Positions 1-64,000 of a stretch of 64,000 nucleotides of DNA are shown piece by piece. The first letter of the stretch is position 1, and each line of letters opens with the position of its first letter. Location: contig JBNJNM010000009.1 in the NCBI GenBank assembly GCA_052426225.1, positions 124,001 through 188,000 on the forward strand. Direction: 5' to 3'. The notes under the pieces were generated by a model that saw nothing but the letters and a program-made list of their open reading frames with translations, did no database searches and had not been told where the DNA came from. This DNA comes from Zancudomyces culisetae HAW-14-8. Its lineage: Eukaryota; Fungi; Kickxellomycota. The position numbers and the translations under genes are program-made.

Positions 1-1803
1 AATAGTGATGCTTTTAGGTACTGGGGATAAAGAGACAAAAAAGTCACCAACATACAATATATCGGGAATGGATTGGTATTATCATGAATTGGCAAAAAAT
101 ACCACATCCCTAGGACAGCCTTTAGTTCCAGAAGTACTACCGGTTGATATCGATACACCATCACATGTAAAAAGTTTCACTTCAAGTGTTGGGGAAACCT
201 GGAAATTGGTATTTAGTGATGAATTCAATAGAGACGGACGTAGTTTTTTCCCAGGACATGATAAAGTTTGGTAAATAATATATTCATTGCATTATTTTTT
301 ATCCCTTTCCACATATGGCAAAAGGGTGTATAGCTACTAACTCTCCTCCAAAAAAAAAAAAAAGCTAAAAATTTAATGAAAATCGAATAGGGAAGCACAA
401 GAACTGTGGTATTGGGCGACGGAAAATTTAGAGTACTTAGATCCTGAGCAAATAACAACAAAAAATGGAAGTTTAGTCGTTAGGTTGGATAATGAGGCAA
501 CCAAGCCGGGGTTAAATTACACTTCTGGAATGATAACGAGTTGGAATAAGCTCTGCTTTCAGGGCGGGTATCTTGAAGTAAACGTTTCGTTTCCAAGCCC
601 GGGGAATGCGGTAGGATACTGGCCTGCTGTTTGGACACTCGGAAATCTAGCAAGACCGGGGTATGGTGCAAGTACGGATGGAACGTAAGTATATATTATT
701 TCTATAAGTGCATTTAGTTGTTTATGTATTGTTTATACGTGCTATACAGCAGAGTGTGGGGGAGGGGGAGGGGGGGGTGTCATGTTTTGACAATAGCAGA
801 GAGAAAGCAGAATAAAATATAGAAATAAAAACTGGGTGTCTAATGTAAATAGATGGCCATACTCATATAACACATGTGATGAGGGTGTTCTAGTGAACCA
901 AACTAATCGTTTTCTATCTGCGCTTTCTGGTCAGAGATTAAATGCCTGTGTGTGTAAAGGCGACCACCCAAGTCCTGGAATTGGAAGGGGTGCCCCTGAA
1001 ATTGATATTTTTGAGGCAACTGTTCATGATGGGTACCCCGTCCTCTCAATGAGTAACCAAGTTGCGCCATTCGACTATCACTACAAATCTAAGACTGAAT
1101 TCAACACATACTACAACCCCGGAAAAAACACACCCGGAACTACCATGAAAAACGATTATGTGGGTTCAGTGTATCAACAGTGCTCCTCAGCACTGCACTA
1201 TATTTCACCATCGGTCAGTGGAGGACGAAAATTTCAAACATTTGGTATTGAGTATAGGTCAGGACCAGATGGGTATATAGTGTGGTATTCAGATGGAACC
1301 CCAGTATGGAGATTTGATGCAAGGTCCGTGGGACCAAACCCATTATCAAAAATTGGCCAGCGAGTAGTTCCTGAAGAACCAATGGTAAGTACCAGATTGT
1401 TTGCCTCAGGTTATGTATATGTTTATGTACGTAGTTTTGACTTGATATATATGCGGGGAGCGGTTCAGATGTAGCCAAACATCATGTGTAATATTTATCA
1501 ACATACACATTTTAATCATGTAAAATTAATAAATAGCAAATGATTATCAATTTGGGAATCTCGAATAGCTTTGGTGTTTTAGATCTTGAAAAGATGATAT
1601 TTCCTGCAGAATTGCATGTAGATTATATACGACTGTACCAACACCCGGATAGAATAAGGCTATCATGTGACCCACCTGATCGTCCAACTGCGCAATACAT
1701 TCTTGACCATCCCCGAGCGTATTACAACAAGGATCTTGTTAACTGGGCAAGCGCGGGTTATGGACTGCCCCATTATGAGCTCGGCGCAAAATGCAAAGTA
1801 TAG
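1..1803 (+). CDS. KRE6: KRE6/SKN1-family beta-glucan synthesis-associated protein (GH16-like), 5'-truncated; exons <1-270, 391-684, 853-1384, 1537-1803
   Basis: Motifs [73 protein letters not shown], PEEPM and VDYIRLYQ. GT-AG introns 271-390, 685-852 and 1385-1536 join the ORF pieces in frame. Confidence 0.92.
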
Positions 1804-2967
1804 TAAATGAGGATTATGGCTTATAGAGCATAATCATTTTTTTACGATTGGCAATTCTATATAGCTATGTGTACGCAATATGGTTGCGAATTGGGGGTTA
1901 GACTTAAAAATAGAACTAAATAATAATATATGCAGCTGCATCCCCCCTGCTTTAATAAAGTGATATTAATAGAGTGTAGCTATGTTGGCAGATAATAGTT
2001 TAATTGCTCAGGAGGCTTTTAAGTGGTTTTAACTAAAATACATTGGAACTATAAGTAATCAAAGAAAGGTAAACTTTATTGGAATCAGTAACCAGTAGAA
2101 GTTGCCCCAAACAACTTATGAACTGTTGCCCATTTGTGAAACCATCGGTGTTTGATATGGCGGCATTCAGACCAATTTATACTGATGCGTTATCTGATTA
2201 AATATTACTGTAACATGACACTCAAAAAATAAAGTGGTGCAATGTAATGATACGATTTATCTGTTGCTGCGGATCAACTGTTCTTGAATTTGATATGCTA
2301 GATAGTGGAGTGTGGTATATTGCACATACCCAATTGAGATAACTTGGTTTTATTGCAACTTCCTTAAATGTGTATGCACTAAAACCGCGGAGTTTATACA
2401 TTTCTTTATTGGGTTACTTGTGAATTAGCGTCTAAATAGCAACTCAACTGGGGCTTTAATATCTCCGTTTTTATTTGCAGAAATCTAAAAAGTAAACAAG
2501 CATAAAAGGAAACAATGCTTTGCGTGTAATTGAGTATTGTAGAAAAACCGGCCAGTGAGGTGGCTAGATTCACGCTTTATACATTCTTGTTGACATTCTT
2601 AGATATTAATAACCGTTTTTAGATAGAGCCAATGGGGTTTAATAGGCTACGCAATTAGAAATACAAAAGAGAAAAAAATGTAAAAGATACAACGTTTCAT
2701 TTGAGAGAAAAAGACATGCAAAGAAACAAAACGAATGGCAATGGAGCAGAGTTTAGGGGATGTTTCTGTTCGTGATCAGTATTTTTCACCAATAGGTTGA
2801 GAGGGGGGGAGTCAAAAATGGGTTAATAGTGTGATGATTGCAGATGAACCCAACAACATGACATGCAAATCAATCAACAGAAACACATATTTTATAAAGC
2901 TATTACTAATCAAGTTGCTCAAACTTTTATTTCATTCCGACGAAAGCAAGCGCAAAAAATGCTTTGT

Positions 2968-3110
2968 CGCGAAATTTAACGCATATACTACCATTTCATT
3001 TGCCAGCTCAAAGAAAATCTCCATAAACTTTACAAAATAAAAAACAAAAGCTCCGTTTTTTTTAAAGAATAGCAAAAACAAAAAGTGTATTAAATACTAA
3101 ACGAACGCGT
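2968..3110 (+). promoter_or_regulatory. Possible G1/S cell-cycle boxes upstream of RNR2 (CGCGAAA at 2968-2974, ACGCGT at 3105-3110)
   Basis: Exact SCB/E2F-like and MCB-like words 600-750 bp upstream of a ribonucleotide reductase gene in AT-rich DNA. They are short and could be chance. Confidence 0.3.
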
Positions 3111-3716
3111 TTTATTGGAGATAGTTATAGTGCAATAAATATGCTGAGCGAGTTGCGTTAGCTAGCTATTTGTATCTGATAATTACCGAGAATTAAATTA
3201 TTATTTTTTTCACTGATGTAATTTAGCCCAACAATCTTGAAAGAATGACACGAATTTACAAGAAAAAATCATGCAAGATTTAGTTATTAGAAATCCTATC
3301 AATAATATTATTGGTCTGAATCTGCGTTTTCTTTTCATACAAAAGACGCAAGGGAGGGGGTTAGTAATTTACATTTTATGAGCTATTCCAATTAAAATCA
3401 AGAAAGTGCTCCTTTTGTATTTATTTCCTGTTTTTGCATTTCATTTTCACACCTAAAACTAGCTTATTATCTTTGCCAACCTTTTTATCACGTTAAATTC
3501 AAAAGAAAAATTTTTATCAAATAATTAATATACTAAATAAATAACTACCACCTTCTATATAAAGCCAAGGTATTTTCCAATTTCTTTCACCGACTAGGAA
3601 CATACAAACAAAAAGCTTACTCCGCTACAACCAAAAACGTAAGGAATAGTATTCTCTGTATCAAAGTAAAGACTGAGCCAAAAAAAAAGGAAAACACATT
3701 CACTGATTTAGACAAT

Positions 3717-4808
3717 ATGAGTTTGGATAGCATGATTGTTGATGAATATGACATTGAGCTTGATCCTAAGCGTGCTCCAGCCAAGCCTTCGAAGGAAATG
3801 GAAGTTAAGCTAGCTGATCAGCAGGAAGAGCTTCTCAAGCCAAACCCCAACAGATTTGTGATGTTTCCAATCAAATACACTGAGATTTGGAACATGTACA
3901 AAAAGGCCGAAGCATCGTTCTGGACTGCCGAAGAGGTTGATCTAGCACATGATATTGAGCACTGGGAAAACAAACTCAATGACAATGAAAGATATTTTAT
4001 CAAACACATTCTGGCCTTTTTTGCAGCCTCAGACGGAATAGTGAATGAAAATCTTGTTTTTAACTTTGGTAAAGAGGTTCAGATACCAGAAGCACGTAGC
4101 TTCTACGGATTCCAAATTATGATGGAGAATATCCACAGTGAAATGTACTCACTCTTGATAGACACATACATTAAGGATGAAGCAGAAAAGAGCTACCTTT
4201 TCAACGCAGTTGAAAACATTCCCTGTATCAGACGCAAAGCCCAATGGGCATTAAAATGGATAGAAGATAAGGAGGCCAGCTTTGGAGAGCGTCTTGCTGC
4301 ATTCGCTGTAATCGAGGGTGTCTTTTTTTCAGGCTCCTTTGCTGCCATCTTCTGGTTGAAGAAGAGAGGGCTCATGCCAGGCCTTACATTCTCAAACGAA
4401 CTTATCTGTAGGGACGAGGGTCTTCACACAGATTTTGGATGTCTGTTGTTTAGGTACCTGCAAAGAAAACCATCAGAGGAAAAAATCTTGAGCATTGTCA
4501 CAGAAGCCGTTAGCATTGAACAAGAGTTTTTAACAGATGCATTGCCAGTCTCGCTTATTGGAATGAACCAAGTGCTCATGTGTCAATACATTGAATTTGT
4601 TGCCGATAGACTGCTAGTTGAACTTGGGTTGAACAAACACTACAACACAACCAACCCATTCAGCTTTATGGATATGATTTCAATGCAGGGCAAAACCAAC
4701 TTCTTTGAGAAGAAGGTTTCAGATTACCAGAAGGCAGGTGTAATGATGAATAACAAGGGTGGTGTGGGATCCAGAGAGGGTGTCTTTGAGTTGTGTGAGG
4801 ATTTCTGA
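3717..4808 (+). CDS. RNR2: Ribonucleoside-diphosphate reductase small subunit (R2)
   Basis: Motifs [31 protein letters not shown] (radical Tyr), [16 protein letters not shown] and GKTNFFEK; intronless, 363 aa. Confidence 0.98.
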
Positions 4809-6297
4809 TCCCGATGCTCAGCCTGTCGCATTTAACCTAGATTGAAGTTTGATAAAAACGCATTATCCCAATATCTTATGCATGTTGGTTTTTATTTCCT
4901 GAGTATATCACAGTTTTTACTAGCTCTCTATGGCTACATAGTTGTATTATAATTCCAATAAACGTATTAAATTAACTCGTCGGCTCCCAAATTTAGTTTG
5001 AATATGAAAAAAAAATGCTGGAATAGGAAATACATGATTATACAGAATTATTCTTATACCCTACAACATGATCAGGCCATACTTGACATTAGCATTATAT
5101 TTTATTAGACTCATTTTGTTGAGCTCACTATTTTGTTTTTCACACTGCAAAAGCGTTTCCATTTCAATAGGAAATCGAAGGGGTCGATCAATCTCTTTAT
5201 GCACCACACTATGGTTGTCATATATAAGTAGCAAAGCTGTGGATGGCTAGCTAATATCCCCTCCCGCCTTACCAATTTGCTGGTTTATATCCACTTTCTA
5301 TTTCAGTGTATCACTCAAGACAAATAAATAGGATACTAAAGCTCACTATACAGCCGTGCTATTTTAAACATCCTCAGCACTCCACTCACACCCGATCCAC
5401 GCAATTTTAACCACGACTATTTTAGCTTTTTCTTTTTTTTAGTTGCATATGTCGAGATATACTGCTACCCCAGCTAAGAGTAAACTCCGAGTTTTTCCCG
5501 GGTATTAAAATTACTAACCACCACTCGGATATCTTTTTTAATAAAGTTTTTGATTACCAACATTTTCTGTAAGGCAGCCATAATTTTATTTTTTGGTGCC
5601 ATATATTTGGAGGCATTAAAGCCTGCACAAAAGAATTGAAAAACAGAAAAGTCATGAACGTGGATTTTCCGAAATCGAAACCAACAAACCGAGTAATTTT
5701 CCTAGGCTAATTTGCGGCATTACATTTGACTGAGCTAAGCGAATAAAAATCTCTCTTTTTTTTCAATAGCAAGTATCTAGCTGCCTGATTGTCTTTGTTT
5801 ACCATCTCTACCATTGTTTACTGCAAAAAAAAAAAATTTCCTGTAAACTGCGTGTATTTAGAGAGACCTATCGTGAAAATATATGGTTTTCACATTCACC
5901 CAAAATAATTTGCACAATCATTCGAAGTTTACTATAAAGCTATCAAAGCCGCAAACGAATAACAATAGAGTAAATACCCAATATATAAAAATCGAAATAA
6001 AACCACACCATAGGCGCTAATCAGCACTAACTTGAGTGCAATTTTTGTCATCAGACTTTTTTTTCCATGCCAAATACCAGGAATTAAGTTTTTTTTATAG
6101 TTCCTCTTTTAAATATTTACCACAAAAGCTTCTTTTAGTTTTTAAGTATTGGCAAATAGATATAAAGGCCAATTCCAATCCTAGTCCAAATCCAAATCTA
6201 ATACCAATCGCTTATCGAAACACTCAACAACCTGTAAGATAATACACCTCAAGATCAACAGAGAAAAATAGTGTATAGAAAAGTAAAATCAATTAAA

Positions 6298-7353
6298 ATG
6301 GCAGCAGCTTTGGCACAATCCAAATTATCTTTGTTTTTAGAATCTTTCCAAATAATAGGAAACGCCGCTGAGAAAATTCCAGCAGGATACACCCCAACAT
6401 GGTACGAAGTCAAATGGCTATCTTTATTCGAAGGGCGTAACGAAGCCCTTGTTTTTGGATTGGTAGCCTTTTTCCACCACTTGGTATTTTATTATGGCAG
6501 GTATCTGCCCTACTATATTGCAGATTATATTCCAGCCCTGCAAAAGTACAGATTGCAACCAGTAAGTTTAGCTACTTGACTTTTAGAATTTTGAGTTCTC
6601 CTTTGAACCCCCCCTCCCCCTTACTAACCAACCTTTTTGTGCGACACCCTATTTAATTCGAATGTCTTGTCATATCATTGATAGAACAAAGTTTCAAGTG
6701 ATAAAATGTGGTGGCATTGCTTTACATCGCTGCTAAAGAGCCAGCTGCTTGTCCAGCTACCTATGATGATGATGTTTTACCCAGCAGCAAGAGTCATTGG
6801 TTTTACTATGTCAGTACCGTTCCCGTCATTGGTGACAGTGGCATATCAATGCGTCATTTTCCTGTTTGTAGAAGATTTTTATCACTACTGGGTTCACCGC
6901 TTGATGCATCAAAAAGACCTGTACAAGAGGATTCATAAAGTTCATCACGAGTACACTGCACCTTTTGGAATCACAGCCGAATATGCCCATCCACTTGAAA
7001 CAGTAATACTGGGCCAAGGAACTATCGGTGGACCAATTCTCTACTCGTATATAGCCACCTCTATGGGTGCCACTGAGGGTGTACACGTTGTTACAATGCT
7101 TGTATGGATCTCTGTGAGACTATTCCAAACAATCGAAGCACACTGCGGATACGATTTCCCATGGGCACTGAGCAACTGGTTTCCACTATGGGCGGGTGCT
7201 GACCACCACGACTACCACCATATGGAATTTGTGAACAACTTTGCAAGTACTTTTAGATATTTAGATAGAATCTTTGGCACCGACAAGAGCTATCAAAGGT
7301 ATTACAAGAAGCGCACGCAGAATGAACAGAATAGTGACAAAAAACACGATTAA
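6298..7353 (+). CDS. ERG25: Sterol C4-methyl oxidase (ERG25-like), copy A; exons 6298-6561, 6685-7353
   Basis: His boxes HYWVH, HKVHH and HHDYHH, plus AEYAHPLE and GYDFPW. A phase-0 GTAAGT..TAG intron at 6562-6684 with a CTAAC branch point joins the two ORFs. Confidence 0.93.
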
Positions 7354-8892
7354 GTTAGATTTTTGGTGGTTTGTGCCGTACTAACTTTTGTTCTACTTTA
7401 TCATTAGATCTATACTATTCTTTACTTGACATATTCCCAGTTTTACGTATAAATCACCTCTAGTTTATATCTAACTTTTTGCCTTATGTCATCGCTATCA
7501 TGTTTTTTTAAAAAAAAAAAATAAACATCACGACTTACTTTACATAAGGTCTAGAGTCGAGTAGCAAACAAGATGTATGCTCTTGGGTTGGAAAGACATG
7601 AGTGCGAATAAATGTAAAATAGTTTCAAGTGTTTCTTATATCGGTATTTTAGTGCGTTTCTGAGGTAAAGTTTAGATCTAGGAGGCTGTGTTTTAGTATA
7701 GCTTAATTCCGCGAAAAGTAGTGAGTATCGTAAAAAGCAGCATCAAAACAAAAATTATATATCTCTACTGCCATCTTTTGGTTGGATCACCGAATATAAC
7801 GGTGATTTTAAAAGTGTGACACTCAAACACTCGCAACAACTTCAAGTTTGAAGTAATCCCCTTACACAAAATCGAGCAGAACTATTGTAAATCTACTACC
7901 AATTACATCCTATATGTTATTGAGGCTGTCATTTTTCAATACTGGATATCAGTGCTTTCAATGCCTGACTGCCCCCTCCCCATCAAAGAAAAGTACTTTT
8001 CGATGATTTGAGACTGATAGTATACGATAATGTGTACAATTTTTCAGGTTCTAGAACCAAGTTGTCTAGCAGAAAGCTAGATATGTAACAAGACTGTAGT
8101 ATTATGTTAGTAGTACCCAATGACAGTACACCCTGGCTCAATTACATAGCTAACATCTGAAACGATACCTATACAGCACTTTAACCCTAAGTAATGTGAG
8201 AAAATCTTCTGTATATTCTTTCCGGAAAATTTTTTTTTTTGGGGATTCTAAATTTGGCAGTTAAAACTTCAAACACCTGAAACATTCAAATTCAAATCTA
8301 CTGCTTGGTACTTTAACTAAATACTATCCAATCAGATGTTTACTTTATTAAATTGTTTAATAAGTTGGACTGTATTTTTTTTACAGATTATACACAGATT
8401 GATTATTTTTAGAAACCGGTTTAGAGCTTGGGATTATTTTGTTTCCATCAAATCCAACTAAAATATACATTTGTAATACAAGCAAAAGAATTAGATGGAT
8501 AAGCTATCTTATTAATCAACTAAATCGAGTTACCCAGAACAAAAAATATAACAAATTCCACTAATTATAATAGTGAAATATAATATAACATTTTTAACGG
8601 CGAATCAAATCGCTTCGGCGGTGCAAGTAAATATGGCTTTCTTGTTGATTGAATTGACCTTGAATTCAATATAAAAATGCATGAAGGGATGTCAAAAAAA
8701 AAACAAGTGCAACACATCACTCACTTTATAACACAGATAATCCATTTTCTCTTTTGCTTAGCATTGTCACATACAACGTATACACCTAATATACACAGCG
8801 TACTACGTATTGACTTGTGCAGTATTTACACATTGTAATAAATACTCATTTCAACAAGAAAAAAAAAGAAAAAGCAAAAACTATATTTAAAA

Positions 8893-9834
8893 ATGAACAG
8901 TGTTTTCTCTTCCCTGATCAGTATAGGCGCATACATGGAACGCTTCCACACGGTTGGTAATGCTGCTGATAGGATGCCTATAGGATATACACCAACATGG
9001 TATGAAAAATCTTGGTTGTCTATATTCGAGGGACGAAATGAAGCTGTGGCTTATGGAGTACTGATCTTTGTTTTCCATATTTCGCTTTATTTTTTGAGCT
9101 ACTCAGTACAATGTATCTTTGAAAGCATACCTGCATTACGAAAATATAAACTACAACAGACTGTGCATGTAACAAATGAAGAATGGTGGACAGGTGTGCG
9201 CAGATTCTTGGCAAATATGTTTTTTATCCGATTTCCAACAATCATGCTATTTTTTCCTTTGGCTGAAGCTCTGAATTTTGATCTATCTGTTCCATTCCCG
9301 CCAATTTATGTTATATTACTCCAAACTTTTATATTCATGCTCTCGGATGATTTCTGGCACTACTGGATTCATCGGTTAATGCACATGGGTTTTTTATACC
9401 AGCGGATTCATAAAGTTCATCATGAATACACCGTACCTTTTGGACTAATAGGTGATTATTCGCACCCAATCGAATCAATTATTTTGGCTCTTACCGCGAT
9501 TACTGGTCCAGTTATGTATTCATGGTTGGCCACTTATACAGGTTCTTTTAAGGGTGCACATGTAATCGCGATTTTTTCGTGGATTGCAGTGAAAACACTT
9601 GAATCTCTTGAAGTACACACAGGATATGATTTCCCATGGTCACTGAACAACTGGATCCCAATCTGGGCAGGTGCTGACCACCACGACTATCATCACATGG
9701 AATTTCTTAACAACTTTGCAAGTATATTTAGACATATGGATTATATTTTCGGAACAGATAAATTATACCGAGAACACCATAAGAAGCGAAAGCAACTGGA
9801 GCTGGAAAAGGATCAAAAGGATAAAAAAGAATAG
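8893..9834 (+). CDS. ERG25: Sterol C4-methyl oxidase (ERG25-like), copy B, intronless tandem paralog
   Basis: Same His boxes (HYWIH, HKVHH, HHDYHH) and GYDFPW. Colinear with copy A, e.g. GNAA..P.GYTPTWYE..WLS.FEGRNEA. Confidence 0.9.
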   Translation: MNSVFSSLISIGAYMERFHTVGNAADRMPIGYTPTWYEKSWLSIFEGRNEAVAYGVLIFVFHISLYFLSYSVQCIFESIPALRKYKLQQTVHVTNEEWWTGVRRFLANMFFIRFPTIMLFFPLAEALNFDLSVPFPPIYVILLQTFIFMLSDDFWHYWIHRLMHMGFLYQRIHKVHHEYTVPFGLIGDYSHPIESIILALTAITGPVMYSWLATYTGSFKGAHVIAIFSWIAVKTLESLEVHTGYDFPWSLNNWIPIWAGADHHDYHHMEFLNNFASIFRHMDYIFGTDKLYREHHKKRKQLELEKDQKDKKE

Positions 9835-11571
9835 AATTATTAACTGTATATTTTCTACTTATAATCGATCAATTTTGGACTCACTAACTTTCAAATAAAC
9901 TCATACATTTGTGTTTTATTCAATACATCTTGCAATTTTTCCCTATTTTAAATCAGATTTAAGCAAAGATATTATATTATGTTTACAAAAATAAACTCGC
10001 TAGTGGAGCATTAACATTTACATACTTTTCAATAATATCATTTTCAAAACATACCAATCTCACTGTGGTGTAATAAAAAGTTGAGAACATAATATACCAA
10101 ATAAGTTGTATAGTCGGTTGTTTTGATCATTGGGTATATTGTTTCAGTAGGATAGGGTTTAATTAAGAACAAGAAAAAAAATTTTTTTTGGGAGGGGAAG
10201 TTGTTAGAATGTGGAGGCAATTCAATTTATACCAACTTAAAGGGAAAGCCAAGAAACCTGAATGAAAACATGTTCGCTTAATGGATAAAGCCAAGAAACC
10301 CGTGACCTTTTTGGTGTCAATGTTTAAGTGTATAAAATAGTTTCAACACTGGACAGTAGTACTTGAGAACCCAAAAGGGCTGTAATGTATTACTCTGTCT
10401 TTCTTTTGGTACACGCGTAAAATACCAAAAATTTGGTCTATTGGGGATTGGGGATTGGGGATTGGGGGAATGTCATTTTATATTGAAACCAAATCCCAAA
10501 ATGAGGACATTCTATAAGCTTTCAAAATATCTTGTTTTATTATTGTTCATGACAAACATGGGCAGGAGGTACAAATTGAACACTCAGACTCCAATATACT
10601 ATACACCAGTAGGATTGCTATTAGGCGTTAGAAACAGTTGGGAATTTAGTAAATCTTGTTTGGCAGTGTATTTTCTTTTGGGTAATACAGATCAAGATGG
10701 AAACAAAAAACCGACGCAAATGTAGGATGGTGCTTTTTCTTTTTTGGGTTTCTTAAGCGCTCCAAACGAGAAAAGATATATTGTTTAATCGGTTCTAGTT
10801 ATACAGTTGTGTGTCAGTGATTGATTTAAGGGTTTAAAGCAGCTACGTATAAAAAAAGTATAGGCGATATGGTTATTTGCTATTAAGCTTAATAAGCCGA
10901 GCTTTGAAAAACCAGTTTCTTTTAACAAAATAACGGGATTTTAGTAATATCCTATTTTTTTAAAGCCTAAAAACAAATAACCAAGACAAATTAGTCCAAT
11001 TAACTTCAATAACGATGAAAAAAAAATGTAAAAAACGGAAATAATATTATAAAAATGTCAAGTTGAATAAAGTAGCAGCTATTTATTTTCAAAAGATTAC
11101 AAAAATAGATATAATTAAGGGAAAAATGAAAACAATAGCAATTGATTAGCAATTCTTTAAATATTCCCAAAACTGCTCTCCTTCAAAAAAAACAGAAAGT
11201 AAAATCTGTTTTTAATCCTTAATAGTAATTTGTTCATTAAAGGTCATTTATCCACATTTCAATTTTAGTTTCAAAAGGACAAGAAAGCAAAAATTATACG
11301 CAATTAAATTCGTATCTGAAATATCTGCATTTATTCGGCAAAATACCAACAATAAGGAGTGTTTAATATTGTGTGTAAAGAATAAACATACAATATACTT
11401 TTACTTGTTATCTGAAACAGTCCCTCAAAGTACTTTTAAATTCTAAAAGGACAATCGATTTGAACTAGGAAACCTCCCATAGTTTGTAAATAAATCGAAA
11501 ATCGCAACAATAAAAAAACCCCCTACTTAAAAAGAATTTAGCACAAAAACTTAAAATCCGAGATATCCACG

Positions 11572-11707
11572 ATGAGCCGCGATAGATATAGGGAGCTACA
11601 GGTAATTCTTATCGATTTTAAACGATTATTTCTTTTTTTTATTTCCGAGTTGAATCTTCGCAACAAAGACAAAAACAAAATAAAACATTGAAGCCGACGA
11701 GGAAAAT

Positions 11708-11768
<61 letters not shown>

Positions 11769-12833
11769 CGCGGAAGTAAAAAAAAGTTTAAACTATCTTT
11801 AGCTCTTTTTATATGGTTTTAGTAGATTTTATAATCAATCATTTTTATGGACTAATTATAGGAGAGAAATAGAAATAATTACGAACAGCATGGAAATGAA
11901 ATGTCAATAGTGCAAATGAGAACCGAGGAAGCCGAGGTTTCGGATCTGGAATTCTTGGAAATGGTAATTCTAGTTTTAATATATGTAACTTGTAAAATGT
12001 GTATAAAAGTAAAAGAAGATCAAATATTAATTAAATGGAATGGTTAAAAAAATGTGTAAAAATAGAGCGATAAAATTAAAGGAGGATTTACACAAGCCAA
12101 TTCAATGATTCAACGACTAAATGCGCTTCATGAAAAGGTGATAAATTCCATTAATGACAGTTCATACAAAGATGTAGTAGCCGAGAGAGATGCACTGGAT
12201 CGCAAGACGATGAAGCTCATAGAGGCTATTAAGGCAGATCTGAAGCAAATGAATACTGCAGCAAACGATAGAAACCTGACAAAGAGTCAAAAGGCGACAA
12301 GACTTGGAAGACAACAGGGACTTACAAAGGGGCTCGGAGATGTTATCCAGAACTATCAACAGACAAAGCACCAGATGAGCCAGCGCAACCGGCAAAAGCT
12401 GAAAAGACAGTACATGATTGCAAATCCAGAGGCTACAAGTGAGGAGGCAGACGAAGCAATAGCTAGCGATAGGGCCGACAATGTATTTGCACAGAAAATA
12501 ATGAACAGTTCACGGGTTACCAATGCTAGAATGGTGTTGAGAGAAGTTGAGGAACGCCAAAAGGACATTGCTAGATTGGAAAGAACGATTGTGGAGCTGT
12601 CAGAAATGTTTAATGAGATTAACATGATGGTTGAAAAGCAACAGGAGATGATTGATGTGGTTGAGGCTGCTGCGGAGGAAACCAATGCAAATACTCAGTA
12701 TGCTGCAGTTGAGGTGGATAAGGCAATTGTATCCAGAAGGAGTTCTAGAAAGAAGCTGTGGTGTCTGTTTATCTTTTTCCTGATTGTTTTGATTGTTTTG
12801 GGGATAGTTTTGTACTTCCAACTCAGAAAGTAG
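11572..12833 (+). CDS. SSO1: Plasma-membrane syntaxin (Sso1/Psy1 type); exons 11572-11601, 11862-11963, 12066-12833
   Basis: N-peptide MSRDRYRELQ, Habc region, SNARE motif EVEERQKDIARLERTIVELSEMF..VEKQQEMID and a C-terminal TM helix. Two phase-0 GT-AG introns restore the frame. Confidence 0.9.
11711..11767. repeat. (GA)23 microsatellite followed by a G-run in syntaxin intron 1
   Basis: Read directly from the sequence. Confidence 0.95.
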
Positions 12834-13263
12834 TGATGAACAAACATGACTGAAGAAAAGAGCCTTTACATTTTATTTTACTCTATTTTATTTTAGACTT
12901 TTAGTGTTTAGGAAGCACAGTCAAGTTTGTATAAGACTGTAAGTTGATTGATTACTGGCATTAAAGATAATTACAAATAAATCAAAATGTCATGCTAGTA
13001 CTTATGGCAAAGTAAAAGCGATTGAAATGAAAAGATTCAACGATCCATGGCATGATTAAAAATAGAGAAATGGTAAGAACAGTGTTCGTGCTACATAGAG
13101 TGAGTTTATGACTGTACATTGAGATAAGGGATGTAGGGGTGTTTTATTTTGTTAATGGATCAAATGTTGTCAAAATGACTAACAACTGTGCTAATCAAAA
13201 AAAATAATGTAAATACAAAAAAATATATATATATAATTTTTCTAACAACTTGAAAAAAAACGC

Positions 13264-13336
13264 GCTCCCGTGGCCAAGTGGATACGGCGTCCGCCTCCTA
13301 AGCGGAAGATCCCGGGTTCGAATCCCGGCTGGAGTT
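13264..13336 (+). tRNA. tRNA-Arg (anticodon CCT)
   Basis: Cloverleaf: anticodon stem TCCGC/GCGGA with loop CT-CCT-AA, T arm CCGGG-TTCGAAT-CCCGG, acceptor GCTCCCG/CTGGAGT (one C.U mismatch). T-runs follow. Confidence 0.93.
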
Positions 13337-13897
13337 TGCTTTTTAATATTTTTTTAATTTTTGTTGACAAAGTGAAGAACTTGCAGGTAGGATGAATGAG
13401 AATGGCAAGTATTCTTTTTAGATTTTAACGTTTGTAATATTAAAGAGGTGGTAAAAGAGTATACTAGAGTGCATATATCGTGGGTGGAGGGGGGTTTTAT
13501 TTTTCTCGGAATATATTTTTTATGGTATAGAGTGATATGGTATTGTAATAAAAAATATTGGTATTATACAAAGTATTTTCTATTGATCAAATAATTTACA
13601 AATGAAAATATTTGTGAAAAAAAAAAAAAAAAATTTAAAATAAAAAGTTCAAATCTAAATGGATTAGATCGTTACCTGTGTTAAAAAACGAGCAAAAAAA
13701 AAAAATTTTTTTTTAATTTAGACGAATTGTATTTTTAGGGTATATATGTATTATATACATAAAAAATCTAAAAGTTGCGACAAGTTGGGAATAGAAAGAG
13801 TTTGGAATCAATAGTAAAATATAGAAGAGTAATAAAAAATATTGTAAATTGTGTAAATACGAAAAGATAAATTTAAAAAGGGCAAAATAAAAACAAG

Positions 13898-15641
13898 ATG
13901 GAAAGCGGAAAGAAAAACAATGAGAAAAAAAAGGTAAAGAAGGCAGTAGATCCACGGGTAAACATGCTGATCAAGCGGGGAGTGGTTAGGAATCACCGGA
14001 GCATTATAATGGTGGTTGGGGATCATGGAAAGGAACAGGTGGTGAATATCCACTACATGTTGTCGCAGGCGAAGAATGGAGCACGACCAAGTGTGTTGTG
14101 GTGCTACAAAAAGGAATTGCTTGGGTTTACGAGTCATCGCAAGAAGCGGGAGGCCAAGATAAAGAAGGAGGTGAAAAGGGGGCTGAGAGAGGTGAATGAG
14201 CAGGATCCGTTCGAATTGTTTGTAAACCTGACCAATATCCGATACACGTACTACAAGGAGAGCGAAAACATATTGGGAAACACGTTTGGGATGCTTGTGT
14301 TACAGGATTTCGAAGCGCTGACGCCAAACCTATTGGCACGGACAATAGAGACGGTGGAAGGTGGCGGAGTGGTAGTTTTCTTGTTATCAGGAATGAAGTC
14401 GCTGAAACAGGTGTATACAATGGCGATGGATGTACACAGCCGGTATCGCACAGAGGCGCACGAAGAGGTAGTTGGGCGATTCAACGAGCGATTCATACTG
14501 TCATTAGGCGAGTGCCAAGAGTGTCTATTTGTAGATGATGAGCTGAACGTGTTGCCAATTTCAGCAGGTAAACAGATTGCAGGAGACGGAGGGAGTACAG
14601 GGGGAGGTTGGGAAGAAGCGGAAAGTGCAGCACGCAAACAACGACAGGCAGAACTGGAAGGTGTCAAGGCATCGGTTGCAGGAGCGGAAGGAGGTGTTGG
14701 GGAACTGGTTCAGAAAGCACGAACCGTGGAGCAGGCAAAAGTACTGATGGAGCTGGCGGACACGATTCGTGAAAAGAAGTTGCGGACAACAGTGGCACTT
14801 ACAGCAGGAAGAGGACGTGGAAAATCGGCCACACTGGGGTTGGGACTGGCATATGCAATCAGCGAAGGGTACAGCAATATATATGTGACATCGCCATCGG
14901 CAGAGAATCTCAAAACACTGTTTGAATTTGTGTTTGTTGGATTTGATGCACTCGGGTATGAAGAACACTTGGACTACGATATAGTGATGAAGAGTATGGA
15001 CGAAATCGGTGACGGCCACAAGGGAGGGAGCAGCGACCAAAATGGCAAAAACAACTTGGTGGTGCGAATCAATGTGTTTAGAGAACACCGCCAAACTATC
15101 CAATACGTGATGCCACAGGACAGCCACATGCTGTCACAGGCGGAATTGGTGGTGATTGACGAGGCAGCAGCAATTCCACTGCCACTAGTCAGTAAACTGC
15201 TGGGACCCTACCTTGTGTTTATGGCATCAACAATCAACGGCTACGAAGGCACTGGACGGTCGCTGAGTCTGAAGCTGATCAAGCAGTTGCGAGAACAGAG
15301 AGTAGGTGGCGACAAGACTCGGCAGCTCAAGGAAGAACGGCTGGACGAACCAATCCGGTACTCGATGAATGACGGGGTTGAAAAATGGCTCAACAAGTTG
15401 CTGTGTTTGCAGATGGACGATACACACATGGCTCGGGGTGGAATTCCACACCCTAGCAAGTGCGAGTTGTTTAAGGTCAACCGTGACAAGTTGTTTTCTT
15501 ACCATCCAGTAAGCGAAAGAGTTTTACAGAAAATGGTTGGATTGATGACCAGCAGTCATTACAAAAACACACCTAACGATATCCAGTTAATGAGCGATGC
15601 TCCAGCTCATGAACTGTATGTACTACTTGCCCCACAACAAG

Positions 15642-15673
<32 letters not shown>

Positions 15674-17038
15674 GCAAATGGTGGTAGTGGAAGTGGTAGT
15701 GGTGCTATACAACTACCCGAGCCTCTAGTCGTTATCCAGGTCTGTTTGGAAGGTCAAATCAGTCGCAAAACAATCATGAGCAACCTGAGCCGTGGTATTA
15801 AATCTGCCGGCGATCTGATTCCTTGGCTAGTATCACAGCAATTCCAGGACTCCAACTTTGCATCACTTAGCGGTGCACGCATTGTCCGTATCGCCACGCA
15901 TCCCGACTACTGTGGCATGGGTTACGGTAGCCGTGCTCTCAGCCTTCTGTATGATTTCTACAGCTTTAAGTTTGTCTCGCTTTCTGATACCCCATCGGTC
16001 AATTCCTCTGAACCACTATTTGCTAGTCTTTCACAGATAAAACCTCCTACTACCACTGTAACCAATGCAGCTAGAGTTAGAATTGGAGCTGATGGTAATG
16101 GTAATGGTAATGGTGATGGACAGACTGAGCAGCCATTGATTCGTTGGGTTGGTACATCGTTTGGATTGACCAACCAACTGTTCAAGTTTTGGACCTCCAA
16201 GAACCTCCAGTATCGACCCATATATCTTCGCCAAACAAAGTCGGATCTAACAGGCGAACACACCGTAGTCATGCTGAAAACCCTCAACGAGTCCGACGAC
16301 TGGCTGTCATTGTTCTGTGCTGACTTTTTAACCCGTTTCCTCACTTTGTTGAGCTACGACTTTTCTGCATTTGACCCACTTTTGGCCCTACGAATCCACC
16401 AGTCTACCTCTCCTTCTCTATCTCTCATAAACTCCTCTTCTTCCAGACCCTTTGTTCTGGGCGACTATTTCTCACCATACGATTTAAAGCGATTGGAGTC
16501 CTACTCCAATAATATCCTTGACTACCACGTCATCACCGACCTTTTCCCCACTCTTGCCCACCTCTACTTTTCAAATAAACTGGCTGCTTTGCCTGACCCT
16601 ATCTCTCTCAGCGGCACTCAGCAAGCCGTTCTCCTAGCTTTTGGTCTGCAACACTCTCCTGTTGAACTGATTGCCTCCAAACTCAACTGCTCTGAATCTG
16701 TTGTTCTCGCCCTCCTACTCAAAATCATCAAGAAATTCGTCACTTTTTTCAACTCTCTACTTGCGAATGAATCTCTCAATAACACCACCACCACCACAAC
16801 CAGCACTACTAATAATTCTACTACCACTTCATCTATCACTGAAAGTTCTAACACATCTGGCCCTACTCTGGGCTCAAACACAATTGTTTCCTTAAAACAA
16901 TCCCCAACCACTCAACCACAACCCTCCTCCACCAAAGACTCTAAATCTGTCTCCCAATCCCTTTTGGAAAGTGAAAACAAACGTAAAATCTCTTCCAAAA
17001 AACACGTCAAAATGTCCAAAAAAACTAGAATTTCTTAA
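13898..17038 (+). CDS. KRE33: RNA cytidine acetyltransferase Kre33/NAT10
   Basis: Motifs VLWCYKK, LGNTFGMLVLQDFEALTPNLLARTIETVEGGG, Walker A AGRGRGKS, IDEAAAIP, STINGYEGTGRSLSLKL, SHYKNTPND and GNAT RIVRIATHPDY.GMGYGSRA. Confidence 0.98.
15635..15673 (+). repeat. (CAA)n poly-Gln tract inside KRE33
   Basis: QQEQQQQQQQQQQ encoded by CAA repeats. Confidence 0.9.
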
Positions 17039-17160
17039 TCCCACCCCTCCTCCTCCTCCCCCTTTTCCTTATTTACCCTTCGTTTGTTTGTTTGTTTGTT
17101 TGTTTGTTTGCTTTTTGTTTACTTGTTTATTTATTTAGTAATATATTGAAAATAAAAACC

Positions 17161-18181
17161 CTAAACATATTGTGAAATCCAGCGGAACCCTATTCATATT
17201 ACATTTTCAAACTATATTTAATCATCGCTCCCCCTCCCCTCGCCTCCCCTCAATTTAATCTTAAAACTTCAAAGCCCACTTACCATCTCCATATCCCTGA
17301 CGCATCACCACACTACACATAAACAACTCAATCGGCCTCATATCCCTCAACGCAACCTTGCCCTTGCCAGTAGTCTGGAACATGCCCAGCTCGGTTCGCA
17401 ACTCCTCCTCCGCTACTGCTCCTGGTGCATCAATCTTGTTTCCAAATACAAGGAATGGCACGTTCTGCAACTCCTCAATTGCCAACAGCGCATCCAGCTC
17501 TGCCTTGGCCTCTGCAAACCGTTCGCGGTCCGCTGAATCCACCATAAATACTATTGCTGATACTTCTGGGAAGTAATCGCGCCACAATCGTCGTGCTTGG
17601 ACGTGCCCTCCCAAATCGTATGTTGTGAAATGCACACTGCCAATTGACAGCTCCTCACTCGCTATTTTTTTTTTCATTCACATCCCACAACCAAGAAAGT
17701 ATTAAGTAATCATCCTATACACATATTCCTCTCTTTTACAAAAAAAAAATATACTAGAGTAGAATATAATCTTGAGGCTCCTTGCTCTCCCTTTCTTTTT
17801 TTTTATATTACTTACTTGGATGTAATGTTGGTTGCAATGTCGCCAACCGATCATTCTTCAACATGTGCAACAACGTGGTCTTTCCCGCATTGTCCAGTCC
17901 CAAGAACAATATCTTTGCATTTTTGTTCATAAGTCCTATTTTTTATTACAAATTCAAATTATACCATCATTATTATTAATATCATTATTATCATCATTCC
18001 CTCGCTACACTTTATCCTATCCTCCCTCTTCTCTTTTTTTTCTTGTTGCTATTCTTTCCTTTTATTTTTCCTATTCCCCACCCTTTCCCCCTACCCTTCT
18101 CTTTCTTTCTGCTAAATTTCATATTCAATATCACCTACCGAAACTTCGGAGTACGTCAAAAAACCAATCTATAATAAACAT
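17161..18181 (-). CDS. SAR1: Small COPII GTPase Sar1 (189 aa); exons 18181-18139, 17935-17816, 17661-17284, 17189-17161
   Basis: Spliced product [82 protein letters not shown]; three canonical GT-AG introns. Confidence 0.97.
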
Positions 18182-19720
18182 TTTTGCTCAAATTGAATTG
18201 CTCCCTCTTTTTTTTTTCTGTGTCTTGGTCACTATTCATCCAAATGTTTGTTTCAATTATTAGAAGTTACTTTTATCTTGTCTATTTTCTACTTTGCAAA
18301 TTCTTATTTACCTTGTTTGTTTACACCAAATTTATCTCTTTATGTGCAACTATTATTTGTTTTTTATTACTTGTTTTATTAATGCAAGTGCAAAATTTAA
18401 ATTCCTTGAAAAAAGTAACCCCATTAAAAAAATGCCATATTTTCATTTATTTCACATTTTTCTTGGAAATATTAGTTTCTAGAACATTTTTTTTTTCATC
18501 CCTTTATTCTCCAATTTTATTAATTTTAATGTTAATAATATTTTATTTCTGTTTTTTATTTACTTGTGATAATGTCTATAAAAGAAATTTATTATTAATA
18601 GTATAAAGGCTAATTTGCCGTTGTTATATATTTTTAATCCTTAAAACTACTTTTTTTAGCAATTTATTTTATGCCTTGTTCTCTAGTATGTATTGAGAAA
18701 AAATCTTGGTGCAAAATTTACCCAAACCCTAACTCTCTCATCACTCCCTCCCATCATCATCATTCATCACCATCACCCCTTCTTCCACAATCATCTAGAA
18801 TTGTCTTTGATACAAGTTTAAAGTAGCCATACCCATCAACACCCCTGCCACACTTTACTTTTTCCTTATTTGAAATATGCCATACCCTCTAATATTAGTA
18901 TAGGTTTACTTCAAATCGCTGTTTATTTAATTTTCCATTCAATACACACAATTTTAAATACATCTTTTTTTAAAAAAAAAACAAATCTAATAATACACTT
19001 TTTATCATCCTCTCCTCTCTTCACCTCTCTTCTCCCCCTCCTAGTGACCCATCTGTTTTTTCTTTATTATGCATCGGGCAATATACATATATGTACAGTA
19101 ACATGTTCAAAAACTAATTGCACATATATCCAGCTGTAACTTGCATTTTTTTCCCCATTTTTTAGAGTTTACAAGCTTTTGGATATATGTGACTAAAAAT
19201 TATTGGCTAAATAATTTCCACGCTTTTTTTCTTTTTTTATCTTCCCTTTATTATCATTTGTAAATAATTTTTTATCGTGTATTTATTCACATGTTTTATT
19301 TTTTTTTTTGCACAATCATTTATCCCACAAATTCACACCCTTGCACCCCCCACCTACTTTTCCAAATTCATTTCTATAAACACGTCCGTATCAATCCATT
19401 CAACACAGTATTCACCTAAAATCTTTGGTCATTGAAACCACACAACTTTCCAGCACTATTTTACACACAAACTGGTCCCTACAATGTTTTGTTTTGTTTT
19501 GTATTAACAAAATCTACAACAACACTAAAAAAGCAGTGTCTTTGAGAGGTTAGATAAGACAGCGAAAAGCATTAGTAAAATTAATATTAATAAATTATAT
19601 TCTTATTCATGACACATAATAAAATAGTAAAACAAGTGTTGTATACAAAAAGTAGCTTTGAGCGGTGATCAAATGATTGAAAAAAGAGGGAAAAAAGGAA
19701 CATAAAAATAATCACTACAT

Positions 19721-20872
19721 CTAGTACTTCAACTGTTTGGGTTGTTCCCAGCTGAATTCTTCACGACCAAAGTGACCGTAACACGCGGTGTCTTGGTAAA
19801 TTGGCTTGAACAGATCCAGTTTTTGGACAATTACTCCTGGTCGGAGGTCAAAGTTCTCTTTGATCAATTGTAGGATCTTCTCCTTTGGAATCTTCTCGGT
19901 ACCATATGTATCAACATACACTGATAGTGGCTCGGCTACTCCAATGGCGTATGAAAGCTGGACCAAACAACGGCGAGCTATTCCGGAGCTCACTATGGAT
20001 TTGGCGATCCATCTGCTGGCATATGCTGCTGATCTGTCGACCTTAGAAAAGTCCTTTCCTGAGAAGGCACCACCTCCGTGTGCACCCCATCCTCCGTATG
20101 TATCTACAATAATCTTACGTCCTGTAAGCCCAGCATCTCCCTGAGGTCCTCCAATTACAAACTTTCCTGAAGGCTGCAAGTGGAGAATGGTCTTTTCATT
20201 CATGTATTCAGCTGGGATGACTGTGTCAATGACCTTTTCTTTCAGCTGTTTTCTGAGTTCCTCAGTTGAAATATCTGGTGAGTGTTGTGTTGAAATAACA
20301 ATGGTATCAACTCTCAATGGAATCATGGCACCGGCTTCATTCTTATACTCAACAGTGACTTGAGTCTTTGAGTCTGGTCTCAACCAGGCCATATCACCAC
20401 TTCTTCTCAATTCTGCCATCTTCATGTTGAGCTTGTGTGCCAACACAATGGTCAATGGCATAAGCTCTGGGGTTTCATCGGTGGCATATCCAAACATAAT
20501 TCCCTGATCTCCTGCACCAATGTTTTCTATTTCTGATCCGTTCTGGACCAATCCTTGATAGATATCTGGTGATTGTTGTTCTATTCCTACTAATATGTTA
20601 CATGTTTTATAGTCAAACCCTTTGCTAGAGTCGTCGTATCCAATCTTCTTGATCACACCTCTGATAATCTTTTGGTAGTCCAAAACGGCCTTTGTTGTGA
20701 TTTCTCCAAAGACCATAATCATCCCTGTCTTTGCGGCAGTTTCGCAAGCCACTTTGGACATTGGGTCTTGTTCCAAACAGGCATCAAGGATAGCGTCTGA
20801 GATTTGGTCACAGATCTTGTCTGGGTGTCCCTCACCTACTGACTCTGAAGTAAACAAAAATGTTTCAGCCAT
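19721..20872 (-). CDS. SAM2: S-adenosylmethionine synthetase
   Basis: Motifs [42 protein letters not shown] and GGGAFSGKD; 383 aa. SAM1 versus SAM2 naming cannot be resolved. Confidence 0.98.
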
Positions 20873-23259
20873 TTTCTATATTGTATATTATTTCTTCTAT
20901 AGTTCCTTAAAACTGCTGTAGTGTAAAATACCCTAACTTTTTTTCTTCCTTCAAAGAAAAATGAAAAGTGTAATTAATCCAAGTTGTGGAAATGGAAACT
21001 TGCAAGTAGAAAAAAAAAAGGGTCGAAGTTTATTTGTTTTATACCATTTTTCACGTATATTATTTCAGCTTAAATGTATTTGTTATTCAAAAAATTACTA
21101 AGCAAAAGGTGGGAAAGAAGCATGCAAGCGTTTCTCAAAAAAAAAAAAAAAATTTTTTTTTTAGTTAGCGGATCAATTTATTGTCCCAACCTTAGCTTGT
21201 TAAAGTACCCATGAAAAAAAGAAAAAAATTAGGTGTTTGTATTTAAATAACAGGGCTGCATTATTTTTATTACAAAGATCACACCAGCATTTGCTCTGAA
21301 ATGTGGAAAAAAAAGAAAAAGTTTCTAATCCCAACTTGGAATTTAAATTTTGTGAACGAAGCCGAGCTGTTCAATCTCAAAAGCAGATCGTTTGGCCAAT
21401 AAAATCACCAGGTTATTTGTAATTTTCTTGTGTTATTAAGCTTAGGATTTTATTTTTTTGCTTTTGCCAATTAATAACAGATTTTTTGCTAAAATGTCGC
21501 CACCAATTTACCATTAACATTTTGATTTGACCTGTTATTATTGTTATTTTCAGATTTTTGTGTGCAGTTTTTGGTACTTTAACCCGATGCATCCTACAAG
21601 CAAAATGGAAAAGCGAAATGAAAAATGGAAAACCCAAATGTCCGATTGTGTTAGCATATAAAAACAGCAATAAAAAACTCGGTGGAACACAAAATCACAT
21701 ACACAAATGTGCAATTATATTATCCCTTTTTCTGTTATTTACCTTTCGCAAAATGGGTATTTTGAGAGTATCACTACAATTAAACTTTGGGACTTTATCT
21801 CGTATAAAAGATGCTGCTACTAAAAGAGAAAAAATAAGAGTAACACGTGTCGGAGTTTAATATTGTTTTATCTCTTGTATTTATTCTTACCCCATTAGAA
21901 GACAAAGTAATAGATGGTGACTTTTTTAGTACGAAGCGTGTATGATATACCCCTTATCCACCAAATGAATACACCCATCAAGTAGTAAGGATATCATCAC
22001 TCTATCCTGAAACACCATTTTTTTCATACTCAGATATGCAATAAATCATAGCATCAGCCATTGGTTACCTCAATCTATAAAAAAAATGATGTAGAAAGAT
22101 GCGAGCATTTGAAATGATTCCAACTCCATTACAGGCTCGCATCTTCCTGCAGTCGCCCTTTGACGCCACGTACTATTATTTTAACCTCATCGTTTCGATT
22201 TAGAATGCACTGGATCACACCACTGTTGCTAGTTTGCAGGCTACAAGAATTCGTGTATTGACTCTACTCACTCATGCACAGCTGTATGTATACATGCATT
22301 TCCTACCCTTATTTTTTTGTAAGTAGTCATAGTTATGATCAACAAAGAGCAAATAGGATATATTACTACAAACTACATAGAAATAACAGCAAACTCTACA
22401 TATAACTAAACCAATTCGGGAAACCTCCAACTTTCTAGTCGGTGGTTTGTCTATTTATACGCCCATCATGTTTACCTCATCCTCAAAACTCCAAGCCCAA
22501 GTCCTACTATATCACACATTCCTTATTTAACTTTTTTTCTACATATTTTATAAATGAACCAAGAAATCTTGGTGTTTACTTTGCTTTTGGTATTAACTAA
22601 CAGTTTTTTATTTTATTTTTCACTGATAATCATAAACAGTATTTGCTAAATCACAAATAATGATACCACCCTCCCCCCTATCATAACAAAATCACACGTA
22701 AATATTTCCGGTATTATTTTTGTTTAAATCATTATAAAGTGAATAAAAAATTTTTTCGTGGTTTTTAAATTTCCAGTATTTTTGAATGCAATAATTGCAA
22801 AGATATAGCCTATATTACGTGATTGTTCACGAATGCGCCATTGAAAAAAAAATTTCACTCCACTGTGGCTAGTATACAAGATCCACAACTTGACATCATT
22901 GAAGTTGTTTTTTTTAATAGTATTGAAGAACCTTTTGGCTGTCCCTTACATCCTCTCATTTTGAAAAATCATTCCAAGCAACCTAGCTATGGGTACAAGG
23001 CTTGCCATCCACCATGCTACAGCTAATTACTTGTTTTAATGTGCAAGTTTTTGCACATTTTCTGTACTACTGCATCACGTTGCAAAAGTGTGTTTTAGTT
23101 GTATAAATTGGTAGAATTTACTTCAAGTTTATTATTATTTGCTCATAAATAAATATTAATTAGTAACGCTATTAAATATGGTCTGATAGCAGCATGCTCG
23201 CTATTCTGCCAATTTAAGGCTGGATCCATTGGCATATTTTAAGTTATTTGGAAAGCCAG

Positions 23260-25455
23260 TTACACATTACTTTGTAATCGTGGCTCGCCCTGGTAACGTG
23301 GACGGTATGGATTCGGAATTCGTACGTAATATGGCGAATCATACTCCGAATCAGAATATTTTGTGTTTTCATCCATTCTCATTGGTTTATTTGGTCTTTT
23401 TTGAGGGTACTTGTCATCATTGGGTCTTTTGGGTCTAATCGGCTCATTGGTATCATAACGCCCATAATAATCATTATATCCATTATATCCATTATGTCCA
23501 TTGTGTCCATTGTGTCCATTTTGTCCATTTTTTTTGTCATCATCATCATCATCACCATCATCATAATCATAATCAGGCCTGGATGGTCCATTTGGTCTTT
23601 GTGGTCTTTGTGGTCTTTGTGGTCTTTGTGGTCTTTGTGGTCTTTGTGGATCATATGAAGGTCGTCCTTCGCTGTCATACGCATCCTTTGTGCTCACATA
23701 ATTTTTAACTGCCGAGGTTGTATAATTGATTGCACTTGTAGTTGTATAATCAACTGTGGTTACAATCACACACTCAGTAACACTAGACGTTGTATATGCA
23801 ACGATGTTTGATGTAACATACTCAGAGGTTCTTGATGTGATATGCTCACTGATAGATGTCGTTTTGTAGAACACAGTACTCGTTTCTGTGTATTTGATAA
23901 CTGTTGGCTCTGTATAGTAAATACATGTTGGTGTCACATAGTACACAACGCTGGAGGTTTTATAATAAACTGTGCTTGGTGATGTGTAGCTTATATCTGA
24001 TGTTGTTGTGTAGTAAACAGTGCTAGATGCTGTATAGTCGATAGAAGAGGAGAGTATACAATCTGTGGTGCTAAACGTAGGATGCTCAACGGTTTCAACT
24101 TTTGTATAGTAAATAACATTCGATTCGGTATTACAAACCGTACTGCTTTCTGTGTTGTATATCACACTTGGTGTTGTGTAATATACTGTGCTTTCTGATG
24201 AACCATATACTGTACTTGTTTTGGTGTGACATGCTATGCTTGTTGAGGTATAACAAGTCGTGGTTTGTGTTGTATAGTGAATTATACTTGGTGTTGTGTA
24301 ATATAATGTGGTCGATGTAGTATAGTAACTCGTACTCTGTGTTGTGTAGTTTATACTGGTTGTTGATGTGTAGAAAATACTGGGTGTTCCATAGTAAATT
24401 GCACTGGGGAGTGTGCGGTAAAGCTCAGATGTTTTTGTGTTATTGATGACAGTATATGTAACATAGTAGGAGACACTAGATGTTGTGCAGTAGCTAGTAC
24501 TAAGTGCTGTGTCGTAGATGGTGCTAGTTTTTGTATCGTAGATGGTACTACATTCCGTATCATAAGTAATGCTGGTTATTGTGCAATGTGTTACACTTGA
24601 ATCTGTAACATAGATTGTGGTTGGCTGTGTATAGTAGATTGTACTTGTTTCTGTGGTATATACAGTGCTTGACTCTGTATGGTTAATTGTACTATATGTT
24701 TTGTAGAATACAGTAGATGTTGATGTGTACTGTACAATAGATGTTGTTGTGTACACAACAATGCTAGATGTTGTATAATCTGTTGTGCTTGTCAGTATAC
24801 AGTCTGTAATACTTGATGTTGTATATTCTACAACGCTTGATGTTGTGTACTCTACAGTTTTAGATGTTGTATACTCACTGGTGCTAGATGTTTTATAAAG
24901 ACTGACGCTGGATGTTGTGTACTCAACTACGCTTGGATAGGTGTACTCAACAACAGTGGATGTGATATAACTAGTGGTGCTGGATGTTGTGTAATATACG
25001 GTGGATGGCGTTGTATAAGATACGACTGATGATGTCACATAAGTAATTACGCTCGAAGTTGCATATTCTGTTTTGGTTGGGGTTGTTGTGTTATAAACGG
25101 TTTTGCTTGTGTTATATTTCTGAGATTGTGACTGTGGTTCATAAGGCGCTCGTTTTATATCAGTGACTGGTTTATATCCCATTTTTTGCTTATCCATTGG
25201 GTACTCTACCTTGGGATAACCAGGTTTGTATACAGGATATCTTGGATAGGGTTCGTACTCATCGATATCGTAATCAGGAATTGCCATCTCGTCCTGAATA
25301 TTGTTTCTATCCTGGATGTTGTTTCTATCCTGGATATTCTCTCTATCCTGAATATTGTTTCTATCCATATCTCTTCCAATCACAGCGGCGTTTGCTAGGT
25401 TTGCCGCAAACAACAAACAGCCTATAACACTGCTAAAACCAACCTTTGGTTTCAT
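23260..25455 (-). CDS. Secreted Tyr/Thr/Ser-rich octapeptide-repeat protein (731 aa), unknown function
   Basis: Signal-peptide-like N-terminus (MKPKVGFSSVIGCLLFAANLANA), RxNIQD x4, 58 consecutive Y-T-T-S-S-x-V-x-like units, and C-terminal PQR and NG(H/Y) repeats. Confidence 0.85.
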   Translation of the reverse strand: MKPKVGFSSVIGCLLFAANLANAAVIGRDMDRNNIQDRENIQDRNNIQDRNNIQDEMAIPDYDIDEYEPYPRYPVYKPGYPKVEYPMDKQKMGYKPVTDIKRAPYEPQSQSQKYNTSKTVYNTTTPTKTEYATSSVITYVTSSVVSYTTPSTVYYTTSSTTSYITSTVVEYTYPSVVEYTTSSVSLYKTSSTSEYTTSKTVEYTTSSVVEYTTSSITDCILTSTTDYTTSSIVVYTTTSIVQYTSTSTVFYKTYSTINHTESSTVYTTETSTIYYTQPTTIYVTDSSVTHCTITSITYDTECSTIYDTKTSTIYDTALSTSYCTTSSVSYYVTYTVINNTKTSELYRTLPSAIYYGTPSIFYTSTTSINYTTQSTSYYTTSTTLYYTTPSIIHYTTQTTTCYTSTSIACHTKTSTVYGSSESTVYYTTPSVIYNTESSTVCNTESNVIYYTKVETVEHPTFSTTDCILSSSIDYTASSTVYYTTTSDISYTSPSTVYYKTSSVVYYVTPTCIYYTEPTVIKYTETSTVFYKTTSISEHITSRTSEYVTSNIVAYTTSSVTECVIVTTVDYTTTSAINYTTSAVKNYVSTKDAYDSEGRPSYDPQRPQRPQRPQRPQRPQRPNGPSRPDYDYDDGDDDDDDKKNGQNGHNGHNGHNGYNGYNDYYGRYDTNEPIRPKRPNDDKYPQKRPNKPMRMDENTKYSDSEYDSPYYVRIPNPYRPRYQGEPRLQSNV
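23677..25065 (-). repeat. Degenerate 24-bp coding tandem repeat (58 units, one of them 7 aa)
   Basis: 1389 nt = 463 aa = 58x8-1; the register is kept from YATSSVIT to YVSTKDAY. Confidence 0.9.
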
Positions 25456-27913
25456 ATTTGCTTTTATTATTCTTACTATTGTTTTATTTTTGTATTACTT
25501 ATTATAATAATTGTTAATGTTGCTATATATAATATTTTTAGCTTAGTGGCTTTTACACTAAAATCAAAAAAAAATATTAAGGCTATATATACTAAATTTG
25601 CTTCAGTCTTCATACATTAGCATTAATAAAATATAATACAAAATGTAACATATACATATTTTTTTGTATTTATTGCTTAATGGGTTTTGTAGTGGCACGA
25701 TGTTGTGTCAAATTCTTTGATATATCTAGGGATTGACCGGAAAATGCATGTGCTGTATATTGAAGGAGTTCTGATCCATACACTTGTCGTTTACAGTAAA
25801 AGATGAAATACTAAGATATTTGATATACATTTTTAATGACTTCACCAATATCATTGAGCAATATTTACTCTTGTCTTAAACAATAACTTTGTATGTGTAT
25901 GTAACCGCTAAATACATACACCTCTTGTTTTCGATTTTCCAGAGTGAACCTATTCCAGCTTTGTAAAATTAGACAATGGAAAAAATGACTTTCGATTCAA
26001 TTTTTTTGGCACAGGAAATTGACTTTTAAAATGTGATGGAGGGAGAAGGAAAGGAATTGGTAAAAATGTTTAAAATTCTTTAAGCCTTCGTAAGTACTAA
26101 TTAGTTAACTGTCTTTGTTTGAAGTCTGTTGAGGGAAAGTGTTAGTACGGAGTAGGTTTAGTTTTGTTATGCTCATATTTTTTCGAAGGTTGTACTACGC
26201 GTAATACAAGAAATATGCAAATACATAATCAAAATTAGCATATCTTGTACCAGAACCATTTTATGACTGTAAAATCATTATTTAGTACACTCATATTGAC
26301 TTTTTTTGACAATATTTTCCTGAAAATCCCTAAAACAGAAAATTTTTATCTTTGCACTATTCAGTATTCAGCTGCGGATGCACAAAGAGGCCCATTTACT
26401 TGTAAATATTAGGGTTGAAGAATAAACTATATCTTTGTTATCTTACAGTTTAGCGTATATTAATAACCGTGTATTGAAAGAAAAATTCAATAATTCAACT
26501 CGTAAAATTCACATTTCACATTTCACACTTCATATTTCATATTTCCATAATAAAATATAATACGTTCGCATACGTATCTAAATTTTTGCTTAGCTAGTAA
26601 ATAAACTATAAGCAAGTAGACAGGTAATCAAGTAAAAAGTGGAAAAAAGAAAATTGCTTTTGCTACATTATTTTATCACTAAAATCTTTTTTTTAAAAAA
26701 AAGTGACTGTGTTCAAACTAAATAGTTGTTAGAAATAATCATCTGTCCAAAAATACACATTTCTGGATATTCACTTGCTGATAATTCCATATCATTGTGT
26801 AAAGGACACGGAGGCTATGAAAAAGCGTAGTGTTTATCTGATAGTGTAATCAGAAGCTATAACAGAACACGTATATTCACAGTTCATAGGTCTGAGTGAT
26901 AAATTCTTTTCTGATTAATATGTATTTGCGTGTATTCACCAATATATAAAAACGAATGAAAGTTACGTTAAAGTCAGTGCTAGTGGGGAACACTTATCTC
27001 GTAAATAGATCAACTATGTTTCCAACGAGTAAAGTTATTCACATTCAAAGATGTGATTGGTGGGGTGGGGAGTAGAGGAGCAATACAAAAAAAAATGAAT
27101 GAAATGGTCTAATTCTGATTTATATGCAACCATCTAACAAGCACGTACTCCTATGGGCTTTACGCACTTTGAGTATTTCTGTATAAATGTACAGCTTCGT
27201 AAAGAGATGGAGACAAAAGATAGTTTGAATAATATTCACTAGTCCTCCTGTCTTTTATCCAATTGGATCTTTTTGAATATACTATTGTTACACAAAATAA
27301 AAGATATTTGTACTTTACATCTCCCAAAAAACACATGAAACGAGTTTCACTGTTAAATTGCACATTTACATGTAACTACTGTTGACAGGTTCAAACCAAT
27401 TTATGAACCGCAATAGCTTAAAGCTAATTGTTTATAAATTCAACATAGATCATAGTAAATGATCTCGTAGTCATACAACGTATTAACTGTTAATGCGGTT
27501 TCTAAATTTCAGAGTGTAATACCTTTTAATTTTATCAGCTTGTTTGGTTTTCTGTTTCACGTATATTTCTTCCCTCATTAAACTAAAGCGTTGAGAATAA
27601 AATCCGGTAACTATCTCCTATTTTATTGGATAAATTTTTGTTTTAATGATGAAAATGGGATATAATATTGATGTAAATTACGTTTAGATCTATTTAGCAA
27701 TTTAGTACTGGCTAAAGCATAATCTCAGCTAAGAATGCTCAAACTATATTTTGGTTTTGTAAAGTCAAGCTTTTGATACGCAGGATCAGAGAGAGAGAGA
27801 AAAAAAGTAATCTATAGTTAAAAACACTCTTCCCCTATAATAAGATGTAAAGAAAGCCGAGAAAAAAAAATGTTTCTTTAATTATTTATTTTTGTCAGAG
27901 CTATAAAGAAAGT

Positions 27914-30900
27914 ATGAGCGAAATCACACAGGTGAAAAGAAAAAGAGGTCGACCTAAGCGCATTCTGGAGCCACAGCGAGTAGAAGTAGAGCAAAGCATA
28001 AAAAAGAAAAGGGGTAGACCAAAGAAAACAAATCTGCATGAAGGGACGGCGGGGCCTGAAAACGTCGAAGGGAACGGAAATGTGGATATAGATACCACAA
28101 AAGTATGTAATGACGCGGTATTTATTAAAAAGCACAACAATGGTAACCCACAAATGGAGTATATCCAGACAAAATGCGAGGAGTGCAACAAAACAACAGG
28201 TACTACTCAAAGGTATGGTGATACAAATGGTTCTTTTGATATCTGTAGTGACTGCATGGCATCGGCCATCAATACACTGCCATTATGGAAGACCGACCTA
28301 ATACGAAAGGGGTCAAGCGAATCGCTACCAGTTTATAATCCGAGCGTGTCCAGCTCCATTGAACACACTCGTGAAGAGAATAGCGTAAATGCTAATATAA
28401 AGATACTTGAGCATGTAGCTGAGGACGGGTTACAAGAGCTAAAGGAACAACATGATGTTGTAGCTATGGGGTCTGGGTTTTTGAATGAAAAAAAAACTAC
28501 AATGGGTGTTGAAGATAGCGTTAACGAGACTACAAACGCTAAAAAGAAGAAAAACTGGCACAAAGAGCTCGAAATGATAACAACAGGAGCGTTTATAACA
28601 CGAGCGGCGTCACGATTCCTAACAAACAAAGATGGATTCACGGAAATCAATGAAACTTACAGCAAATATAAGCCAGGAGCAAGATTGTTGGTGCTTTCTG
28701 TGGATAAAAAGTGGTATAAGGGCACAGCGGTAAAACTGGAAAAAGGAAAAATAAAGGTTCATTATTTGGGATGGAGTAGTCAGTATGATGAGTGGGTAGA
28801 TAGTGATTCAAAAAGAATAAAAATCGATGAGCAAGCAGGTGCGGGTGAAGAAGAAATGGAGGGTGAAGGGGGTGAAGGGGAAATGGAGGGGGAAGGGGAA
28901 GGGGAAGGGGGTGGTGAATACAAAGAAGAGGTGTATAAGGAGGAGGAAGTGTTCATGAACCAAACTGAAAGTAATAATAGCATTAGCAGCCAGATAGGTA
29001 AAAGAAATGCTTCTTCAAGCTCAGCCAAAAACGCACAAAAATCGGCTATAAAAAGAAAAATTAGACCCGGCAGCGGTAGCAATGTCCCCAATACACAAAA
29101 ACCACTTGAAAACAGCAACAAAAACACAGAACTTAGCTGGAAAACCTTAAAAACAGAGAGGCAAAGTGAGTTTTACGGGGAATCTAGCAAAGTTGGTGAT
29201 ATAAGCATTGGGCAGCTGATCGAAGTATTAGGTTTGGATCGAAAATACTATTTCTGCAGAGCATTATCATTTTGGAAGGGTAAAATGTTGGTTAAATATG
29301 AGGAATGGGAGATGGAGTACAACGAATGGATCAATGTCGAAAGTCGAAGAATACGAACAATACCAAGAAATAGTGAATTATGGAATAAGCTAAAACTTGA
29401 TGAAGAAACTGAAAGAGAAAGAGTAAAAACTGCATTAAAACATTTGAGAGAGTATAATGAATATCTAAATCAAAAAAGACAGGAAAGTCTTGCTGAGAAG
29501 AGAAAAAAAGCCGATTTCCAAAATAGAAATAAAAAAAGCAGTGCAAAAGTAGCCAAAAAGGTTCAGTTTTATACTGATTCTGATGAGACTGAGAGTAGCG
29601 AACAATTGACCCATTCAGCCACTGATGATAGTGACTGTGTAACCTATCCACATGCAGCACGAAAGAAGCGCAAGGTAATAAATGATGTGGTAACCCCCGG
29701 TCGAAAATTTAGAGTATTCAATGGAAATTTTGATGAGATAAGCAAGAATGAAAAGCCGCTTTCAAAGGCAGTACTCGAGGATGAGTATCATGTAGTTCCC
29801 TCTCAACTCAAGCTATCAAGCTACGCACTACATTTCTATATTGGGTTATACGTGGCAGTACGGGGTGGTAAGTCCAAGGGACAAGACGAGTGTTGGTGGC
29901 TGGGGAAAGTAGAAAATAAGCTGAAATATCGGGTTTTCATAAAATATGAAGGTTGGCCTGACGAATATAACGAGTGGATTGATGTAAACTCGCCAAGATT
30001 GAGGATAAACATTAAAATGGCAACAGAAATGGCTATTTCCATTCGAATGAACGACGAGAATCACAAAAAAAGAGGCATGCTTGGACTCAGTAACAAAAAT
30101 GTAAAAAATATTGGAAACAGTAGTAATCAGAGGCAGCACCAACAACCTCTCTCCATGAGGCTTGCCGTAAAAGAAATTATAGCTGATGCTTTTGTAAACC
30201 AAAAATATAAGGCGATCTATCCGGAAGATGTTGGCGCAATACAACTGGCACATAAAGAGATGGACATGAAGGATTACAAATTCTTTTTCCGAATTGGAGA
30301 CAAAATCAGGGCCAGAATAAACTGCAAGGGGTACATGACCGACACTACAGAAAACTTGTGGAAAGAAGGGCATATATCTACAATTTCTCAAGGCAGAATA
30401 CTAATAAATTTCGGAGAGCTAAAAGAGCTTGAGAATTCAGGTCATATCGGCAAGAGCAAGAATAGTGGAAAGGATGGATCCGAAAAGTGCTTTAAGCAGT
30501 GGTTCGATTTTAACTCGAAGCAATTACGTATATTGGCGGAGACTGTAAATAAAGACGGAAGGTTACTTGGAATTTCTGATATGGCATCAAAAAAGTCTAA
30601 AAGCAAAAAAAAAACTCATAGTCACAATTCCAAATCCGCATCGGGCAGTAGAACTGAAAGAAACAACTCGTTGCTATCAACTATTGAGGTGCTTGAAAAG
30701 AGTTTGGTGTTTATTGATACAGATAACAAGGTGGATAGCCTTGAGGAGTCTAAATCGTGGATGGTCTATTGTAATGTTTGTAACGTTGTTATAAATTGTT
30801 TTAGATATTATTGCAGCGTCTGTGAGGTGCCAACCGATAACTATGACTATTACAGCTTTGATCTCTGTTTTGTGTAAGTATTTATCAGCAAGGAAGTGCT

Positions 30901-33900
30901 TTTTATTTTGTACTGGTTGATAACAGGACAAGAATATATGTAAACAAATCTATAAACTAAAATGTTAACATTTTAAACTATTTACGTGGATAGGTGCTAC
31001 ACAAATGCTTTTCCAAAAGATCATCCTCATCCACCAACAGAGTTCATTAGAGCACCTATAACAACCGTTCAGCGTATAGTTGAGCAAGTAAACAATGAAA
31101 CAAAAAATATTCTAGCATCAACAACGAACATTTCGGAATTTAATCATGGGCCACAACGTCCAGAGGCACGCAAATCGAGCAACAAGGTTTATAACCAGGC
31201 AGTCAAGGTTACACAAGCTATATTTTCGATATCTGTTACTGAATACGAAAAGGATGTATTTGATTATAACGCATTCAGCTTTGGCCACACAATGTTGAAC
31301 GATGGGTTCAAAAATATTGACCAAAATAATGGAGATGTGTCTATCTCGGAGGAGATTAACAGCGACGGAAATGATGGTGGGTTTGAAAATGGTGATGAAT
31401 CTGTCCGATATACCAACCAACAGCTAATACGATCAACCTACCATTCTCAGCGTGTTTGTGCTCTTTGTAGTGAGAAAGAAAACGAAATGATAAATTATTT
31501 TGAATACAATGACAAGAAGGTTGGCCAATTCATTAGTAAATTTCCATTTGTTATCTATTCTCAGCCAAAGCCTAAACCAAATACATCAACTACAAACTCA
31601 GAAGGCACAAAGAAAACAAACGATACAAAGCAACCAAACGACACGAACGACACAAATGGTACAAATGATACAAATGACACAAATGACACAAATGACACAA
31701 ACGAAATTGATCGCGCTAATGAGCCAGACCCTCTTGTTCAGAAACTACAAAGAAGGTTTTGGGTTCATGATATTTGCGCCAGGTATTCTCCAGAGGTACT
31801 TGTGGATTCGGTGAGTGGAGGTATTAAAAATACGGCTACCGGTCTGAATGCCGTTTGGTATAATGTTACTAAAGCTGTTATCAGAGGTAGACTAATAAAA
31901 TGCTCCAGGTGTAAAAACAATGGGGCTACGATAGGTTGTTTTGAACCTAAGTGTCACCGTAGCTATCACGTCATGTGTTCGGGAATGCCGCTAGAAAAGT
32001 TTGAAAAGGGGTTTGTGTTTTATTGTCCAGTTCACTATTTCAACTACAGTTTGAAACAGGAATCACCAAACGACGACCAAGCCAGGGATATGCTGGCACG
32101 GAAAATCAACTACAAAATAAATAAACTGAGGTGTAATGTATGTAATACAAGTTTAAAAGAGGCAATTTCTTGGTGGACTTGTAGTGAGTGTATCAGCACA
32201 ACATATACCAGCACGACTTCCGGTGACTACTCAGAAAGAATAACTATTGGCGGGGGTATTGGTGGAGAGGGGTATAGCGTGTGTATGGATTGCTATAATT
32301 ATGACTTTCCAGAGGCACACCCGCACAAAAGGTCTTGCTTTAAGCCCTCATATGCTAAAGAAGCAATAACCTGGGACCAAAATGAACTCTATAATCAATT
32401 CACTGATAGTGAGGGCGAGTTTATGGACGAGGACAAGGATTACACTAATGAAAAGTATGGTGTCGAAAGAAATGGTGTTTCTGGCTCCTTTATTAAAGGC
32501 ACAGGAGTGGGCGCCAATAATCCTATTTGTTGTTCGTATTGCTGGACTACTGAATGCAAAAATTGGAGAACGGGTTATGGTCAACTTATTATGTGTGAAT
32601 CTTGCTACAACAGTGCAAGTTCTTGGATGTTTGATAGTGAGGGTACTGGTCGAACCGACCACATTAGCTTAGAGGCGTTAAATCCATTCGGTACCTCTGA
32701 CCCCCAATTGCTATTTTCAGAGAAAGATGAAAACAACAATAAAAATACAGGAGTCGGTAAGGATAACAATAGTGGTGGTGGTGGTAGTAGCGGCGATGGC
32801 AAAGGTAATGTTGATACTGGTATCAATGAGAATGCAGGCGAACCACTGAGCTTAAAAAATACCACAGGAGCGGATGGTTTTGAGAGTGCAGATTTAAGTT
32901 TTTTGGATAAGGCAGCAGGTGAATATATTGGGGCTGTTGAAGATTATCTACACAATCCCTACTTTACACGTGATTCGTGTTTTCCAAAGCCTACATCAAT
33001 AAATGGCCAGCTTATAACACCAGAACTGGATTATCTTAATCCAAGACCAACTTATTTGAGATCTGCAGCACCTTTAGGGTTGCTAAGTTCGTATGGACCC
33101 ACAAAGGCAATGGTATGGTCGCTGCCCGTCACGAGCACGTACTTCAATATTCCAGGAAGGGCTCCCAGATGGGCATCGCATTCGGGTACTGACTACCACG
33201 GAACATGGCTTCCTCAAACTGTTCGAAGAGCACTGTTAAGATATACTCGACCTGGAAATTTGGTTTTATCCAACTTTCTGGGTCGTGGAACTGATGCTAT
33301 CGAAAGCTTTTTGCTGCGAAGAAAGTGTATTGGTATTGATATAAACCCTGTAGCTGTAGCTCTTTCACAAAGAAATTGTTCTTTTGCTGTTCCAGTTGGG
33401 CTGGCTCAAAAACTCACGGCAAAGCTGAGACCCATAATCCTTAATGGTGATTCAAGGAGTCTAAAGTTTATCACAGGAGGCGACCATACTGTCAAATATA
33501 CCGATGGTGCTAACACATCAGAGCCCGCAGGCGATGGTGTAGATAAAACTAATGGCACGACAAATATCAAGGCTAGTGATGGCATTTTTGATCATGTTTT
33601 GAGCCACCCACCTTACAAAGACTGTGTTTCATACTCCTCACACATTAATGGGGATCTTAGTAGGTTCCCAAATCCTGATGAATTCCAGTCACAAATGACC
33701 TCGGTGGCTAATGAAACTTGGCGGCTTCTAAAACCAGGCAGGTATTGTACACTGGGGATAGGTGATAACCGGTCTCAATGCTTTTACATTCCTGTTGGTT
33801 TCCAGCTAGCAAGAACGTATCTTGACCGTGGATTTGAAATCGACGAACTCATTGTGAAAAGGCAGAGATACTGCCAGGCATTTGGGTTGGGCACTCACTT

Positions 33901-35375
33901 GTGTGTTCAGTTTGATTTCCTAGTGTTTACGCACGAGTACATAATAACTCTTCGTAAAGTTTCCCGCACTTTGACACATCGACTATCATCCCCAGTTACT
34001 TTGGACAGAGATACATCTGGACTTGTGGAAAAAGCTCGGATTGCCTCCAGCTGCAACGAATTGTGTAACGCATTTGGTTTTGATTGCAATGTCCAAACGC
34101 TACCTGTACAACCCTCACCGATAGATAGGAAATCTGTGGTAATGGGAACTGTTTGGACTTTTCAGCAAACTGCGAGCACTCCATATAACACAGAATTTTC
34201 CAAGCTGATAGTATCAAGAATGGTGCAGAGGTTTGGTAGAGATTATTCGTACTGGGAGCTATTAGAACTTGAGCCAACCCTGCTATGTGGTACACGGGGA
34301 GGAAAAGTTGATAAGAAAAACTCAGAAAACTGTCGCAAAGACTCCCCCATAGATCTGGTAAACACATTGGACTCACAATCTTTAGATTACACCAGTAAAA
34401 AACCTAACTCAAAGCTTAACAATAGTTACGAGGAAAAAAGGTTAAAAAATATTCAAAACAACAAACAAACATTGCTTTCACTTGGCTTGGTATCTGAGCT
34501 TACACAAGAGGCTAATGATGATTTCACCTACTTGAAGTCACTAGGGATTTCGTCAAACGCATCTACAAAGCACACCTCTAATACCAGGTTAGATATTTCT
34601 ATGGATAAAAACTCTGTGGGTTCGGGCGTAAAATACAACGATTTTGAAGATGCGAGTACTATATTATTGGAACAGAAAGACAAGGTATCACTTCCCTCCC
34701 TTGCTATAATTCCACATATCCCGTTTGAGTATCTCAACGAGCAATCACTTGATTCACCGGCTCTTAGAGATACCGTGTTTAATATTCCTAGCAATAAAGC
34801 GGCCGATACCAACCAGCATCCCATTGCATCCTCAACAATATCGAATGGTAGTGGAAAAGCTGACGACTTGTTTGCTGATAAAATCTCAAACTATAGGCGA
34901 CTTTTGCTTTCCCTGGCAAGCTACTACGAAGAACGACTCAGCCTGGGTGGCCTGCTAATAATTGGTGTTCAAGATGTTAGAGATCCTACAACAAATCTAC
35001 TCTGGCCTCTAGGAATGCTTGTAAATGAAGATATTACTTTATCATCAACTCGTTTAAAACTCAAAGAGCTCATAGTCACCGTCCCTGATGGTTACGAAAA
35101 TTCTCGAGACAGATCATATTACAAGAATACTCCGTCTTCATCATCACTTTGCGTCCTGAATTGCAAAATAGATGAAATGCCGCATGTACCAATTGTTCAT
35201 GTAAGTTACGAATAACCCTTATTTTTTTTTAAAAAAAAATTATATTATTTTACAAAAGGCCGATTTAAACGAACATACATATACTTGCAAATCAAATTTT
35301 TATTTCCGTTTTTCTAACCTACATATTTTTGGTAATATATAGGCTTACTATCTGGTTTACATGAAGCTATCATAG
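27914..35375 (+). CDS. Multidomain chromatin-associated amino-(N6A/N4C-type) methyltransferase, 2399 aa; exons 27914-30873, 30994-35200, 35343-35375
   Basis: Intron 30874-30993 fuses the two long ORFs and rebuilds a ZZ finger (SFDLCFV|CYTNAFPKDHPH). Intron 35201-35342 gives the C-terminus PIVH|AYYLVYMKLS. Domains: 2 AT-hooks (RGRP), a C4 finger, 3-4 Tudor-knot/chromo-barrels (Y.GW...YDEW), ZZ, extended PHD (WVHDICA..SPEV..C..C...GA.IGC....C...YH..C), ZZ, GATA-like C4, MTase with FLGRGT (33275) and HPPY (33605), and a degenerate second MTase. Confidence 0.9.
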
Positions 35376-36828
35376 ACTTCACAAATTTCCGCGTAGTGAG
35401 AGACAAAAAGAGACAGAGAGTGGGTTAACGTACTGTAGCATTTTGCTCACTATATAAACTCTGAAAAATACACACGCGGTTTTTCATACAGGAATGTTAA
35501 CTATAATCTGGGTCAAATACGTGTATGGTACTAGATGAAATTAGTTTTTGTTTTATGCTTTCCGTTTTAATTCAAAAAGGTGTTAATGTTCACAAAATTT
35601 ATAACGAGAAACACAAAAGTTATAATTTATGTGTCGGGATTACTAAACGCTATGGGGGAAAAAACACATTTGGTTCATAGAAACAGCATTTGGGTCTGTT
35701 TTACGCTCACAAAACTCTATATCCTAAACCACTATGTTAATTTTTAAATGAGCCTTGTTTGTTTCATTTTACCAAAGTTTATCTGGGATGAGAGAGAAGA
35801 CTCATTTCAATATAAACACACTACTAAATGCTACACTTTTTGTTATAAAAATTATTCAGTAAACACTACAAAGACATCTTTTAGGCAAAATTGGAAAAGT
35901 AAAATAAACAAATGGGTAAGTTTGGGTTTGATACAGTATATCCAAGGTACAAAATGGTACATAGGACAAACTACTCTATTATTACTATTTCTATTCACAT
36001 TATAAACTATATTACAAACTCATCTTCATTGGGACACATTTTAATATTTAAAATACATCAGAAGGTGCGAACTGATAAAAATACGCATGCTCATTGATTA
36101 TAGAAACAAAGTTTTAGAAGAGGTTACGCACATTGGTCGAGTGCTCAAATATCAAACCTATACAAGAGGGCAGCAAAATTTCAAAAGCAAACTAAAGGTT
36201 GTCAAAGAACCCAGAGATATATCTAAAGGGTGTTAAGGGTTGCTACATATCAGCGATTTTATCCACTACTTTTTCTTTTGTTAGAATAAAGGAATATAAA
36301 ATATTATATTATTTATACATTGTATAAGCTCCAATAAATACATAGTGTATTAGCCAAGATTGATAGTATATATCTGCATCTGTACAAAAGTATACCTTTC
36401 ACAGTTATTTTAGATACACTTACTGTGGTATTATTACAATAGAATAATCGGTAAAATACATATTTACATATATACAATTATATATACAACAGTGTAAGAA
36501 TATCACTATATGTTCAATTTTTTACCGTTTTATAAATATATAACTAAGAAGTGTCTTATTGTATCTCAAATGCCGGATATAATTATGGATAAAGAAATAT
36601 AATAAAATACTAAATAGGGAATAGGGAATCGAGTTTTGCGTTTTTTCTCAAAGTTTTTATTCATCTACATTAGCGCAAACGAGCGAAACTGACAATATAC
36701 TGTTTTATATTCAAAAATTCATGTGGTTTATGAGTAAAAAGTAGTACAGTCACAAACTAGCTAAAGATTAATAATAACGAGATATTTAGAAGGACCAACA
36801 AAACACACACGTATATAAAATACACATA

Positions 36829-38955
36829 ATGGATCCATTGATTGGCGCACCGCCGGAAAACATTGGTATGGTTACCTTTGATACACCCTACTTGCAATAT
36901 TGGCCAAATCCTTCAAAGGCGTATGGTGCAGCAAGCGGGTTTTTTATAATGATAATTGTGGTGGTTAGCGCAACAGTCATGTCAAAAAACTCTGTTTTCT
37001 TCTGTAGTGCTATTTCATGTTTTGGTAAGTCAGCAAAAAAATACATTCACTTAAACGAGCATAATTGCCCTTTTATATATTCTACTTGGCTACCAAGAAG
37101 CCACTTGTGTAAACTAAAATATCGTACTTTGCTAAACGTAGTTTCTTTCATCTCTCTGATACTAAGGGGTGCAATGGTTACTACAAGCGAGAGAGCAATA
37201 CAAATGTATCAGATATCATTAGCACTTGACGCACTATCTGCGTATCTAGTACACTTTTTAATATATCTATTTTTGTCGATGTGGTAAGAATCTTATAACA
37301 CTGCTACTATATATCTCGTGTTCTTCGAGATAGGCTTTTGCTCATAATACCTCTCCTTTCCCTCCCTAGCATAGTTTTGAGTTAATTTTAATTTTGATAC
37401 TTACTCGGTGTAAAAATTTTATTGTTTGTAATATGTGTCTAACACTGGACAATATTTCACACACATTAACAGGCATTAACATATACTATTTAGGGCGTTA
37501 CATACTACAAAGCGAGACAAGTATGCTTCAGGTTTGAGATATCTAGGCGTATTCACCATAATTGCAAGTACAATTCTATTCCTCATGGGTGTGTCAGTAA
37601 TTTTCAGTGACTCTGCGATAACTAGAGGCGTTGGTTACTCGCTCATAGTTTCAACACTAGCAATAAATGTCGGAACAAGCATAACAGTTATCGGAATCAT
37701 AGTATATACAAATAACATAAAGGTTACAAGTGTTAACGGCAAAAACATCATTTTGATATTATTCCCAAGTCTACTACTGGGAGTTTGGGCGGTAAACAAA
37801 TTCATATTTTGGAGTCAACCTCAAGACAATGCCTATAACACAACTGAACTGTACTTTTACATCTTTGGACCTTTGATAACTGGGTTTATACACGCCTTAT
37901 GGATAATTTTCAACGCCCCAAAGGCGTTTATCTTTATGAATGCAAAGCCAATGGTGGAGAATGTTATTTCTGAGCCCATGATCAAACCACCTGAAAGGGC
38001 CATGGGAGAAAATTTCTTGGAAACGCCCACATTAATGTCACCTCAGCATCTATCAAAACCAAAGGATTCTCCATTTTCATTATCTTCATCTTTGTCATTG
38101 TCACCGCTACCACTGAACCTTCAGAGTACACAGCAACTTAGCGCACATTCACCTTTAAAAACGCAGCAAAAACAGAAAAAACCTCAACTACAAGCCAAGT
38201 CTCAGAAAAAAACTCAAAAACCTGGTCAAAGGCAAAAGCCTTCACAAGAAACGCAACCTTCACAAAAGCAGCAACAAAATCCATTACTATTACCACATTC
38301 ACAAATGCAAAATTTACCAAAGCAAAAAACTACGCAAGAGCAGGATCTGGACAATGGGTTTGATGCTGACCCAAAACAATGGCGGACACCAACACAAAGG
38401 AGTAGGCAAATTTCAAACATTCAAGAGGGTGGGCAGGTAGGGGATAAGGATGATGGTACTGAGCATAGAAATCCCGACAAAAAAGATACAGAAATAAACA
38501 AAAATCAGGGTAAAGATAGGGAGAAAGCACAGGACAATGTTGGTGATAAAGAGAAAGAACAAGAAAAAGAAAAGGATAAAGATAAAGATAAAGAAAAGGA
38601 GAACGAAGGGGAGGAAAAAGGAAAAATAAAGGGGAGAGATGGTAGTAGTGACAAGAATAAGGATAAAGACAAGGATAAAAATTTGGACCAAAGCCATAAT
38701 ATCAACTACAGTGGCCACAACAATAGCAATAGTAATAGCCATAGTTATGGTTATGGCCATGGCCATAGTCACAGTCAAACGCGAGGATCCTCGATCTTCC
38801 CGCAAAGCATCTTTGGGCCGGAAGAAAGACTGTCTAGAGATAGGCTGACCCCAGTGACAAAAAAGAAGGAGTATTGGCCCCTAATCAAATCTAAAAAGGA
38901 TAAAACAGGAAATCTCAAACCCTTGGCCGTTAAATTAAGAAACGATTTTCTTTGA
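36829..38955 (+). CDS. RTA1/Rsb1-like 7-TM membrane protein with a long charged C-tail; exons 36829-37024, 37142-37283, 37494-38955
   Basis: About 7 hydrophobic segments after splicing; N-terminal YWPNPSKAYGAA..FF and last-helix ELYFYIF resemble the RTA1 family. GT-AG introns keep the frame. Confidence 0.65.
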
Positions 38956-39310
38956 GTTCATTCAGCTTAATATGGAACCCCGTTCAAATTTCATCTGCTG
39001 TCACACTGTCCTGTTTGTTTTTTGTTTTTCCATATTTGGTATTATTATTAGTATTACTATATTTCCCTCTTTTAGGAGGCCATCCTCCTTCAAGCCCCAA
39101 ATCATTATCATGTATGATCTGATGAGCACGACTTTGCATGCTTTTGCTTAGAATACTGCTCGCCATTTATAATAAATAACAAGTATCATATACTACAGCA
39201 CACATTTGACTAGAGTCTAGAGTCTTTTTTTACCATGACATAAATCTATATTTATATCTATATCTAAAAGTGTGTATGTATAATGTTTCAATCAAAAAAA
39301 GTACAATGGA

Positions 39311-40893
39311 TCATAAATCATCCACCATAGATGAAAAGGAGTTATCTACATGTTTATCACTTGCGAGATAAATATTGTCACAAATCCAGTGCAGCGCGTC
39401 GTGAATATCCTTGGTGTATATACCATTTGTAGTAGTTTTGGGATCCTTGTCCAGCTCTTTTAGTCCAAGAAAAAGTGATTTTTGAAGTTCAACCAACATC
39501 GTGTTTTCATGTACTAGTATTTGCGAAAATCCAGGGCAAGGTTGTTTAAAGTGATTTAAGAAAACCAGAAGCGTAGAGATGTGTGATTCCAGATCAGAAA
39601 GCCGTTTCTCTCTTCTCAGTTTAACAAAGTCTGGGGAATTTGGATTTGCTGAGCTGTCAATAACTGCCTTTGCCTTGTACTGACAACTCATTGCTGTGTA
39701 AACCACTACATATGTACAGTTTAACGTATTTATCGCTTCTTCGTTGACAGGTTCAATACCAAAAGGTTCGGAAATAGGTTGAGGATGGTTAATATTCATA
39801 CGGTTTAAAGAAGGATACATTTCGAAGGATAGTTGGTAAAGAGCACGACCAAGGTAATGCCACACCTGTGTATCGTTTTTTCTTTGCTTTAAGTAACTTA
39901 TATAATTGGTTATCGACTCTATGGTGGTACCGTTTTTTTTTTATCAGTGTTTATACACATTTATTCACCATACTATCGCAACAATTAATAAAGTGGAAAT
40001 CGTAAAATATTAAAAAAAATATTTCCATACCTCGGTTAAGATGGCATTCGCGATAGATGTTTCCTCTAAAATAGTAGTGACCTGGGTCCTTGTTTCCATG
40101 CTACAATGGATTTTCAATTAATTTTAGCGCATTGTGCCAATAAAAGGGATTTAATCAAAAACGATAAAATGGATAATATCAAAAATAATATATATATAAA
40201 AAGAGAAAAAGTATATTTATGTGTTTGTGTGAAGGTACACAAATGTTGGAATAAAAATGTGGTGCTTACCTTTTCATGGATTTGGGTAAATTCTAAAGCC
40301 CCTTTCTTTTTTCCGAGTTTAATACAGCACAACGAAGCCATCTCCAGTATTTCTCTAACCAATGCCTTCTTTGGATCTAAACCCTTTTTTATTTTCATAA
40401 ATTCCAAATATTCCTGGCAAAGCTCTAGCGACCGTTCATAGTTCTGCATAAAATAATACCTCTCAATTGCAAACTTGACTTCAGAAGGTCCGGTTCTACG
40501 CCCTATCCATTCGCGAAAACCGAGGCTCTCTCTATTGTACCACTATTCTAGTCATGTAATTTATGGGGTGAGTTTGGATGGTGATCAACTCATTCATATA
40601 GGAAAAGTAGAATTTCGCAAAACAAAAAACAGTTTTGCATAAATAATAGGAATCCAGTCAAAAATAAATAAATGAATGAATGAATAGATTACGTTGTCTA
40701 CTTCTGATTTGGGTTCGTAGTGAATTTGATCAAGAGAAATGACCTTTTTGGATTTTGGTTCGGCAAAGATACTGTACTTTTCTTTTTCATCTTCTTCATC
40801 CTCTGTTGTATCTAATACACTTTCATTAGTGTTGCTCTTGTTTTTGAGCTGTATTAGACCATGGAATAGGTGGGCATCGTCTTCATTGTCCAT
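39311..40893 (-). CDS. Hypothetical TPR-like protein; exons 40893-40693, 40542-40270, 40100-40031, 39918-39311
   Basis: Three GT-AG introns join three ORF-track fragments and a 70-nt exon. Helical TPR-like segments YYFMQNYERSLELC, DPGHYYFRGNIY and VWHYLGRALY. Confidence 0.7.
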
Positions 40894-41295
40894 TGTTGTG
40901 TTATACTATTTTTGCAAAATTGTACAATACTTAATAAAAAAAGGATGCAGGGATCAATTGGTTCTATTGGTGCAATAATTCTTGCGAAAAGTTTTTCGTT
41001 TTTTTTTGACAAGAAAAGTTTACGTCATTTAAACACGTTTAATAAATAAGAACAAATTTCAGAGCTTTCATTGGAAGTTGAGCCAATAAACCTGAGAAGC
41101 TTTGAATGTTTCTGGATAGAATAAACAAAAAAAAGTAATAATAAAGCAACTCCTCCATTTAGTTCAGATTTTGGCTAAGATACAGAAATCAAAATAGCGG
41201 TAATACACTTTCACAAACTGACAATCTCTACGAACATCTAAGTGAGTAAATTTAATTAGAAAACATTTGATCGGCTTACACAAGGAAAGAAAAAG

Positions 41296-42727
41296 ATGGA
41301 AGTAGATAATCCTGTGCACGAATATTTGAAGCTCCTTCACCAACGCGTTCCAGAAAATCTGAAGCCCTGGTGTGTGGAGTTTATGGAGCTGTATGAGCAA
41401 AAGTAAGGATATTAATGTATACTTTTTTATGATCGGGGTCTGAGAGGTGGGGAGTAAAGATAAAAGGGATTTCATATAACAATACTAAGACATGCTCTAA
41501 TTTAATAGATTATGGCACCAGCTTACAATAAAAACAGAAGAATTTATGCAACTACCAGGAACTGAAGAGTACCGCATTGAAGTGTATAAAAGTTTTATAT
41601 CAGAGTGGGAAAAGTATATGAATAAGATCAAGATGATTTTGTTGGGGTTGGTTGCAGCGCGGCAGTTTAAAGGTAATGACAATGATAAAACTACATTTAT
41701 TCCGTAGTCCCCCCCCCACCACATACACACACATTTATTTATAAGTATTATTGTAGAGGGATTTTTAGTTGGGGTAACAACAAAAGCAAGCTAAACTTAA
41801 CAACTAATCATAAAAATGAAACAAACAATAGGTGTTAAGGATGCACGAGACTTTTTAGCAACTCTGGCGGAAAAAGTGAACAAAGCAGAGAGTCGGGATG
41901 CATATATTTTGGCAAAACTTGAAGAGGCACACTTTAACCTGTTGCTTAATGAAATTGACTTGGCAAAGGAAACAATAGAAAATGCGGACAAAGTTATTAC
42001 AGGACTGGAAAAAATGGAACCAGTAGTCTATGGGAGCTACTATCGAGTGAGTGCAGATTATTACAAAGTAAAGGCTGAGTTTGGACAATACTATAAAAAC
42101 GCCCTGTTGCTGTTGGCGTGTATAAATTTATCAGAGCTTAGTGAAGAGGAGAAACTTGGTAGAACCATTGACCTATCGCTAGCCGCGCTTCTTAGCGATA
42201 CAATATATAACTTTGGAGACTTGTTATCTCATCCCATTATCGAGACTCTGAAAAACTCGGAGTCAGGCTGGCTTTATGAACTTATATTTGCTTTTAACGG
42301 TGGCGACATCGGAAAGCTAGAGGGATTGGTACCTAAATTCAAATCACAACCTCTGCTTCTGGAGAACATTGAATTTTTACGCCACAAGATCAGATTGATG
42401 GCATTAATTGAGTCTGTATTCAGAAGGCAAGGAAGTTCAGATACTAGCGATCGTAATATTCCGTTTGAAACGCTAGCACAGGAAACCCAGCTACCAGTTT
42501 CTGAAATTGAACATCTTGTTATGTCAGCTTTATCACTTGGCTTGATAAGGGGGAAAATTGACGAAGTTGATAGGACAGTATTTTTCCAATGGGTGCAACC
42601 AAGGTATCTAGGAAAGGCTCAGATCGAAGGGATGAGCTCCAGACTTAAACAGTGGGCACAGAGAACGGGTGATATGAAGTCGACTTTGGAAAACTTTATC
42701 ACATTGGAAGGACTGGTTAAGCAATAG
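41296..42727 (+). CDS. RPN9: 26S proteasome lid subunit Rpn9/PSMD13; exons 41296-41402, 41509-41672, 41832-42727
   Basis: LYEQK|LWHQLT after splicing, IYNFGDLLSHPI, KIRLMALIE and PCI end VMSALSLGLIRGKIDEV..WVQPR. Confidence 0.96.
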
Positions 42728-42997
42728 TTATATCCATTTCTTACTCATTGCTGTCTTATTCTATTATTTCAGCCTCACGTGGCATTGTTTAATATTAATT
42801 TTCATCACGAAAAAATACACTTGAATAAATTGATTGATATATCCGAACTGGGGATTTTACTATTTTGGCTTTTGTGGCTTATTGATGTGTGAACTAATTT
42901 GATAATTGTATTAAATATAAAAACGAGAAAAACGGGGAAATTTAAACTATAGGGTGTTTTTGAAAAAAAAAAAGGAATGTGTAAACTAATACTATAC

Positions 42998-43891
42998 TCA
43001 AAGTTCGAAAGCCGGGACAAGTAAAAAACCATCTGATGATAGGATGGTGGGAAGTGATGTGTCTATAGGTAGAGTGGAAGAAGTCGATCCTGAACTAGAA
43101 GTAGAGGGTAAATCGCTAGTTGTCTCAGAGCTGCTTGTGGGTGTGGATTTGGATTTAGAGGTAGGAATAGAAGTAGAAGTAGAAGTAGAAGTAGAAGTAG
43201 AAGTAGAAGTAGAAGTAGAGATAATAGTTGACTGTGTGTTTGATTGTTCACAAACACTAGCTGTCTTTGTCGAAAGTATGGTTGATGTTTTGTATGTGAT
43301 AGAACCTTCTGCGGTATTTGATACTGCAGAGCTAGCCTTTACGGTTATCGTTTTATCTTGGTACACCGTTTGTGTCTGATAAACGTAAGAAGTACCACAA
43401 TTGAACTGGGTGCTCGTGAAAAATATCCAGCTTTCATTGAATACAGTGACAAAACCTGTTTCAAAAATGATGGGTGTTAAGCGACCAAAAAATCTCTTGA
43501 ACATGTTTTGTGATTTATTACTTGGTTGAAATATGCCATCGTCTGAGGTGTGTGCGTTGGATAATTCGTTGGAGTTGGCCTGAAAATCATTCGAAATTCT
43601 AGCTGTTCTCTTGACCTGTGTTGCTTTATATCGTGGTTTATCTTTGGCTATCTTTTTTGTAACCGTCTTCAATACTTGCTGCGTCTGGGCAGGTTTGTTT
43701 TCAATTATTCTACTTGGTTCGGTTTCATTTATGTTCATTGTTTTTGTCAATACAAGTGTTGACGTGGTATAATTTTTCCCATTTTTTACATTCTCAAGAG
43801 AATATACATCATTTGCAACGTTTTTTGCTTCAGTTAGAAGCAAAAGACTCCACAGAACGGATACAAATATGACATTGTACTTTGTAAACAT
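42998..43891 (-). CDS. Secreted Ser/Thr-rich hypothetical protein (297 aa)
   Basis: Signal-peptide-like N-terminus MFTKYNVIFVSVLWSLLLLTEA; Thr/Ser-rich C-terminal half including (ST)8 encoded by (AGAAGT)8 at 43169-43216. Confidence 0.7.
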   Translation of the reverse strand: MFTKYNVIFVSVLWSLLLLTEAKNVANDVYSLENVKNGKNYTTSTLVLTKTMNINETEPSRIIENKPAQTQQVLKTVTKKIAKDKPRYKATQVKRTARISNDFQANSNELSNAHTSDDGIFQPSNKSQNMFKRFFGRLTPIIFETGFVTVFNESWIFFTSTQFNCGTSYVYQTQTVYQDKTITVKASSAVSNTAEGSITYKTSTILSTKTASVCEQSNTQSTIISTSTSTSTSTSTSTSTSIPTSKSKSTPTSSSETTSDLPSTSSSGSTSSTLPIDTSLPTILSSDGFLLVPAFEL

Positions 43892-46800
43892 TATACATTT
43901 AGGTCGTTATTAAGTATCGCTTTTTGTAAAAAGTTTATCTGTTTTTTGGCGGCTCCTTGTACCGTCTCGATATTTTGTATATCGCCCTCGCAAATAAAGT
44001 TGATTGAATGCAAATGCGTGGTTGAATAAAGCTCTCTAGTAGTAAGAGTATCTATGCAAAAGGGTGTTTAACTTGTTTTTATTGATAATATATGTGTGTA
44101 GCACCTTCAAAAAAGTTCAAAAGTATAATGAATTAAATTGAAACTGTTGGGTCTCTTTTTTGGATTTGATGGGGTTTTTTTTTCCATACAAAACAAAAAT
44201 AACACAAACATCTTGAAAACATTCTACGTACCCTATTGTCTACTTATCATAAACACCTCTCTCTCACCCCCATAATTGTTGATTTCATGATGAAATATAG
44301 CAGTACTAAAAAAAGAATTAGTATTGATGCTTATAGGACATAATTCCCGCGAATTAGATAACTTGTACTTTTGAACAAAAGTGCTAAAATTGGAGCCTGT
44401 GGGCATTTTATCTTTGACCTCCCACGCCTTAAGCAGCAATCCTCCAAAAAATCTGTAAAAGGGCTTAACGGATGCACTAGTTTCTTGATAGGTTTTTTTA
44501 TGACTAATAATTGTTAAAAGAAAATGTGGGCCTTGTGCATAGCCAAAGAAATTTGTATATCACTGAATTGGTTCTAATTATGTATTAGCAATTACAAAAC
44601 TCTCAATAATTATATGCTAATAGGGAATTACAATTTTTATATCACACTAATCTATTTATGGATAGTATAAGTAGGAAAATTGGCACATTCCAGTATTTTT
44701 GCTGAGGAAAAAGATGGCTATGGAAATGCAAGTAGTCAGATATCCCTTGTAATGATAATGAAGTAACCCGTTTTAGCTGTTGTGGGAAATGAAGGTAACA
44801 TATTTTTTCTTTTACTAAATACGCTATCCTTTTTTTGCAATGTGGATTTGCTATACGCTATTTGAAAAAAAAGGTAAATATCTTTTATTAAGATGGGTTT
44901 AAAACAGCTGATGTTTATTAAATTAGAAGGGACCAACTAGTAAATATACTAAAATCAAACCATGCAAATGGCCTTTTAATGAAAATATAATTGTATATCC
45001 GCTTTTATATTATGTAGTTCCCGAATTGCTCTCACTTTGTACAGTTCTTCGTTTTCATTTTCATTTTGAATTTAATACCAGCTTTGAAGTATCTTGTGGA
45101 CGAATAAAGACAACAGAACAAGATCAAAATTGATGTGAGAGAGGTGTCGAGGGTGAAATACTGCAGCAGTATTAGGTTTATGTTTGTTGAATCTACAAGG
45201 ATCTTGCATATTAATAGCCGTACTAACTAACTCAAGTTAGATGTGTTATAAAATTTTGCACCTGGAATTCAGTTTTTAATGAAAAAATACATAATACAAC
45301 ACGTTCTGTGTAATTTAAGCAATCCTATTAGATAAGATATAAAGTATAACTAGTGATAATGACAGAAATGGTGATAGAGATAGTGGTAGAGATAGTGGTA
45401 AGTATCGGGTATTACCTTGACTTTTGCTATTAATTGTGTTACATACAACTACAACACACGGGATTTACCAACATAGCATCATCCTTTTCATACTCTTCAT
45501 CAACCTTTCAAATAAAAGTATTTCAAAATGTAAATAAATGTACCAATCAATGTACCAATCAATGGGAACTGTATCAGTTTATAACTTTCAGATTGGGGGG
45601 GGGGGTGTGTGGTAGCCATATGTGACTTCACTGCCAGTAGACCTATTTTTCTACTCGAGCCTTGTAGATACTGCTTCACAAGAGGCTTTTATTCTGCTAC
45701 TATTCTAATTAACCTAAAATTCAAGGAATGGTTTTTTTCATTCGCATTTATATTTGATGTATTGTGTCGAATTTCCGGAAACTTGCTACCAGGAAAATTT
45801 TTGCGGGGTCCATTACATCTGTCCTTGTAACAAATGTTAAGCAATTCATGCTTATGTATCATCATCAACCGCATAAACTAGTAGATGGCTATCCAGTTAC
45901 TCTTCTTTGTGTGTAACATATTTCTTTTTTTTCTTTTAAAAAAAGAATCTTTATTGGATCAAAGTGGAAAATAATATAAAGTTTCAAAGACATCGCCGAT
46001 TCCATCAAAACCAGGTTAACGATAATTTCTTATTGATCCTAGAAAACAAATACCCACAAGTACAACACTCAAGCACTCTTTATAGCCGTATTTTAATAGC
46101 CGGTTTCTCATCTGTAATGTTATGTTATGTTCTTCAACTACATGTGCGAGTTTAACCCAGCTCTTGTTTGTATAGTAAATTGATGTTGATTTTACTTCAA
46201 GGAGTGATGTAATACTCATAATTGGTTTAAACGACACTAAAATCCCCAGTAAAATGATACTTGGTTTATATACTTGCCCCTCTCTCAACCCAAAAAATGA
46301 ATATCAGTAGTAGTTTTTCTTACCTTTTACTCACACTCAATAATCTTTCAAGATTTGCTACTTTTATGTATGCTTGTATGATTTAATGAAAAAAATACGC
46401 TATGTAAAAATCATAAACGATATATGGACACAGAGTTCACCCCGGAATGCTCAGTTTGAAACCTTCTACACATTTTAGTGCATTATGTAACTAAACTGGT
46501 TTATTTTTGTACAGGACCAGTTTGAGCTTAATTTTTATTTACGGATTGTTAACTACACTAGTTATAATGTCGGAAAGGCTCTTAGAAGAAAAATACGGGA
46601 AAATATTGTTCTTTGTGCATAATGTTTCCCAGCAATAGAGTATTACCCATTATCAAATATTTAGGTGTCGGTACATATTTGTATTGAGTCATTGTTATAT
46701 TATCTGGTCTATAGTTTAAGAGAATTTTCTCGCCAATTAACAAATAAAAAGAATGGCAGATGTTAATGTGGTTAATATTAGACCGGAACGTTTATAAAAA

Positions 46801-49800
46801 GGAAAGCTGACAGCTCCGATCCCGCGCACGGTTCGAATATTGGGGCCAATAAGGTTATTGATGCCTAAATTGCAATTTTTTGGATGGTTCTATTTCGCTA
46901 ATAGACCATACAATCGGAGTATTCAAAAAAGGAGAATAAAACAACCAGGTGATAAACATGGTTTGTAATAGCAAGGTATTATTTCTCCAGCTGCCAAATA
47001 CCTGTAGAAAACATTAACAAACCAGAAACCAGCTATTCTGTTGTTACAAAAAAACAACTTTGGTGGCTATTAAATACTCTACTTATGATGCAGATGTATT
47101 TTGTATTAGTGGCTCGTTTGGGTTGTATCCCATTCTATATGGTAGGAAAAAGTATTTATAGTGATAAAAAAAAAAGGAAATGGCAAAGTAGTTTCTTTGA
47201 ACCAAAATCCGGTAAGGATGGACTCCCTAGAGGGGTGGAGCGGGATAAAGTAGATATATATTATTATTTAGGATTATTTTTGTAGTTTTATGAATCTTTA
47301 TATAATAAACTCATCAAAGCAAAAAGAAAATGGCAAAGTGGTACTTTTGAGCTATATTTACTCTAGCTTTGTTTTGACGTACTAGCCCAAGTAAAAAAAG
47401 GTTTAAAAATAAAAATAAAAATAAAAACAAAAATAAAAATAAAAAACGTTGTTTAAACAATGGAAAGAAATTTCATGAATAAAAAAATTTTTTATGAGAA
47501 TTCGATAATTGTAATTTCATCGATAAACTCAAAACACTTACAATTTCACACATGTTTTTTTTGTTTTCATTTTTCTTTCCAGTTGAATAGGCCAAAACAT
47601 ATTTATCATTAAAGGATCAAGATTAATCAAATAATGAGATTGCCGTGTAGAAATATCGGCAAATCGGATTCGAGATAAAGTTCACTTTGAGCTTGGTAAT
47701 CTTCATCGATATTCCAATTAGAGAAATTAAGTGCAATTGTTCAATTTTCATAGAGTATGTTGCGTATGTGATTAATTGATCTATTATTCTAAACGCAAAA
47801 GATTATATCAAAAAGCCACCAAATCAAGAGTTAAATTAAATCTGAAAATGGCAGAGATGGGAATGTTTAGCAGAGTTGTTAATTGAAATAGCAACGTAAG
47901 CATGTTCTCTAGGAATAAGTAGCTTCCACAAGGATGGGCATGCATAAAATACGGCTAGTCTATAGGGCAAAAAATAGACATCAACAAATACTAGAAAGAG
48001 ACAGTCACGTTTTTGATTCCATTTTTGGTTAATGAAATGGTAATCTTTATTATGGCGTCAGTTAATTTTTTTTTTGAAAAAAAGACGTGTAAGGTAATTA
48101 GAACATGTTTTAAATTGGTCTAGAACGCAGAAAAAAAGTAAAATACGATAGTAATCTAGACGTACAAAAAGAAAACGGAGAAAGAGGTGTAAAGTTGGCC
48201 TCATAAATCTAGTTAACCAGAATATGAAACAGTACTGGTTGGCATGTTAAGGACGAACGAGGCCGAGTCTACTCAATATTACCAAAAAGAAAACCTATAG
48301 TTAGATGAATTGTTCCAAAGAAAGGTATGCTTTGAGAAACGCAATGACAAAATAAAATGGTGCTTACCAATATTTGTAGATCATACGATTTTCATCTTCT
48401 TGCACTTGAGGGGAAACACCAGGAAGGATGGTGGGGGTTTTTCGGAGGGAGTAGATGGTGTGTGGTTTGTTTTATGTTATTTTTATTAATGCCGAATAAA
48501 TGGCATATTCGGTGGTGATTTGAATATGGTAACCAATACACCCTCAAAGGTACAGTACCATTATGTTATTTCCGAATTGTACAATTGTAACTTTGGGGGG
48601 GAGAGTGTAGGTGGGAATGTGCACCACACGTTAGTTTTTATAAAATATTGGCAAGTCAAAAAGCTCTAAAGATGCTACAAGCCAAAAAAAGCCAAACTCA
48701 TTCGTGATAAAATAACGTGATAAGAAATCGACAAATGCAAGGGAGGAGACAGCTTTCATGATAATTTATAAACGTTATTGATAGGTAAATCCGAAATGAG
48801 AGAATAATTCTTAGTGTGTGTTTATTATATGGCCAATAATATTAACCGGTAACTCAATGTAATCAAAGTATCTGATAGCATTAAATTCCATCACCAAATC
48901 GTCAGGCATTTTAAAAAACGAAACAAGAAAAAAATGAAAGCAATTTGCTAATAATATGGGCTACAAACGAGCATCTGAAAAAAAAATGTACAAAATGTGA
49001 TTCTCAGATACATTTGACAAAAATCAGTAAAAATGTTAAATAAATCGGAGAATCCATTGGATAAATGTTGTTGCGGGTCATTTGCGGGTTTACATAAATT
49101 CTAGGACAATTTTTTTAATTGCCTAGTTGGTAGTTTCATATACGTAATTCTCGTACTTGCCTACGCAAACTCTTGATAATGCCTTTGATTATGTAAATAG
49201 TCACAAACAAATTTCTTGTTGATATAACCAAACTGGAAAAAATAAAAAAACCCACGGGAAAAAAATACAATGGTAAAAATATATATATAATTTTTTTTGG
49301 TGGATAGGATGCACTTAGAGTTTTCTGGCAATCAAAACAGAATAAAATTGACAATAGAATGTCCATCGATACTATCAAGTTTGATCTAAAATTTGGGAAT
49401 TATTAGCAAAAAAAAAAAAAGATAATGGAGAAAGGTAATAGGATGAAAAAGAGAGGGAGGATTGTGTAGTAACGAAAAAAAGTGGAAGAACTACAAAGTT
49501 TACCAAAGAAAAAGCCACCAATTTTGGATGGTATAAATCGTTGCTCTTTTTTGTAATTTTTTACGTAATTTTTGGGGAGGGGGAGAGGAAGGAGAAATTT
49601 TTTTTTGAATTGCATCTAAGTTTGCCTAGCCACTTTCAAATCTTAAATGATGCCTTGCAAATAAAGAAACATATAAAAGCCTTTGTATGATGGCGTTTAG
49701 AAAACAAAGCAAAGGTACAATACATTTTCTTTGAATGAAAAATATATAAAAAGAGAACTTGTGTATTATGTTATAAGAGCCTAGTAAACTATAAAAGTTG

Positions 49801-49997
49801 AAAACACACTAGTGATACCAAAATAACTTATTGAAAACCAAGTGTGGATTTTTAGTGAAGAGGAGTAGAAAATATATATTTTTGGAAATACTAATATACC
49901 CAAGAAGGCGTAAATAAAAGCATTACAAACGAGGAGAAAACAATACTGAGGGTACATGATTGGTAACTAAATAGAACAAACGCAATCATATAAAAAA

Positions 49998-51341
49998 ATG
50001 CATATAAAGAGCTATAATAGAGGTGGCCTAGTCCACTATAAAGTTACAGACTCGCTAGGCGCCATGTCGAGTGAAAGCGTGCGAAGAAACTCGGAACCTT
50101 TTGGAATGAATACAGGAGGATATACAGACATAGTAAACATGCTTCCATTGAAACTTGCTTTAAGCAGTGCCATGGAGAACAGGAGGCGGAATTCATTCAG
50201 TAGCGTATATAAGCCGACATACGGCTTAGGGGGTGTAGAAACGGGAATGCAAACAGTGACATTTGTAGCTGGTATAAAGTTAAAGCCAATACTGAAGAAA
50301 GGTAGACTCGGTAACCACTATAACCGAAGTAATTTTAATATATCACCAACAAATACTGCGAAAACAGGGATGTCGCCCACGAGAAAAGTTTCGTTTGATA
50401 ACGAGGTTGAAGTTGTCGAGTTTTCGCAGAAGGATTCCGAGGCAGTGAGTGTAAAAAAGCGAATCATGGATGGTCTTGGTTGCCTAGATTTCAACAATGG
50501 TAGTCGTACATTAACCAACTACCGTAGTAGCCGTTGTAGGAAGCCAGTGGTGGAGTATCTAATAAGTAGTGATTCGGACAAAGATGTGCCAGAGACCATT
50601 GCGCTAAGCAGTCACTCTACAAGCAATGAATGTGGTAGTAGCAAAGACGGGCTGAATGGACGTCACAGCGATTGGAATTATGGTAATTTAGGATATCTAT
50701 CAGAAAAAAGTACGACTATACAAAAAACAAAGGGAGCAAAGGCGGATGTATCAGCGACTATTGAGAAAAAGACTATTACTAGTCCTATAGAAAACAGATA
50801 CAGGTCTATCAGCTCAAGCGGTAGCAGGAATATCAAGTGGGGAAAACCGCAACAAGTTCAAAACAGTCTTAGGACTATTCAAGTGATACGAGGGCCACAG
50901 TATGCCCAGAGCGGGTTATCAATGATTGGATTGAACCAGGAGGTGGAATTGCAATCGATAAATTACGATAAGGATATGAATGTATTATACGGAAACATCA
51001 TGGTCAAGAACATATGTTTTGAAAAGTCTGTAGTAATACGCTATACCACCAACAACTGGGAGGAATCGAGTATTAGGGAAGTAAATGCCAAGTACAACAC
51101 TTCGTTAACAAGTAACGGTAGTGATTTATTTTTGTATGTCTTGGATTTGAACGAAATTCAACAAAACAACAGCATTAGTGGGCTAAGAAGCGGAGGTGGT
51201 GTTGGCGGCGGGTATGTAACTAGTACTATTGATCTCGAGTTTTGTATCCGATATAGAGCCGGCCAGTGTGTAGCTAACGAGTTTTGGGATAACAATAACA
51301 ACCAAAACTACTTTGTTCGAGTTTTTACTTTTCCACAATGA
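49998..51341 (+). CDS. Glycogen-targeting PP1 regulatory subunit (Gac1/PPP1R3-like, CBM21)
   Basis: SILK-like KPILKK, RVxF motif RKVSF, CBM21 motifs GNIMVKNICFEKSVVIRYTTNNW and FWDNNNNQNY. Confidence 0.88.
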   Translation: MHIKSYNRGGLVHYKVTDSLGAMSSESVRRNSEPFGMNTGGYTDIVNMLPLKLALSSAMENRRRNSFSSVYKPTYGLGGVETGMQTVTFVAGIKLKPILKKGRLGNHYNRSNFNISPTNTAKTGMSPTRKVSFDNEVEVVEFSQKDSEAVSVKKRIMDGLGCLDFNNGSRTLTNYRSSRCRKPVVEYLISSDSDKDVPETIALSSHSTSNECGSSKDGLNGRHSDWNYGNLGYLSEKSTTIQKTKGAKADVSATIEKKTITSPIENRYRSISSSGSRNIKWGKPQQVQNSLRTIQVIRGPQYAQSGLSMIGLNQEVELQSINYDKDMNVLYGNIMVKNICFEKSVVIRYTTNNWEESSIREVNAKYNTSLTSNGSDLFLYVLDLNEIQQNNSISGLRSGGGVGGGYVTSTIDLEFCIRYRAGQCVANEFWDNNNNQNYFVRVFTFPQ

Positions 51342-52043
51342 TCATATCCTTCATAAGTGCACAATAACTAATGCATGTAGCTGTATGTTTAAACTAATAT
51401 TCTCGCTTTTATTTTAGTTACAAGTAATATTCTTGATGTTTTAACAAGGCAGTCAAACTCTTTTGTAGCTACTAATCAATTATTTGTAATTATAACAAGC
51501 CCTCCATTATTTTACCATGTTATTTTTCTATAGAACATTTTTAGAGTTTTTAATTTTCATCCAAAAGTTTATGGTTAACTGTGATCAATGAATTTGAATA
51601 AATCGATGAGACGTAAATAATGGAATGATTTTTTTTTTAGTTTTAAATAATGGAATGTTTAATGGCCTTAGAAAACTCAAATCCCAGTTACGAGAAAAAG
51701 AAAGGTGACGATTTGGATGACAGAAAGTGAGAAAGGGATTGGAGGAGAAAAATTGGGATGGTTGGGGGAGAGAAGGAATGAGAGGGAATAAATACTGTAA
51801 AGTTAGGAACTGTGTGAGCAACATCAGAATGAACAAAAAAAACCGGGGAACGCCAAGAAACATAATTTAGGTTTACATTTACGAATATAAAAAAATGAAT
51901 AATATAATGTGAATGGATAACAAGCTATAAAAAAAAAGACTAATACACATATAATTTAACAAACTTAAAACATAAAGCACAAACATAGATACAGAAAAAA
52001 GCAAAAAATGACAGCGCGAGAAAACAGACGGAGAATATTCAGA

Positions 52044-54794
52044 TCAAGAATGCCTAAACAATGCAGAGGAAATCCGGTTATCGGCAGTAAACGTGTTTGT
52101 TTCTAAAGAAGATAATGGGGTAGCTGTAGTAGGAGCAGACACTGGAGTCAAGGCAGTTGAATCTATAATTGAAGGAGGAGGGGGAGGTGAAGAAGATGAA
52201 GAGGAGACAGAAGTTGGAATTGAAGAAGTAGTAGTGGCTGGTAGAGGGATGTTCCGTAAGAAATAGGGTAGAATCAATGATTTGACAAAGAAACTAGGTA
52301 GAGGAGAAACAAAATAAGAGTCGAGATTATCGTTTAAAAAGACACCAAGTTTGTTGGTTAGTGAGCAGGTGGCAGCCAAAGCGCGAGCTCGAGATAAAGG
52401 AATCCAAGTTCCGTTTAATAGACTGCCAGATTTTCTCCACTTGAAACGACCAACCTGTAGAGATAAAACTATGTTGCGTTCGTGGTCATTCAAAATGCCG
52501 CCAAGTTGGAGCAAAGTTGTGGCATTTATATAGTCGTTTTCTACTAGGCGCATTAGTGAATAGGTTTGATTGTGATTGTTGGTGTGGTTTTTACTGGAAT
52601 ATGGTTTGTTTAAAACAGTTAGATAGACTGGAACAGACTCAATTATGGTTAGAACAGTATATGGATAAATCGTTGAAGGTTTTAGCGGATGAACTAAAGG
52701 ATAGTTTTTTAAATAATCTTTGAACAATATTGATATATCTTGAGATTGAAAGTTTGTGTTTTTTGGATTTGACCTAATCAGTTTCGCTGTAATAGCTGTA
52801 TCATCCTTGCGTGTATTACCAGGATCACTGCTACTGCCTTTGCTACTTTCGCTGGGTTTCACCGCAGTCAAGGTATGAACAACATTATTGACGCATTCTG
52901 GTCGTTTATTTCCACTATCAGCAATTTCAGGTTTATTAGTGGGAAGATTTTTATTGGTCGATTGGGAAAATCTAGGTAAATCCGCAGCTGACTCATCATT
53001 AGTGGTATTGATCTGAGTATGGGTGTGGGTGTGGGTGTGGGCATGAGTTAGCAAAGTGGCTGCAGCTTGGTGAGCCTTGGTTAAAAACTCTACTCCAACT
53101 ATACATTTTTCTTTATTGTCAAGGTTAAAGGTGACATTGCTATTTTCAGCATTACTAGTATTACAAATTGAATCCATTTCCATGACATCTTGTGAATTGA
53201 CGTCTATTTTTGCTTGAGTCTGTTCATTCCCATCTCCAATCTTTTCTTTTTCCTTTTCTTCTATCCCCTCTTCCTCTTCTTCAGTAGTTGTACAGCCACT
53301 GTCAGTATAGGTGTTTTCAGCTGATAGTAAATTATCCAGCTCAGAAATTGACATTATTTCGTTCCCATCTAGTTCATTACATATATCTGCTGCGCTAGCT
53401 AGTGGTGGGAGGTCTGATGTTTCTAACGTGCAAGTTGAGGCCGTGGAGGAGAGTGGTGATTGTGGAATAGAAAATGCTAGTTTTATTGGTTCTTCTAGAT
53501 TCATTATCAAATCGTTTCCTGACTCGAACGTGCATTCACAACCGTCTTCAGCATTTGGGTTTGGGTTTGGGTTTGGGTTTGGGTTTGAATTTGAACTTGC
53601 GTTTGAATTTGCGTTTGTAGCTGCATTCAAATTCATACCGCATTCTACTTTAGTTTGATTTTCAGCTATACTTTCACTTGCGCTTTTATCTATTCTATCT
53701 TCCATATTTTCAAGTAAACCTTCGCTATAAATATCAGCATCAACATCCGCATCAACATCAGCATCAGTATTAACATCAGCATCAGCATCAGCATCAGTAT
53801 CGTTATCGTTATCGTTATCGTTATCTGTCTCAGTATCAATACCATTGATAATATTGCTTTCACTCTCGTCTTTATCTGTTTGCTCATCGTGGAATAATAT
53901 CATTTCATTGTCACTGCTTGTACACTCCCGCCTGGCGTTTTTAATCTTCCCAAACGTATTAGTAGTATCTACAAGCTCTACAAGTTCTACAGTATCTACA
54001 GTATCTATAGTATCTATAGTATCTATAGTATTTACAACGTCCATAGAGTATACAAAATTTCCGCCTCGAATCTTACCACCACTAGGAATATTCGATGTTC
54101 GTCGTGGTGTTCTATCAATACTCTCTTCATTTTCCGACTCTTCAGATTGTATAAAATCAAGTTTTCTCTTTTTTTCTTGCCGGTTTTCCGCTCCCTCATC
54201 CATTATTATATAATAGAGTATTTTTCTTGGGTTCCCATCCTTATAATACCGACCTAAAATCTTACTTTCATCCCCGCTTCTTTTGAAATGCTGTGATATT
54301 CGTGATGATACTGTAGCAAATGGTGTAGCTCCTCCCAATAATGTAAGTTTGTTTGCTATGATTGTATTTGCCAGTTCCTTCGGTGAACTCGGCCTGTTTC
54401 CATTCAAATCAAGTGCTGCTAGTATTGCCATAAACACCTTGTCTCTAATATCTTCGCGACATAATCGCTTGAGTAGTTTGTTTCCGATACTACAACTTTT
54501 GTATTTTGTCATTATTTGTTTCTTGTTTTCTTTGGATCCTATAACCACCTCTTGTACACTTTTCTTTTCCTCTTCATTTTCATTTTCATTGCTCTTTTCG
54601 TCACCATTTTCAACTCCCATGCAACTATCTTTTCTTTCAACATCTTTTACCTTTTCCTTTTCCTTTTCCTTTTCCTTCTCCTTTCTTTCTTTCAAGTTAC
54701 TCTTCGCCATCATATTCTTCTCAAATATCGATTCGTTTCGATCTATTTCTTTTCCCTTATATACTATTTTCCTTTTCCCTGTCCTACTACTCAT
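52044..54794 (-). CDS. Putative DNA-binding protein: Gds1/HARE-HTH-like winged helix, acidic low-complexity linker, KilA-N/APSES-like domain
   Basis: N-terminal DKVFMAILAAL..GNRPSSPKELANTI..LTLLGGATPFATVSSRISQHFKR; C-terminal LMRLVENDYINATTLL..GTWIPLSRARALA. The start is uncertain (ATG 54794; an upstream exon is possible). Confidence 0.75.
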   Translation of the reverse strand: MSSRTGKRKIVYKGKEIDRNESIFEKNMMAKSNLKERKEKEKEKEKEKVKDVERKDSCMGVENGDEKSNENENEEEKKSVQEVVIGSKENKKQIMTKYKSCSIGNKLLKRLCREDIRDKVFMAILAALDLNGNRPSSPKELANTIIANKLTLLGGATPFATVSSRISQHFKRSGDESKILGRYYKDGNPRKILYYIIMDEGAENRQEKKRKLDFIQSEESENEESIDRTPRRTSNIPSGGKIRGGNFVYSMDVVNTIDTIDTIDTVDTVELVELVDTTNTFGKIKNARRECTSSDNEMILFHDEQTDKDESESNIINGIDTETDNDNDNDNDTDADADADVNTDADVDADVDADIYSEGLLENMEDRIDKSASESIAENQTKVECGMNLNAATNANSNASSNSNPNPNPNPNPNAEDGCECTFESGNDLIMNLEEPIKLAFSIPQSPLSSTASTCTLETSDLPPLASAADICNELDGNEIMSISELDNLLSAENTYTDSGCTTTEEEEEGIEEKEKEKIGDGNEQTQAKIDVNSQDVMEMDSICNTSNAENSNVTFNLDNKEKCIVGVEFLTKAHQAAATLLTHAHTHTHTHTQINTTNDESAADLPRFSQSTNKNLPTNKPEIADSGNKRPECVNNVVHTLTAVKPSESSKGSSSDPGNTRKDDTAITAKLIRSNPKNTNFQSQDISILFKDYLKNYPLVHPLKPSTIYPYTVLTIIESVPVYLTVLNKPYSSKNHTNNHNQTYSLMRLVENDYINATTLLQLGGILNDHERNIVLSLQVGRFKWRKSGSLLNGTWIPLSRARALAATCSLTNKLGVFLNDNLDSYFVSPLPSFFVKSLILPYFLRNIPLPATTTSSIPTSVSSSSSSPPPPPSIIDSTALTPVSAPTTATPLSSLETNTFTADNRISSALFRHS

Positions 54795-57700
54795 TTTTCT
54801 CACCTTTATCTTCCATTTACCCTAAAACTCGTCTAACTCGTACCTTTATAGTATGATGTTTATCTATACCTATTGTATTTACTTTTTTTCTTCACTTGTA
54901 AAACTCAAAAAAGCTACAATAGTACTCTTTCTTTTTCTTTTCTTGTTATATAAGACTTGTGTTTGATAGTTTATTCGACCCTTTCCTTTATATTAGCGTC
55001 CTAATATTCGTCTAGCTTGATGCCGGTTCGATTATATTCTGCCTGTGGTATTATACTTTATTGAATATACTATCAAAAATATCGCTAAAGTTGTCCCTTC
55101 TCTTTTTCGCTTTAAAAAAACGCTTTAAAATTGTTTTATCCCACCCCTCTTGTACTTAATATTTCTTTACTCTTTAATATTTACTCTAGTTTGACCAAAG
55201 TCCCAAGGTTAAATAAAAGATATAAAAAAAAGGAGGGGGAGAAAAAAAAGCGACGTGATAAACTAAACCCTGTTGTTCTAATAGTGCTGTGCAGTTATTT
55301 TGCTGATTTTTAGCCTGGTACTTTCACCGTTAATATGGTACAATATGCCTTCGATTTGAAATGTAAAAGGTTTCTATGATCTCACAAATAGCTTCAATAT
55401 ACAAAACCAATACGTTCCCTTTATAATATCTATTTTATAAACATGATATATTAAACAAAATAAAAAACAAAGGCCAAGCGAAATATTATAAATATCTTCT
55501 ACATTTATTTTTTCTAAAATTTATTTTATTCTCGTGCTTTTTTTGGTTGCTATTAATTGATTTTACTAGGAAATAATTTGCGCTTTTTAGGATTTTCAAA
55601 AAATAAAATATATTAAATAACCCTATTCTGAGAAATTTACTAAAAAGTAAATAGTATTAATTAGCTATTTTGGAATACTCTTATTATTATTTTACATTAT
55701 TACTTTTTTTGCTCCTATAATCCTGCGAAAAAAATTTTTTTTTTTGTATTAGTTCTTATAGCTCTTACAAATAAAACCATTGTAATTTCCCTAGTTTTCA
55801 AACTGCACTCCATAAAACACACTAAAATATTTTTTTAATATTATACAAGGTGCTTCAATGGAATGAGTGCAACAATGGAAAACGCAAGCACAAGTGGGGG
55901 GGAGGAAGCAGGGAAAATATTGGGTAAACAAGGAACAGGAATGAGTACATTATGCTCCCTCACCTCCCCCCCTTACACCAAGCTCCGTGTCTTTTGGACC
56001 CTACCTTCCAGTTGGTGTTTCTGGATAAACATCTCAGACCTTTTTTTTTCATCATCTGGCTCGATTTTGCCCACTATTACATTTTGAATTGTGGTTAAAA
56101 ATTCAACAGGAAAAAAATTATGAAAAAACACTTTTCATGCCCTGTTACCTAAAATATGTACCATTTTTTATCACTAATGGCTGAAAACAATTCTTTATTA
56201 TTAATTCAAATGTAAGACCATTAACCTTTTCCACATGTATTTTGACGACCATTTATAATTTTCTGCTTATCCTCACTTCTTGCAAAAACATGCTCTTCAG
56301 TATCCCTTAATGTTTTTATTTTCAATGTACTGATTTGATAGTTTAAAGAAGTAACCAATCACAAATTAATAAAATTATCTTGAAGTGAACACCAATGCTT
56401 TACAAAAAAAAAAGTGCTTGAGTTATTGCTCACTTTATATTTTCTTGACATTTCTTAGTATTCATCAGGAACTTGCGGATTCATAAACCACTTGGAATTC
56501 AGATTCAGATTAGCGTTTAGTTGCTGCTATTGGTTTGTTTATATTTCTTTTTTCACTTTTGTTTGTAAAAGTTTAACGCTAAAACGTAAAATTAAAAAAA
56601 TATTATGCAAATTTTAATTGCAAAAAAATAATGCATTCGCAGCGTAATCTTGCCTATTTACTTGTAAATGGTTTTTGTTAAATGATCTCCATCAAAATGC
56701 TAGTTAAAGTTTGGAACAAATCGACTATTGTTTGGATATAGATTTTCAATTTCCAAATCGAAGAGCTCATATTGGAAAAATTAATTTACATAAACAAAAA
56801 AACTAATTTTTTTTTAAAAAAAGAACTTTTAGTATTGAATACATATTTAGCAGTCTATAATTTAAGAGCTAAAATGTTTACAAGACTAAGGGAAGAAATA
56901 AATGATGGGAAAGGAATGAGAAAAAAATAGAAAAATTCCACAGTTCTTCGTGTCTTTGAAAAGGAGAATGCAAAATAAATGCCGTGTTGGTTAGTTGTAA
57001 GATATTATTGTGCTTTTCAACCAAGCAGTACCAGGTCAATATTTTAGTATGATATATTAAAGTTCAAAACCAGGAAAGAAATAAAAAATTGAAAATTGAA
57101 AATACGAATTTCCGCTTCCTCCCCTCCACCTTATCAAACAATTTCAGTTCAGCATACAATCCAAGCTAAGCCCTAACATAAACTTTCCATTTAGTTGTTA
57201 CTTGAAAGTGATTGCCAAAACGAATTTGTAATAAAGTTGAGCATCGTGAAATAACAAATCACAAATCGTATACAACATATTTTAGCTAATGTTTTTTTTG
57301 CTCAAATTAAAGTATTAAAGAGTGGCGGAAATAAATATGGTGGTAGAAAACGGAGGATGAAGGATGGAGATAAGAGTAAAATTGATTAATACTAAAGAAT
57401 TCAAGAATACTCTGTTCAGCTCAATAATGGAAAACCAGTTGTGGTGTTGATTTCCCCAAATACCTAGCGACTTCACTGTATTTGCAAAGATGTTCATATT
57501 ATTTAATCATCTTAATTTTAATTAAGCGCATAAAACGCCACTTTGTTAGTAGCAACCAATCATTCTCGTGGATTAGAAAATAAATCTTTAAAGCATTTTT
57601 ATAAAGCCCATAAAATTGCAGGAAAGAACTAGAAAGTATGAGTTAAATTGATTTATTAGACATGCTAAAATAAATTTATATATATCTTTCTTTGATAAAC

Positions 57701-58198
57701 AAACTTAAAATTTACATTATTTATAATCAAATGCTAAAAAAAAAGTTAAACTCCAAAGTAGCATCAATATAAATATATTTTTTTAAAGTTGGTTAAAAAA
57801 TGTCATATAGTAAACCAAGACATACCTTGAAACAGTTTAGTTTAGTAATCATATGTTTTTAATTAGTATTATGATTTTTATTACAAGTTTTAAACAGTAT
57901 ATACAAATTTATGCTTTAACTTTCAGTAGTAAAGTTTATGTATCTTTGTATAGTTTTAATAGTATTTTTTAAGTTAGCAGTAAAAGTATATAAGTGCAGG
58001 GAAATAGCACTAAATAAAACACATCTTTAATCCAAATAAATAGTAGTAATAAGTTCTTTTATTCAGTATACTAATATTCAATAGTTAATAATAACAATAT
58101 TAACGGATATTTGATATAGTAAGAGAATAGGATAAAGTTCAAGTATATTTTAAGTTATTAAAAGTTTAAGTTAAAATAAAAATATAACAAAAAATATC

Positions 58199-58960
58199 TG
58201 TCGCATTATTAACAATTTGTACAATAGCACGTGGATGTGCCTGAAAATGGTACACTCAGTGCGAAAATGCAAATTCATTTTTGTTTACTTTTTTTAAATA
58301 AAATAATTTTGAGCTCAGTATGCAATCAATTTTTCATACTGAGCTAGTTCAATAATGATGAATGTAAAATGTAAAATGATCCCATGCATTTTACATTTAT
58401 CATTAATAACAAGCAAATTAGTAATAATATTATAACAATAGTCATATTTTAGTATTTAGTTTTTATATAGTGGTTTAACATTCGAATAGTATATTTAAGG
58501 AGACGTATGGATGACATATGAAAACATCATCCATGTCTCGATACGGAATACTATAATAAAATAATTAAATAAAATCAAATATAAACCAAAAGATAAATTA
58601 GCAATAATGTTTTTAAACAGTTGGATTGGAACCGAATGTGACTCCAGGAGGGAGTCACACACTTCTACCAGCATGAGCAGGGGCAGCAGCATGGATCAGG
58701 ATGCAGGGGTATTAAGTCCCCGCACCCTTGGTGAGTTGACAGAAAGTGTCCGTCAACTCCAGATCCGTAGGAGCCCGGAAGAAATGTCGGTGAGTACAAT
58801 TTCACCGACACTGTACAGGGGTATTAGCTCACCCGAGCACCCCTCGATGCACATTGCATTACGCAATAGAAGTGCATCAACCATCAGTGATCGTACCAGA
58901 ACCGGTATAACACGTGATGGTAGCGCTAATGGAAGTAGTGATACTTCACATTATGCGACA
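58199..58960 (+). repeat. 5' LTR (762 bp)
   Basis: Identical by eye to 61099-61860 (offset 2900); 8-bp terminal inverted repeats, TG..CA ends. Confidence 0.96.
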
Positions 58961-61087
58961 TGGCGTCAGCGACAGGATCATCATTCTACTGATGATCACA
59001 TGGATAGAAGACCGATGAGTGCAAGCCCGGAATTGTATGAATCACCAGCACTGTACTTCTCACCTAGAAGTTCTGATAGTGCGAGAACACCGTCACCACC
59101 TAGTCCCACGACGGCACAAGTTGCGAAAAGATTGTTTGTAAGCGGGGTTAATAAAATAAAGGAGTACGCACCGAAAACCATTGAAATTTTTAATTTTGAT
59201 ACTGCACCAGGAAAACAAAAAGAAAATACTAAAACAGAAGCGAGTACCAGCAAAATAAGACAACAAGTAATAGGGAGTAAATCAGCTAAAGAAGTGTTGG
59301 AATCAAACGTGAAGGCTACTCAGGAGCGAATGAGGAAAGGTCAAGATAACAATGCACCAGGTTGGTTACCAGTACCACCGGCACCGTTTAGCAATTCATG
59401 GGATCAAGATCCCGAGGAGTTTTTGAATAAGTTTTGCAAACATGTGAACTCATTGGAGCAGATTTTAACATTAGAGGAAACTTACCAGTACTTGGAAACT
59501 TTGTTGGAAGGCTCGATAAAGAAAACTTTAATGGATCTTATGGTTATAGAAGACAACTGGGAAGATTATTGCAAAATGTTTATAAACACTTGCAATAAAT
59601 ACAGGGATACTTCGGAGGCACGGAAACAGTTTGAAAAGTACAATTTATATATTAATAACCCAATAACAACTTTTGCAGATTTAAAGAGATTATTTAAAAA
59701 TATGAAAGTTGATGACGAAACTAAAATGACAGAAGAAGTTTTTAAAAAACTAAACCCGTCGGATAAACAGCATTTAAGGAATAATAAGGAAAGTATTACC
59801 ATGAAGTCAATGTTAAAATATATGTTACAACGTGAGGAAGATATATTGGAATCGAAAAAGGCTCAGGGAAAAATAAATACAAAATCAGATAATAACAAAA
59901 ATACTAAAATTACAAATACATATAAAAAACATTTTGAGAATAACACTATTCAGAATGGTAACAAAAGTGATTATTATAACAGTGAAGAGCAGGATAATAA
60001 CCAGTTTAAAATTAGAGGGTTAACAAGGAAAATATCGGAAGATAAATACGAAACTCCAACCAAAGCAGGGAAACAGCAGCGGTCAGACATTAGTAAGGTA
60101 AAGTGCTATAAGTGTCAACAATACGGACATTATGCTAATAACTGTTCGACAGAGCTGGAAGACATAGAGATGAGAACAGCAACACCAATAAAGAGAATTG
60201 AGGATAACCCGAAGGAAATAAATTGGGTCGAAGTACAAGAAGGAACCAATGAACATCCCATATACACCCAGGACGAATTAAGCACCAAGATAAATGCTAT
60301 CATAGGCAAAGTAAAAATTAACGGCAATGAAACCAGTTTTCAATACGACAGCGGAGCTGCCACAAACTTGATGAGTCACACCATGGCAGAAACTCTTGGA
60401 TTAGGGATAGGAGAAGAAACAGATACTACTTTAGTAGGAATAGGAGGACACCAGTCTAAGCCAAAGTATTACCCATCAGTGAAGTTAAATTTTGATACGT
60501 TTACACTAAATGCACCTATATATTCTATAGAAAATGGAAAACCAAACTTACTGTTGTTAGGAGTTGACTTAATTGCAAGCTTGAAAGCTAACATAAATTT
60601 GAAAGACAACCTGATAACCTGCACAATAAAAGGGATAAATCATAAAATACCGATAGCTTTAAGAAAGGAGGATTCGAGCGTAATCAAGGAAAACGAAAAA
60701 ATTTGTAACACTGTTGAAGTTTTGGCCAAAACGAACCCAAAGTCTAGTAAGAAAAAGATTGGGAAAACTACAAAACATAACTATTACAATAATGAAATGG
60801 AACTTACCGACTGGAAAAATTCAGGAGAGAAAACCATGATTCAGGACCATAATTGTAAAAATTCGAAATCTAACAAAGTTACAAAGGTCAAATGTGAAAA
60901 CAGTATACTGGAAAATTTTAAAATTAAGGACCTACAATTAAAATCTAAAAATATAAATGAAAACGAAAATGAAAATTGGAAATTTGAACATGATACAAAA
61001 GACAAATGCATATCAAGAGACCTAACCGAAAACAAAAAAATAAAACAACCAACGACAGTTCCAATGATCGAGGACGATCAGACTTAA
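58607..61087 (+). CDS. Retrotransposon Gag-aspartyl protease polyprotein (826 aa), no RT/RNase H/integrase
   Basis: Capsid-like PAPFSNSWDQDPEEFLNKF, CCHC knuckle CYKCQQYGHYANNC (60104-60145), protease FQYDSGAATNLMS (DSG at 60347) with LLLGVDLI. The stop codon abuts the PPT. The true start Met is uncertain. Confidence 0.9.
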   Translation: MFLNSWIGTECDSRRESHTSTSMSRGSSMDQDAGVLSPRTLGELTESVRQLQIRRSPEEMSVSTISPTLYRGISSPEHPSMHIALRNRSASTISDRTRTGITRDGSANGSSDTSHYATWRQRQDHHSTDDHMDRRPMSASPELYESPALYFSPRSSDSARTPSPPSPTTAQVAKRLFVSGVNKIKEYAPKTIEIFNFDTAPGKQKENTKTEASTSKIRQQVIGSKSAKEVLESNVKATQERMRKGQDNNAPGWLPVPPAPFSNSWDQDPEEFLNKFCKHVNSLEQILTLEETYQYLETLLEGSIKKTLMDLMVIEDNWEDYCKMFINTCNKYRDTSEARKQFEKYNLYINNPITTFADLKRLFKNMKVDDETKMTEEVFKKLNPSDKQHLRNNKESITMKSMLKYMLQREEDILESKKAQGKINTKSDNNKNTKITNTYKKHFENNTIQNGNKSDYYNSEEQDNNQFKIRGLTRKISEDKYETPTKAGKQQRSDISKVKCYKCQQYGHYANNCSTELEDIEMRTATPIKRIEDNPKEINWVEVQEGTNEHPIYTQDELSTKINAIIGKVKINGNETSFQYDSGAATNLMSHTMAETLGLGIGEETDTTLVGIGGHQSKPKYYPSVKLNFDTFTLNAPIYSIENGKPNLLLLGVDLIASLKANINLKDNLITCTIKGINHKIPIALRKEDSSVIKENEKICNTVEVLAKTNPKSSKKKIGKTTKHNYYNNEMELTDWKNSGEKTMIQDHNCKNSKSNKVTKVKCENSILENFKIKDLQLKSKNINENENENWKFEHDTKDKCISRDLTENKKIKQPTTVPMIEDDQT
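58961..58978 (+). other. Primer-binding site TGGCGTCAGCGACAGGAT (tRNA 3' end complement, probably tRNA-Ser)
   Basis: The reverse complement ATCCTGTCGCTGACG-CCA has the layout T-stem strand + acceptor strand + G73 + CCA and sits directly after the 5' LTR. Confidence 0.85.
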
Positions 61088-61098
61088 AAGGGGAGGAA
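61086..61098 (+). other. Polypurine tract AAAAGGGGAGGAA
   Basis: 13 purines immediately 5' of the 3' LTR. Confidence 0.9.
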
Positions 61099-61860
61099 TG
61101 TCGCATTATTAACAATTTGTACAATAGCACGTGGATGTGCCTGAAAATGGTACACTCAGTGCGAAAATGCAAATTCATTTTTGTTTACTTTTTTTAAATA
61201 AAATAATTTTGAGCTCAGTATGCAATCAATTTTTCATACTGAGCTAGTTCAATAATGATGAATGTAAAATGTAAAATGATCCCATGCATTTTACATTTAT
61301 CATTAATAACAAGCAAATTAGTAATAATATTATAACAATAGTCATATTTTAGTATTTAGTTTTTATATAGTGGTTTAACATTCGAATAGTATATTTAAGG
61401 AGACGTATGGATGACATATGAAAACATCATCCATGTCTCGATACGGAATACTATAATAAAATAATTAAATAAAATCAAATATAAACCAAAAGATAAATTA
61501 GCAATAATGTTTTTAAACAGTTGGATTGGAACCGAATGTGACTCCAGGAGGGAGTCACACACTTCTACCAGCATGAGCAGGGGCAGCAGCATGGATCAGG
61601 ATGCAGGGGTATTAAGTCCCCGCACCCTTGGTGAGTTGACAGAAAGTGTCCGTCAACTCCAGATCCGTAGGAGCCCGGAAGAAATGTCGGTGAGTACAAT
61701 TTCACCGACACTGTACAGGGGTATTAGCTCACCCGAGCACCCCTCGATGCACATTGCATTACGCAATAGAAGTGCATCAACCATCAGTGATCGTACCAGA
61801 ACCGGTATAACACGTGATGGTAGCGCTAATGGAAGTAGTGATACTTCACATTATGCGACA
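61099..61860 (+). repeat. 3' LTR (762 bp)
   Basis: Copy of 58199-58960; ends 3 nt before the mature tRNA-Tyr. Confidence 0.96.
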
Positions 61861-61863
61861 TAT

Positions 61864-61945
61864 CCGAGAATAGCTCAGCGGTAGAGCGGGAGACTGTAGT
61901 CAAACTGTTATCTCTAGGTCCCTGGTTCAAATCCGGGTTCTCGGA
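61864..61945 (+). tRNA. tRNA-Tyr (anticodon GTA) with a 10-nt intron (61900-61909)
   Basis: Acceptor CCGAGAA/TTCTCGG+A (C1-G72 and A73 are eukaryotic Tyr identity elements), D arm GCTC/GAGC, anticodon GTA at 61896-61898, intron after nt 37, T arm CCTGG-TTCAAAT-CCGGG, T-run terminator from about 61950. Confidence 0.96.
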
Positions 61946-62849
61946 TTACTTTTTATTTTTTTTTCAAATTATTCTTGTAGTGTAATAGTGTAGTATAACG
62001 CCTACATACTTTTTATCAAATTAAGTGACCGAGTTTGTCAGCAATACTCTGGCTACGTCCACTTATACAGTTTAATCTTCATACCGTTAAATAATATTTA
62101 TCACCATTTAACACTATCAATACAATGGTACCCTCTATACTACTTTAGTAAACATTTAGCTAAATATTTATTTCCCTTATTTCGTAAACTTCTTGTAGCT
62201 CCACTGATAAGTCTATTCTTGAACGTTTTTATTATATTTCTTTATATTATTATCGATGCCCGTGTTCTACTTAGCGGTTAGTTCTACTCTGAATTGTACA
62301 TGTCCTACCTTGCTCACCATCACAACTTCAATTCATTGTTATCTTCAACTTTTGACAAACTAGCGTATTAAACCACTGTAGTATAATGATACAGTTTAAT
62401 ATAGTGAATCAAGTTGTGGGAATGGTATGATTCTTTGATTTCTCTGAGGTATCTGACTCATCTAGTATATCTTTTTGTTGTAGTTTGTAAAATGAGTAGT
62501 GTACAACCATAATGATTGTTCGATGACTGGTAAAATATTATTATCTATTACCACTTAAAAAAAATCCTAAAACCCTAATCTTAGCGCGTAAATCTTTCAT
62601 GGTTTAAAGTTATATTTAATTGTTTAAATGTGGCCAATTACTGAATTTTGTGTAAGAGCTGGTGAATTACTAAATTGTCTACCCAAATCTAACGTGTATG
62701 AGGCTCTTTTTAAAGTTGGGACAAAAATAAACACAAAAATTAAATAGGATTGTTTTTTTAACTGTTTTAACATTTTTCAATGAAATAAATATTGCAAACC
62801 TAAATCATAGCATCATAAAGTAAACCCAATCGAGAAAAAAAGAGTAAAA

Positions 62850-64000
62850 ATGCCCATAGATAGCCGACCGGATTGTTATTTTTTTATGAATTCTAATTGT
62901 ATAAAGGGAAATCTATGTCAATTTCGGCACAACGAAAAGGCCAAAACCAGTAAAGAAGTATGCCAAGAATGGAGAACTACCAGGGTTTGCAATACACCAG
63001 GATGCGAGAGTAGACATTCTGCGTACGGGACCACAAACACGATTGGAACTACAGATAAGAGGAATAAAGGGGATATATTTTGTTATTGGGAAAAGAATGG
63101 AGGATGTCTAAATCCTGGATGCGAGTATAAGCATATATACCCACGAAATCAAAACGGGGCGCCGATCGCCATTGCAGAAAAAACTGCAACTACGGAAACT
63201 GCTCTTGATAAACAATCATTAAGTGGGAGTCTTGGTACAAACAAAATTGCTAGTACAAAACTAGATTTTGCACAAAAAGATAAAGTGATAAACCCGCTAT
63301 CGAATATTAACCCCAAGATGAATGTTACAAACATCAACAATCTAAATATCAAATCCAAATTGGATGTAGAAAACAAATCAGCAGTGCTAGAACCTAATAA
63401 AAACGTTATGGAGATTTTTGAAAGCCGACTGAAAGCGAGACTGATGAGCAACAGACCAAAGGTATCTGGCAGCATCGGACCCATTACGGAGGGTTCTATG
63501 TTTAAACCAAGTGGCAGTATTGCATCTGCTTTTAATAATACTGAAAATTCCACCAGTGCTAAAAAGGTCTTTGATGCCACCAGTCACGGCAATTTACTAG
63601 AATCCACCTCTAGTATCACTAATAACAATAGTAATGACAGAATTAGTGCCAAAATGGCTGACAGAAATATTCCTAACGCTGGAAGCGCTCCAGTATTGCA
63701 CAAGTCAACTGTATTTGGCCAGTACTCGGCTTCAGCAAAACACAGTTTCATTCCAACACCCAAAAATTTTGAAAAAACTAATCCAACGATCACTCTGAGT
63801 GGCACCGACACAAGTACCAGCATTGGTAAAAGTAGTATTGCTGGCAATAATAATATAGCCAACACAGCAATTAACGCGCAAAGCAAGCCAGGGTTTGAGA
63901 AAGCAGACGAGAAAAACAAAAAACAACCAATGATAAAAGTAAAAACACTCGCAGAGATTCTGGAAGAAAAACGCAAAAGGAAATCCGAAAGCGAAAGCTG
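62850..64000 (+). CDS. ZC3H11A-like triple-CCCH zinc finger protein, 3'-truncated by the window end (absent from the ORF track)
   Basis: Manual translation MPIDSRPDCYFFMNSNCIKGNLCQFRH..VCQEWRTTRVCNTPGCESRH..IFCYWEKNGGCLNPGCEYKH, and near the window end IKVKTLAEILEEKRKRK. This matches the ZC3H11A zinc-finger spacing. Confidence 0.85.
   Translation, partial: MPIDSRPDCYFFMNSNCIKGNLCQFRHNEKAKTSKEVCQEWRTTRVCNTPGCESRHSAYGTTNTIGTTDKRNKGDIFCYWEKNGGCLNPGCEYKHIYPRNQNGAPIAIAEKTATTETALDKQSLSGSLGTNKIASTKLDFAQKDKVINPLSNINPKMNVTNINNLNIKSKLDVENKSAVLEPNKNVMEIFESRLKARLMSNRPKVSGSIGPITEGSMFKPSGSIASAFNNTENSTSAKKVFDATSHGNLLESTSSITNNNSNDRISAKMADRNIPNAGSAPVLHKSTVFGQYSASAKHSFIPTPKNFEKTNPTITLSGTDTSTSIGKSSIAGNNNIANTAINAQSKPGFEKADEKNKKQPMIKVKTLAEILEEKRKRKSESES

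Follow-up and report, generated by a model that had tools for sequence, protein, structure and literature searches.

A selected chain of hairpins overlapping the start of gag in the LTRs of tRNA-associated Ty3/gypsy elements from Zancudomyces culisetae

Introduction

Packaging and reverse transcription of retroviruses and of yeast Ty1 are driven by structured 5′ domains, and the stem-loops of retroviral leaders have roles in packaging, dimerisation, placement of the primer and strand transfer. Natural covariation evidence is, to our knowledge, scarce for Ty3/gypsy elements. The yeast element Ty3 has a bipartite tRNA-iMet primer site and a GAG3 start downstream of the LTR; we know of no description of an LTR-borne Gag N-terminus or a hairpin chain in this element. 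SHAPE-MaP of Ty3 genomic RNA has revealed a well-folded core together with a 5′ palindrome that serves as dimerisation site (PMC11381356). In Saccharomyces Ty1, the structured 5′ 380 nt of the genomic RNA, termed TIPIRT, extends over part of the GAG ORF, with the primer-binding site (PBS) inside it, and its stems have been validated through compensatory mutations (PMC5454406, PMC4974528). Leader structures extend into gag in some retroviruses, for example FIV, MPMV and MMTV (PMC2987497, PMC4878616, PMC11449360), and helper-dependent defective retroelements are represented by the mini-Ty1/helper assay (PMC4974528) and mouse VL30 (PMC4859993).

The element described here carries a chain of short hairpins in its LTR, eight of which lie over the start of the coat-protein gene. 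It was found in Zancudomyces culisetae, a fungus of the mosquito gut, within a window of 64,000 nucleotides, the whole stretch of DNA that was analysed, where an earlier note had drawn attention to the hairpins and to the open reading frame on which they are overprinted.

Element architecture and genomic setting

The element and its immediate surroundings comprise the following features.

58199..58960, + strand: 5′ LTR, 762 nt, with short inverted termini; 100% identity to 61099-61860
58607..61087, + strand: gag-protease ORF, 826 aa; starts inside the LTR and crosses the LTR end and PBS
58961..58978, + strand: PBS, flush with the LTR and within the ORF
61086..61098, + strand: polypurine tract; overlaps the last base of the stop codon and abuts the 3′ LTR
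61099..61860, + strand: 3′ LTR; same hairpins at coordinates +2900
61864..61945, + strand: tRNA gene with intron, anticodon by eye Tyr-GUA; Rfam tRNA, 57.8 bits; not called by ARAGORN

The LTR belongs to a family, here termed A, with at least 41 additional copies in the genome at 92–100% identity. Nearly half of it (58607–58960, 354 nt) encodes the Gag N-terminus, and the ORF continues to a stop codon (61085–61087) at the polypurine tract. Pfam domains zf-CCHC, Asp_protease_2 and gag-asp_proteas are identified on the 826-aa ORF; reverse transcriptase (RT), RNase H and integrase are absent from the 3.66-kb element, which is called a non-autonomous derivative because these Pol domains are lacking. 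A relative at locus L042 has pol in the order RT, RNase H, integrase, and families C and D feature 1632-aa frames with the three domains in that order. A 4-bp target duplication, read directly, flanks the family A element and extends to the first base of the tRNA gene, which begins 3 nt 3′ of the LTR; every element copy lies 3–12 nt from a tRNA gene. The family A element, limited to gag and protease and hence non-autonomous, belongs to a tRNA-gene-targeting Ty3/gypsy clade in Z. culisetae.

At least five LTR families with a shared design (A, B, C, D and E) are present in this genome, and C, D and E include full-length gag-pol elements. Each family has an A-rich leader ahead of an ATG that lies within the LTR, from which the frame continues across the LTR end and the primer site. 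An identical 16-nt PBS is found in A, C1, C2, D and E, the families for which full-length elements were examined, and also in family F, which is unrelated. This site is the complement of the 3′ end of a tRNA-Ser-type tRNA, with one mismatch against a Ser-AGA gene at locus L015, and ∼19 genomic sites, candidate genes for the primer tRNA, match it at 15 of 16 bases. Word-indexed and exhaustive profile searches for relatives of the LTR-borne peptide returned only Z. culisetae proteins and one spurious Wolbachia match; among 1.8 billion representative proteins the peptide is confined to this species, and this variant of LTR design therefore appears lineage-specific. Within the window, the Rfam gathering score is reached by two tRNAs only, matches across 58150–59200 being noise.

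The hairpin array

Eleven hairpins, H1–H11, lie within the LTR, and the twelfth, H12, shares bases with the 3′ end of the PBS.

58312..58345, + strand: H1, 11-bp perfect stem in the AT-rich upstream part, presumed U3
58353..58405, + strand: H2, AT-rich long hairpin, 20 bp including two G.U, plus 3 inner bp
58500..58539, + strand: H3, 5+8 bp with a 2-nt bulge, just 3′ of a TATA-like motif
58555..58606, + strand: A-rich leader, weakly paired, directly 5′ of the start codon
58637..58659, + strand: H4, 9-bp perfect stem
58699..58727, + strand: H5, bulged hairpin including the 58702-58724 stem, over the most conserved peptide block
58733..58759, + strand: H6, 8-bp perfect stem, extendable to 11 bp
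58785..58810, + strand: H7, 9 perfect bp (10 in the fold)
58817..58844, + strand: H8, two-tier hairpin, 6+4 bp
58846..58878, + strand: H9, two-tier hairpin, 7+5 bp
58880..58921, + strand: H10, long bulged hairpin, 15 bp
58924..58957, + strand: H11, 14-bp hairpin ending 3 nt short of the LTR end
58974..58999, + strand: H12, 8–9 bp, perfect 8-bp core at 58976-58997; the stem takes in the last PBS bases
59090..59114, + strand: claimed thirteenth stem, 5 bp with a 15-nt loop, −6 kcal/mol; chance level

The description of about a dozen consecutive hairpins across the LTR and 5′ gag in the earlier note thus agrees with the array observed, 12 of its 13 listed stems lying where they had been placed; the stem at 59090–59114 was rejected, since the variants G59110C and G59113T break its pairing without compensation in otherwise intact full-length copies. 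Its view of the stems as mutually unrelated is borne out by the lack of any internal direct-repeat family within the array, the stems not being copies of one another, and the stretch before the ATG that it called unstructured and A-rich is 65% A with a mean pairing probability of 0.40, the lowest of the region. The overprinted frame is indeed coding, with dN/dS of 0.1–0.45 between families and dS from 0.7 to saturation.

When loops were compared across families, neither a motif common to the whole array nor a conserved palindrome that would mark a dimerisation site emerged. Palindromes of 4 nt are present in the loops of H5 and H7, and family A has one of 8 nt in the interval separating H7 from H8; not one of these is shared by all families.

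Folding stability

The coding part of the LTR (58607–58960) folds in RNAfold at −143.6 kcal/mol. Both comparisons that had been proposed as a check place it far below its controls, with z −9.1 against dinucleotide shuffles and z −7.4 against synonymous-codon shuffles; the latter range from z −3.2 to −7.4 in all eight family representatives. The family A array is the most stable among the families, and family A also has the most copies. Five perfect stems of at least 7 bp are observed in this segment against 0.56 expected, a count reached by none of 300 dinucleotide shuffles, and the other 1957 nt of the ORF hold six against 5.0 expected, as by chance. The excess is confined in position: the next 354 nt of gag after the LTR fold worse than shuffles (z +2.0), the LTR of unrelated family F with the same PBS gives z −0.15, and a 120-nt sliding scan over 57000–62400 is negative in nearly all windows of both LTRs, with minima of z −8.5 and −10.2, and near zero between the LTRs and in the flanks.

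Conservation of pairing across families

Folded alone, the homologous segments form a hairpin at all eight positions, H4–H11, in A, B, C1, C2 and D, and at H4–H9 in E; H1–H3 and H12 are also kept in most families. In the upstream part, H1 is a stem of 9–14 bp in B, C and D (z −3.5 to −7.0) with compensatory changes, and a weak 6-bp stem only in E (z −2.0); H2 has a 23-bp counterpart in B, with other long hairpins in the same place in the remaining families; and H3 folds in A, B, C2 and E (z −3.0 to −5.3) and weakly in C1 and D, its 3′ arm being conserved in sequence in all families and the block after it likewise showing sequence conservation. In the coding part, H4 retains a 5-nt purine loop in families A–D, with double changes across families at seven of nine pairs and one G-C to A-U compensatory change within family A. 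H5 has 9–13 bp in A, C1, C2, D and E and 5 bp in B, the family C stem using G.U, and H6 has 10–12 bp in all families, two of its pairs in E being altered on both sides, one of these via two synonymous codon changes. H7 keeps 7–11 bp (z −2.7 to −6.3) in six of six family representatives, and H8 has compensatory changes in both tiers in families B and D. The outer stem of H9 is kept in A–C, with a different 7-bp stem in the same place in D and E. H10 has 10–17 bp in A–D; the LTR of E, which is shorter, lacks a true counterpart, its aligned stretch extending into the PBS. H11 keeps a stem of 12–14 bp, built from almost unrelated sequences, in A, B, C1, C2 and D, and H12 is found in A, C1, C2, D and E with altered pairing partners.

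Covariation among family copies, the second check proposed, exceeds its controls at every level. With one sequence per family, compensatory double changes are found at 40 of 115 pairs against 11–20 in slid controls. Across 16 sequences, which represent ∼6 independent lineages of one genome and were tested on a structure taken from one lineage, 73.4% of cells pair (37–42% in slid controls), 42 pairs show double changes (18–25) and the covariation score is 0.219 (0.07–0.10), a value reached by none of 500 shuffles; with the reference family left out, 68% of cells pair against 34–42%. The compensatory changes include synonymous–synonymous codon pairs. A strict RNAalifold consensus over the five families retains 32 pairs only, because stems shift register between families, and for this reason the reference structure was tested pair by pair and homologous segments were folded separately.

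These families keep their hairpins through compensatory changes, as a selected architecture would, and the array is under selection, being neither chance nor a simple repeat. Constraint on active lineages is also indicated within family A, where shared variants are limited to the upstream part and 58660–58950 contains singletons only. That the hairpins are unselected, arising by chance, from composition or as a template-switch by-product of reverse transcription, is strongly disfavoured and scarcely credible. Reverse transcriptases can produce short inverted duplications, and family A holds little variation to test with; the observed counts and energies are, however, reached by no shuffle, the same eight hairpin positions recur in families near synonymous saturation, and compensatory changes lie above all controls.

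A role of the palindromes in double-stranded DNA, as dimeric protein sites or cruciforms for promoter, integrase or RNA polymerase III machinery, is very improbable, although perfect inverted repeats are strand-symmetric, every copy lies close to a tRNA gene, and the conserved 3′ arm of H3 with its following block stands beside the TATA-like motif. Protein-binding sites conserve sequence, whereas most hairpins here conserve pairing, with loops that vary in length and content and with H11 arms unrelated in four families, and a wobble series of G-C, G-U and A-U at one pair is sensible only in single strands.

RNA structure versus peptide

Each hairpin persists in other families with a different sequence while synonymous divergence is high, and selection would thus preserve the hairpin as its sequence drifts. 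The balance with the peptide changes along the array, pN/pS being 0.09 at H5/H6 and rising to 0.84 at H10/H11, where stems of 12–17 bp persist. At H5 and H6, where the peptide matters, pairing appears to be maintained mostly at synonymous sites; at H10 and H11, where it hardly matters, the peptide may be a passenger of the RNA.

Which strand folds

The complementary strand of 58607–58960 folds with z −8.8 against z −9.1 for the + strand, and in most families the minus strand folds equally well or better. As both strands fold equally well, the sequence by itself cannot single out the + strand as the folded one, and strand assignment by energy failed, the z-scores being equal. Among non-Watson–Crick cells, G.U to A.C stands at 125:104 against a slid background of 143:177, with G.U in excess in A, B and D; this excess is modest and absent in C and E, where A.C cells are as many. 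The assignment to the + strand transcript in the earlier note is therefore weakly supported by its wobble pairs and not by its folding energies.

The folded molecule might instead be complementary DNA, namely minus-strand strong-stop DNA copied from R–U5, with hairpins acting in first-strand transfer as the HIV-1 TAR/cTAR hairpins do. Such a role, which is compatible with folding of the RNA, is rather unlikely. It would accommodate the minus-strand energies and the A.C counts in C and E, and it would account for clean chimeric LTRs joining an upstream part of A to a downstream part of B or E, whose crossovers (∼58770–58785 and 58690–58715) fall inside the most conserved block, as heterologous transfer within R predicts. 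Against it stand the preference for G.U in A, B and D over a background that favours A.C, the position of H1–H3 outside any strong-stop product, and that of H12 beyond the PBS, hence not in strong-stop DNA.

Proposed function

The hairpin chain probably forms in a single-stranded intermediate, most likely the + strand genomic RNA, where it would act as a cis-acting replication domain. Retention of the hairpins in five families by matched mutations makes the array look like a packaging and copying signal, a function assigned by analogy with Ty1 TIPIRT and retroviral leaders. The LTR would then be laid out as local hairpins that fold independently, one after another, in a replication intermediate, with H4–H11 and H12 forming the 5′ R–U5/PBS leader of the genomic RNA and H1–H3 located in the U3 copy at the RNA 3′ end, the R boundaries being putative. 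H4–H12 fall in the interval from the conserved start codon to the PBS and must therefore be present in any Gag-encoding transcript; H1–H3 lie upstream of any plausible start site, and a single ‘5′ leader’ role cannot therefore cover the whole array. The array may offer Gag/nucleocapsid binding sites and dimerisation/packaging sites, and may help minus-strand transfer; H11 and H12, which flank and partly mask the tRNA-Ser primer site, could thereby present it. Since the design and primer site are common to all families, family A would be able to draw on reverse transcriptase and integrase supplied by its autonomous relatives.

Other roles for the RNA, such as slowing ribosomes over the first 350 nt to balance translation and packaging, protecting against decay, or hiding from or feeding small-RNA silencing, carry a low probability. 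The position of eight hairpins right after the start codon and its unstructured A-rich leader would suit an effect on translation, and H2, at more than 20 bp, is long enough to resemble a small-RNA precursor. Stems of 7–14 bp are too short for Dicer-type processing, however, and H4–H11 are of about this length; by a precursor criterion of a ∼20-bp stem, H2 alone qualifies and H4–H12, at about 7–14 bp, do not, and Rfam miRNA-like matches, including those at H2, are far below threshold. The array also stops precisely with the PBS hairpin, the remaining gag being less structured than random, so that a replication signal fits better than general RNA protection.

A further reading, which we hold to be possible without expecting it, treats the chain as a modular packaging/strand-transfer ‘code’ common to co-resident families, with the downstream Gag leader peptide mere read-through. 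The same hairpin positions and primer site in all families would imply co-packaging of their RNAs. The chimeric LTRs hint at co-packaging and could also derive from DNA recombination between neighbouring copies in tRNA-anchored stacks. If a shared code existed, co-packaging would explain the clean inter-family chimeras, and the gag-protease-only family A would be able to rely on polymerases supplied by several autonomous families.

With the array taken as a replication domain of the genomic RNA, its design would explain how cis signals are held in a very compact element without a non-coding interior, and the array becomes a concrete candidate for the signals common to a gag-protease-only element and its helpers. 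Five diverged families in one genome provide a comparative data set in which RNA structure and a protein frame can be followed on the same nucleotides, pair by pair, along a gradient from a constrained peptide with pairing at synonymous sites to a nearly free peptide following the RNA.

Comparison with known systems

Family A resembles Ty1 TIPIRT in having a highly structured 5′ domain over the GAG frame and a PBS within the ORF, and Ty1 has a short 5′ UTR. Ty1 is, however, a copia-type element primed by initiator tRNA-Met, whereas family A is of Ty3/gypsy type with a tRNA-Ser-like primer; a long-range pseudoknot and kissing loops organise TIPIRT, whereas here eight or nine short hairpins, each independent of the others, are strung in a linear chain; and the Ty1 PBS lies ∼95 nt from the RNA start, as opposed to ∼354 nt of coding LTR ahead of the PBS in family A. 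Sequence similarity between the family A array and TIPIRT was not found.

Retroviral R–U5 leaders, with TAR, the poly(A) hairpin, the PBS domain and dimerisation/packaging stem-loops, share the arrangement of consecutive stem-loops around the PBS, but are mostly non-coding, with gag after the PBS, while here the LTR is partly coding and the array is translated from H4 onward; unlike these leaders, the family A LTR also has hairpins in its upstream, U3-like part. Yeast Ty3, a member of the same superfamily (Metaviridae), likewise inserts beside tRNA genes. As in mini-Ty1 and VL30, a defective element retains the cis signals (LTR, PBS and packaging region) common to its helper; unlike them, family A still encodes its own Gag and protease, only RT, RNase H and integrase being missing. 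The hairpins of family A are common to, and not distinct from, those of autonomous families, and the earlier suggestion that the array is special to a non-autonomous element fails, the same hairpins being present in C, D and E with their full-length gag-pol elements. The remark that no described LTR is organised in this manner was likewise overstated, the Ty1 TIPIRT domain and retroviral R–U5 leaders being comparable (PMC5454406, PMC4974528), and on this comparison we rate the Zancudomyces array as a probable variant of the known structured 5′ retroelement domains, of the Ty1 TIPIRT or retroviral leader type.

A gag–protease element with a partly coding LTR

The LTR element in the window measures 3662 bp and carries the following features:

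58199–58960, + strand: 5′ LTR, 762 nt, identical to the 3′ LTR
58607 onwards, + strand: ORF of 826 aa, its ATG lying 354 nt inside the 5′ LTR
58961–58978, + strand: primer-binding site (PBS), crossed, as is the LTR end, by the 826-aa ORF
61099–61860, + strand: 3′ LTR, 762 nt, identical to the 5′ LTR

The ORF stops at the polypurine tract, which adjoins the 3′ LTR, and its product combines a CCHC knuckle with an aspartyl protease; a domain search identified neither reverse transcriptase nor integrase within it. An intron-containing tRNA gene (an Rfam match, missed by ARAGORN) begins 3 nt past the end of the 3′ LTR, and further LTR copies in the AT-rich, 27 Mb Z. culisetae genome lie close to tRNA genes, 3–12 nt away, and may point either way. 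The species is confirmed by an NCBI protein of Z. culisetae that is 99.5–100% identical to copies in this genome. Near-identical copies of the window LTR number at least 41 across the genome and are mostly solo. A tandem LTR–internal–LTR–internal–LTR array of the same gag–protease element (G000:C6:1371390-1377951; loci L002, L003 and L008) has three identical LTRs at a spacing of exactly 2900 bp, and ends 3 nt short of a tRNA-Thr gene. Elsewhere in the window (23861–25068), diverged repeats of 24 nt (8 codons) form a long array, probably a repetitive coding gene, that is unrelated to the hairpin-bearing LTR.

Related families in the same genome

A six-frame genome search with the LTR-borne peptide recovered 147 places in five families: A, which includes the window element; B, of which only LTRs have been seen so far; C, comprising subfamilies C1 and C2; D; and E. 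Frames of ~1630 aa beginning within the LTR occur in families C and D, and an E-type element at locus L042 has the Ty3/gypsy domain order of gag, protease, RT, RNase H and integrase; the 3′ LTR of this family E element is interrupted by a different, chromodomain-bearing integrase of the chromovirus type (L042:8550-9986, minus strand). Gag identity of 67% between A and C (first 300 aa) and of 51% between A and E (knuckle–protease part) marks family A as a gag–protease-only offshoot of the clade.

In every family the leader is rich in A, the ATG occupies a common position to within two codons, and the frame continues without a stop past the end of the LTR; in A, C1, C2, D and E, for which full-length 5′ ends are available, it goes on through the same primer site. 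This site (window 58961–58978; also loci L081, L073, L125 and L097) is translated in two different frames according to family, reading Trp-Arg-Gln-Arg-Gln-Asp in families A, D and E and Met-Ala-Ser-Ala-Thr-Gly in C. Nearly all solo LTRs genome-wide keep the LTR-borne frame open and running into the flank, for example as a 125-aa frame at window 61507–61884, and at least four such frames have been deposited as Z. culisetae ‘hypothetical proteins’ (OMH80460.1, OMH78404.1, OMH82249.1, OMH83560.1).

Excess structure confined to the LTR

The earlier note had described a dozen or so consecutive stem-loops through the LTR and early gag; all lie where it placed them, but the last (59090–59114) is worthless, a weak stem of 5 bp that two variants disrupt, without compensation, in copies that are otherwise intact. 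The hairpins are numbered here H1–H3 in the upstream part of the LTR, H4–H11 in the coding part and H12 at the PBS. Within the coding part, five perfect stems of 7 bp or more, closing loops no longer than 40 nt, were counted against 0.56 expected, a number matched by none of 300 dinucleotide shuffles; in the remaining ORF the count equals expectation. The segment 58607–58960 folds at −143.6 kcal/mol (RNAfold), with z of −9.1 relative to shuffled sequences, and a sliding scan confines the signal to the two LTRs. The next 354 nt of gag (z +2.0) and the equivalent segment of an unrelated LTR family with the same primer site (z −0.15) fold no better than shuffles. The stretch before the ATG, noted earlier as A-rich and unstructured, is 65% A and the least paired segment. 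The unrelated LTR family is a sixth, AT-rich one (L026:2268-3180), which shares the tRNA-Ser-type primer site, has neither a reading frame nor excess structure, and keeps a small hairpin taking in the 3′ end of the primer site.

Conservation and covariation of the hairpins

The LTR-borne frame is truly coding, with dN/dS between families of 0.1–0.45. Synonymous divergence between families ranges from 0.7 to saturation, the closely related C1 and C2 excepted, and is therefore sufficient to have destroyed unselected stems. Selection on the stems, as the earlier note proposed, is borne out by several comparisons, all computational and made within one genome among approximately six independent lineages, with the tested structure drawn from one of them. 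Eight representatives covering every family fold far more stably than synonymous-codon shuffles of their own sequences (z −3.2 to −7.4). Folded singly, homologous segments of A, B, C1, C2 and D form a hairpin at all eight positions H4–H11, and those of family E at H4–H9; family E has a shorter LTR in which H10 and H11 are missing, the aligned stretch there entering the primer site. H1–H3 and H12 are kept in most families.

In a 16-sequence alignment, the reference hairpins as drawn were compared with slid controls: 73.4% of cells are paired (37–42% in controls), 42 pairs are changed on both sides (18–25 in controls), and the covariation score of 0.219 (0.07–0.10 in controls) was reached by none of 500 shuffles. 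When each family is represented by a single sequence, compensatory double changes are seen at 40 of the 115 pairs (11–20 in controls), and when the family that supplied the structure is left out, 68% of cells still pair against 34–42%. Between A and B, both members of three H4 pairs are different, with Asp and Glu codons trading places; in the H6 stem of family E, synonymous changes in a Leu and a Gln codon pair with each other; and H11 retains 12–14 bp in four families with arms that are almost unrelated.

Protein and structure in one sequence

The pN/pS ratio falls to 0.09 over the block containing H5 and H6, which encodes an invariant peptide core, and reaches 0.84 across the 3′ arm of H10 and H11, a stretch in which the peptide is free and the stems remain long. 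The upstream hairpins are thus fitted to a constrained peptide, largely via synonymous sites, and the downstream peptide need only stay open, following the RNA. Family A copies share variants with one another in the upstream part only; between 58660 and 58950 every variant is a singleton, and these are about as dense as elsewhere, so active lineages were constrained over this interval and dead copies decay evenly. The peptide core (window 58679–58777) comprises ~33 residues, running roughly from Gly-Ser-Ser-Met-Asp-Gln through Ile-Arg-Arg-Ser-Pro-Glu, is almost invariant in the five families, and has no relative in public protein data outside the copies in this genome; one can only guess at a role in Gag, such as the targeting of tRNA genes or regulation through phosphorylation.

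Strand, chimeric LTRs and possible function

Genomic RNA of the + strand is the obvious carrier of the hairpins, because any Gag-encoding transcript must contain H4–H12. Folding energies do not tell the two strands apart. Counts of G·U against A·C cells (125 vs 104 in families B–E, with no such bias in C and E; 143 vs 177 in slid controls), and the series G-C, G-U, A-U seen at several pairs, weakly favour the + strand. Mirror hairpins would form in minus-strand strong-stop DNA and may have a role there.

Two clean chimeric LTRs, L122 (G000:C21:3116421-3117106) and L093 (G000:C6:959394-960106), have upstream parts of family A (94–100% identity) and switch downstream to family B at about 58770–58785 and to family E at about 58690–58715, respectively, in window terms. 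Such chimeras are expected when RNAs from different families are packaged together and the growing strand is transferred or switches template between them; recombination of neighbouring copies at the DNA level is another possible origin. They hint that the conserved block lies within R, whose boundaries are inferred.

By position and analogy, the hairpin chain may act as comparable 5′ domains do: it occupies exactly the interval from start codon to primer site, that site is flanked and partly masked by H11 and H12, and an element lacking any non-coding interior offers no other place for such signals. The earlier suggestion that the array helps a non-autonomous element to compete for helper enzymes holds only in part: the array goes back to the ancestor of the clade and is common to autonomous families too, but family A has both its most stable version and the most copies.

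Comparison with known systems

No Rfam family matches the hairpin array, the LTR-borne peptide has no relative outside Z. culisetae among 1.8 billion representative proteins, and no description of these elements was found in the literature. The closest described system is the TIPIRT domain of Saccharomyces Ty1 genomic RNA, a structured 380 nt overlapping GAG and taking in the primer site, with roles in packaging and in starting both translation and reverse transcription (PMC5454406, PMC4974528); the 5′ dimerisation site of Ty3 (PMC11381356) and retroviral R-U5 leaders are of the same kind. The array represents a known kind of system in a clear and unusual variant, in which a Ty3/gypsy clade has nearly half of its LTR coding for Gag, the 5′ domain strings short independent hairpins into a linear chain instead of forming a pseudoknot or a few long stem-loops, more conserved hairpins lie in the upstream part of the LTR, and natural covariation can be followed across five co-resident families.
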